Shown here in pieces: positions 1-34,655 of a stretch of 34,655 nt of DNA. This stretch comes from a virus. A model generated the notes under the pieces. It was not told where the DNA came from. It made no database searches and saw only the letters and a list, made by a program, of their open reading frames with translations. The position numbers and the translations under genes are program-made. Location: UHGV virus genome UHGV-0219368; one strand, given 5' to 3'. Position 1 is the first letter of the stretch. Every line of letters starts with the position of its first letter.

Positions 1-49
1 AAAATGTTTGCGTTAAGTGCGATTTATGAATACTAGGAGGAAAGAGAAC

Positions 50-445
50 ATGAAAATTTGGATTGATGATATTCAAGGTTATTTAGACGGATATTCCACA
101 ATGGAACAACCGAATAAAATTGAACTTGAAGTAGAAAAAGAACCAACAGATTTTTTTAATTATCGCTGGGACGGAACAAGCTTAATATACGATCCTGACA
201 ATGTGCCAGAACCAGAGCCAGCACCACCAACCGACATTGAAGTATTACAAGCAGAAAATGCGGAATTAAAACAATTGAATTCAAAACTCATGGTTAATGA
301 TGTGAATTTAAAAAAAGAGCTTTCAGAAGTAACGAAAAAAGCAGATAATTTTGCGCAAATTAGTGCAAAATCAATGCTTGCTATTAATCAATTAACCAAT
401 CAGGTAAAAGAAATTAACGAAAAATTAGCAGAAGGAGTGGAATAA
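50..445 (+). CDS. phage late protein, hypothetical; coiled-coil C-terminal half; sits just upstream of the XkdX-like gene and the lysis cassette
   Basis: ORF-track frame 17..445. An AGGAGG RBS at 34-39 places the ATG at 50. Heptad-like Q/E/K/L-rich C-terminus. The position resembles XkdW-like genes that precede holin genes. Confidence 0.5.
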   Translation: MKIWIDDIQGYLDGYSTMEQPNKIELEVEKEPTDFFNYRWDGTSLIYDPDNVPEPEPAPPTDIEVLQAENAELKQLNSKLMVNDVNLKKELSEVTKKADNFAQISAKSMLAINQLTNQVKEINEKLAEGVE

Positions 446-446
446 A

Positions 447-584
447 ATGTTTACATTTGATGACATTAAAATGATGTATGACTGGGGCTGTTTTACAGAT
501 GAACAAGTTGCAGAATTTGTACCACTTTGTATAACAGAAGATGAATTTACAAAAATGACAGGAAAACCGTTTAGCAAAGGCTAA
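447..584 (+). CDS. XkdX-family small phage protein (45 aa)
   Basis: Absent from the ORF track because it is <60 aa. RBS GAAGGAG at 431-437, ATG 447, TAA 582-584. Translation MFTFDDIKMMYDWGCFTDEQVAEFVPLCITEDEFTKMTGKPFSKG fits the XkdX pattern (F..IK..Y..G..T.EQV..V..G.IT..E...ITG), and the gene sits in the typical place before the holin. Confidence 0.6.
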   Translation: MFTFDDIKMMYDWGCFTDEQVAEFVPLCITEDEFTKMTGKPFSKG

Positions 585-613
585 GCGGTTTTTATTATTG
601 GAAGGTGGAAGAC

Positions 614-1018
614 ATGGTGATTATTGATAATCAAGCGTTAATAGCAGAATTTAAAAATTTAATTTCAAACGGCTTTATCCAAGTGTTTGTTTGGATTGTG
701 TTAGGAGATATTGCAACAGGTATTTGTAAGGGAATCTACAGGGAAGAAGGAAATAGTACAAAGGGATTACCTGGATTAATTAAACATTTACTTGTTGTAT
801 GTTTAGTTATAGTGACCTATCCATATTTAAAAATAATGGGATTCTCATCTATTGCTGATGGTTTTGTTTTATTTTACATTGCTGTTTATGGTCTTTCGAT
901 TACAGAAAACTTAGGGCAGCTAGGTGTTCCGTTACCTTCTTGGGTTAAAAATCATCTAAGCAAATTAAAAGATGAAAATGATAAAGGAGGTGAACCGAAA
1001 GATGGTACAGGTAATTAA
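614..1018 (+). CDS. holin (class I, three predicted TM helices, charged C-terminus; phiLC3-like)
   Basis: Track ORF 605..1018. The ATG at 614 follows GAAGGTGG. Three hydrophobic segments (IQVFVWIVLGDIATGI, LIKHLLVVCLVIVTYPYL, FVLFYIAVYGLSI) and a K/D/E-rich tail. Lies immediately upstream of the endolysin and overlaps it. Confidence 0.7.
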   Translation: MVIIDNQALIAEFKNLISNGFIQVFVWIVLGDIATGICKGIYREEGNSTKGLPGLIKHLLVVCLVIVTYPYLKIMGFSSIADGFVLFYIAVYGLSITENLGQLGVPLPSWVKNHLSKLKDENDKGGEPKDGTGN

Positions 1019-1835
1019 TCAATCTGTTTGTGGAGGAATTGCTGGTAGACGCCCCAACGCAACACCAAAAGGCGTTGTCATTCATAACGATGCAGGAAGT
1101 ATTTATGCGACTGCTGCGCAATATGTTAATGCTTTAGCTGTAATGTCTCCTACGCAATTAGCGAATGGTTTTGCTCATTATTATATTGATCGAAATACAA
1201 TTGCACGTGTAGAAGATACATTCAACGCAGCTTGGCATACAGCAAATTCAGATGGAAATTTGAACTATGTTGGTTATGAGGTTTGTCAATCGATGGGCGC
1301 TAGCTATGCAGACTTTTTAGCGAATGAGCAAATGACATTTAAGCAAGTAGCCGAAGATATGAAGTTTTGGGGAATGCAACCTAATAGAGATACTGTAAGA
1401 TTGCACAAAGAATTTGTTCCTACAGCATGTCCTCATCGTTCGTGGGAATTGCATGGAAAAGAAACAAACGCAGTAAAAGACTATTTTATTAGCCAAATAA
1501 AAAAATATATGGGAAATCAAAACGAAAACAATAGCAACTCAAGTAATAACAATCAAAATACAATAAAAGGGAGAGAAGCAACGATGTTTTGTTTATATCA
1601 ACGACCAATTAATAGTAAAACAGGAAAATTAGAAGATAACGGGGATCACTGGGCTACATTCTTCTGTAATGGAGTGAATTGCCGACGTTTATATCATGGC
1701 GATGAGGCAGAAGTAATAAAAACAGTATACAGAGAGAACAACGGAAAAGAAATACCGTTCTTTGGTAAAGAGAAATGGCCTAAAAATGCTCCATGGTACA
1801 AACGTTTAGAGACTGTTTGTCCAGTTGTAAAATAG
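1002..1835 (+). CDS. endolysin: N-acetylmuramoyl-L-alanine amidase (amidase_2/PGRP fold), N/S/Q-rich linker, C-terminal cell-wall-binding domain
   Basis: Track ORF 972..1835. AGGAGG at 985-990 supports ATG 1002. Amidase_2-like motifs: VVIHNDAG, YVGYEVCQS, EFVPTACPH. Linker NQNENNSNSSNNNQN. The C-terminal ~85 aa has no catalytic motifs. An in-frame internal ATG at 1584 carries its own SD (see findings). Confidence 0.8.
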   Translation: MVQVINQSVCGGIAGRRPNATPKGVVIHNDAGSIYATAAQYVNALAVMSPTQLANGFAHYYIDRNTIARVEDTFNAAWHTANSDGNLNYVGYEVCQSMGASYADFLANEQMTFKQVAEDMKFWGMQPNRDTVRLHKEFVPTACPHRSWELHGKETNAVKDYFISQIKKYMGNQNENNSNSSNNNQNTIKGREATMFCLYQRPINSKTGKLEDNGDHWATFFCNGVNCRRLYHGDEAEVIKTVYRENNGKEIPFFGKEKWPKNAPWYKRLETVCPVVK

Positions 1836-1896
1836 CTTGAAATTTAAAAGCATCTGATTTAAAATATAGTTACCTTTTGATATTTCCATATTTGAC

Positions 1897-1920
1897 CTTC
1901 TTTTATGAGAATAAAAGAAG
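1897..1920 (+). terminator. perfect 10-bp hairpin CTTCTTTTAT-gaga-ATAAAAGAAG just after the endolysin
   Basis: Seen directly. AT-rich stem with no U-run, so it is at best a weak terminator or RNA-stability element. Confidence 0.35.
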
Positions 1921-1965
1921 GGTGCACCTATCTTTTTCCAAGTCCTAAGATAGGTGCATTTTTTT
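1921..1965 (+). terminator. strong rho-independent terminator of the late/lysis operon
   Basis: 11-bp stem TGCACCTATCT / AGATAGGTGCA with a 14-nt loop, followed by T7. Confidence 0.7.
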
Positions 1966-2029
1966 GTTGAAATTTAAAAAAGAAAGCGGTAAAATATGTT
2001 TACCAAACTTTTTGTTTTATTACTACTTA

Positions 2030-2063
2030 TTGCCGCCTTTCCCAAACGAGGCGGCAACTTTTT
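2030..2063 (+). terminator. second rho-independent terminator
   Basis: 8-bp stem TTGCCGCC / GGCGGCAA followed by CTTTTT. Confidence 0.6.
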
Positions 2064-2138
2064 ACATAAAAATTATTGAACTCAAAAAACAGATATTGTA
2101 AAATATTGATACATATTTAAACTCTTATTTTTTCACGC

Positions 2139-2173
2139 AGACCGCCTTTTCTCAATAAGACGGTCGTTTTTTT
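2139..2173 (+). terminator. third rho-independent terminator
   Basis: Stem AGACCGCC / GACGGTCG (one mismatch) followed by T7. Confidence 0.55.
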
Positions 2174-2174
2174 G

Positions 2175-2203
2175 TTGAAAATTGAAAATCAGTAAAGTAA
2201 AAT
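2175..2203 (+). promoter_or_regulatory. sigma-A-like promoter for the tRNA and early operon
   Basis: TTGAAA (2175-2180), 17-nt spacer, TAAAAT (2198-2203). Sits directly after the terminator cluster. Confidence 0.45.
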
Positions 2204-2265
2204 TATTATATATCAAGCTATAACCAGTAAGAACTATTTTATCCCCAATAAGGTGGTTCTTACTT

Positions 2266-2339
2266 GGACCATTAGCTCAGCTGGTTAGAGCAAACGGCTC
2301 ATAACCGTTCGGTCACAGGTTCGAGTCCTGTATGGTCCA
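2266..2339 (+). tRNA. tRNA with anticodon CAU (elongator Met or Ile2/lysidine type); no encoded CCA
   Basis: Cloverleaf by hand. Acceptor GGACCAT/ATGGTCC. D-arm GCTC-AGCTGGTTA-GAGC. Anticodon arm AACGG-CTCATAA-CCGTT. T-arm ACAGG-TTCGAGT-CCTGT. Discriminator A. Not an initiator type (G1-C72 pair, no GGG/CCC anticodon stem). Confidence 0.85.
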
Positions 2340-2413
2340 TATATTTTTATTTGCAAATAAAATAATAGAGGAGTAGACTTAAAGTATCAAATGTTTAAGG
2401 AGTGTTATCTATT

Positions 2414-3307
2414 ATGTCAAACTATGAAGAAAAAGAAGCAAAAGCATTAGTAAAAATTGCAGATGTTTTGAACAAACTGGATTCAAATTTAGAAGAATTA
2501 GATTCTCTAAATGAAGATGCAAAAAAACATAGTATGAAAAAATGGCTTGTTGAGAAAAGAGCCATGCATGAAATTAAAAAGATTGCACACGAAGCTGGTA
2601 AGTATGATAAGTACGATGAAAAAGAATTACAAAAAGAAATTGAACATGTATCAGTTGATCGTTCAAAAGCGGATTTAGTTGAACTCGATCCAATTAAACG
2701 AGCAGAAACACTCACAGTTAATTCTTTATCTGGATTAATTGGTTATCTACAATCAAAATTTTCCCATGAAGAAGTTACGTCAAAATTATTAATTCATGTT
2801 GAAAGCCCAACAAACGTTGCTGTTTATTCAGCTTTAGATGCAGACCGTAAGCGTGAAAAAATTATTGAAGCAAAAGCGTTATTAGAAGTGTTTCCATATA
2901 GTCGCTTTATGGATTCAGAAGAATTTATTATTAATGTTCAATCTCTTATTCAACGTGATCTTGATGCAAAAGCTATTCTGGAATGTGCCAGCGCTATTCG
3001 AATTGAAGGTGGGGGAGATTTAGTTGATAACGGAGTTTCTCAAGTTGCTACAGTAAAAGAAGAAGCAGCAACGCTTACAAAAGCAGAAGTACCTAGTCCA
3101 GCAAATTTAAGACCTTATCGAACATTTTTAGAAGTTGAACAGCCAGATAGCCCATTTGTTTTTAGAATCAATAAATATGGTCATTGCGCATTGTTCGAAG
3201 CAGATGGTGGGATTTGGAAACATGTAGCTATGGAACGTATTCATGAATATTTAACTCAATCTTTAAATGAGTATGTTGACAAAGGTTCAGTAACAATTAT
3301 TGCGTAA
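2414..3307 (+). CDS. hypothetical early phage protein (~297 aa)
   Basis: Track ORF 2402..3307. AAGGAG at 2397-2402. The ATG at 2414 is the likelier start, though the track's GTG at 2402 is possible. No motif recognised. Confidence 0.5.
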   Translation: MSNYEEKEAKALVKIADVLNKLDSNLEELDSLNEDAKKHSMKKWLVEKRAMHEIKKIAHEAGKYDKYDEKELQKEIEHVSVDRSKADLVELDPIKRAETLTVNSLSGLIGYLQSKFSHEEVTSKLLIHVESPTNVAVYSALDADRKREKIIEAKALLEVFPYSRFMDSEEFIINVQSLIQRDLDAKAILECASAIRIEGGGDLVDNGVSQVATVKEEAATLTKAEVPSPANLRPYRTFLEVEQPDSPFVFRINKYGHCALFEADGGIWKHVAMERIHEYLTQSLNEYVDKGSVTIIA

Positions 3308-3379
3308 ATAAAAAGAGCCTCACTCGTTTTTTTGACGAGTGAGGACACATACAAAATGAACTAAGGAGAGTATACCAAA

Positions 3380-3718
3380 ATGAACGATAAAATTCAAAAA
3401 TTGATTAAAAAACTAGCAAAAGAATGCCAGAAAGAAGATGTAGCTTTATCTTTGGCAGCTATCGATTTAGAAGGAGAGATGGCAATATCTCAAGTTGGAA
3501 AAGGCACGATAGTAGCCATTGCTGCACATAGCCAATATACACTAACAAAAGAAAAACTGGAACAATCAGATTGTGATTGTCCAAAACATCGTTTATTAAA
3601 AGAGATGTACGGTACTGAAACAGAAACTACGACTAAAAATACACATACTTTTGTCACAGATGATCCAAACGATTTGATGGATATATTATCGAAGATTTTT
3701 CGAGGTGAGTTTAAATGA
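3380..3718 (+). CDS. hypothetical early phage protein
   Basis: Track ORF with RBS AAGGAG at 3363-3368. An intrinsic terminator (3311-3345, GAGCCTCACTCG...CGAGTGAGGAC) precedes it. Confidence 0.5.
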   Translation: MNDKIQKLIKKLAKECQKEDVALSLAAIDLEGEMAISQVGKGTIVAIAAHSQYTLTKEKLEQSDCDCPKHRLLKEMYGTETETTTKNTHTFVTDDPNDLMDILSKIFRGEFK

Positions 3719-3913
3719 CTAGAAAAGAAAAGTTAAACCAAGCAAAAAGATTAGCTGATTTATGGTACAAACAACAAAAAAGTCAACTATACATTGCGCA
3801 ACAAAAAGAGCACAGAGGGATTGCATGATGAAAAAAGCGACTACGCCGCCAAGCAAATAGTCGCATACAAAATTATACTAGAAAAATTGTAACACAGAAA
3901 AGAGGTTTTGTGA

Positions 3914-4231
3914 ATGAATCGTAGAGAAGCAAATGCACTAGACAGATATTTAACAGAGCCGACTGAAAAACCACATAAGGAAACCTATGAAGATGATCCA
4001 GTGGATACTACTGATTATTTTGGAAATGAAATTGCTGATGAAGACGGTGTGTTTGAGATAACTTTTGCAATGAAATGTCTTTATACAGGACAACCAGTAC
4101 TCACTTGTAAAAAAATTGCTACACAAGATACAATCGTTGATTTGATAGAAGAATTAGGCGAAGAAAACGTGTATTTAATTGAATATGTGAGTTCAGGAAA
4201 AAGATATAAGGAGGGCTTATTGAATGACTGA
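3914..4231 (+). CDS. hypothetical early phage protein; overlaps the start of the ERF gene
   Basis: Track ORF. RBS AGAGG. Confidence 0.45.
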   Translation: MNRREANALDRYLTEPTEKPHKETYEDDPVDTTDYFGNEIADEDGVFEITFAMKCLYTGQPVLTCKKIATQDTIVDLIEELGEENVYLIEYVSSGKRYKEGLLND

Positions 4232-4958
4232 AGCAACCAAAACAGATTTTTCTAAGTTGAATGTTTATCAAAAATTAGCGTATGTGAGACAAAAAGCACC
4301 ATATATTCAAAAAAGTAAACGTGGCCAGCAGTACAGCTATGTGGGGTCAAGCGATGTACTATCCGCATTAAATACAGTCATAAATCAAGTTGGATTAATT
4401 TTGAAGCCAGAAATTGTTGCTCATCAAGTTCGGGAATCACAAGATGAGGTATGGAAAGCGGATAAAGTAAAGAAAGAGCCTGTAGCCAAAAAACGTACAA
4501 CGTATTTTACAGAGCTAGAGTTAATGATGACATGGATTAATATTCATAATCCTTCTGAGATTGTTGCTTGTTCATGGTATAGCCAAGGAGTAGATATTGA
4601 AGGAGAAAAGGGGGTAGGAAAAGCACTAACGTATGCGGAAAAATATTTTTTATTGAAATTTTTTAATATTGCAACAGATGATGACGATCCTGATAAATAC
4701 CAAAAAGAACAGCTAAAAAATACTACAATTACTGAACGGCAAATTGATATGTTGAACGCATCAATTAGTAGAGTAGCCGAGCTGGCAGGGCAAGAATTTG
4801 AAGCTGTGAAATCGTTAGCTATAAATGATTCTGATTTGAATCCTAAAAAAGCATTTGAAGAATATAGTGCTTATGATTATGGTGTTATTTCTAAATTGCT
4901 TGCGAAGTGGATAAATTTTTATGAATCTAGGCAGAAGGTTCAAGAAGATAAGAAGTGA
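4224..4958 (+). CDS. erf: ERF-family single-strand annealing protein (recombinase)
   Basis: RBS AAGGAGGG at 4207-4214. Resembles P22 Erf by recall: N-terminal YQKLAYVRQKAPYIQKSKRGQQYSYVGSSDVLSALNTV, and ALTYAEKYFLLKFFNIATDDDDPD versus Erf ATSSYARKYCLNGLFGIDDAKDAD. Located upstream of the replication genes. Confidence 0.7.
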   Translation: MTEATKTDFSKLNVYQKLAYVRQKAPYIQKSKRGQQYSYVGSSDVLSALNTVINQVGLILKPEIVAHQVRESQDEVWKADKVKKEPVAKKRTTYFTELELMMTWINIHNPSEIVACSWYSQGVDIEGEKGVGKALTYAEKYFLLKFFNIATDDDDPDKYQKEQLKNTTITERQIDMLNASISRVAELAGQEFEAVKSLAINDSDLNPKKAFEEYSAYDYGVISKLLAKWINFYESRQKVQEDKK

Positions 4959-4962
4959 TTGA

Positions 4963-5603
4963 ATGATTGGAAAAATCATAAAACACAAAGGAAATAAATT
5001 GGCGATTGAGTTTGAGGATGAGATCAACTCGAATTTCCTCAAACTCCTAGCTAACAACGATGACAATTTAGTAAAAGTTGAACTATTAGATAATCGACAA
5101 ATGTCTCAAAAACAGAATGCACTTTCTCACGTTTTAATAGCTGATATAGCTCGTTGGAGTTATGACGAACCAAATGGATAGAGGAAGTTTTAAAGTATTA
5201 CTACGAAGCTAAAAGTGGCGTGTATTTTGAACATAGTAAGGCTACACGACATGAAGCAACAGAATGGATTAGTTTTTTAATCGAATTCATTTTGAAAAAT
5301 GATGTACCACTAGAAAAGAGATACCAATACTTGCTAGAAAATAACAAATGGTTTTATTACTGCCTTAAATACCGTAAGTGTTGTATTTGTGGGAAACATG
5401 CCGATGTTTGTCATATCGAGGTAGTCGGTATGGGGCGAAATCGTCAAAAGATTAATCATGAAACATTTACTTTTTACGCTGGTTGTCGTCAACATCATCA
5501 AGAAGAACATCAGATAGGTACTAAGAACTTTTTAAACAAGTATCAAATTAAACCAGTAAAACTAAACGTTGAAGAACGTAAGAAGTTGAATATCGGAGGT
5601 TAA
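4963..5603 (+). pseudogene. Cys/His-rich phage protein (HNH-like or DUF968-like Zn-binding motif CICGK...CH...GC..HH) split between two frames
   Basis: Track ORFs 4963..5181 (frame 1) and 5220..5603 (frame 0). Frame 0 is open from 5166 and reads ...TKWIEEVLKYYYEAKSGVYFEH..., overlapping the end of frame 1 (...ARWSYDEPNG*). This implies a single-nucleotide indel, an assembly error or a programmed shift near 5165-5182. Confidence 0.45.
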
Positions 5604-5607
5604 CAGT

Positions 5608-5808
5608 TTGGTAGAGGAATTACTTGAAAAATACAGGCAATTAACATCGAGTCAAAAACTATTTTTTGAACTATTAGCATTTGTCTATATCGGTTCAAGA
5701 AATGGTAAAGGAATAGCTATTGAAGCACAAACAATAAAAAAAGTCGTTAACGGAGAAATTAAGCATAAATATGTTTATACGGTCGTTGTTGATGAGGAGG
5801 ATAACTAG
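5608..5808 (+). CDS. hypothetical small protein
   Basis: GGAGG followed by a TTG start at 5608. Confidence 0.45.
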   Translation: MVEELLEKYRQLTSSQKLFFELLAFVYIGSRNGKGIAIEAQTIKKVVNGEIKHKYVYTVVVDEEDN

Positions 5809-6665
5809 TGAATGAACATAGAGGATATTACGCCATTATCCCAGCGATTGTTCGCTATGATAACCACTTAAATGGGAATGCAAAATTATTGTATGGAGAG
5901 CTAACGGCATTAGCAAATGAAAAAGGCTATTGTTGGGCAACGAATCAATATTTTGCAAATCTGTATAACGTTAGCAAGCGAACAATTATTTCATGGCTGA
6001 AACAGTTAGAAGAAAGAAACTATATAAAAATACAAATTTTTTATAAGCCAAACAGCAAAATGGTAGATCGGAGACATATCTATATCTTACCGTATCCAAC
6101 TGATACAGAATTTTACACCCCTAGTGAAGAAAATTTCATCACCTATGGAAAAAATCATCAGGAGGGGGATGAAGAAAATTTCACTACCCCTAGTGAAGAA
6201 AACTTCACAGAGAATAATACATTAATTAATAATACAAAGAATAATACAAAGAATATATATAGTGTTGAACAAAGTTCAACCATGTCTGAATTATTTGAAA
6301 AGGTTTGGAAAACATATCCGAAGAAAACCAATAAGAAAAAAGCCAAAGAGCAATTCTTAAAGAAAATTAAGTCAGATGAAGACTTCGAACGGTTTAAAAC
6401 AGGATACAAAGCTTATCTTAAGTATATCAAATTAAACGACTGGTATCATCCACAAGAATTGTTCCGCTGGATACGTGATGAACGTTTTAACGATGAATAC
6501 GACTTGTCTGAAACGGCAACGCAAGTAAGATATTCAAATAATCCAGTTAGACAAGAGAAGTTGCCAGATTGGGTAAATGAACCAAAAAAAGAAGAGGAGA
6601 AACTATCACCAGAAAAGCAAGCTGAACTTGATAGGCAAATAAAAGAATACTTGGAGGGGAAATGA
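5808..6665 (+). CDS. phage replisome organiser / replication initiator (DnaD-like N-terminal winged-helix domain)
   Basis: GAGGAGG RBS and GTG start. N-terminus YYAIIPAIVRYDNHLNGNAKLLYGELTALANEKGYCWATNQYFANLYNVSKRTIISWLKQLEERNYI is typical of the phage replisome-organiser N-terminal domain. The coding region contains iteron-like repeats. Confidence 0.75.
   Translation: MNEHRGYYAIIPAIVRYDNHLNGNAKLLYGELTALANEKGYCWATNQYFANLYNVSKRTIISWLKQLEERNYIKIQIFYKPNSKMVDRRHIYILPYPTDTEFYTPSEENFITYGKNHQEGDEENFTTPSEENFTENNTLINNTKNNTKNIYSVEQSSTMSELFEKVWKTYPKKTNKKKAKEQFLKKIKSDEDFERFKTGYKAYLKYIKLNDWYHPQELFRWIRDERFNDEYDLSETATQVRYSNNPVRQEKLPDWVNEPKKEEEKLSPEKQAELDRQIKEYLEGK
6111..6262 (+). repeat. iteron-like direct repeats (3x GAAGAAAAYTTCA, 2x ACCCCTAGTGAAGAAAA) plus a tandem AATAATACAAAG x2 AT-rich tract inside the replisome-organiser gene; candidate origin of replication
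   Basis: Seen directly. They encode a repeated TPSEENF peptide. Confidence 0.5.
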
Positions 6666-7070
6666 TGCGAATTATCCTGCCAATTGAACGAAAACTGCAA
6701 AGTCGCCCGAGGTTTGCAAGACGTGGGAATTATGTCCAAACCTATGAAGATAGCGCTATGGGTGCCTATAAACAAAAGGCAAAACCAGAATTGATTGAAA
6801 AAGGGGCTATTTTTGCGCATATTACGTTTTACATCGCTACCCCTAAAATATCTATTAAGTTCTAAAAAGAAACGCTTAGAAGTGAAATTAGAGCGGAAAT
6901 ATTGCGATAAGAAACCTGACTTGGATAATTATTTCAAAGCAGTCACTGATGCTGCCGAAGGTATTTTATATAAAAACGATGGTCAAATTGCTGTGATGGT
7001 TTGCCAAAAGTTGTACAGTATGCGACAGCGAACAGAAATTGAAATTATGAGTTTGGAGGAAAAGGAATGA
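6662..7070 (+). pseudogene. rusA: RusA-family Holliday-junction resolvase interrupted by a frameshift in an A-run near 6853-6870
   Basis: Track ORFs 6662..6865 (ILPIERKLQSRPRF...FYIATPKISIKF*) and 6795..7070 (…SSKKKRLEVKLERKYCDKKPDLDNYFKAVTDAAEGILYKNDGQIAV). KPDLDN...D.QI is the RusA signature. The two halves are in different frames around ttctaaaaagaaa. Confidence 0.6.
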
Positions 7071-7828
7071 CGAAAAACAAACTCAGAGAAACAAAAAGAG
7101 CCATTCGTCATAGAATTCTTTTTTTGACTGGTGATGATGAATCGTGGATGAATAATTCAGAAATCGTGGAAGAGGTCCAGAGATTATCAAAACAACTGAA
7201 TTCTAATCTTATAAACGATAAGCGACCACTACCAAAAATAGATCCCGATAAGCTAACGAAAGAAGAATACCAGCGCTTATTAGACTTAGGTTATCAAGTA
7301 AACGATATTAAGAAAGCTCTCGGACTGGGAACAACCACATTTCAAAACTGGCGAAAGGCAAATGGCATAGAAAACATAATTAAGCGAAAAGAAAATAACA
7401 AAGTAGAGGAGAACAAACGCATGAAATTTAATTTAAATACAGCAACGTTACTTATTTCAAACAATTTTGGAGTGAAAGCAGAGGAATGTTTAACGATCTC
7501 AAAAAGCGGTCTGGCTTTAAGTGGTCCAGTAGTACAACGCTTGAACAAACCAGAATGGGTTCAACTATATTTAGACGAACAAAACAAAGCGTTATTTGTT
7601 TTGCCGTGTGAAGCAACTGCAGAAGGTGCAAGAAGTTGTGTAAGTCCTAAAGCAAATAAAAAAACAGGCTATCGAAAAAGCTGGAATGGTCACGTGTTAA
7701 GAAAAGCTGCCGAAGTTGGAGGCTTTAACATCGAAACAGATGTTTACCATGTAAAACCAGAAGAAGTGGAAGGACATCCAAACGCTTTAGGATTTGATTT
7801 GACAAAGGCGGTCAAAGTGAATGGGTAA
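7067..7828 (+). CDS. hypothetical early phage protein (253 aa)
   Basis: Track ORF. RBS GGAGGAAAAGGA followed by ATG. Confidence 0.5.
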   Translation: MTKNKLRETKRAIRHRILFLTGDDESWMNNSEIVEEVQRLSKQLNSNLINDKRPLPKIDPDKLTKEEYQRLLDLGYQVNDIKKALGLGTTTFQNWRKANGIENIIKRKENNKVEENKRMKFNLNTATLLISNNFGVKAEECLTISKSGLALSGPVVQRLNKPEWVQLYLDEQNKALFVLPCEATAEGARSCVSPKANKKTGYRKSWNGHVLRKAAEVGGFNIETDVYHVKPEEVEGHPNALGFDLTKAVKVNG

Positions 7829-7914
7829 AACTAAATCTAAAATCAAAAAGAAAAAACGCCGACTTAAAGAAAAAGCTATCGCAAACGGCACATACAATAA
7901 ACGAGGTAAAAACG

Positions 7915-8055
7915 ATGACGTGCATAAAATGCAAGGGACAGATGATTGTCTGGGAAAAAGATAGATTCGGTCATGCGAAAGCAATGCCTTGTCCGTTATG
8001 CAACAAAAGTGGGCAAGGTGTTGCGAAAAAGTTAGCTGAAATAAAGAAGAAATAA
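7915..8055 (+). CDS. small Zn-ribbon protein (46 aa, CxxC...CxxC)
   Basis: Absent from the track because it is <60 aa. GAGGT followed by ATG 7915. Translation MTCIKCKGQMIVWEKDRFGHAKAMPCPLCNKSGQGVAKKLAEIKKK. Confidence 0.4.
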   Translation: MTCIKCKGQMIVWEKDRFGHAKAMPCPLCNKSGQGVAKKLAEIKKK

Positions 8056-8399
8056 ACGAAAGGAGTGGAGGTTTGGTCGACCATAAAGAATTCTTTACTC
8101 CTGAAATGATGAATAGTTACCAAAAGAAAAAGAAACGCAAAACACATTAGAAATACTAAAAGAAGCAATGGAACTTCTGGAAAATAAAACAAGCAGTTCA
8201 TTTACTGAACCAGAACAGCTGTCATTATTTTAGAAGTGGATCCAAGAAGGCAAAGTGCAAAATCAGTGCGTGTTTTTGTCTGTTTTACGTTTCTTTATGG
8301 CTGGAAGGCTAAACCATAGAAGCAGAGCTGCAGGGAAAAATAGCAAGAAAACGTCTAAACTGATTTTATGTAATAAAAAGGCACCAGCGGAGGCTAATT

Positions 8400-8606
8400 A
8401 TGAAATTAATCTATGTTTTAACTGGAAAAGAAGAAAATAAAAACTATGTAAAAAAATTTGTTGGAAATTATTGCAGTTTTGGACCTAAAGAGGATGCAAA
8501 AGCATTTACTAGTGAAGAAGCTGAACAGATGAGAAGACTGTTAGAGAATAGTGTAGGCAATGCGTTTGTTATTGATGATGACAGAGTATTATCACAAGGA
8601 GGATAA
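8400..8606 (+). CDS. hypothetical small early protein
   Basis: Track ORF. RBS GGAGG followed by ATG. Confidence 0.45.
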   Translation: MKLIYVLTGKEENKNYVKKFVGNYCSFGPKEDAKAFTSEEAEQMRRLLENSVGNAFVIDDDRVLSQGG

Positions 8607-8609
8607 AAA

Positions 8610-8804
8610 ATGGATGCATTAGAAGTATTACAAAAAATTCAAGAGTTAAAGGAAATATACGGTGACATTGAAGTTATGGTGAAATCGAATAGTGAAGGCA
8701 ATGAATTTTTTAAGAAAATAATTGACGTTGATTTGCAAGCTGGAATGATTGACGAAGAAGGCGAATTTATTGATGAGAGAGTCATTTTAATTATTTGTGA
8801 GTAG
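8610..8804 (+). CDS. hypothetical small acidic early protein
   Basis: Track ORF. RBS AGGAGGA. Confidence 0.45.
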   Translation: MDALEVLQKIQELKEIYGDIEVMVKSNSEGNEFFKKIIDVDLQAGMIDEEGEFIDERVILIICE

Positions 8805-8816
8805 GAGAGAAAGTGA

Positions 8817-9041
8817 ATGATCTATATAAAAAATTTTATCCATGATTTTGATTCTTCAACAATTACCTTTGAAGTAGAACGTGAAGGGGTCACGAATCAT
8901 GTAGAAACTAGAGATACTGGTTATGGAACGACTTATACAGATATTAATGATTTTACTGAAGATTGGCCAGATTCTGAATACAATCAATTAGAAGAGTTTT
9001 TAAACGGTTGTCAAGAAATAGTGCATTCATTTTATCGTTGA
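8817..9041 (+). CDS. hypothetical small acidic early protein
   Basis: Track ORF. RBS GGAGAGAAAG. Confidence 0.4.
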   Translation: MIYIKNFIHDFDSSTITFEVEREGVTNHVETRDTGYGTTYTDINDFTEDWPDSEYNQLEEFLNGCQEIVHSFYR

Positions 9042-9093
9042 AAGATTATATCGTAGGTGTTGAAATTATTGATTTTGTAGAGGAGGAAGAAAA

Positions 9094-9552
9094 ATGATTC
9101 CCAAAATAGAAGTATGGTTGCACGATAATTCTGTTGGTTATCCTAGATGGTTTGAAATAGATTCAATTGATTATCTTGATAATACGTTTGATATAGTAGA
9201 TGAATTTGGAAATCCGCATGAGTTTTCTGGTAAAGGTCGTTTATTTAGAGTAAAAACTGAGGAGGAAAAACACATGAAATTTTACGAAATTAAAGAACCT
9301 TATTTTGCATTAATCGTTGCTGAGGATGAAAAACAATGTTTAAAACTTTACAAGGATATTTTTTGCGATGTAGAGGACGAAAAAGAGTTTTTGGATGATA
9401 TGAAAACAATTGATAAATACGAAGCGTTCAAAATGCTTGCTAAAAGTCGTATTGAAGATGGTGGAGAATTGGGTGCAGAAGAAGCTTTAAATCAGTTAGA
9501 AAATCTTGAAACAAATGGCGAAGTATTGCTGATTGATAGCGGTTTGTTGTAG
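9094..9552 (+). CDS. hypothetical early protein (152 aa)
   Basis: Track ORF. RBS GAGGAGGAAG. Confidence 0.5.
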   Translation: MIPKIEVWLHDNSVGYPRWFEIDSIDYLDNTFDIVDEFGNPHEFSGKGRLFRVKTEEEKHMKFYEIKEPYFALIVAEDEKQCLKLYKDIFCDVEDEKEFLDDMKTIDKYEAFKMLAKSRIEDGGELGAEEALNQLENLETNGEVLLIDSGLL

Positions 9553-9563
9553 GAGGATCAGCG

Positions 9564-10103
9564 ATGAATAAACAAGAATTGATTGAAGAGTTAGAATGTT
9601 TAGAAGTTTCTACAGATAGTGTTGATTATTTGAAAGGTGCTGACTATGCCAACGAAAGAGCAATTAATTTAGCAAAACAACTAGATGAACCGATAAAAGT
9701 TGTTGTTCCGAAGTTTGTTGCGGAATGGCTTGATAAACATAAGTATTCCACTGATATAATTGATCTCTTTTTAAGCGTTGAGTACGCAACTGATTCAGAT
9801 GGGTTTATTTCTGAAAAATGGGATTACAGTGGAGAATTTTATGATTGGTTGAATAATAGTGCAGATGTACAGTTTACGTTGTGCGACGCTATGAGGTATG
9901 GCTACGAAGTCGTGAAGGAACCATTATATCACGTTTTATTATCAGATAAAGGGGCGACCAACATAGGATATACTTTTTTAAATTTAGCGGGAACAATTGA
10001 TTTTAAGATATGTAAGGAAGAGGTAGATATGTTAACAGAACAAGAAATCAAAGCAATTGACGAGCGCTATTGGGCGTTTGCTGTGAAGGTGGAGGAAGCA
10101 TAG
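9564..10103 (+). CDS. hypothetical early protein (179 aa)
   Basis: Track ORF. RBS AGGAGGA. Confidence 0.5.
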   Translation: MNKQELIEELECLEVSTDSVDYLKGADYANERAINLAKQLDEPIKVVVPKFVAEWLDKHKYSTDIIDLFLSVEYATDSDGFISEKWDYSGEFYDWLNNSADVQFTLCDAMRYGYEVVKEPLYHVLLSDKGATNIGYTFLNLAGTIDFKICKEEVDMLTEQEIKAIDERYWAFAVKVEEA

Positions 10104-10346
10104 ATGGAAATTAAATTAAGTGTGTATTTGAAAAGCAGCAAAGTTATTTCTATGATTGAATCGAATCTAGATCAAGAAGCGGCGGAGCGCTGGGCGGATG
10201 AGATTTTAGAAAAGCTCTTAGAAGATGGAAGAGAATGGATTACAATCGGCGAACCGTGGTTAGGGTTGCTCATTCCTATCAAGGCTATTGAGTGTATAAG
10301 CTTTGAAGAGATAACGCAGACCAAACTAGCTGATTTTTGCAACTAA
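10104..10346 (+). CDS. hypothetical small acidic protein
   Basis: Track ORF. RBS GGAGGAAG. Confidence 0.45.
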   Translation: MEIKLSVYLKSSKVISMIESNLDQEAAERWADEILEKLLEDGREWITIGEPWLGLLIPIKAIECISFEEITQTKLADFCN

Positions 10347-10478
10347 CAAAAAAAAAGCCAACCGACCACTGGTTGACTAAGAAGAATATTTTACCAGAAA
10401 AGTGGTAGCTTGTGATATGTGAGGTTACTTTGCCCCAAACATTGGTCACAATAAAAATATTTTATCATAAATAGAAAA

Positions 10479-10507
10479 ACTCAACTAGTTTTTTCTAGTC
10501 GAGTTTT
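10479..10507 (+). terminator. hairpin ACTCAACTAG-tttttt-CTAGTCGAGT followed by TTT; terminator or operator between the early genes and arpU
   Basis: Seen directly. One A/C mismatch in a 10-bp stem. A further ACTCAA...TTGAGT inverted repeat lies at 10520-10537. Confidence 0.4.
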
Positions 10508-10660
10508 CCAGATGACATCACTCAAGATGAATTGAGTTGTCCATATTATATCATGATGAAATATGAAATTTCAATAAGAGTAAATAAAAAAAGCCGGATT
10601 GCTCCGACTGTGAGTAATATTTTCGACATAGTTATTATACCACAAAAGGAGCGATTTCAC

Positions 10661-11077
10661 TTGATTAAATTGCTAAAAGAAGTAGATTTTCGACAAACAA
10701 AAGCGAATGCCAGAAATGTGTTGAAGAATTTTAGACGTTTAGAGCGAATAGCTGGTCGCTCTTTGATAGATTTAAAATCACCAATTATTACAGATATGCC
10801 TAAAAGCCAAAGTCATGGGAACAAAGCAGAAGATGCGCTAGTACAATTAGCAGATGCAGAAGCAGAAAGAGACGCAATTTTATCTGCGCTTATGGCATTA
10901 AGCCTAACTAGCAGACAAATTTTGCATTATAGTTTCTGTGTGCAGGACCATTACTCTAATTACAAGATAGCTAGGGAAGTTGGATATTCCGAAAGAAGTA
11001 TTCAACGAATGAAATCAGAGGCTCTAATTGAATTTGCCGAAGCGTATCGAAATGGAAAAATAATTGCATATAAATAA
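10661..11077 (+). CDS. arpU: ArpU-family phage late transcriptional regulator (sigma-region-4-like HTH)
   Basis: Track ORF 10532..11077. AAAGGAG at 10645-10651 with a 9-nt spacer supports the TTG start at 10661 (LIKLLKEVDFRQTKANARNVLKNFRRLERIAG...). C-terminal ...ILHYSFCVQDHYSNYKIAREVGYSERSIQRMKSEALIEFAEAY is HTH-like. Sits in the canonical slot before the packaging genes. Confidence 0.7.
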   Translation: MIKLLKEVDFRQTKANARNVLKNFRRLERIAGRSLIDLKSPIITDMPKSQSHGNKAEDALVQLADAEAERDAILSALMALSLTSRQILHYSFCVQDHYSNYKIAREVGYSERSIQRMKSEALIEFAEAYRNGKIIAYK

Positions 11078-11080
11078 AAT

Positions 11081-11113
11081 TTTTGGCGGTTTTTTGGCGG
11101 AAAGTTGGCGGTT
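11081..11113 (+). repeat. three direct TTGGCGG(TT) repeats with exact 11-bp periodicity (GGCGG at 11085, 11096, 11107)
   Basis: Seen directly, immediately after the arpU stop. There is no complementary partner, so this is not a hairpin. Confidence 0.6.
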
Positions 11114-11455
11114 TTTATTAATATTTAGATGTTATTATGGTAGTGTCGAAAGATAAGGAGACGAGGGTAAGGCATGCATTACCTTTCTTAGCTCCGTTTC
11201 CTTTATCTTTTGAGGCTACCTATAAAAAATAAAGAATAAGGATGTGGAAAGTCCAGTTCTTTCTGTCTCGTTTAGTCTAGGTAGCAAATATTGCAATACA
11301 CTTGGCATTAAGCTTACACGTAGACGTACGCCGAAAGCACTTGTCAAGATAGCGCTATGTAGTTTGCAATGATCACTCACAAATCAGACGTTCTCAAACT
11401 AAAAGAAATGAGGTGTAATTCCTCTCTCTTTTTTCTACAGGTTTGTGAGTGTTAA

Positions 11456-11527
11456 TGGGATATAGCTTAACTGGTAGAGCAGTGGTCTCCAAAACCGTCG
11501 GTATAGGTTCGACTCCTATTGTTCCAG
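11456..11527 (+). tRNA. tRNA-Trp (anticodon CCA)-like gene; U1-A72 first pair; no encoded CCA
   Basis: Hand-folded. Acceptor TGGGATA/TGTTCCA (two G-U pairs). D-arm GCTT-AACTGGTA-GAGC. Anticodon arm GTGGT-CTCCAAA-ACCGT. Variable loop CGGT. T-arm ATAGG-TTCGACT-CCTAT. Discriminator G. Layout parallels Bacillus tRNA-Trp by recall. The track ORF 11449..11637 is therefore spurious. Confidence 0.65.
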
Positions 11528-11592
11528 TAAGTAGCTTTTGCTGCTTAAATAAAATTAGGATCGTCAATAGATGTTTCTACTACATTCATTAT

Positions 11593-11622
11593 GAGACACT
11601 AGCAAGCTGGTGTCTCTTTTTT
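11593..11622 (+). terminator. rho-independent terminator after the tRNA-Trp
   Basis: Stem GAGACAC / GTGTCTC followed by T6. Confidence 0.65.
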
Positions 11623-11643
11623 ATTTGTAAGTATTAGTTACAC

Positions 11644-11672
11644 TTGACCGAACGTTCGTTCTCGTTTATAAT
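11644..11672 (+). promoter_or_regulatory. consensus sigma-A promoter TTGACC-N17-TATAAT; the spacer holds a perfect 10-bp palindrome CGAACGTTCG (putative operator)
   Basis: Seen directly. Confidence 0.55.
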
Positions 11673-11744
11673 ATAAATTGTAATCCTTATGATTATATCT
11701 ACTAGAAAGAAGTCAAGAAAAATGCTTGTTTTTCTGTCTTCTTT

Positions 11745-11772
11745 TTGATTTAATTATTTTAGTAGGTATAAT
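11745..11772 (+). promoter_or_regulatory. second promoter-like element TTGATT-N16-TATAAT just upstream of the cassette RBS
   Basis: Seen directly. RBS AAGGAG at 11779-11784, ATG at 11794. Confidence 0.4.
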
Positions 11773-11793
11773 TAAATAAGGAGTGTTTATTAA

Positions 11794-12717
11794 ATGGTAA
11801 ACAAGAAGAGACAAGTAAGATTTGAATTTTTCCAGGTCAATGGAAAAGCTCAAGAAGGAGAAAAAATTGTAAAAGGACTTTTCGATCTATATCCATTAGC
11901 TGATAGGATAAATAGTATAAGTAACTATACTGATAGAGATGTTATTCTTTTTGGGGAAAAAGTTAGAATGGACAGATTTTTTGAGGTTTCTAGTAGTCCA
12001 GAATTATATGCAATGCATTTTACTAGATTAAGAAATGATAAACCTGCGTATGTAGAATTAAATAATGAAGTTTTGAAAGAAATTCCGTTAAATCCTGGAG
12101 AATATATTGCTGAGGATATTAGTTGCTTGTATGATAGAGAGCTATCTGTTTTAATGGTACAAAGAAATATTCATAGTTTGTCACCTTCAGGTATTGAAGA
12201 TTATTTTACTGAAATGAGTGATGATTTAGTAGAGATTGAATTATTGCCAGTTGTAAATAAAGAGATTATTAGTAAAGCCTTAGCTAATGAAAAATTTCGT
12301 AAACTAGAGTTAAGAGCAGGTTCTATGAATACAACTAGTGATAGAAGTGGATTGAGAAAAGTATTAGGTCCTTTTATGGAACTATTTGAGAAATTTGAAG
12401 GTACAAATTTTGTTATAGAAATTAGTTCAGGGAGATCAAAAAAAGATTTATCAGAAGATCAAATGAAAGAAGTAATAACAGCAATTGAACAAGATAAGAG
12501 TTTATTTAGTTCAGCAATTGTTTCAGCAAAAAAATCAAAAGAGGTACCTGTTGAAAAGTATGATTTAATAAATGGAAAGCTCTATGTGTATCGTTCTTTT
12601 GATTTGCCAGATGGTGCATTTTTAAAATCAGATAGTGTTATAGACAATATTAAAAATTATTATTTTCATCCTAATGAAGGTGGGTATAGAAAACAAATTA
12701 TCGATGCTGTAAAATAG
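11794..12717 (+). CDS. hypothetical soluble protein (307 aa), first gene of the AT-rich accessory cassette
   Basis: Strong RBS. No recognisable catalytic motif (no Walker, HNH, GS-DxD or Cys clusters). Visibly AT-rich codon usage compared with the flanking phage genes. Confidence 0.6.
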   Translation: MVNKKRQVRFEFFQVNGKAQEGEKIVKGLFDLYPLADRINSISNYTDRDVILFGEKVRMDRFFEVSSSPELYAMHFTRLRNDKPAYVELNNEVLKEIPLNPGEYIAEDISCLYDRELSVLMVQRNIHSLSPSGIEDYFTEMSDDLVEIELLPVVNKEIISKALANEKFRKLELRAGSMNTTSDRSGLRKVLGPFMELFEKFEGTNFVIEISSGRSKKDLSEDQMKEVITAIEQDKSLFSSAIVSAKKSKEVPVEKYDLINGKLYVYRSFDLPDGAFLKSDSVIDNIKNYYFHPNEGGYRKQIIDAVK

Positions 12718-12741
12718 TTTAAAGAAGAGGGGTGAGATATC

Positions 12742-13212
12742 ATGAACAAGGAACATCATATATTTTTTTGGATTTTTCCATTTTTAACTGGTGCTGTATT
12801 TGTCTTGATATGTTCGTTAACCCAATTTTCTTATAATGACAAAGGGTTTGATAACTTATTAGATTCTATGATTAATTTTACTTCAATCATTATAGGTTTC
12901 TATTCGGCTTTTTATGGAATTCTTATAACTATAAAAGATACTAGTTTTATGAAGAATATACGAGGATCTGCTATAGAAAAAAAATTAAAATATCAACTCT
13001 TTATATCTTTATTAAGTGCATTTACTACTTTGATACTATCAATGATGCTCCAAATATTTCAGTATAAAGAGACCTTTGCTTCAATCCTAATATTTTATAT
13101 ATGGACATTTTTCTCAGGGCTGTTTATGGCGTTGTCTTTACAGACTATTATTTTGAGTTTAGAAATAGTTTTTGAATCTGAACCAAAAAAGAAAAGGTTC
13201 ATTAATAAATAA
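12742..13212 (+). CDS. small integral membrane protein with four predicted TM helices (156 aa)
   Basis: RBS GAGGGGTGAG. Hydrophobic segments at about aa 7-26, 44-64, 85-105 and 114-139. C-terminal KKKRFINK. Confidence 0.6.
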   Translation: MNKEHHIFFWIFPFLTGAVFVLICSLTQFSYNDKGFDNLLDSMINFTSIIIGFYSAFYGILITIKDTSFMKNIRGSAIEKKLKYQLFISLLSAFTTLILSMMLQIFQYKETFASILIFYIWTFFSGLFMALSLQTIILSLEIVFESEPKKKRFINK

Positions 13213-13269
13213 GAACAGTTATTTTTTAATCAATGGCATGCAGATTCAACTCCTGCCACGTCGATATAA

Positions 13270-13297
13270 AGATCACTCAGTAAGTGGTCTTTTTTTC
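13270..13297 (+). terminator. rho-independent terminator ending the two-gene unit
   Basis: Stem AGATCACT / AGTGGTCT (one G-U), loop CAGTA, T7. Confidence 0.6.
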
Positions 13298-13310
13298 GTA
13301 CATAAAAAAA

Positions 13311-13334
13311 CCACTAGACTATGGGATCTAGTGG
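13311..13334 (+). repeat. perfect 8-bp inverted repeat CCACTAGA-n8-TCTAGTGG (copy 1 of a repeated ~30-bp unit CATRAAAAA-CCACYAGA...TCTAGTGGC)
   Basis: Seen directly. Confidence 0.45.
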
Positions 13335-13469
13335 CTAGGTAGCGTTAGTGAAAATCTCGTGTCACTTGTAGTTTATGAACTTTAGCTATTATGAAAGAGT
13401 GCTACCTAAAACAAGTGTAACATAGCTGTCAAGTTTTGTCGGATATTTGGATTGTTTTCGCATGAAAAA

Positions 13470-13492
13470 CCACCAGATAAAATATCTAGTGG
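13470..13492 (+). repeat. copy 2 of the same hairpin unit (CCACCAGA-n7-TCTAGTGG), preceded by CATGAAAAA
   Basis: Seen directly. Confidence 0.45.
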
Positions 13493-13635
13493 CCAGACAG
13501 CAGATTATGTTTTGAAATAACTGGAAGTGTTACATGAAGCAAAAAGGAGTTGCTGTCTTTCAATGAGTATAACAGGGATTAAAGTGTTTGTCTTACAATA
13601 AACAAATATACATAAAAACAATTAGGAGAGAGAAC

Positions 13636-13869
13636 ATGAAAAGCTATTGGTAGGTATCGTTAACACATGAATATCCACATCCGAAGCACTCAACTGTTTC
13701 AATGCGTGTTGTAATGTCTGTGCAGATAAAAAAGAATGCATCTATTTTTGAAATGACGAGAGAAGCCACGCCAAAGGAAATTGATGATTGTAAGCTTGTT
13801 TATTGTGGGCATGGTTTCTTTGATGAAGCAGACATTCAAAATAATATTAACAAGAATTTGATGGATTAG
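13636..13869 (+). pseudogene. 77-codon ORF with strong RBS (AGGAGAG) interrupted by an in-frame TAG at codon 6 (MKSYW*VSLTHEYPHP...KLVYCGHGFFDEADIQNNINKNLMD)
   Basis: Seen directly. ATG 13636, TAG 13651-13653, frame open to TAG 13867-13869. Confidence 0.3.
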
Positions 13870-13925
13870 AATGCAAATTGAATTAATTTTCTGATTTAAA
13901 AATATTGATTGAGGATAATCTTAAG

Positions 13926-13954
13926 TTGAAAGATATCGATAGTTAGTAGATAAT
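13926..13954 (+). promoter_or_regulatory. promoter-like TTGAAA-N17-GATAAT upstream of the third cassette gene
   Basis: Seen directly. RBS GAGGTG before ATG 13981. Confidence 0.35.
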
Positions 13955-13980
13955 TAAAATAAAACTATCGAGGTGCAAAA

Positions 13981-14793
13981 ATGTTAGAAGCTTTATTTTG
14001 GGATCACAACGGGGATTTTCAGTCGGCAACTGCAGCTGCTGCAGTTGCTCTTATAGGAGCTATAATTTCAGCTGTATTTTCTTGGTTAAGCTATAAAAAT
14101 TCTGTGAAGACTGCCGAAAGACAATATATAATGGAACAAAAGAAAATTGATGCCAATTTAAAAGCAAAGGCAAGGATAGAATGGATAATTGGCGTAAGAG
14201 ATAAAACATCAGAACTTGTTTCTTTGCTGCTTTCGTTACAAAAGGAAAAAACTGTTTTCTATGAGCAATGGTTGGAAATTGAAAAGGTATCTGAGCTATT
14301 AAAATTATATTTTAATTCAAAAATGAATAAAAAAGTTAATTCAGAAATATACATTGAACAAAATAAAATAATTATTTCTGAGACTGCTACATCTATAGTT
14401 TTAAAAGAAAATAACAATATTAATAAACACGCATATATAAAAAAATACATTGAGTGTTTAGTTGAATTGTATAAAGATGACAACTATAAAAATATTTCAA
14501 ATAAAATAAGATTTTATCATGATTCAATAAATAAATTGTATGAAGATAATTTTGAATATTGGATGTCACATGAGCAATCAGAATTAGAGAAAATTAAGAA
14601 CACACCACCAGAAAAATTAGAAGGTGAAGATTATGATTATGTGGCTGCAGAGAAGAATATTGAGCATTATCAAAGAAAAATAAAAGATATAGAAGTTAGT
14701 TTAACAAACTATCATAAAGCTATTGATTTCTTTACAACAGTTATATCCTTATATTTAAAAATAGAATGGGATAAAGCCAAAGAAGGCCAGTAA
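13981..14793 (+). CDS. N-terminally membrane-anchored (single TM, about aa 17-36) alpha-helical protein, 270 aa, extremely AT-rich
   Basis: Track ORF. AAAAVALIGAIISAVFSWLSY is a TM helix. The rest is K/E/N-rich and helical. Confidence 0.6.
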   Translation: MLEALFWDHNGDFQSATAAAAVALIGAIISAVFSWLSYKNSVKTAERQYIMEQKKIDANLKAKARIEWIIGVRDKTSELVSLLLSLQKEKTVFYEQWLEIEKVSELLKLYFNSKMNKKVNSEIYIEQNKIIISETATSIVLKENNNINKHAYIKKYIECLVELYKDDNYKNISNKIRFYHDSINKLYEDNFEYWMSHEQSELEKIKNTPPEKLEGEDYDYVAAEKNIEHYQRKIKDIEVSLTNYHKAIDFFTTVISLYLKIEWDKAKEGQ

Positions 14794-14958
14794 CAGTATT
14801 GTAAATTACTCAATTTAATTAGGCATTTATAGGATAGTTGAAAGCAGTTAAGCTAATATATGGTACTGTAAGTTAAATTAAAGTTTGCTGAGATACTTTT
14901 TTTTCGATTTGTCATACGCTATACTTAAATTCATAACGTTGATTTTAATAACAAATTT

Positions 14959-15153
14959 ATGAACGGAGATGTCGATATGTCAAGAGCTTTTGAAGATGAA
15001 CAAGATAAACAAGCTAGAATGGAAGCAGCAAGAAAGTATTATAATGGTGAACAAAAATGTGATAACTGTGGACATTTATTTTACCCAAATGAAAATGATC
15101 CTGAACAATTTGTATGCGATAAGTGTATTGAACATGCAATGAACCGAGATTGA
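14959..15153 (+). CDS. small Zn-ribbon protein (CDNCGH...CDKCIEH)
   Basis: Track ORF. RBS ACGGAGATG. Confidence 0.5.
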   Translation: MNGDVDMSRAFEDEQDKQARMEAARKYYNGEQKCDNCGHLFYPNENDPEQFVCDKCIEHAMNRD

Positions 15154-15228
15154 GTATTATACTTGGAAAGACTGCTTATTTGAATAGTAGTCTTTTTTTA
15201 TACATAAAATTATACTGGAGGTGAGGTC

Positions 15229-15690
15229 ATGGCAAAGTACACAGAGTGGATTTCTGAAGAAGGATTAATAAAAATAGGTGGATGGGCTAAAGACGGCCTC
15301 ACCGATGAACAGATAGCACAAAATATTGGAATAAGTCGTTCTACGTTAAATGAATGGAAAAAACGATTTCCGGACATTAAGGACACCATAAAAAGAGGTA
15401 AAGAAGTTGTAGACCGCCAAGTGGAAAATGCATTGTTTAAAAGTGCGGTGGGTTACGAATACACTGAAATTACTAAAGAGTTAACTGACTCAGGCATGAA
15501 AGTAACTAAACGAGTAACAAAACAAGTGGCCCCTAACCCAACATCTGCTATTTTCTGGTTGAAAAATAGAAAACCAGATGAGTGGAGAGATAAGAAAGAA
15601 ACTCAAGTTTCTGGTGAAATGTCTGTTAACAATCCTTTTGCTGGTTTGTCTGAAAAAGAATTAAGAAAGTTAGCTGAAAGTGATGAATAA
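15229..15690 (+). CDS. terS: terminase small subunit (HTH)
   Basis: RBS GGAGGTGAGG. LTDEQIAQNIGISRSTLNEWKKRFP is an HTH. Lies immediately upstream of, and overlapping, terL. Confidence 0.7.
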   Translation: MAKYTEWISEEGLIKIGGWAKDGLTDEQIAQNIGISRSTLNEWKKRFPDIKDTIKRGKEVVDRQVENALFKSAVGYEYTEITKELTDSGMKVTKRVTKQVAPNPTSAIFWLKNRKPDEWRDKKETQVSGEMSVNNPFAGLSEKELRKLAESDE

Positions 15691-17071
15691 GATTGTTTTG
15701 GGTGCGAAGTTAGAATTATCCCGTCGTTATTTTTGGGAATATTGCAAATTAACGGCATCTGACTTTTATAAGCAAGACAGAGAGTACTTAAAAGAGTTAT
15801 GTGATGACTTGCAAGAATTCATTTATGATAGCGATAATGACGTTCTAGTTATCAACGAACCGCCGAGACACGGGAAATCGAGAACTGCTGGTAAATTCGT
15901 AGAATGGTTGTTAGGGAATGACACTCGAAAAAAAATAATGACGGGATCATATAACGAAACGTTATCTACAACATTTTCTAAAAGCGTAAGGAATACTATT
16001 CAAGAAATAAAAGCTGATAAAAACAGAGTTGTATTTTCAGATGTATTCCCTGGTGTAGAGATAAAGTCTGGTGATGGAGCCATGAACTTATGGAGTTTGA
16101 CTGGCGGATATAACAATTATCTAGCAACGTCACCAACTGGCACAGCTACAGGGTTTGGTGCAGACATTATTATCATTGATGATTTAATTAAAAATGCTGA
16201 AGAAGCAAATAACGCTATGGTATTAGAGAAACACTGGGAGTGGTTTGTTAATACGATGCTATCTCGTTTAGAAACAGGCGGCAAAATCATCATCATTATG
16301 ACCAGATGGAATTCTAATGATTTAGCAGGTAAAGCATTAAAAGAATTGCCGCAATCAGGCTATAAAGTAAAACATATTAGCATGAAAGCATATAACGAAG
16401 AAACAGACACCATGCTTTGTGAGTCTGTCCTTTCTAAAGAAGAATATTTCCGTAAAAAGAAAACGATGGGTGCAGATATTGCTTCTGCTAACTATCAACA
16501 AGAACCGATTGATTTAAAAGGTCGTTTGTACCAAAAATTTTCAACATATGAAACACGCTCTAATTACATTAAAATATGGAATTATACCGATACAGCAGAC
16601 ACTGGTGCTGATAATCTTTGTTCAATTGTTTTTGGTGAGACAGAAGATCATAAAGCAGAAGTATTGGATGTTCTATTTACAAAAGAACCAATGGAAAAAA
16701 CGGAAACAGCACACGCTGAACAAATTAAAAATAACCAAGTAAACCATGTCCGCATTGAGTCTAACTCTGGTGGGCGTGGTTTTTCTCGTAATTCAGAAAG
16801 AATTGTTAAAGAACGAGGATATCGTGGTGCTTATTACGAGCCGTTTCATCAATCGGCAAATAAACAATCACGTATTCTTTCTAATTCGGCACTTGTAGAA
16901 AATAATGTGTATTTCCCATCAGATTGGAAAATAAGATGGCCAGAATTTTATGAAGCTATGACGACCTACCAAAGGGAAGGTAAAAACAGACACGATGATG
17001 CACCAGATGCTGTAACAGGCATTGTAGAAACATTAGCAAATGATAACCAAGTCAGATTTATCCAATATTAG
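15680..17071 (+). CDS. terL: terminase large subunit (PBSX/SPP1-like, pac-type)
   Basis: Walker-A-like NEPPRHGKS, ATPase motif IIIIDD, and C-terminal nuclease motifs. 463 aa. Confidence 0.85.
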   Translation: MMNKIVLGAKLELSRRYFWEYCKLTASDFYKQDREYLKELCDDLQEFIYDSDNDVLVINEPPRHGKSRTAGKFVEWLLGNDTRKKIMTGSYNETLSTTFSKSVRNTIQEIKADKNRVVFSDVFPGVEIKSGDGAMNLWSLTGGYNNYLATSPTGTATGFGADIIIIDDLIKNAEEANNAMVLEKHWEWFVNTMLSRLETGGKIIIIMTRWNSNDLAGKALKELPQSGYKVKHISMKAYNEETDTMLCESVLSKEEYFRKKKTMGADIASANYQQEPIDLKGRLYQKFSTYETRSNYIKIWNYTDTADTGADNLCSIVFGETEDHKAEVLDVLFTKEPMEKTETAHAEQIKNNQVNHVRIESNSGGRGFSRNSERIVKERGYRGAYYEPFHQSANKQSRILSNSALVENNVYFPSDWKIRWPEFYEAMTTYQREGKNRHDDAPDAVTGIVETLANDNQVRFIQY

Positions 17072-17082
17072 GAGGTGTGAAA

Positions 17083-18555
17083 ATGTTTCAAAACAATTTA
17101 AGTTTGAAGCGGTATAAAAGATTACGAACAAAATATTCTACACAAATTAATGAAGAAGTTTTCGATCCTAATGATTTTATTACTGAAATGAAGCCATTTT
17201 TTGATGATAGAGAGCGCAAATACAAAGCTTATACAAGCGAACAAAATGAGATCGATAGAAGACCTAAACCAAACACAAAGATTATAAAAGTGAATAATAA
17301 ACTTCATGCTGGTTTATACAATACTATTGTCGATCAAGCAGCGGACCATTTCACAGGTATTCCAATTAAGTGGGATTACGATATTACAGAGCAGAGACGA
17401 TCAATTATGCAACGTGCTAAAGATTTATTTTTGAATAATACATTAAAAAATACCAAAACACCAAAAGAGTTCGAACGGCTGACAGAGTTAGTGAATGATA
17501 TGCGGTTTGCCATGCTTGATTCTGACACAGCTCGGTTTCAAGGAGCTTGTGGTGTTGCTTTTCGTTTGTTAGAACCTGTTAAAACCAAGGAAGGTTGGCA
17601 ATTATGGGCGAGCAATATCGAACCATGGAAAGCTGAAAAATACGAAAATGCAGATATCTTTATTCGTGAAAAATACGACACACATCAAAAAAAATTTTTT
17701 GAAGAAATGAAAGTCATTACTAAAGAAAGAATACGCATATATAGCAGATACATTGAATTTAATTTAGTCAGTGTATCTGGAACATTTAAATTAATTGAGG
17801 AAGTAGAAAACCCGCTAGAAACGTTCTACCTATCAGAATTTAAAAACAATACGAATCGTTATTGCGATTTTGAAGTGGCGGAAGAACTTTCTGATGCATT
17901 TGATAGAAGCTTATCAGACCAACAAAACGAAGTTGAACAGTTTAAACTTGCTTACATGGCCATTAGCGGCTCAATATTAGATGAAGAAAAAGCACAAAGA
18001 ATGATGGAACAATTAGGTATCCTTAACTTACCAGATCCACAAGCTAAGGTTGGGTATGTAACGAAAGATATTAATAAAGATTTCAACGAGTATCATCTAA
18101 ACCAGCTAAAAAAAATGTTCTATACAATCACAAAATCAATTGATTTTAATGATGAGGTATTTAAATCAAACGCTTCTGGTGAAGCTCGTAAATGGCAAAT
18201 TATTGCCTTAGAAGCAAAAACAAATACAAAAGAGCAGTATTTCAGGGAAGGTTTAAAAGAAGTCGCTGAAACGATGGCAGCTTTCATTAAATTTAACGAT
18301 AAGCTTGATTTAGATGTGTCTAAAATTGTGTTTACATTCAGTCGCAGTTTGCCAACAGATATTGGCTATCTTGCTGATGCATTGCCAAAACTTTCGCCGT
18401 TTCTATCTAAACGAACAATTATTAATCAGATTCCATTTGCTAAAGACCCAGATTATGAAATGGACTTGATGAATTTAGAACAAGGTCAAGATTATCCTAG
18501 TGGTGACTACAAACTAGGTGGTGCGGATAATGACGAAGAAGAAAGCAACAGTTAG
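17083..18555 (+). CDS. portal protein
   Basis: Track ORF 17077..18555. AGGAGG at 17070-17075 supports ATG 17083. Size and position fit (between terL and the MuF-like gene). Acidic C-terminus. Confidence 0.8.
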   Translation: MFQNNLSLKRYKRLRTKYSTQINEEVFDPNDFITEMKPFFDDRERKYKAYTSEQNEIDRRPKPNTKIIKVNNKLHAGLYNTIVDQAADHFTGIPIKWDYDITEQRRSIMQRAKDLFLNNTLKNTKTPKEFERLTELVNDMRFAMLDSDTARFQGACGVAFRLLEPVKTKEGWQLWASNIEPWKAEKYENADIFIREKYDTHQKKFFEEMKVITKERIRIYSRYIEFNLVSVSGTFKLIEEVENPLETFYLSEFKNNTNRYCDFEVAEELSDAFDRSLSDQQNEVEQFKLAYMAISGSILDEEKAQRMMEQLGILNLPDPQAKVGYVTKDINKDFNEYHLNQLKKMFYTITKSIDFNDEVFKSNASGEARKWQIIALEAKTNTKEQYFREGLKEVAETMAAFIKFNDKLDLDVSKIVFTFSRSLPTDIGYLADALPKLSPFLSKRTIINQIPFAKDPDYEMDLMNLEQGQDYPSGDYKLGGADNDEEESNS

Positions 18556-20434
18556 TGAACGCTACTGGGAAAAACGTCGTGAATTAGAAGACAAAGCACG
18601 CTTGAAACTGGAAAAGAAAACTCTTAGTGAACTAGAATCTGTTTTCGAACGTGCTTTAGTTAAAATTCAAAGACAGTTATTGGCACAAGCTGATTTACAC
18701 GGTATTACTCAAAGTGAGATGCTAGAAGATTTTAGCAAACGAGACCAAGAGAAGTACCGTAAGTATATTGAGAAGAACTATGAAAAGTTGATGGAATCAG
18801 ATGAAGTTTATAAACAATTCATTGATGAATATTTTCCATCCTTTGACTATGCGAAAGTTAATCGCTTGTTACAATTACGAGCAGACATTTTTTCTACCAT
18901 TGCAGGTGAAGCAATAGCTAGTGATGTTAACGGTAAATTTAATAACGACTTAGAGAATATCACAAAACGAATCTACAATTCTAATTCTAATGCGTTGATA
19001 CAATTATTAGGCGGTTCAGCACCTGGTTTAACTAAGAATGAACTAGAAAACATCATGAACTATCCGTGGAGCGGAAAAACATTTTCATCTCGTTTATGGG
19101 GCAATATATCAACCCTAGAGCAACGTTTGAGCAATTCCATTATTAATTCATTGGCAAGTGGTGAAGGAGTTGTGGAAGCTCTTAGAACGATGAAAAACGA
19201 TGGTGTTATTAGCGGTATGTTTAAGTTGGAACAAGGAAAGTTTAATCGTTCGATTGAAAATCTTGTTAGAACGGAATATTCACATTTTGCGGTAGAAGGT
19301 TTAAGAAAATCGCTAAAGGATATAGGTGTTAAGCAAACACAAAGCTGGTCGGCAGAAGATGAGCGTGTTTGTTCTATTTGTGGTGGACGTCATGGAAAAG
19401 AGATTAAAGATGATTGGCATCCACCGTATCATGGACGTTGCCGTTGTACTGAAATACCAATTATTCCTGAAATTAGCGATGACATAGATAAATTGTATGA
19501 AGAGATGTTTGGTGATTTATTGGATGAATTCGCAAGTAAGCAGTGGGGTATTAAATTAAATCATCCAAAAGTTAGTGCAACTAAACTCGATTTAAAATCC
19601 GTATTAGACAAAACAAACATGCAAGAAGCTTTAGGAAAAGAAAATTATTCTAATTTTTTAGATCATTTAGATGGGATAACTGACCAAAGGGTGCTAAACT
19701 TAATAAATGTGATAGGGCATAAGTTGGAGTTTAAAGACATCAAAGAAGTAAGAGCCTTTGCACAAGGCAAATCAATTCAACTTAGTCAAAAATCATTTGA
19801 TGGGGATAGGGGTGTTAATCCTTATCAAACAGTTTATCATGAGATAGGACATGCTTTGGATCATCTTGGGCTTGAAGTATTAACAGGAAAAAATACGATG
19901 CCGACAGGAAAACTGATAAAAAGAAAGCTAGGAAGACGAACCACTTTTATAGAAGAGCATATAACACACGCATCGTCACTTTCTGAGTATAACATTAAAG
20001 AAGCGCTAGAACGCGATTTTTGGAAATATGTAAACGGAGATTTGCCATCCTATAATGATTTAGGTAATAGACCTAGAAATGCGGATAAGAAAAAGGCCTA
20101 TGATGACTTAAGGGCGGAAATTTATAAAAAAAATACAGAGAACTTACAAAAAACTAGAGAACGATTATCAAAAATAGTTAGGGAAAATCCTAACTCAGTA
20201 TCCGCTATTTCAGATATGATTGAATCTATAGGTTCTTTAGGAGACTATCCGTTAGGTTTTGGTCACGGCAAGCGCTATTGGCAAACAACAGGTAGCACAG
20301 AAACGGAATTTTTTGCACATATGACAGAAGTGGTTGCTAACGATAAGTCAAGAGAATTAATGAAAGAGATTTTTCCGACAGCAGTAAGCCAATGGGAAAA
20401 ATTAGTAGATGATATTTTAAAGGCGGTGAAATAA
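18530..20434 (+). CDS. head morphogenesis protein of the SPP1 gp7 / Mu F family (N-terminal ~325 aa) fused to a ~300-aa C-terminal domain carrying HEIGH (HExxH, metallopeptidase-like)
   Basis: The CSICGGRHGKEI...HPPYHGRCRCT motif at about aa 290-320 marks the end of the MuF domain. VYHEIGHALDH is at 19832-19864. Total length (~634 aa) is about double a normal gp7. Confidence 0.75.
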   Translation: MTKKKATVSERYWEKRRELEDKARLKLEKKTLSELESVFERALVKIQRQLLAQADLHGITQSEMLEDFSKRDQEKYRKYIEKNYEKLMESDEVYKQFIDEYFPSFDYAKVNRLLQLRADIFSTIAGEAIASDVNGKFNNDLENITKRIYNSNSNALIQLLGGSAPGLTKNELENIMNYPWSGKTFSSRLWGNISTLEQRLSNSIINSLASGEGVVEALRTMKNDGVISGMFKLEQGKFNRSIENLVRTEYSHFAVEGLRKSLKDIGVKQTQSWSAEDERVCSICGGRHGKEIKDDWHPPYHGRCRCTEIPIIPEISDDIDKLYEEMFGDLLDEFASKQWGIKLNHPKVSATKLDLKSVLDKTNMQEALGKENYSNFLDHLDGITDQRVLNLINVIGHKLEFKDIKEVRAFAQGKSIQLSQKSFDGDRGVNPYQTVYHEIGHALDHLGLEVLTGKNTMPTGKLIKRKLGRRTTFIEEHITHASSLSEYNIKEALERDFWKYVNGDLPSYNDLGNRPRNADKKKAYDDLRAEIYKKNTENLQKTRERLSKIVRENPNSVSAISDMIESIGSLGDYPLGFGHGKRYWQTTGSTETEFFAHMTEVVANDKSRELMKEIFPTAVSQWEKLVDDILKAVK

Positions 20435-20665
20435 GTGTTTAGTTGCGAAGATGGCGCATGGTCTATTATTGATGATGCAGTTAAAAAGTATGAACAACAT
20501 TTCCATGATGAGTTTCCAATATATGAATATATCGATGTAACAAAGAGTGATGACTTCGATTTTTCTATTCTAGGTGCAAAAAAATTAGCGAAATTCATTG
20601 ATGAGCATATTAAAGAAAATAAATCGGTCCACGTCCCGTCAGATTACCATAGCAGACTTTACTAA
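20435..20665 (+). CDS. hypothetical small acidic protein, translationally coupled to the MuF-fusion gene (immunity or partner candidate)
   Basis: GTG at 20435 directly follows the TAA at 20432-20434. 76 aa. Confidence 0.4.
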   Translation: MFSCEDGAWSIIDDAVKKYEQHFHDEFPIYEYIDVTKSDDFDFSILGAKKLAKFIDEHIKENKSVHVPSDYHSRLY

Positions 20666-20721
20666 GCACTTAAAGGATAACTTTGAGTGCTATTTTTATA
20701 CCCTAAATTGGAGGTGAGATC

Positions 20722-21042
20722 ATGAAAGGATTATTCGAAGCAGTATTAAATCTAGAAGTTACCAATGGTACAGAAAAAGCCTATAAAAAAGCTTTTGAAC
20801 AAGAAAACGAACGATACTTAACCAAACACACTTTGAGAGATGGCAACGGTAATATCGTCAAAGATGAGCTTAAATCAGTTTGGGGTGGTAATTATTGTCA
20901 CGTTGATATTTTGTATTCGTTACCAGGTAAAAAAAGTAAATTAACTATTTCGATTGTGTCTAGGACTCTGCAAAACGTAAAAGATGCTGTCACTGATTAT
21001 CAAATGTTAGGTGCTGAACTGGTCCATAAGAATTGGAAGTGA
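20722..21042 (+). CDS. hypothetical protein (106 aa)
   Basis: Strong RBS GGAGGTGAGATC followed by ATG. Confidence 0.5.
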   Translation: MKGLFEAVLNLEVTNGTEKAYKKAFEQENERYLTKHTLRDGNGNIVKDELKSVWGGNYCHVDILYSLPGKKSKLTISIVSRTLQNVKDAVTDYQMLGAELVHKNWK

Positions 21043-21163
21043 TTAGATGGATCCCTATGATTACTTAGATGCAGATTATGAAGAGCATTTACTAAGAGAA
21101 GAAAAGCAATTAAAGTCTGACGAAAGTTAGGCTTTTTATTTTGTCCGAAATGACGTTAAACTA

Positions 21164-21250
21164 GCGCAATGCTGGGCTTAATTGAATGGTGGGGCGCAAT
21201 AAATAAATCTAAAGCAATGCGGGGCGATTAGTCGAATCGTGGGGCGAAAG
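21164..21250 (+). repeat. two imperfect ~32-bp direct repeats GCAATGC-KGGGC-...-GAAT-SGTGGGGCG upstream of the scaffold gene
   Basis: Unit 1 at 21166-21196, unit 2 at 21214-21246. Confidence 0.5.
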
Positions 21251-21260
21251 GAGAAACAAA

Positions 21261-21884
21261 ATGAAACCAAACCTATTACCAATGAATTTACAAATGTTTG
21301 CTGAAGAAGACGGTGGTACAAACTTCACTTTCGATGATTTTAAGGCATTTGTAGAATCAAATGAGGAAGCACAAAAATTTGTACAATCACAGTCACAATC
21401 AGCTGCAGATAAACAATTAGAAGCTTGGAAACAAAATAATCTTGAAAAAATCAAGGAAACAACAATCAAGGAGTATGAAGAATCTAAGAAAAATAAAACT
21501 CCTGAACAAATTAAATTAGAAGAATTACAGGCTGAATTTGAAGCTGAAAAGGCATTACGTGTGACTAGTGATAATAAGGCTTTTGTTGCAGAAAAAATTG
21601 CTGGCTTAGATTGGGACGGAGATTTGAAAGATTCTATTTCTCAATTTATGTTAAATAATCTTGTTAGTTCAGATACTGAATTTACTAAGAAGGCTGTAGA
21701 AGGCTTTACAGAGCTTTTAGAAGCAATAAATGATAAGCATGCAGAAGCTATTAAAAATGTAGAAATGACTAAAGCTTTTGGTAATAAATCGCAACAAACC
21801 AACATGGGAACTGGTAATCAAACAAAATCGTTTGAAAATCCAGAGGTAGCATTAGGACAAAAATTACAAGCTTTTATCGATTAG
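21261..21884 (+). CDS. capsid scaffolding protein
   Basis: Position before the major capsid gene. Acidic, helical, Q/E/K-rich. RBS GAAAGGAG. Confidence 0.65.
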   Translation: MKPNLLPMNLQMFAEEDGGTNFTFDDFKAFVESNEEAQKFVQSQSQSAADKQLEAWKQNNLEKIKETTIKEYEESKKNKTPEQIKLEELQAEFEAEKALRVTSDNKAFVAEKIAGLDWDGDLKDSISQFMLNNLVSSDTEFTKKAVEGFTELLEAINDKHAEAIKNVEMTKAFGNKSQQTNMGTGNQTKSFENPEVALGQKLQAFID

Positions 21885-21897
21885 GAGGAAACTACAA

Positions 21898-22785
21898 ATG
21901 AAAAAAAGTTCATTAAATAATCTTGAGTATTTAGATATTTCACAGGAAGTTAACGCATTACAAGTTCCAAACACACCATTTTTAAGCTATTTGTTAGGCG
22001 CAGGCAAAGTTGAAGCTGCCAAGTCAACTGAGATTAAATGGCGAGAATATGGCATGAATAATGATGATTCATCTGCTCAATTAGAAGGCGGAGAATACGC
22101 AGATGCGGAATCTGATCGTACATGGTTTAACAACTATACTGAAATTTTCAGAAAATCAACTTCTGTATCTGGCACATTAGATGCTATTAATGTAGATGGT
22201 GTAGGAAATGAATTGAATAGCCAAGTAGCTCTTCGTGCTACAGAAATGAAAATTGACTTAAATCGTAAATTGATTGTTGGTGTAAAGGCTGATGAATCTG
22301 GTTCTAAAGGTCGTCAGATGAACGGAATTTTAAATTTGATTAGCTCAACGAATAAAGTCGAAACAGCAGCTGCGGGGGCAGTAACAAGAAAAGATATTGA
22401 TGCCTTATTTAAAACAATGTTCCAAAAAGGATACATGGGCGAAAAATTATGTTTAGTAGCACCTGATATGCAAGAATTAATGATTGATCAGTTGGATGAA
22501 AAATCAACAAAAATTGTGCAATTTGGCGATAAACTTACTTTTGGATTGCAACTTGGAAATATTGTCTCAAATTACGGTTCAGGAATTGCGTTAATTGAAC
22601 CTAATTTACCTAATGGAACAATCGCAGCTATTGATACTAATTATGTAAAATTACGTCCATTACGTGAATGGCGTGCGGAAGAATTAGCAAAAACAACAGA
22701 TTCAAGACGGATTGGATTAGTTGGTGAGTATTCAATTGAATACAAAGCTTCTAATTCTGGAGCAATCTTGAATTTGAAAGCCTAA
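21898..22785 (+). CDS. major capsid protein
   Basis: Position and size (295 aa). RBS TAGGAGG. Confidence 0.7.
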   Translation: MKKSSLNNLEYLDISQEVNALQVPNTPFLSYLLGAGKVEAAKSTEIKWREYGMNNDDSSAQLEGGEYADAESDRTWFNNYTEIFRKSTSVSGTLDAINVDGVGNELNSQVALRATEMKIDLNRKLIVGVKADESGSKGRQMNGILNLISSTNKVETAAAGAVTRKDIDALFKTMFQKGYMGEKLCLVAPDMQELMIDQLDEKSTKIVQFGDKLTFGLQLGNIVSNYGSGIALIEPNLPNGTIAAIDTNYVKLRPLREWRAEELAKTTDSRRIGLVGEYSIEYKASNSGAILNLKA

Positions 22786-22813
22786 AATATAATAACAAAG
22801 GAGGAAATTAAAA

Positions 22814-22996
22814 ATGGCAACAGCAAAAAAAGAAGTAACTTATCGTGTACTTGACAAGAAAAACTTTGTGGGCTTTATGCATCCTAAAACAAAAAAATTT
22901 ATCACAGCAAACGAAAATAATGAATTTATAGTTTCAGAAGACGATAAAGAAGCTATTGAAATATTAGAACGTGCTGCAGATACTTTTAAAGTTTAG
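22814..22996 (+). CDS. hypothetical small head-region protein
   Basis: RBS AGGAGGAAAT. Confidence 0.45.
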   Translation: MATAKKEVTYRVLDKKNFVGFMHPKTKKFITANENNEFIVSEDDKEAIEILERAADTFKV

Positions 22997-23009
22997 GTAA
23001 TGATGCTTT

Positions 23010-23354
23010 ATGGTTGATGAAAAAAAAGAAGAAATCGTTGAGAAAATTCAATTGATGCTACCTAACGCTTCTGAAGATAGGATTTTGTCTGTTTTAAACC
23101 TTGTTATCTTTGAAATCAATTCTTACAATACTTGTAAAATTGATATTGCTTGGGACGAGTTTGAACCACTTATAATTGAGGTTATCTATAAAGCTTTAAA
23201 AAACGAAATAGATAAGTCTGTAGCTAGTGTAAAACGTGGTGATACATCAATTAGTTATGTAGTTGAATCAAAAGACATACAATCACTCATGAAGAACTAT
23301 AGCAGTGCCATTAAACGTATTTTAGGCTGTGATAGCGGGGTGTTTTTCTATTGA
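23010..23354 (+). CDS. head-tail connector / head completion protein (putative)
   Basis: Position and size. Confidence 0.45.
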   Translation: MVDEKKEEIVEKIQLMLPNASEDRILSVLNLVIFEINSYNTCKIDIAWDEFEPLIIEVIYKALKNEIDKSVASVKRGDTSISYVVESKDIQSLMKNYSSAIKRILGCDSGVFFY

Positions 23355-23725
23355 ATGAAGCAGAAGTTTTAGCAGCTACTTATTTTGATACCTGTGTTAT
23401 TGAGCGAATAAGTGATATTGAAAATGTGGAAAGCGGAATTACTGAACAAGTTTATTTTCCAATTCATGATGGCAAGTTACCCTGTGCTTTCTCTCAAGGA
23501 AGTATGGGAAACTTACCTGTAATAGAAAACAAAGAAGCGTTTAAGTTTAATATCTCTTATGAAGAACAAAAACTTTTTTTAGAACCTAATATAAAAGTTA
23601 AAAAAGGAGATAGAATAACTATTACTCAAGGTACAGGTCAAAAACATGTGTTATTTTCAAAAAAACCTTTTTATTATCCAAGCCATATAGAAGTAGTGCT
23701 ATCAGGAAGTTCAATTGATGAGTAA
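23351..23725 (+). CDS. head-tail adaptor (putative)
   Basis: Position. TTG start overlapping the upstream stop. Confidence 0.45.
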   Translation: MNEAEVLAATYFDTCVIERISDIENVESGITEQVYFPIHDGKLPCAFSQGSMGNLPVIENKEAFKFNISYEEQKLFLEPNIKVKKGDRITITQGTGQKHVLFSKKPFYYPSHIEVVLSGSSIDE

Positions 23726-24116
23726 AAGCGATCTTAGAATGAAATCAAATGCTGATAAAGTTATTGCAAATTTAAAGAAAATGACACCCATTGCTGAAAA
23801 AGAAGGTGCTGCAATGGTGAATGATTCGTTAGCTAAAATTTATCAGTTAATTGTACCTATGACACCAATTAAATCGGGTGATTTAAGACGAGGTTATCGA
23901 ATCATTAAAGCTAGAAAGCTGTCTAGTGGTCGTATCGTGGGAGCATTGATTAATAATGAAAAATATTTTAGATATGTAAACGATGGCCACCGAACAAAAA
24001 ATGGCGGATTTGTTAAAGGCAGATTTATGTTGCAAAAATCTAATAAATTAGCTAATGCAACATATATTCCGAAACGATTTAAACAAATGGCGATTATCAT
24101 TGTTAAGAAAGGATAG
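23715..24116 (+). CDS. HK97 gp10-like head-tail joining protein (putative)
   Basis: Position. The KSGDLRRGYRI motif resembles the gp10-family TGnLRrS pattern. Confidence 0.5.
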   Translation: MMSKSDLRMKSNADKVIANLKKMTPIAEKEGAAMVNDSLAKIYQLIVPMTPIKSGDLRRGYRIIKARKLSSGRIVGALINNEKYFRYVNDGHRTKNGGFVKGRFMLQKSNKLANATYIPKRFKQMAIIIVKKG

Positions 24117-24118
24117 AT

Positions 24119-24493
24119 ATGTACGATAAAATTTTAAAAATGCTTACTGACACAATAAAACAGTTCTCGGATGCACCTATCTATCTTGATAATGTGATGC
24201 AATCGTCAGAACCGTTTTATTTCGTTTTGAGCGTAGAAGAAAGCATGACTGATAATGTAGGTCAAAACGTTCAAAATAAAGCATACAATGTTGATATTGC
24301 ACTGGTTGATAGTAAGAAAGATAAACAATTAGTAAAAAGCCTAACAGAAAGCTGTGGGGCTTTTTTTAATGTGTTGAATTTGGACGGAAACGAATTGTTT
24401 CCAGAAGATTATCAAACGTTTAAAACAGACGGAATTCAACATATCAATTTTAATGTTGCGTTCCCTCAATTAATTGAATGGAGTGAAAAATAG
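24119..24493 (+). CDS. tail completion / tail terminator protein (putative)
   Basis: Position before the major tail gene. Confidence 0.4.
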   Translation: MYDKILKMLTDTIKQFSDAPIYLDNVMQSSEPFYFVLSVEESMTDNVGQNVQNKAYNVDIALVDSKKDKQLVKSLTESCGAFFNVLNLDGNELFPEDYQTFKTDGIQHINFNVAFPQLIEWSEK

Positions 24494-25342
24494 ATGGCAA
24501 AAAAGAAAAATGTAAGTGTCATTTCTGTAGAGAAGCCAACGTGGTTCCCACTAACAGACGAAACGGGCGCTTTTCCAGTTTACGGAGCGCCAATTACAAT
24601 CGGTACTGCTGTAAGTATCAAACCAGATGTTACAACAGAAACAACGCCTGACTATGGCGATAGTGTAGTTCAAGATCAGTATGTTGCATTTGGTGGTGCA
24701 GAAGTTACTTTAGAAACAAACGGCTACCAAAATGAAGTTTTAGCTGAAATTACAGGGGGAAAAAAATTAAAGGGTGGCGTATTGCGGTCTGCGGATGATA
24801 TTGCATCAGATGGCGCATTTGCTTATCGTCGCCGAAAATCGAACGGTAAATATCGCTATACGATTTTCTATAAAGGAAAATTTGCTTTAACATCTGATGA
24901 AACATCTACATTAGAAGGAAGTTCAGTATCTTATACCCATCCAGAATGGACGGGGTCTTTCGTTGATGTTCCAGGGTTGGGTTATATGTATTCCGTGGAT
25001 GAAGACGATGAAGGTGTTGACTTAGAGATGATTAAAAACTGGTTTACTGAGGTAATGGATCCACGTAAAGAAAATACTACTGCTGTTACTGGTGTAACTT
25101 TAGACCAAACAGAGTTAAATTTAAAAGTTGGCCAAACAGCAACCTTAACACCGACAATTACACCAGATAACGCCTCAAATAAAAAATATCAGTTCCGTTC
25201 AGAAAGTGAGGCTATTGGAACTGTAACACCAATTCAAGGGAAGGTTACTGCTGTAGGAGAAGGGACAACGGAAATCGTAGTCACAACAGAAGATGGTAAC
25301 TTTACCGCAAAATGTACATTAAATGTAACAACAGCAGATTAA
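24494..25342 (+). CDS. major tail protein with C-terminal Big_2 (Ig-like) domain
   Basis: Position. C-terminal VTGVTLDQTELNLKVGQTATLTPTITP...GTTEIVVTTEDGNFTAKCTLNVT is a Big_2-type Ig-like fold. Confidence 0.7.
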   Translation: MAKKKNVSVISVEKPTWFPLTDETGAFPVYGAPITIGTAVSIKPDVTTETTPDYGDSVVQDQYVAFGGAEVTLETNGYQNEVLAEITGGKKLKGGVLRSADDIASDGAFAYRRRKSNGKYRYTIFYKGKFALTSDETSTLEGSSVSYTHPEWTGSFVDVPGLGYMYSVDEDDEGVDLEMIKNWFTEVMDPRKENTTAVTGVTLDQTELNLKVGQTATLTPTITPDNASNKKYQFRSESEAIGTVTPIQGKVTAVGEGTTEIVVTTEDGNFTAKCTLNVTTAD

Positions 25343-25394
25343 AAATAACAGTTTAGGACGACCTTGTCGTCCTATTTTATATGGAGGAATTAAA

Positions 25395-25745
25395 ATGGCA
25401 AGTAAATTTCAACAAAAAATTAAATTAATGATTAAAGATGGAAGCAAATATACTACAAAACAATTCACGTCGGCAGAATTTTTACCAGGTTCAGTCATGG
25501 ATACAGGTACGGATTTACAAATCAGGTTAGAAGAAGCAACAAAAACAAATGATATGGAAGCAATTCGTCCTATTTTAAGAGAATGCTATGACTTTATTGC
25601 TGACGTTATTTTTGAAGGGCAGTTTACTGGACAAGAATATATTGACGGTATGGATGCTCGTGAATTATTGAAGATTACAGGTCAATTGTTAGGTTCTGTT
25701 ACTTCTGGTTATGATGCAATTTATTCTGAACAGAAAAAAAAGTAA
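25395..25745 (+). CDS. tail assembly chaperone (G-like), zero-frame product
   Basis: Position between the major tail gene and the tape measure. Ends ...SEQKKK* on the slippery run. Confidence 0.65.
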   Translation: MASKFQQKIKLMIKDGSKYTTKQFTSAEFLPGSVMDTGTDLQIRLEEATKTNDMEAIRPILRECYDFIADVIFEGQFTGQEYIDGMDARELLKITGQLLGSVTSGYDAIYSEQKKK

Positions 25746-25948
25746 CGGAACTTTTATATCATCCTCATTTTAAGTACACGCCACAATATCGAGAAGCAGA
25801 ACTAAAAAGTTCGCTTCTTGAGAATGGGTGGACTTTAAACGAGATCGAAAACACAGATTTAAACGAGCTTTTGAAAATTTACGCATTTAAAGATGCTGTA
25901 GAAGAATTTGAAAATATCAAATATCTTGATGAAAATACTATGTTCTAA
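25395..25948 (+). CDS. tail assembly chaperone -1 frameshift product (GT-like). Slip at A AAA AAG (25736-25742); the -1 frame is open to TAA 25946-25948
   Basis: The -1 frame from 25742 reads VTELLYHPHFKYTPQYREAELKSSLLENGWTLNEIENTDLNELLKIYAFKDAVEEFENIKYLDENTMF* with no stops. The heptamer lies immediately before the zero-frame stop. Confidence 0.6.
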
Positions 25949-25965
25949 GAGGGAGGGGGTACTTT

Positions 25966-28911
25966 TTGAACAATGAAGACTTAGTCTTAAAAATGATACT
26001 GGATGAATCTGGCTTCTCACAAGGATTAAATTCAGCAGTAAAAAAGTTACAAGGCTTTGATGTTGAAGTTGATAGAACAGGACAAAAAGGTGGCCGATCT
26101 CTTGGGAGCATATGGACGTCGTTTGCTGGTAACTTTTTAGCCAGCGGAGCTACTAAAATTATCTCTAAAGGTATTGGATTGATTACCAGCAACATCGACG
26201 GGGCTATTAATCGTGTAGATACGTTAAACAACGCAAATCGCGTATTTGAAAATATGGGCTTTTCAGCTGGCGAAACATCAAAAACAATGGATAGCTTAAA
26301 GAAGAGCATCCAAGGGTTGCCTACGCCGTTAGATAGCGCTATTAAAGGTGTTCAATTAATCGCTTCGTCTACAAACGATTTAGGGAAGTCAGAACAGATT
26401 TTCGCAGCTTTAAATAACGGTATCCTCGGTTTTGGTGGTTCTGCTGAAATGGTAGAAAATGCTATTATCCAGCTGTCCCAATCGTTCTCAAATGGTAAAG
26501 TAGATGCGCAAACTTGGAATTCAATGATTAATAGTGGTTTAGGACCAGCATTAAACGCTTTAGCAAAACAGATGGGATTAACAGCTGGACAGATGAAAGC
26601 AGGGCTTTCTGATGGCTCAATTTCAGTTGAAGAATTTCAAGATGCTTTAATCAAATTAAATAAAGAAGGCGGTGGCGGTCTTAAATCATTAGAACAGATT
26701 GCTAAAGATTCTACCGCTGGTATTAAAACAGGTTTAGCTAACATGAAGACTGCAATCGTCCGTGGTGTGGCCAACGTTGTAACTAAAATTGACGAAGGCT
26801 TAAAAAGTGCGGGCTTTGGAAGTATTAGTGAAATCATCGCTGATAAAGGGGCAAAGATGGAAGCAGCTTTATCTAAGTTTGCTGAAATGATTCCACCAAT
26901 GATAAAAACAGTCAAAGAGTTATATGATACCTTGGAACCTTTTGCGCCTGTACTTGCAGGCCTTGCTGGAAGTATCGGTACCATGATGACAATCAACAAG
27001 GTAAATAGCTTAGTAGAAGATGCAGTAAAAGGATATAAAAATTGGCGTGCCGCTACTGAGGGAGTTACAACAGCTCAAAAAATTCTAAATACTGTGATGA
27101 AAGCAAATTGGATCGGCATCATTGTTTCTGCAATCGTTGGTTTGATTGTTTACATTGGTTATCTGTGGAAAACTAATGAAAACTTTAGAGAAGCGGTTAA
27201 AAATATTTGGAAAAATATACAAGAATTTATTTCTAGTGCTGCAGAAACGGTTGTGAAAGCTTGGGATTCCACAATGGAATTTTTCAGTAACATGTGGGAT
27301 GGCACAAAAGAGGCTTTTTCGAATGCTGGCACATGGATGAAAGAAGCACCTGGAAATGCAGCCGACTGGGTTAAAAATAAGTGGAACGGTACTAAGGAAT
27401 TTTTCAGTGGACTTTGGAATTCAACAAAAGAAGGCTCAAAAAATACATGGGAAAATATTAAACAAAGTGCTGCTGACAGTGCTAAAAGTGTTGGAGAAAG
27501 TTTTAAAAATGGCTTTGATAATGTGAAAGATTGGTTTAAGGGTGTTGGAAAATCAATATCAGATGTTTTCACAACAGCATTTGATTTTGTCTGGAAATAT
27601 ATTGGTCCATATGTAACAGGAATCAAAAATGCGTTTAAAATGGTTGTTAACGCTATGAAAGCGAACATTGAAAATGTCAAAATGATCGCTGAAAATGTCG
27701 TCACCATTCTAAAAAATGTTCTATTAGCTCCAATTCTTTTCATTACATCAATGATCACAGGTGGATGGGAAGAGGCAAAAGAAAACATGATTGCCGTTTG
27801 GGATAATATTGCTGAAGCTGCTCAGACTATTTGGTTCGGGATTAAAAATATCTTTTATAACACTGTTACAGCTATTTCCTATTCAGTCACTTCTATTTTT
27901 AATGGATTGATGTTGACAATTAAAAAGATTTGGATTGATGTGAAGTTATTTTTCACCTTACTCTGGATTGACATTAAATATGGAGCGATCAACGTTTGGA
28001 TTGAAATTAAATATTCTATCATCGAAACGTGGATAAATATTAAATTTGAAGCAATTAGAATATGGGAAAGTTTGAAAACTTGGTTCTTTGAAACAGTAGA
28101 AAACATTAAAAATGGTGTAATTGATGGTTGGAATAACTTAAAACAAGGCACAGTTGATACATTTAACGCAACTGTTCAATGGTCAAAAGATACCTGGAAT
28201 AATTTTAAACAGTGGATTGTTGATCTTGTGACAGGTATAAAAGACGGCATCATTAACGGTTGGGAAAACTTAAAACAGGGAACAATTAATATTTTCAACA
28301 ATTTGGTACAAGGTGCTAAAAATGCGTGGAATAATCTTAAAAGAAGCGTTAGTGATACAGTTGAAAATGTGAAGCAAACCTTTAATGATATGCGCCATAT
28401 CGATTTATTTGAAATTGGTAAAAATATTATCCAAGGATTAGTTAACGGTATTGGTTCAATGATTGGTGCTGTGAATAAAAAAATTAAAGAAGTTGCTGGT
28501 AATATTAAAGAAAAAATCAAAGGTGCTTTAGGCATTCATTCACCTTCAAGATGGATGCGGGATATGATTGGTAAAAATATTGTATTAGGTGTTGTAGCTG
28601 GTATTGACCAAGAAAAAGGAACGCTTGACAAATCAGTGAAAAAAATGACCGATTTACCAACAGAGTTACCAAATTTTTCTACTACTGGCAGATATATCAA
28701 CCAACAAGGAGCTCAAACAGAAAGCTTAGCTAAAAATAAAGGTAATGCTACGACTAATATTGGCGGTGATACTTTCAATATCAATATACAAGCTATGGGA
28801 AAATTAAATGAAAAACAATTAATGGATATGGCTAAAGACCTCGTTAAGTATATTCAAATTGTTAAAAATAGAGATAGTGATGCAACTGGGGGTGCTTTTG
28901 GTGGAATTTAA
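25966..28911 (+). CDS. tail tape measure protein (981 aa)
   Basis: TTG start after GAGGGAGGGGG. Size. Internal TM segment and repeated W/N/K-rich motifs (…WNNLKQG…WENLKQG…). Confidence 0.85.
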   Translation: MNNEDLVLKMILDESGFSQGLNSAVKKLQGFDVEVDRTGQKGGRSLGSIWTSFAGNFLASGATKIISKGIGLITSNIDGAINRVDTLNNANRVFENMGFSAGETSKTMDSLKKSIQGLPTPLDSAIKGVQLIASSTNDLGKSEQIFAALNNGILGFGGSAEMVENAIIQLSQSFSNGKVDAQTWNSMINSGLGPALNALAKQMGLTAGQMKAGLSDGSISVEEFQDALIKLNKEGGGGLKSLEQIAKDSTAGIKTGLANMKTAIVRGVANVVTKIDEGLKSAGFGSISEIIADKGAKMEAALSKFAEMIPPMIKTVKELYDTLEPFAPVLAGLAGSIGTMMTINKVNSLVEDAVKGYKNWRAATEGVTTAQKILNTVMKANWIGIIVSAIVGLIVYIGYLWKTNENFREAVKNIWKNIQEFISSAAETVVKAWDSTMEFFSNMWDGTKEAFSNAGTWMKEAPGNAADWVKNKWNGTKEFFSGLWNSTKEGSKNTWENIKQSAADSAKSVGESFKNGFDNVKDWFKGVGKSISDVFTTAFDFVWKYIGPYVTGIKNAFKMVVNAMKANIENVKMIAENVVTILKNVLLAPILFITSMITGGWEEAKENMIAVWDNIAEAAQTIWFGIKNIFYNTVTAISYSVTSIFNGLMLTIKKIWIDVKLFFTLLWIDIKYGAINVWIEIKYSIIETWINIKFEAIRIWESLKTWFFETVENIKNGVIDGWNNLKQGTVDTFNATVQWSKDTWNNFKQWIVDLVTGIKDGIINGWENLKQGTINIFNNLVQGAKNAWNNLKRSVSDTVENVKQTFNDMRHIDLFEIGKNIIQGLVNGIGSMIGAVNKKIKEVAGNIKEKIKGALGIHSPSRWMRDMIGKNIVLGVVAGIDQEKGTLDKSVKKMTDLPTELPNFSTTGRYINQQGAQTESLAKNKGNATTNIGGDTFNINIQAMGKLNEKQLMDMAKDLVKYIQIVKNRDSDATGGAFGGI

Positions 28912-29635
28912 AAGAGGACAGTTTTTTCTTAATGGAAAACATAGTTCTGAATTCAATGTATTTATGAGAGAAAGACCTGAACGACTTTCTGCAGGACGTG
29001 TGGTAGAGCTTAGGGAGCGAATGGGTAATGATTCAATAGCCGTTGATTTTGCATATTATAAAAATGTAGAACGTACCATTACATGCTATGCGAAAGCAAA
29101 TACTTTACAAGAAGTTTCTTTTTTAGAAGATGAAATTTCTTTTTGGCTCGATATGGGAAACTATTCTGATTTTATTGTCTATTTTGATGAGCATTATATT
29201 TATCAGGCGATTGTAACGAGTCCACCAAAATTTACAGGAACAAGAAAAAGCGGGTTTTTAATTCCTTTTGAATTTACTGTAAGTATCCGACCTTTTAAGA
29301 AAAATCGTATTGGCCAATATTGGATAAGTAATCCTAATCAGTTAATCAATACAGAAAAATATCCTTCAGAACCCATTATTCAGATTTTGGGGTCTGGGGA
29401 TATTTCTTTTTTTATCAATAATCAATCATATTCATTAAAAGCAATTAACGGTGACATCATTATAGATTCAGAAAAACAAGAAGCTTATAGAAAATCAGGC
29501 GGAGCATTTGAAATCTTGGATCATAAAACACTTTTTAAAGATTATCCGATTTTAAAATGTGGAGAGAATAATTTTCGCTGGACTGGTAAAGTAACAGAGT
29601 TTAAGGTTCAGCCGAATTGGAGGCGAAAGGTTTGA
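28898..29635 (+). CDS. distal tail protein (Dit)
   Basis: Track ORF 28859..29635. The likely start is TTG 28898 or GTG 28901 (GGGGGTG RBS), overlapping the tape-measure stop. Position after the tape measure. Confidence 0.6.
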   Translation: MVEFKRGQFFLNGKHSSEFNVFMRERPERLSAGRVVELRERMGNDSIAVDFAYYKNVERTITCYAKANTLQEVSFLEDEISFWLDMGNYSDFIVYFDEHYIYQAIVTSPPKFTGTRKSGFLIPFEFTVSIRPFKKNRIGQYWISNPNQLINTEKYPSEPIIQILGSGDISFFINNQSYSLKAINGDIIIDSEKQEAYRKSGGAFEILDHKTLFKDYPILKCGENNFRWTGKVTEFKVQPNWRRKV

Positions 29636-32427
29636 TTCCAGTTATTTTTAAACCTGGAGAAAAAGATTTTTCAACAAATGGATTAGGACGTCTTGTTGAT
29701 GCGACACGTTGCGAAATCACTGAAGAAGCAAACGGAAAATATGAACTAGAAATGGACTATCCAGCGATTAGCAGATTTAGTGATTATTTCGAAAATGGCT
29801 ATCAAATTAAAGCAAAGCCAAATGACTTAGAAGAATACCACATTTTTGAGATCAAACAAACGTTTAAAGATACTTTTACTAATAGCATTGTTATTTATGC
29901 CCAATCTCGTACTTATAAGCTAGGAAACAGACAAGTGAGGCTAGTAACAGTTGATAATTGTAATGGTGCAGAAGCAATGAAATTAATCGAACAGAACATG
30001 GACGAACCTTGTGATATCAAACTATATTCTGATATAAATACAGCTTCTAGCACTACATTTGAAGCTAGAAATGTATTGAATTGTATTGCAGGGGAACAAG
30101 GTTCTCTACTTCAATACTGGGGCGGAGAAATAAAACGAGAGCCTTTTAAATTATCTTTGCTAAGGCGTAGAGGACGAGATAACGTTGGAACTGTTCGTTA
30201 TGGTAAAGATTTAAAAGGATTAACCATTAAATTTGATTGGCAATCAATTGTTACTAAAGTTTTGCCATTTGCAGAGCTTCAAAGTGGAGCAGACGGAACT
30301 TCTCAACGGATTTATGGAAATGCAGTTAAAAGCGAATATATCAGTAAGTATCCTGATGTTTACGCTCAATACATTCAGTTTACTGAAGATCAAGGAGTAA
30401 AAGATATAGCTAGCTTAAATAAAGTGGCAAGTAAATACTTCACTACATTATATCCAGGAAGTGATAAGCCTAAAGTTTCTATTGAATTAGAAATTGAGAA
30501 ACTTACAGATTCAGAAGAAGCAAAAGAATTTGCTAAGATGCGTAACTATAATTTATTCGATACATTCACTGTATACCACAAGCTTTATGATATTGACATT
30601 CAAACGAAAGTTACAGGAATTGTCTATGATGCTTTAGCAGAAAAAACAATAAAAATCACTGCGGGAGATATCCAAGTTGCTTTTTATAAACAGCAAAGCC
30701 AAGAATTTCAAGAAGCTATAAAAACATTGACAAAAAAAGAGTATATGAGTGATTTTGTAGATTATATTACTAATTTGATTAACGGTGTTGAAGGTGGAAG
30801 TATACTTCAATATCCTAAAAATCGACCTAATACCCATTATTACTTAGATACGGAATCCACGGATACTGCAAAAGATGTGATTGCAATTAATAACAAAGGA
30901 ATTGGATTCTCAAGAACTGGTTGGAAAGGTCCATTTAAAAATGCGTGGGGAATTAATGGAGTATTGAATGCGGACTTTATAGGAGCTGGCAAAATAAAAT
31001 CTAATATTTTTGAAACATCATTTAATAGCTGTGGAGATATTTTACGTATGGTAAACGGTACTTTACAAGCTTGGAATAATAAGAAAAAAATCATGGAATT
31101 AACTAAAAAAGGGATGGAGTTTTGGAATGGTAATAGTCACGTTGGCACGATGGGAACAAAGGGAAATCCTTTTCCTGATTTAAGAGATGAAAACGGAAAT
31201 CCAGTTATAAAAGATGGTAACTCACTTCTCATAACTGGTGATGATCCAAAGACCAACGTTATTGGTTTTTCTAATAAAAAAGGTACTGGAATAGCTATTG
31301 CAGGGGGACAGCAATTTCATTTGGGAAATGATTTTTATTTTATTGGAATAGATGGTCAGGATAGTACGATTCACGCTAAAAAGTTATTTTTAAATGGCAA
31401 AGAAGTTATACCTGGTCAAAATGGTGGTGGCGGTTCTGGAGCTGGTACAGGTGGTTATCCATCCGAAGTTACAAGCGATGCAGATAAATTTGCTTGGGAC
31501 TTATGGAGTTACCTATTAGCTAACGGATACAGCAAAGCAGCTGCTGCAGGTATCCTTGGAAATGTACAAGGAGAAGTTGGTCCAAGTATGAACCCAGATA
31601 CCGAGCAAATAGGCGGTCCAGCTTACGGATGGGTTCAATGGGATGGTTCAGCGTATCCATTGGTAGGCGCCCCAACTTGGAATGGTCGAGAATATGTACA
31701 ACGCTTAATCGCAGCTGCAGGTATCAAACAAGACTATAGGACGTCATTAGCTCAAGCTCAATTAATTAATTGGTGTATGTTCAATGGGCAATGGTTAGGA
31801 CAAGTAAGTCCATTAACAGTTGATGAATTTAAAGTTGTTAGCTCGCCTAAAACCGCTGCTTATGCGTTTGAATTAAACTTTGAACGTCCAGCTGCAGCGC
31901 ACCCAGAAAGACAAACCTATGCACAAGCATGGTATGACAAATTCAAAGATTTGAAAGCTTCTACTGCAACAGGAAAAGCTGGGATAGAACATTTGGAGAC
32001 CTTAATGGGCAAATGGCTTGGTAATGGGCAATGTTATGCCGTTCCAGCCGAATATTCTGGTTTTATGGGCGGCTGTGGTTTAGGCGCAGGAACAATTTAT
32101 GGCTTTTCGCATGTAATTGGTGATACATCATCTGCTGCAGATATTGGTGAAGCATATGACTGGAATGCGGTAGGTTGGCGAGTAATCCAAAATCCAACGT
32201 ATCAAGATTTAGTTGTAGGAGCGATTGTCAATATTAAACGAGGTGGCCAATGGGGAACAGGTTGGACAGTAGACCCAACATATGGACACACGGGCGTGAT
32301 TTACGGATTAAGTAACGGACGTATCCAAACCATAGAACAGAACGCCGAGCAAGGGCAAATTGTTGCAAAATATGATCGATTATATTTTGCTAATTCGATT
32401 CAATCGATTGTTATTCCACCAAAATAA
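29632..32427 (+). CDS. tail-associated lysin (Tal): N-terminal tail-tip domain, glycine linker, lysozyme/glucosaminidase-like domain and C-terminal CHAP peptidase
   Basis: Track ORF 29617..32427. GGAGG at 29619-29623 supports TTG 29632 (LIPVIFKPGEKDFSTNGLGRL, the typical Tal N-terminus). The glycine linker is GQNGGGGSGAGTGG. CHAP Cys (GNGQCYAVPAEY) and His (YGHTGVIYG). Confidence 0.75.
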   Translation: MIPVIFKPGEKDFSTNGLGRLVDATRCEITEEANGKYELEMDYPAISRFSDYFENGYQIKAKPNDLEEYHIFEIKQTFKDTFTNSIVIYAQSRTYKLGNRQVRLVTVDNCNGAEAMKLIEQNMDEPCDIKLYSDINTASSTTFEARNVLNCIAGEQGSLLQYWGGEIKREPFKLSLLRRRGRDNVGTVRYGKDLKGLTIKFDWQSIVTKVLPFAELQSGADGTSQRIYGNAVKSEYISKYPDVYAQYIQFTEDQGVKDIASLNKVASKYFTTLYPGSDKPKVSIELEIEKLTDSEEAKEFAKMRNYNLFDTFTVYHKLYDIDIQTKVTGIVYDALAEKTIKITAGDIQVAFYKQQSQEFQEAIKTLTKKEYMSDFVDYITNLINGVEGGSILQYPKNRPNTHYYLDTESTDTAKDVIAINNKGIGFSRTGWKGPFKNAWGINGVLNADFIGAGKIKSNIFETSFNSCGDILRMVNGTLQAWNNKKKIMELTKKGMEFWNGNSHVGTMGTKGNPFPDLRDENGNPVIKDGNSLLITGDDPKTNVIGFSNKKGTGIAIAGGQQFHLGNDFYFIGIDGQDSTIHAKKLFLNGKEVIPGQNGGGGSGAGTGGYPSEVTSDADKFAWDLWSYLLANGYSKAAAAGILGNVQGEVGPSMNPDTEQIGGPAYGWVQWDGSAYPLVGAPTWNGREYVQRLIAAAGIKQDYRTSLAQAQLINWCMFNGQWLGQVSPLTVDEFKVVSSPKTAAYAFELNFERPAAAHPERQTYAQAWYDKFKDLKASTATGKAGIEHLETLMGKWLGNGQCYAVPAEYSGFMGGCGLGAGTIYGFSHVIGDTSSAADIGEAYDWNAVGWRVIQNPTYQDLVVGAIVNIKRGGQWGTGWTVDPTYGHTGVIYGLSNGRIQTIEQNAEQGQIVAKYDRLYFANSIQSIVIPPK

Positions 32428-32445
32428 CGAAAGGAGGATTTTTCA

Positions 32446-33327
32446 ATGGTTAAATGGCAAGCAACGTTAAGTACAACCGAACCTTACAACTATGTCGGTA
32501 TTATTAATGTGCGTCAAGGGAATAAGAACACAGAAGTCTTAGAAGTAACTATTACAGAAAATTCTTTGCTGTCAGATTTAACAGACGGTAAAGTTTTTTT
32601 TGAATCGCATATTGATAATAAATTTCCTATTCAACGACCAACAAAAATCATAGATGCTAAAAAAGGGATTATTCAGTATACGTTTGATGAATATTCTATG
32701 CAGTCGTTACACAGACAAGAAGCTTATTTTAGTATTTATAAAGGCGACGATTTAATCGGCACAACGCAGAATTTTTCTTATTTTGTAATAAATGCTGCTT
32801 CTAAAACAGAGGGCGAAATGGGTTCTTATTGGCAGTCCATCGAAGATTTAATCGCAGACATGACCGCCTTTATCAACGAAAATAAGGGCGATTTTACTGA
32901 TTGGATGAATGCCAGAAAAGATGAGTTCGAAGCGTGGCGAGATGCGCAAAAAACAGATTTCACTTCATGGTTCGAATCAATCAAAGATATTTTAAAAACG
33001 ATTGATCCTGGCGGTACGATGTTAGCCGAGCTAATGGATGCACGTGTAGACATTCAAGGAGTGCGCCACAATTCGATTTCTGAACGTTTATTGGCAGATA
33101 TGGAATATTTGTATCAGAAATTAGAAAAACGTTTGTATGCGTTAGAATATGGCGAAATAAGTGACTTGATTATTTTACAAGATGATGCTTTCTCGCTGAA
33201 TCATGAAACAGAAATTGTTGGAACAGTTGATTATCCTGCGATTGATGGGGCATTGGTTATCGCAACAGTTGATGATACAAAACAGAACGCTTATGTGTTT
33301 GAAAAAGTGGGTGAAATAAGTGGTTAA
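32446..33327 (+). CDS. tail/baseplate protein (putative upper-baseplate or fibre module); ends ...YVFEKVGEISG
   Basis: Position after Tal. RBS AAAGGAGG. Confidence 0.5.
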   Translation: MVKWQATLSTTEPYNYVGIINVRQGNKNTEVLEVTITENSLLSDLTDGKVFFESHIDNKFPIQRPTKIIDAKKGIIQYTFDEYSMQSLHRQEAYFSIYKGDDLIGTTQNFSYFVINAASKTEGEMGSYWQSIEDLIADMTAFINENKGDFTDWMNARKDEFEAWRDAQKTDFTSWFESIKDILKTIDPGGTMLAELMDARVDIQGVRHNSISERLLADMEYLYQKLEKRLYALEYGEISDLIILQDDAFSLNHETEIVGTVDYPAIDGALVIATVDDTKQNAYVFEKVGEISG

Positions 33328-33916
33328 AGTAAAACGAATGATGGAAACCGAAGAAAATGGCGTGGAACGTCAGTTTTATCCTATTACACATGCATCCGCT
33401 GTTCGAGGATTAGAAAAAATTATTGCGGGTCAATCAAAAGTATTATCTGTTAATGGATACACTGGGGCAGTAATTATCACTAAAGCAGATTTAGGCTTAG
33501 AAAATGCACTGACAGAACTTCCTTATGCGACAGAAGAAACAGACGGTATTATCACTGCTGAAATGTTTCAACGATTGTCAAATGGCGAGGGAGGCGTTTA
33601 TATTCTTCCAATCGCTACCACAGACGAACTGGGCGGAATAAAGGTTGGCCAACTGTTAGAAATTGCAGAAGACGGAACGTTGTCTGCGGTAAAGCAAACA
33701 GATCAAAATTTTACCACTGAACTAAAAGCAAAACTGGAAGAGTTGAAAGGTTATACCGCTGGAGCGAATATCTCTATTTCAGAAGATGGGGTTATTTCAG
33801 CAACTGGTGGTGGCGATGGCGGCGGAGTGAATCAACAATATGTTGACCAAAAAGTTCAAGAAGCCATTGACAGAATACCTGATATTACGTTTGAGAAAGT
33901 AGGCGAAGTACAATGA
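33320..33916 (+). CDS. tail fibre module protein; ends ...ITFEKVGEVQ; stop overlaps the next ATG (caATGA)
   Basis: Track ORF. G-rich segment GGGDGGG. Its N- and C-terminal motifs are shared with the neighbouring genes. Confidence 0.55.
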   Translation: MVKVKRMMETEENGVERQFYPITHASAVRGLEKIIAGQSKVLSVNGYTGAVIITKADLGLENALTELPYATEETDGIITAEMFQRLSNGEGGVYILPIATTDELGGIKVGQLLEIAEDGTLSAVKQTDQNFTTELKAKLEELKGYTAGANISISEDGVISATGGGDGGGVNQQYVDQKVQEAIDRIPDITFEKVGEVQ

Positions 33917-34200
33917 CAGATATTGTTAAATTAAAACAAGGAGGAATACCGGTATTTCCTCAAACACATTGGAATGCTGTGGAAGGGAAACCAGAAGTAT
34001 TAAAAGGTGAAAAGGGAGACCCAGGTCCACAAGGTCCAAAAGGAGATAAAGGAGACGTTGGTCCGCAAGGTCCAGCAGGGCAAAACGCAACAACGACAGA
34101 CGTTGCAACCTCAATAAAAAATGGCTTGATGTCTAAAGAAGATAAAACAAAACTAGATGGATTGCCAGCAATTACGTTTGAAAAGGTAGGGGAAGTGTAA
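33913..34200 (+). CDS. collagen-like (G-X-Y repeat) tail fibre protein, 95 aa; ends ...ITFEKVGEV
   Basis: GEKGDPGPQGPKGDKGDVGPQGPAGQ, about 9 G-X-Y triplets. Flanked by ~50-bp direct repeats. Confidence 0.6.
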   Translation: MTDIVKLKQGGIPVFPQTHWNAVEGKPEVLKGEKGDPGPQGPKGDKGDVGPQGPAGQNATTTDVATSIKNGLMSKEDKTKLDGLPAITFEKVGEV

Positions 34201-34655
34201 TGACAACAGATATTGTTCAATTAAAAGAAAAAGGAAAGTTTAAATATCTGAAAACACACGTTAATGCAGTTGATGGGCTTGAATCGTATCTAAAGAAAAT
34301 AGATGCGGACAAAGCATATCAAAAAATCACCAAAAAAGAACCGTTGTGGACGGGCGCTTGGTATGGTGCGGCTGCAGGAAGTGGTCAAGTACCTTCTAAG
34401 TCTCTATCACAGTGTGAGAATGGTTGGATTTTGCAATGGCAAGAATATACCAAAGAAGGAACTTTGAACGGCGCATGTTATCACTTTTTCGTTATTCCTA
34501 AACAGCATGCACAGAACCCAGGTTCTGGAGGCGTTATTTTCCTATTACATGGATACTATACTAATTTAGTACGGAAATATTTATATATTAAGGATACTAA
34601 AATTACAGGTAATGATATGAATGCCTCTTCTAGTGATACGGCTGGTTCAGGCAGT
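34200..34655 (+). CDS. tail fibre / receptor-binding protein, N-terminal part (runs off the window)
   Basis: ATG 34200 overlaps the upstream TAA (taATGa). The N-terminus MTTDIVQLKEKGKFKYLKTHVNAVDG parallels MTDIVKLKQGGIPVFPQTHWNAVEG of the previous gene. Confidence 0.5.
   Translation, partial: MTTDIVQLKEKGKFKYLKTHVNAVDGLESYLKKIDADKAYQKITKKEPLWTGAWYGAAAGSGQVPSKSLSQCENGWILQWQEYTKEGTLNGACYHFFVIPKQHAQNPGSGGVIFLLHGYYTNLVRKYLYIKDTKITGNDMNASSSDTAGSGS

Follow-up and report, generated by a model that had tools for sequence, protein, structure and literature searches.

The window, that is the whole stretch of 34,655 nt of virus genome UHGV-0219368 that was analysed, carries an insert between arpU/tRNA-Trp and terS. 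The host of the insert-bearing phage is Enterococcus faecalis. An earlier note on this DNA had placed a cassette of three genes at this junction. The site is confirmed: arpU matches TIGR01637 (E 7e-39), the tRNA-Trp is recovered by an Rfam search, and terS and terL are found downstream of the insert. Coordinates, sizes and TM topologies of the three open reading frames, here called genes A, B and C, also hold. The features of the region are as follows.

11456-11527: tRNA-Trp, upstream of the insert
11593..11622, plus strand: intrinsic-terminator-like hairpin with T-run after tRNA-Trp, just inside the insert
11644-13212: module 1, comprising a promoter, a leader hairpin that sequesters the ribosome-binding site (RBS), gene A and gene B
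11644..11672, plus strand: promoter P1 of the A+B module (TTGACC, 17 nt, TATAAT)
11684..11785, plus strand: conserved 5' leader hairpin in which an anti-SD (UCCUU) pairs with the Shine-Dalgarno sequence of gene A
11794..12717, plus strand: gene A, 307 aa, soluble, no TM segment, Pfam DUF6731, remote RexA homologue
12742..13212, plus strand: gene B, 156 aa, four TM helices, starting 24 nt after A with its own RBS
12970..12977, plus strand: A8 homopolymer in gene B, contracted to A7 in other E. faecalis genomes, which truncates B to 81 aa
13268..13336, both strands: back-to-back terminator-like hairpins (plus strand 13268-13292, minus strand 13336-13309) at the start of the conserved slot spacer
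13636..13869, plus strand: small gene, homologue of vB_ElaS_B1578 gp58 (phrog_1202; 67% aa identity)
13926..13954, plus strand: promoter-like site ahead of gene C (TTGAAA, 17 nt, GATAAT), a pattern match only
13981..14793, plus strand: gene C, 270 aa, a single N-terminal TM segment (18-36), phrog_19998, homologous to B1578 gp59
14959..15153, plus strand: 64-aa zinc-ribbon ORF, still within the insert relative to phiFL2A

The insert and its modules

Phage phiFL2A, in which A+B are not present, represents the empty site. Its left flank matches the window up to 11579 and its right flank resumes at 15190, with about 30 nt between them in phiFL2A. The sibling phages phiFL1A and SEsuP-1 carry AbiN at the same arpU-terS site (PADLOC PDLC02349; gp35; E 6.8e-62). 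The comparison with related phages which the earlier note had proposed demonstrates a variable insertion, and the notion of horizontally exchanged cargo in a variable slot is borne out. AT-richness, initially judged by eye, is corroborated by calculation: positions 11586-14958 contain 29.0% GC, the rest of the window 35.0%. Equally long windows elsewhere go down to 32.6% (mean 34.8, sd 1.3), which leaves the cassette about 4.4 sd lower. In its genes GC3 amounts to 15-24%, versus 23-32% in seven genes elsewhere in the window.

The phage had been described as devoid of lysogeny genes. This is correct for the window, in which holin and lysin are followed by a tRNA-Met and a 301-aa ORF and which has no lysogeny module. 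It is incorrect for the cassette, which also resides in integrated E. faecalis prophages equipped with integrase, ImmA and a cI-like repressor. Three such prophages were compared; in them the A protein is identical and the cassette follows at 99.0-99.9% nucleotide identity.

Flanking and internal terminators had been predicted and are detected as hairpins at 11593-11616 and 13268-13292; overall the region has five terminator-like sites versus 1.0 +/- 1.0 in shuffled sequences. Promoter-like matches as a whole are not enriched (27 versus 23.4 +/- 5.4). Of two proposed consensus promoters, the one at 11644-11672 (P1) is a real candidate, whereas the other, at 11745-11772, lies in the 3' arm of the conserved leader hairpin. 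P1 matches the consensus at 11 of 12 positions, better than any other site of the region, and its conservation goes along with that of the cargo. Its spacer contains the palindrome CGAACGTTCG, and it forms the left edge of the unit common to the window, E. termitis and the IMG/VR relatives. The leader hairpin has a minimum free energy of -33.9 compared with -16.9 +/- 3 in shuffles (z -5.7), and compensatory changes occur in 6 of its 37 pairs across 3-4 sequences. An Rfam search of leader and spacer returned nothing but the tRNA. The same leader precedes a different cargo gene, gp56 of B1578, which is unrelated to DUF6731.

What had been taken for a structured spacer between B and C is actually conserved slot DNA plus a nonsense-mutated small gene. 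The slot spacer (13270-13642) is shared with phiFL1A and SEsuP-1 at 96-98% identity, where it lies downstream of different cargo. The small gene has an in-frame TAG at codon 6 (13651-13653), a Tyr codon in gp58; it is either a pseudogene or restarts at Met 13702. Gene C has no match in Pfam, NCBIfam or PADLOC; its sole matches are phrog_19998 and relatives in the same slot. A, B and C occur together in many E. faecalis prophages (loci L043, L044, L046). Nevertheless, the initial proposal of one three-gene system is not borne out, as A+B and gene C move independently. Gene C is present in none of 31 A loci, and A or B in none of 22 C loci. Prophage L045 possesses A+B without C, and its similarity to the window stops at 13642, at about the start of the small gene. 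The insert is a mosaic of independently moving modules, the second of which consists of the mutated small gene and gene C. Gene C is an independent moron, an unrelated passenger which travels without A and B; it might conceivably be a membrane-anchored exclusion protein.

Gene A, gene B and their pairing

The earlier note could assign no motif to protein A. This is refuted by a match to Pfam DUF6731 (PF20505; E 3.5e-107; 358.7 bits versus a cut-off of 27) covering residues 4-301, and all 70 aligned relatives of A match the same family. Structure prediction and Foldseek, suggested at the time, were informative. The AF2 model (pLDDT 78.6, pTM 0.71) has RexA and RdgC as structural neighbours in the PDB. 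RexA ranks first (E 2.4e-8, probability 1.00) and is by far the better match. Aligning the DUF6731 profile (70 sequences) with a RexA profile (25 sequences) by hhalign yields a probability of 89% (E 2.3e-6), which falls short of certainty; the negative controls gave 0.6% and 3.4%. The alignment extends over 259 collinear columns, end to end over both proteins. A and RexA are only about 9-14% identical.

The link to RexA is visible only by fold and profile-profile comparison. The RexA models of Pfam (PF15969) and PADLOC did not match A at E<=1, yet recognised lambda RexA as a positive control at 1e-97 and 1e-108. A single one of the 70 family members touches Pfam RexA (E 0.021). A direct PDB sequence search with A, as single sequence or profile, found nothing, and the matches of a BFVD fold search, for the most part unnamed viral proteins, suggested no new function. 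The PADLOC model PDC-M67A matches A weakly (E 1.6e-5, residues 77-292), whereas B matches no PADLOC model. UniRef once labelled Q833D8_ENTFA, which is identical to A, as 'DUF4747 family'. DUF4747 is the motif common to RexA, Sbash gp30 and CarolAnn gp44 (PMC6426606, PMC6426596, PMC7542560). In current Pfam DUF4747 matches neither A nor the 70 relatives. A is a remote homologue of RexA and is predicted to have its fold; its closest characterised relative is lambda RexA. We infer that A is the sensor or DNA-binding component of the pair.

With the DUF6731 profile, at least 1,400 clusters (50% identity) are matched. The fetched loci with A relatives belong to Enterococcus, to a Limosilactobacillus genome and to phages of Listeria and Aeribacillus. 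A profile search of genome contigs with an 18-sequence alignment retrieved one locus, from Limosilactobacillus alvi. The exact A sequence is present on 859 contigs. No mention of DUF6731 was found in the literature searched.

Pairing was scored in 25 loci with an intact A gene and readable downstream DNA. In 24 of them the gene following A codes for a protein of 155-189 aa with 3-4 TM helices and starts at -4 to +43 nt. The proteins in the B position are mutually homologous and possess a common motif, F.SIIIGFYSAFYG. Even the partners of A proteins with only 20-26% identity to A of the window still match the B HMM (1e-18 to 1e-23). As judged from these sequences, the A-B synteny is obligate and both proteins have evolved jointly.

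In B the hydrophobic helices span 7-25, 46-64, 87-105 and 115-133, very close to where lambda RexB has its own (8-26, 48-66, 84-102, 116-134). At the level of sequence, the Pfam (PF15968) and PADLOC RexB models do not match B, while the Rex models in both collections detected the lambda RexA and RexB proteins at 1e-61 to 1e-108. An hhalign comparison of the B and RexB families shows no similarity (0.5%). The single-sequence structure model of B is of low confidence (pLDDT 63). B, the obligate partner of A, is likely to be the membrane effector. The frameshifted, 81-aa version of B is found on 185 contigs and intact B on 751; therefore the A+B system is often dispensable.

Neighbourhood statistics, compiled from IMG/VR and looked-up loci, reveal how the pair is distributed. 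Of 31 other A loci, at least 17 have A+B behind arpU; in E. lactis and E. casseliflavus prophages the pair follows the endolysin gene. Locus L029 has a diverged version of A+B (32% and 37% identity) next to an arpU of 96% identity, which precedes it; in locus L016 A+B adjoin AAA_21 and RloB. A+B are accessory, mobile cargo of a slot of the defence type.

Proposed function and alternative readings

Gene order and gene sizes of A+B are those of rexA-rexB. We consider A+B a distant, previously unrecognised relative of RexA/RexB of phage lambda. Probably, though by no means assuredly, the pair constitutes a two-component phage exclusion (abortive infection) module of the Rex type that Enterococcus prophages carry as accessory cargo. 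Exclusion or abortive infection had been among the initial suggestions, and it is the best reading for A and its four-TM partner, with AbiN occupying the same site in sibling phages. The attribute 'uncharacterised' remains valid with respect to experiments, but not with respect to the kind of system, because Rex is known.

In such a module A would be a cytoplasmic protein of the RexA fold and, by analogy with RexA, probably a dimeric, non-specific DNA-binding sensor. B would be a small inner-membrane protein of four helices. Transcription would start at the pair's own sigma-70-type promoter, in the manner of a moron that a prophage expresses, and the leader hairpin would occlude the RBS of A and thereby restrain its translation. 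Upon infection by an unrelated phage, the trigger for A might be a phage product or a DNA-protein intermediate. Signalling would presumably run from A to B, and activated A would switch B to a conducting or disruptive state. Depolarisation by the pair would then let membrane potential and ATP collapse, and the infection would abort, which would amount to anti-phage activity of A+B. What Rex itself does physiologically is a matter of debate (PMC11077077).

Rival readings differ in what they ask of the two proteins. In a non-abortive mode resembling Kiwa, B would sense the membrane perturbation at the site of phage DNA entry and release or activate A, which would clamp the incoming DNA and block replication and late transcription so that the cell survives. 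The composition is the same, a four-TM protein and a soluble protein of about 310 aa (bioRxiv 10.1101/2023.02.26.530102), and the structural neighbours of A, RexA and RdgC, are non-specific DNA binders (PMC11077077). The earlier note had been reminded of Kiwa and had asked about DUF4868, but membership fails: neither DUF4868 nor KwaA/KwaB of Pfam/PADLOC matches the window proteins, 0 of 70 family members match DUF4868, and the order A-B is the reverse of kwaA-kwaB. Further, KwaB is described as a Rossmann-like domain plus DUF4868, and no Kiwa chain is among the top PDB matches of A. We regard this mode of action as unlikely. An anti-defence or host-takeover role, with A inhibiting host RecA or some other DNA-processing defence in the manner of RdgC and B as a plain anchor, is very improbable. 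A matches RexA far better than it does RdgC, a conserved four-TM partner that co-evolves is unexpected for an RdgC-type inhibitor, and placement among Abi genes as well as the sigma-70-type promoter in prophages point to defence.

The pair might also serve the cycle of the phage itself. A would then adjust the choice between lysis and lysogeny, a role reported for RexA. B, in line with proposals for RexB, would shield phage or host proteins from proteolysis or keep the phage from excluding itself. Lambda RexA does bias the bistable switch independently of RexB (PMC11077077), and the cassette is very common in E. faecalis prophages, as the count of exact A sequences attests. Yet the pair is located away from the repressor, in late-region moron slots after arpU or lysin, and it is present in the window without any repressor module. 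It is absent from closely related phages and thus is not needed for their cycle. Such a role has a low probability in our estimate, about one step below that of a Kiwa-like mode. Least credible of all is a single three- or four-gene system of A, B, C and the small gene. These genes are adjacent, similarly AT-rich and co-occur in E. faecalis prophages, but the separate distributions of A+B and C described above speak against joint action, as do the promoter-like site of C and the two terminators between B and C.

Returning to a Rex-type exclusion module, a bolder version may be considered, which we put forward tentatively and deem rather doubtful as a whole. DUF6731 and its four-TM partner would form a large unrecognised Firmicute branch of a Rex superfamily, missed by current defence finders. 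In clinical lineages of E. faecalis it would work as an active, broad Abi system. The SD-sequestering leader RNA common to other slot cargo would set its output, and in some lineages A8 slippage in the membrane gene would switch it off.

Rex is the oldest known phage exclusion system, and its mechanism and spread are poorly understood. Known Rex relatives come only from enterobacterial lambdoid phages and a few actinophages. If there is a well-populated Firmicute branch, in which the membrane partner clearly co-evolves, it would extend Rex to Gram-positive hosts and would supply many sequences for finding conserved functional residues of both components. The identical A protein is found on hundreds of E. 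faecalis assemblies; if A+B are active, therapeutic enterococcal phages would be affected in their host range. Annotation of the PADLOC type misses A+B. The arpU-terS site emerges as a defence hotspot whose flanks are conserved and whose cargo shares a leader, and it could be mined for further systems.

Comparison with known systems

AbiN shares with A+B the identical arpU-terS slot (phiFL1A, SEsuP-1) and the same conserved spacer. It differs in that the lactococcal Abi consists of one protein only, which has a hydrophobic segment at its N terminus and no sequence relationship to A, B or C. PDC-M67 of PADLOC is a computational candidate system. Kiwa resembles the pair in combining the four-TM KwaA with a soluble, DNA-binding KwaB of about 310 aa, yet its gene order is opposite, the fold of KwaB is described differently, and A and B match neither DUF4868 nor Kwa models.

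The Rex-like systems of actinophages (Sbash gp30/gp31, CarolAnn gp44/gp43, Butters gp30/gp31; 'DUF4747/CarolAnn') consist of a prophage-encoded soluble protein with a four-TM protein downstream, and their link to RexA is equally weak and remote. Like A+B, Sbash gp30/gp31 have their own promoter away from the repressor (PMC6426606). These systems are experimentally shown defences for which membrane depolarisation has been proposed (PMC6426596, PMC6426606, PMC7542560). In contrast to A, their soluble components are longer (about 370 aa), and the hosts belong to another phylum. Using hhalign, the DUF6731 and B profiles scored 0.2% and 0.1% against the single CarolAnn gp44 and gp43 sequences, a comparison to which single sequences bring little sensitivity (lambda RexA, entered alone, scores only 3.6%).

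RexA/RexB of lambda (PF15969, PF15968; PDB 8TWQ) likewise comprise a soluble protein of the RexA fold (about 280-310 aa) followed by a four-TM protein of about 145-155 aa; they too belong to temperate phages, which express them as accessory genes. The profile homology between A and RexA is remote but full-length. Differences are that B has no detectable similarity to RexB, that A+B lie outside a cI immunity operon with a promoter and SD-sequestering leader of their own, and that the hosts are Firmicutes.

The cassette and its slot

The cassette at 11586-14958 lies between an ArpU-family regulator (TIGR01637, E 7e-39) with tRNA-Trp (11456-11527) on its 5' side and terminase genes on its 3' side. 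Its three reading frames, here A, B and C, match the coordinates assigned in the earlier note exactly.

11593-11616, terminator-like hairpin
11644-11672, promoter P1
11679-11800, leader hairpin (comparison loci: L012 5879-6007; L019 4877-4998; L013 1168-1290)
11794-12717, gene A, 307 aa, no hydrophobic segment
12742-13212, gene B, 156 aa, four hydrophobic helices
13268-13292, terminator-like hairpin
13336-13309, minus strand, a further, convergent terminator-like hairpin
13981-14793, gene C, 270 aa, one N-terminal helix

The AT-richness, which had been noticed by eye, is beyond chance. The GC content of the cassette is 29.0% versus 35.0% in the remaining window, and the lowest value of any equally long window elsewhere is 32.6% (mean 34.8, sd 1.3). 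GC3 of A, B and C is 15-24%. Terminator-like sites are enriched (5 versus 1.0 +/- 1.0 in shuffles). In DNA this AT-rich, promoter-like matches overall show no enrichment; the P1 site agrees with the consensus at 11 of 12 positions. The proposed signals stand in part; a second proposed promoter falls in the 3' arm of the leader hairpin.

The -10 box of P1 is invariant across four sequences. A perfect palindrome, CGAACGTTCG (11650-11665), occupies the spacer between -35 and -10; its GAACGTT is invariant in the same number of sequences and the palindrome may be an operator. The leader, 115 nt in length, forms an extended hairpin (MFE -33.9 kcal/mol versus -16.9 +/- 3 in shuffles, z -5.7) in which UCCUU is paired with the Shine-Dalgarno sequence AAGGA of gene A. 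E. termitis and IMG/VR relatives retain this structure; 6 of its 37 pairs are compensatory, a modest covariation drawn from four sequences only. The same leader precedes an unrelated gene, gp56, the first cargo gene of phage vB_ElaS_B1578. Therefore, it seems to serve the slot as an expression platform and not to belong to one particular cargo.

Among Enterococcus faecalis phages, the window is a member of the phiFL1/phiFL2 (Phifelvirus) group. In phiFL2A the slot is empty: about 30 nt separate the two flanks, which correspond to the window up to 11579 and from 15190 onwards. In phiFL1A and SEsuP-1 it is filled by another pair, gp35/gp36, with DUF5677 or a 119-aa gene in addition, and vB_ElaS_B1578 has four other genes. 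The 'hypothetical protein' gp35 (phiFL1A 5030-5644; SEsuP-1 4977-5591) is a clear AbiN homologue (PADLOC E 6.8e-62); the next protein, gp36, is hydrophobic and 52 aa long. At another locus (L029) arpU is 96% identical, yet A only 32%, so that one slot holds diverse alleles. The interval between arpU and terS is thus truly variable.

In a distant relative (L016, 1272-3298) a DUF6731 gene and its TM partner are located about 700 nt downstream of AAA_21 and RloB with a 157-aa gene between; a ParB-methyltransferase and terS follow downstream. This again points to a defence hotspot ahead of the terminase. At an E. casseliflavus prophage end with a DUF6731 pair (L010, 2325-4589) a 754-aa protein with three delta-endotoxin domains (Endotoxin_N, Endotoxin_M, Endotoxin_C) is encoded between two amidase genes.

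Mosaic structure and prophage carriers

A single three-gene system had been proposed. Nucleotide comparisons give a different picture. The stretch that begins at the -35 box and ends with the stop codon of B (11644-13212) is 73% identical to its counterparts in an E. termitis prophage and an IMG/VR phage. The following stretch, 13270-13642, is slot DNA, 96-98% identical in phiFL1A and SEsuP-1, where it comes after other cargo. In prophage L045 the similarity covers A and B and ends at 13642; a 119-aa gene and a different terminase follow where C would be. A small gene at 13636-13869 is homologous to gp58 of B1578 (67% aa identity; phrog_1202, annotated 'DarA-domain'). It has an in-frame TAG at codon 6, a Tyr in gp58, and has kept a good RBS; it may be either a pseudogene or restart at Met 13702. 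C in turn is homologous to gp59 of B1578. The 31 loci that have an A homologue all lack C, and the 22 IMG/VR loci that have a C homologue all lack A and B. The cassette is a mosaic, and the three-gene system does not hold. The A+B pair is accessory and mobile, and it resides in a slot which in other genomes is occupied by AbiN or adjoins AAA_21/RloB.

C is a single-pass membrane protein (phrog_19998, E 1.7e-34) without a match in Pfam, NCBIfam or PADLOC. Its conserved motifs adjoin the TM helix and lie at the C-terminus. It is often the only gene in the slot, as in several of the 22 C loci. For such a moron a membrane-anchored exclusion role would be plausible, with C as a candidate.

Two similar hairpin elements, AAAAACCAC(T/C)AGA ... 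ATCTAGTGGC, are located at 13306-13336 and 13465-13501, 158-159 nt apart. The former is the minus-strand match of the terminator scan. Prophages L043 and L044 have about 160 nt of extra sequence here, and no ORF or Rfam family was found to account for the elements. A record named Acinetobacter phage D2SVT (PQ554527.1) is 81% identical in nucleotides to the enterococcal gp58-like segment, equal to Enterococcus phage vB_ElaS_B1578, which suggests a mislabelled or contaminated record.

The window has no lysogeny module. Within 1-3334 it has:

605-1018, holin
972-1835, amidase
2265-2340, tRNA-Met
2402-3307, 301-aa ORF (phrog_1029), followed by early genes

An A of identical sequence is recorded on 859 contigs. 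At three of the four chromosomal locations listed, an integrase, SHOCT, ImmA and a cI-like repressor lie about 10 kb upstream of it; the cassette of these prophages (L043, L044, L046) is the same as that of the window, with 99.0-99.9% nucleotide identity. The description as a phage without lysogeny genes is correct for the window, but not for these three prophages. Since related prophages possess these genes at the equivalent of 1-3334, the window looks like a permuted genome from which the lysogeny module was lost or replaced.

The A+B pair

A belongs to Pfam DUF6731 (E 3.5e-107) and phrog_10865, with a weak match to the PADLOC candidate PDC-M67A. No mention of DUF6731 was found in the literature searched. 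A profile search yielded 1,404 clusters at 50% identity, 704 of them at E<=1e-10; among the best 150, most match in a single stretch and are about 300 aa long. Plain sequence searches of the PDB gave no match. An AlphaFold2 model with 18 homologues as input (pLDDT 78.6, pTM 0.71) retrieved RexA as the top Foldseek match (E 2.4e-8, probability 1.00), at a global TM-score of only about 0.4 and with the conserved motif (residues 99-107) in a low-confidence loop. According to the RexA crystal-structure paper RdgC is a structural relative of RexA (PMC11077077). The hhalign comparison of 70 DUF6731 with 25 RexA sequences gave 89%, short of certainty, with E 2.3e-6 and 259 collinear columns spanning both proteins; unrelated profile pairs gave 0.6% and 3.4%. 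Model and profiles show A to be a remote homologue of RexA.

Neither the Pfam nor the PADLOC RexA model matches A, and among 70 relatives of A only one matched Pfam RexA (E 0.021). The RexA and RexB models match lambda RexA and RexB at 1e-61 to 1e-108. Sequence-to-HMM methods overlook the relationship which fold and profile comparisons recover. The earlier UniRef name of the identical protein Q833D8_ENTFA was 'DUF4747 family protein'. DUF4747 is a weak motif joining RexA to the experimentally shown defence proteins Sbash gp30, CarolAnn gp44 and Butters gp30 (PMC6426606, PMC6426596, PMC7542560), and 'DUF4747/CarolAnn' is a recognised immune operon in a 2026 paper.

Twenty-five loci have an intact A gene and readable downstream DNA. 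In 24 of them the next gene starts at -4 to +43 nt and encodes 155-189 aa with 3-4 predicted TM helices; the sole exception, L024 (IMG/VR), has a frameshifted B copy. The partners form one family (mean column identity 42%) with an invariant F.S..IGF...G core in helix 2. Residues that are conserved include R80, E107, D114, Q123/N125 and E254/D257 in A, and G52/F53 and Q104 in B. The B HMM matches the partners of A proteins which are only 20-26% identical to that of the window at 1e-18 to 1e-23 (Aeribacillus phage AP45 gp35/gp36 and two metagenomic contigs). The synteny of A and B is therefore obligate, and the two have evolved together throughout the family.

B matched no family in Pfam or PADLOC, and its single-sequence model, which is of low confidence, shows four long helices. 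In E. faecalis genomes of the L044 type (L044 10949-11419) the A8 tract of B (12970-12977) has shrunk to A7, which cuts B to 81 aa. The short form is present on 185 contigs, intact B on 751; therefore the system is often lost or switched off. Slipped-strand switching may be at work, or a gene that is costly may be inactivated time and again.

Mechanism and comparison with known systems

The best-supported reading, which we consider probable, is that A and B form a two-component exclusion module of the Rex type. On the model of lambda, Sbash and CarolAnn, A would act as a cytoplasmic sensor with a RexA fold which responds to DNA or another trigger. B would be a membrane effector gated by A; ion leakage, depolarisation and abortive infection would ensue. 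Signalling in the opposite direction, as in Kiwa, with the membrane protein as the sensor and the soluble protein acting to block DNA, appears less likely. Membership of A or B in Kiwa fails, with no DUF4868 or Kwa match in Pfam or PADLOC and no DUF4868 match among 70 relatives of A. The original observation is confirmed and its interpretation was right in spirit, wrong in detail: exclusion or abortive-infection cargo stands, three genes and Kiwa likeness do not.

For the Rex-type reading B offers a likeness in topology. Its helices (7-25, 46-64, 87-105, 115-133) nearly coincide with those of lambda RexB (8-26, 48-66, 84-102, 116-134). Against it, the profile comparison of the B family with RexB showed no similarity (0.5%). 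Judged from its sequences, the A+B pair would be a new, Firmicute version of the Rex kind which the PADLOC models miss.
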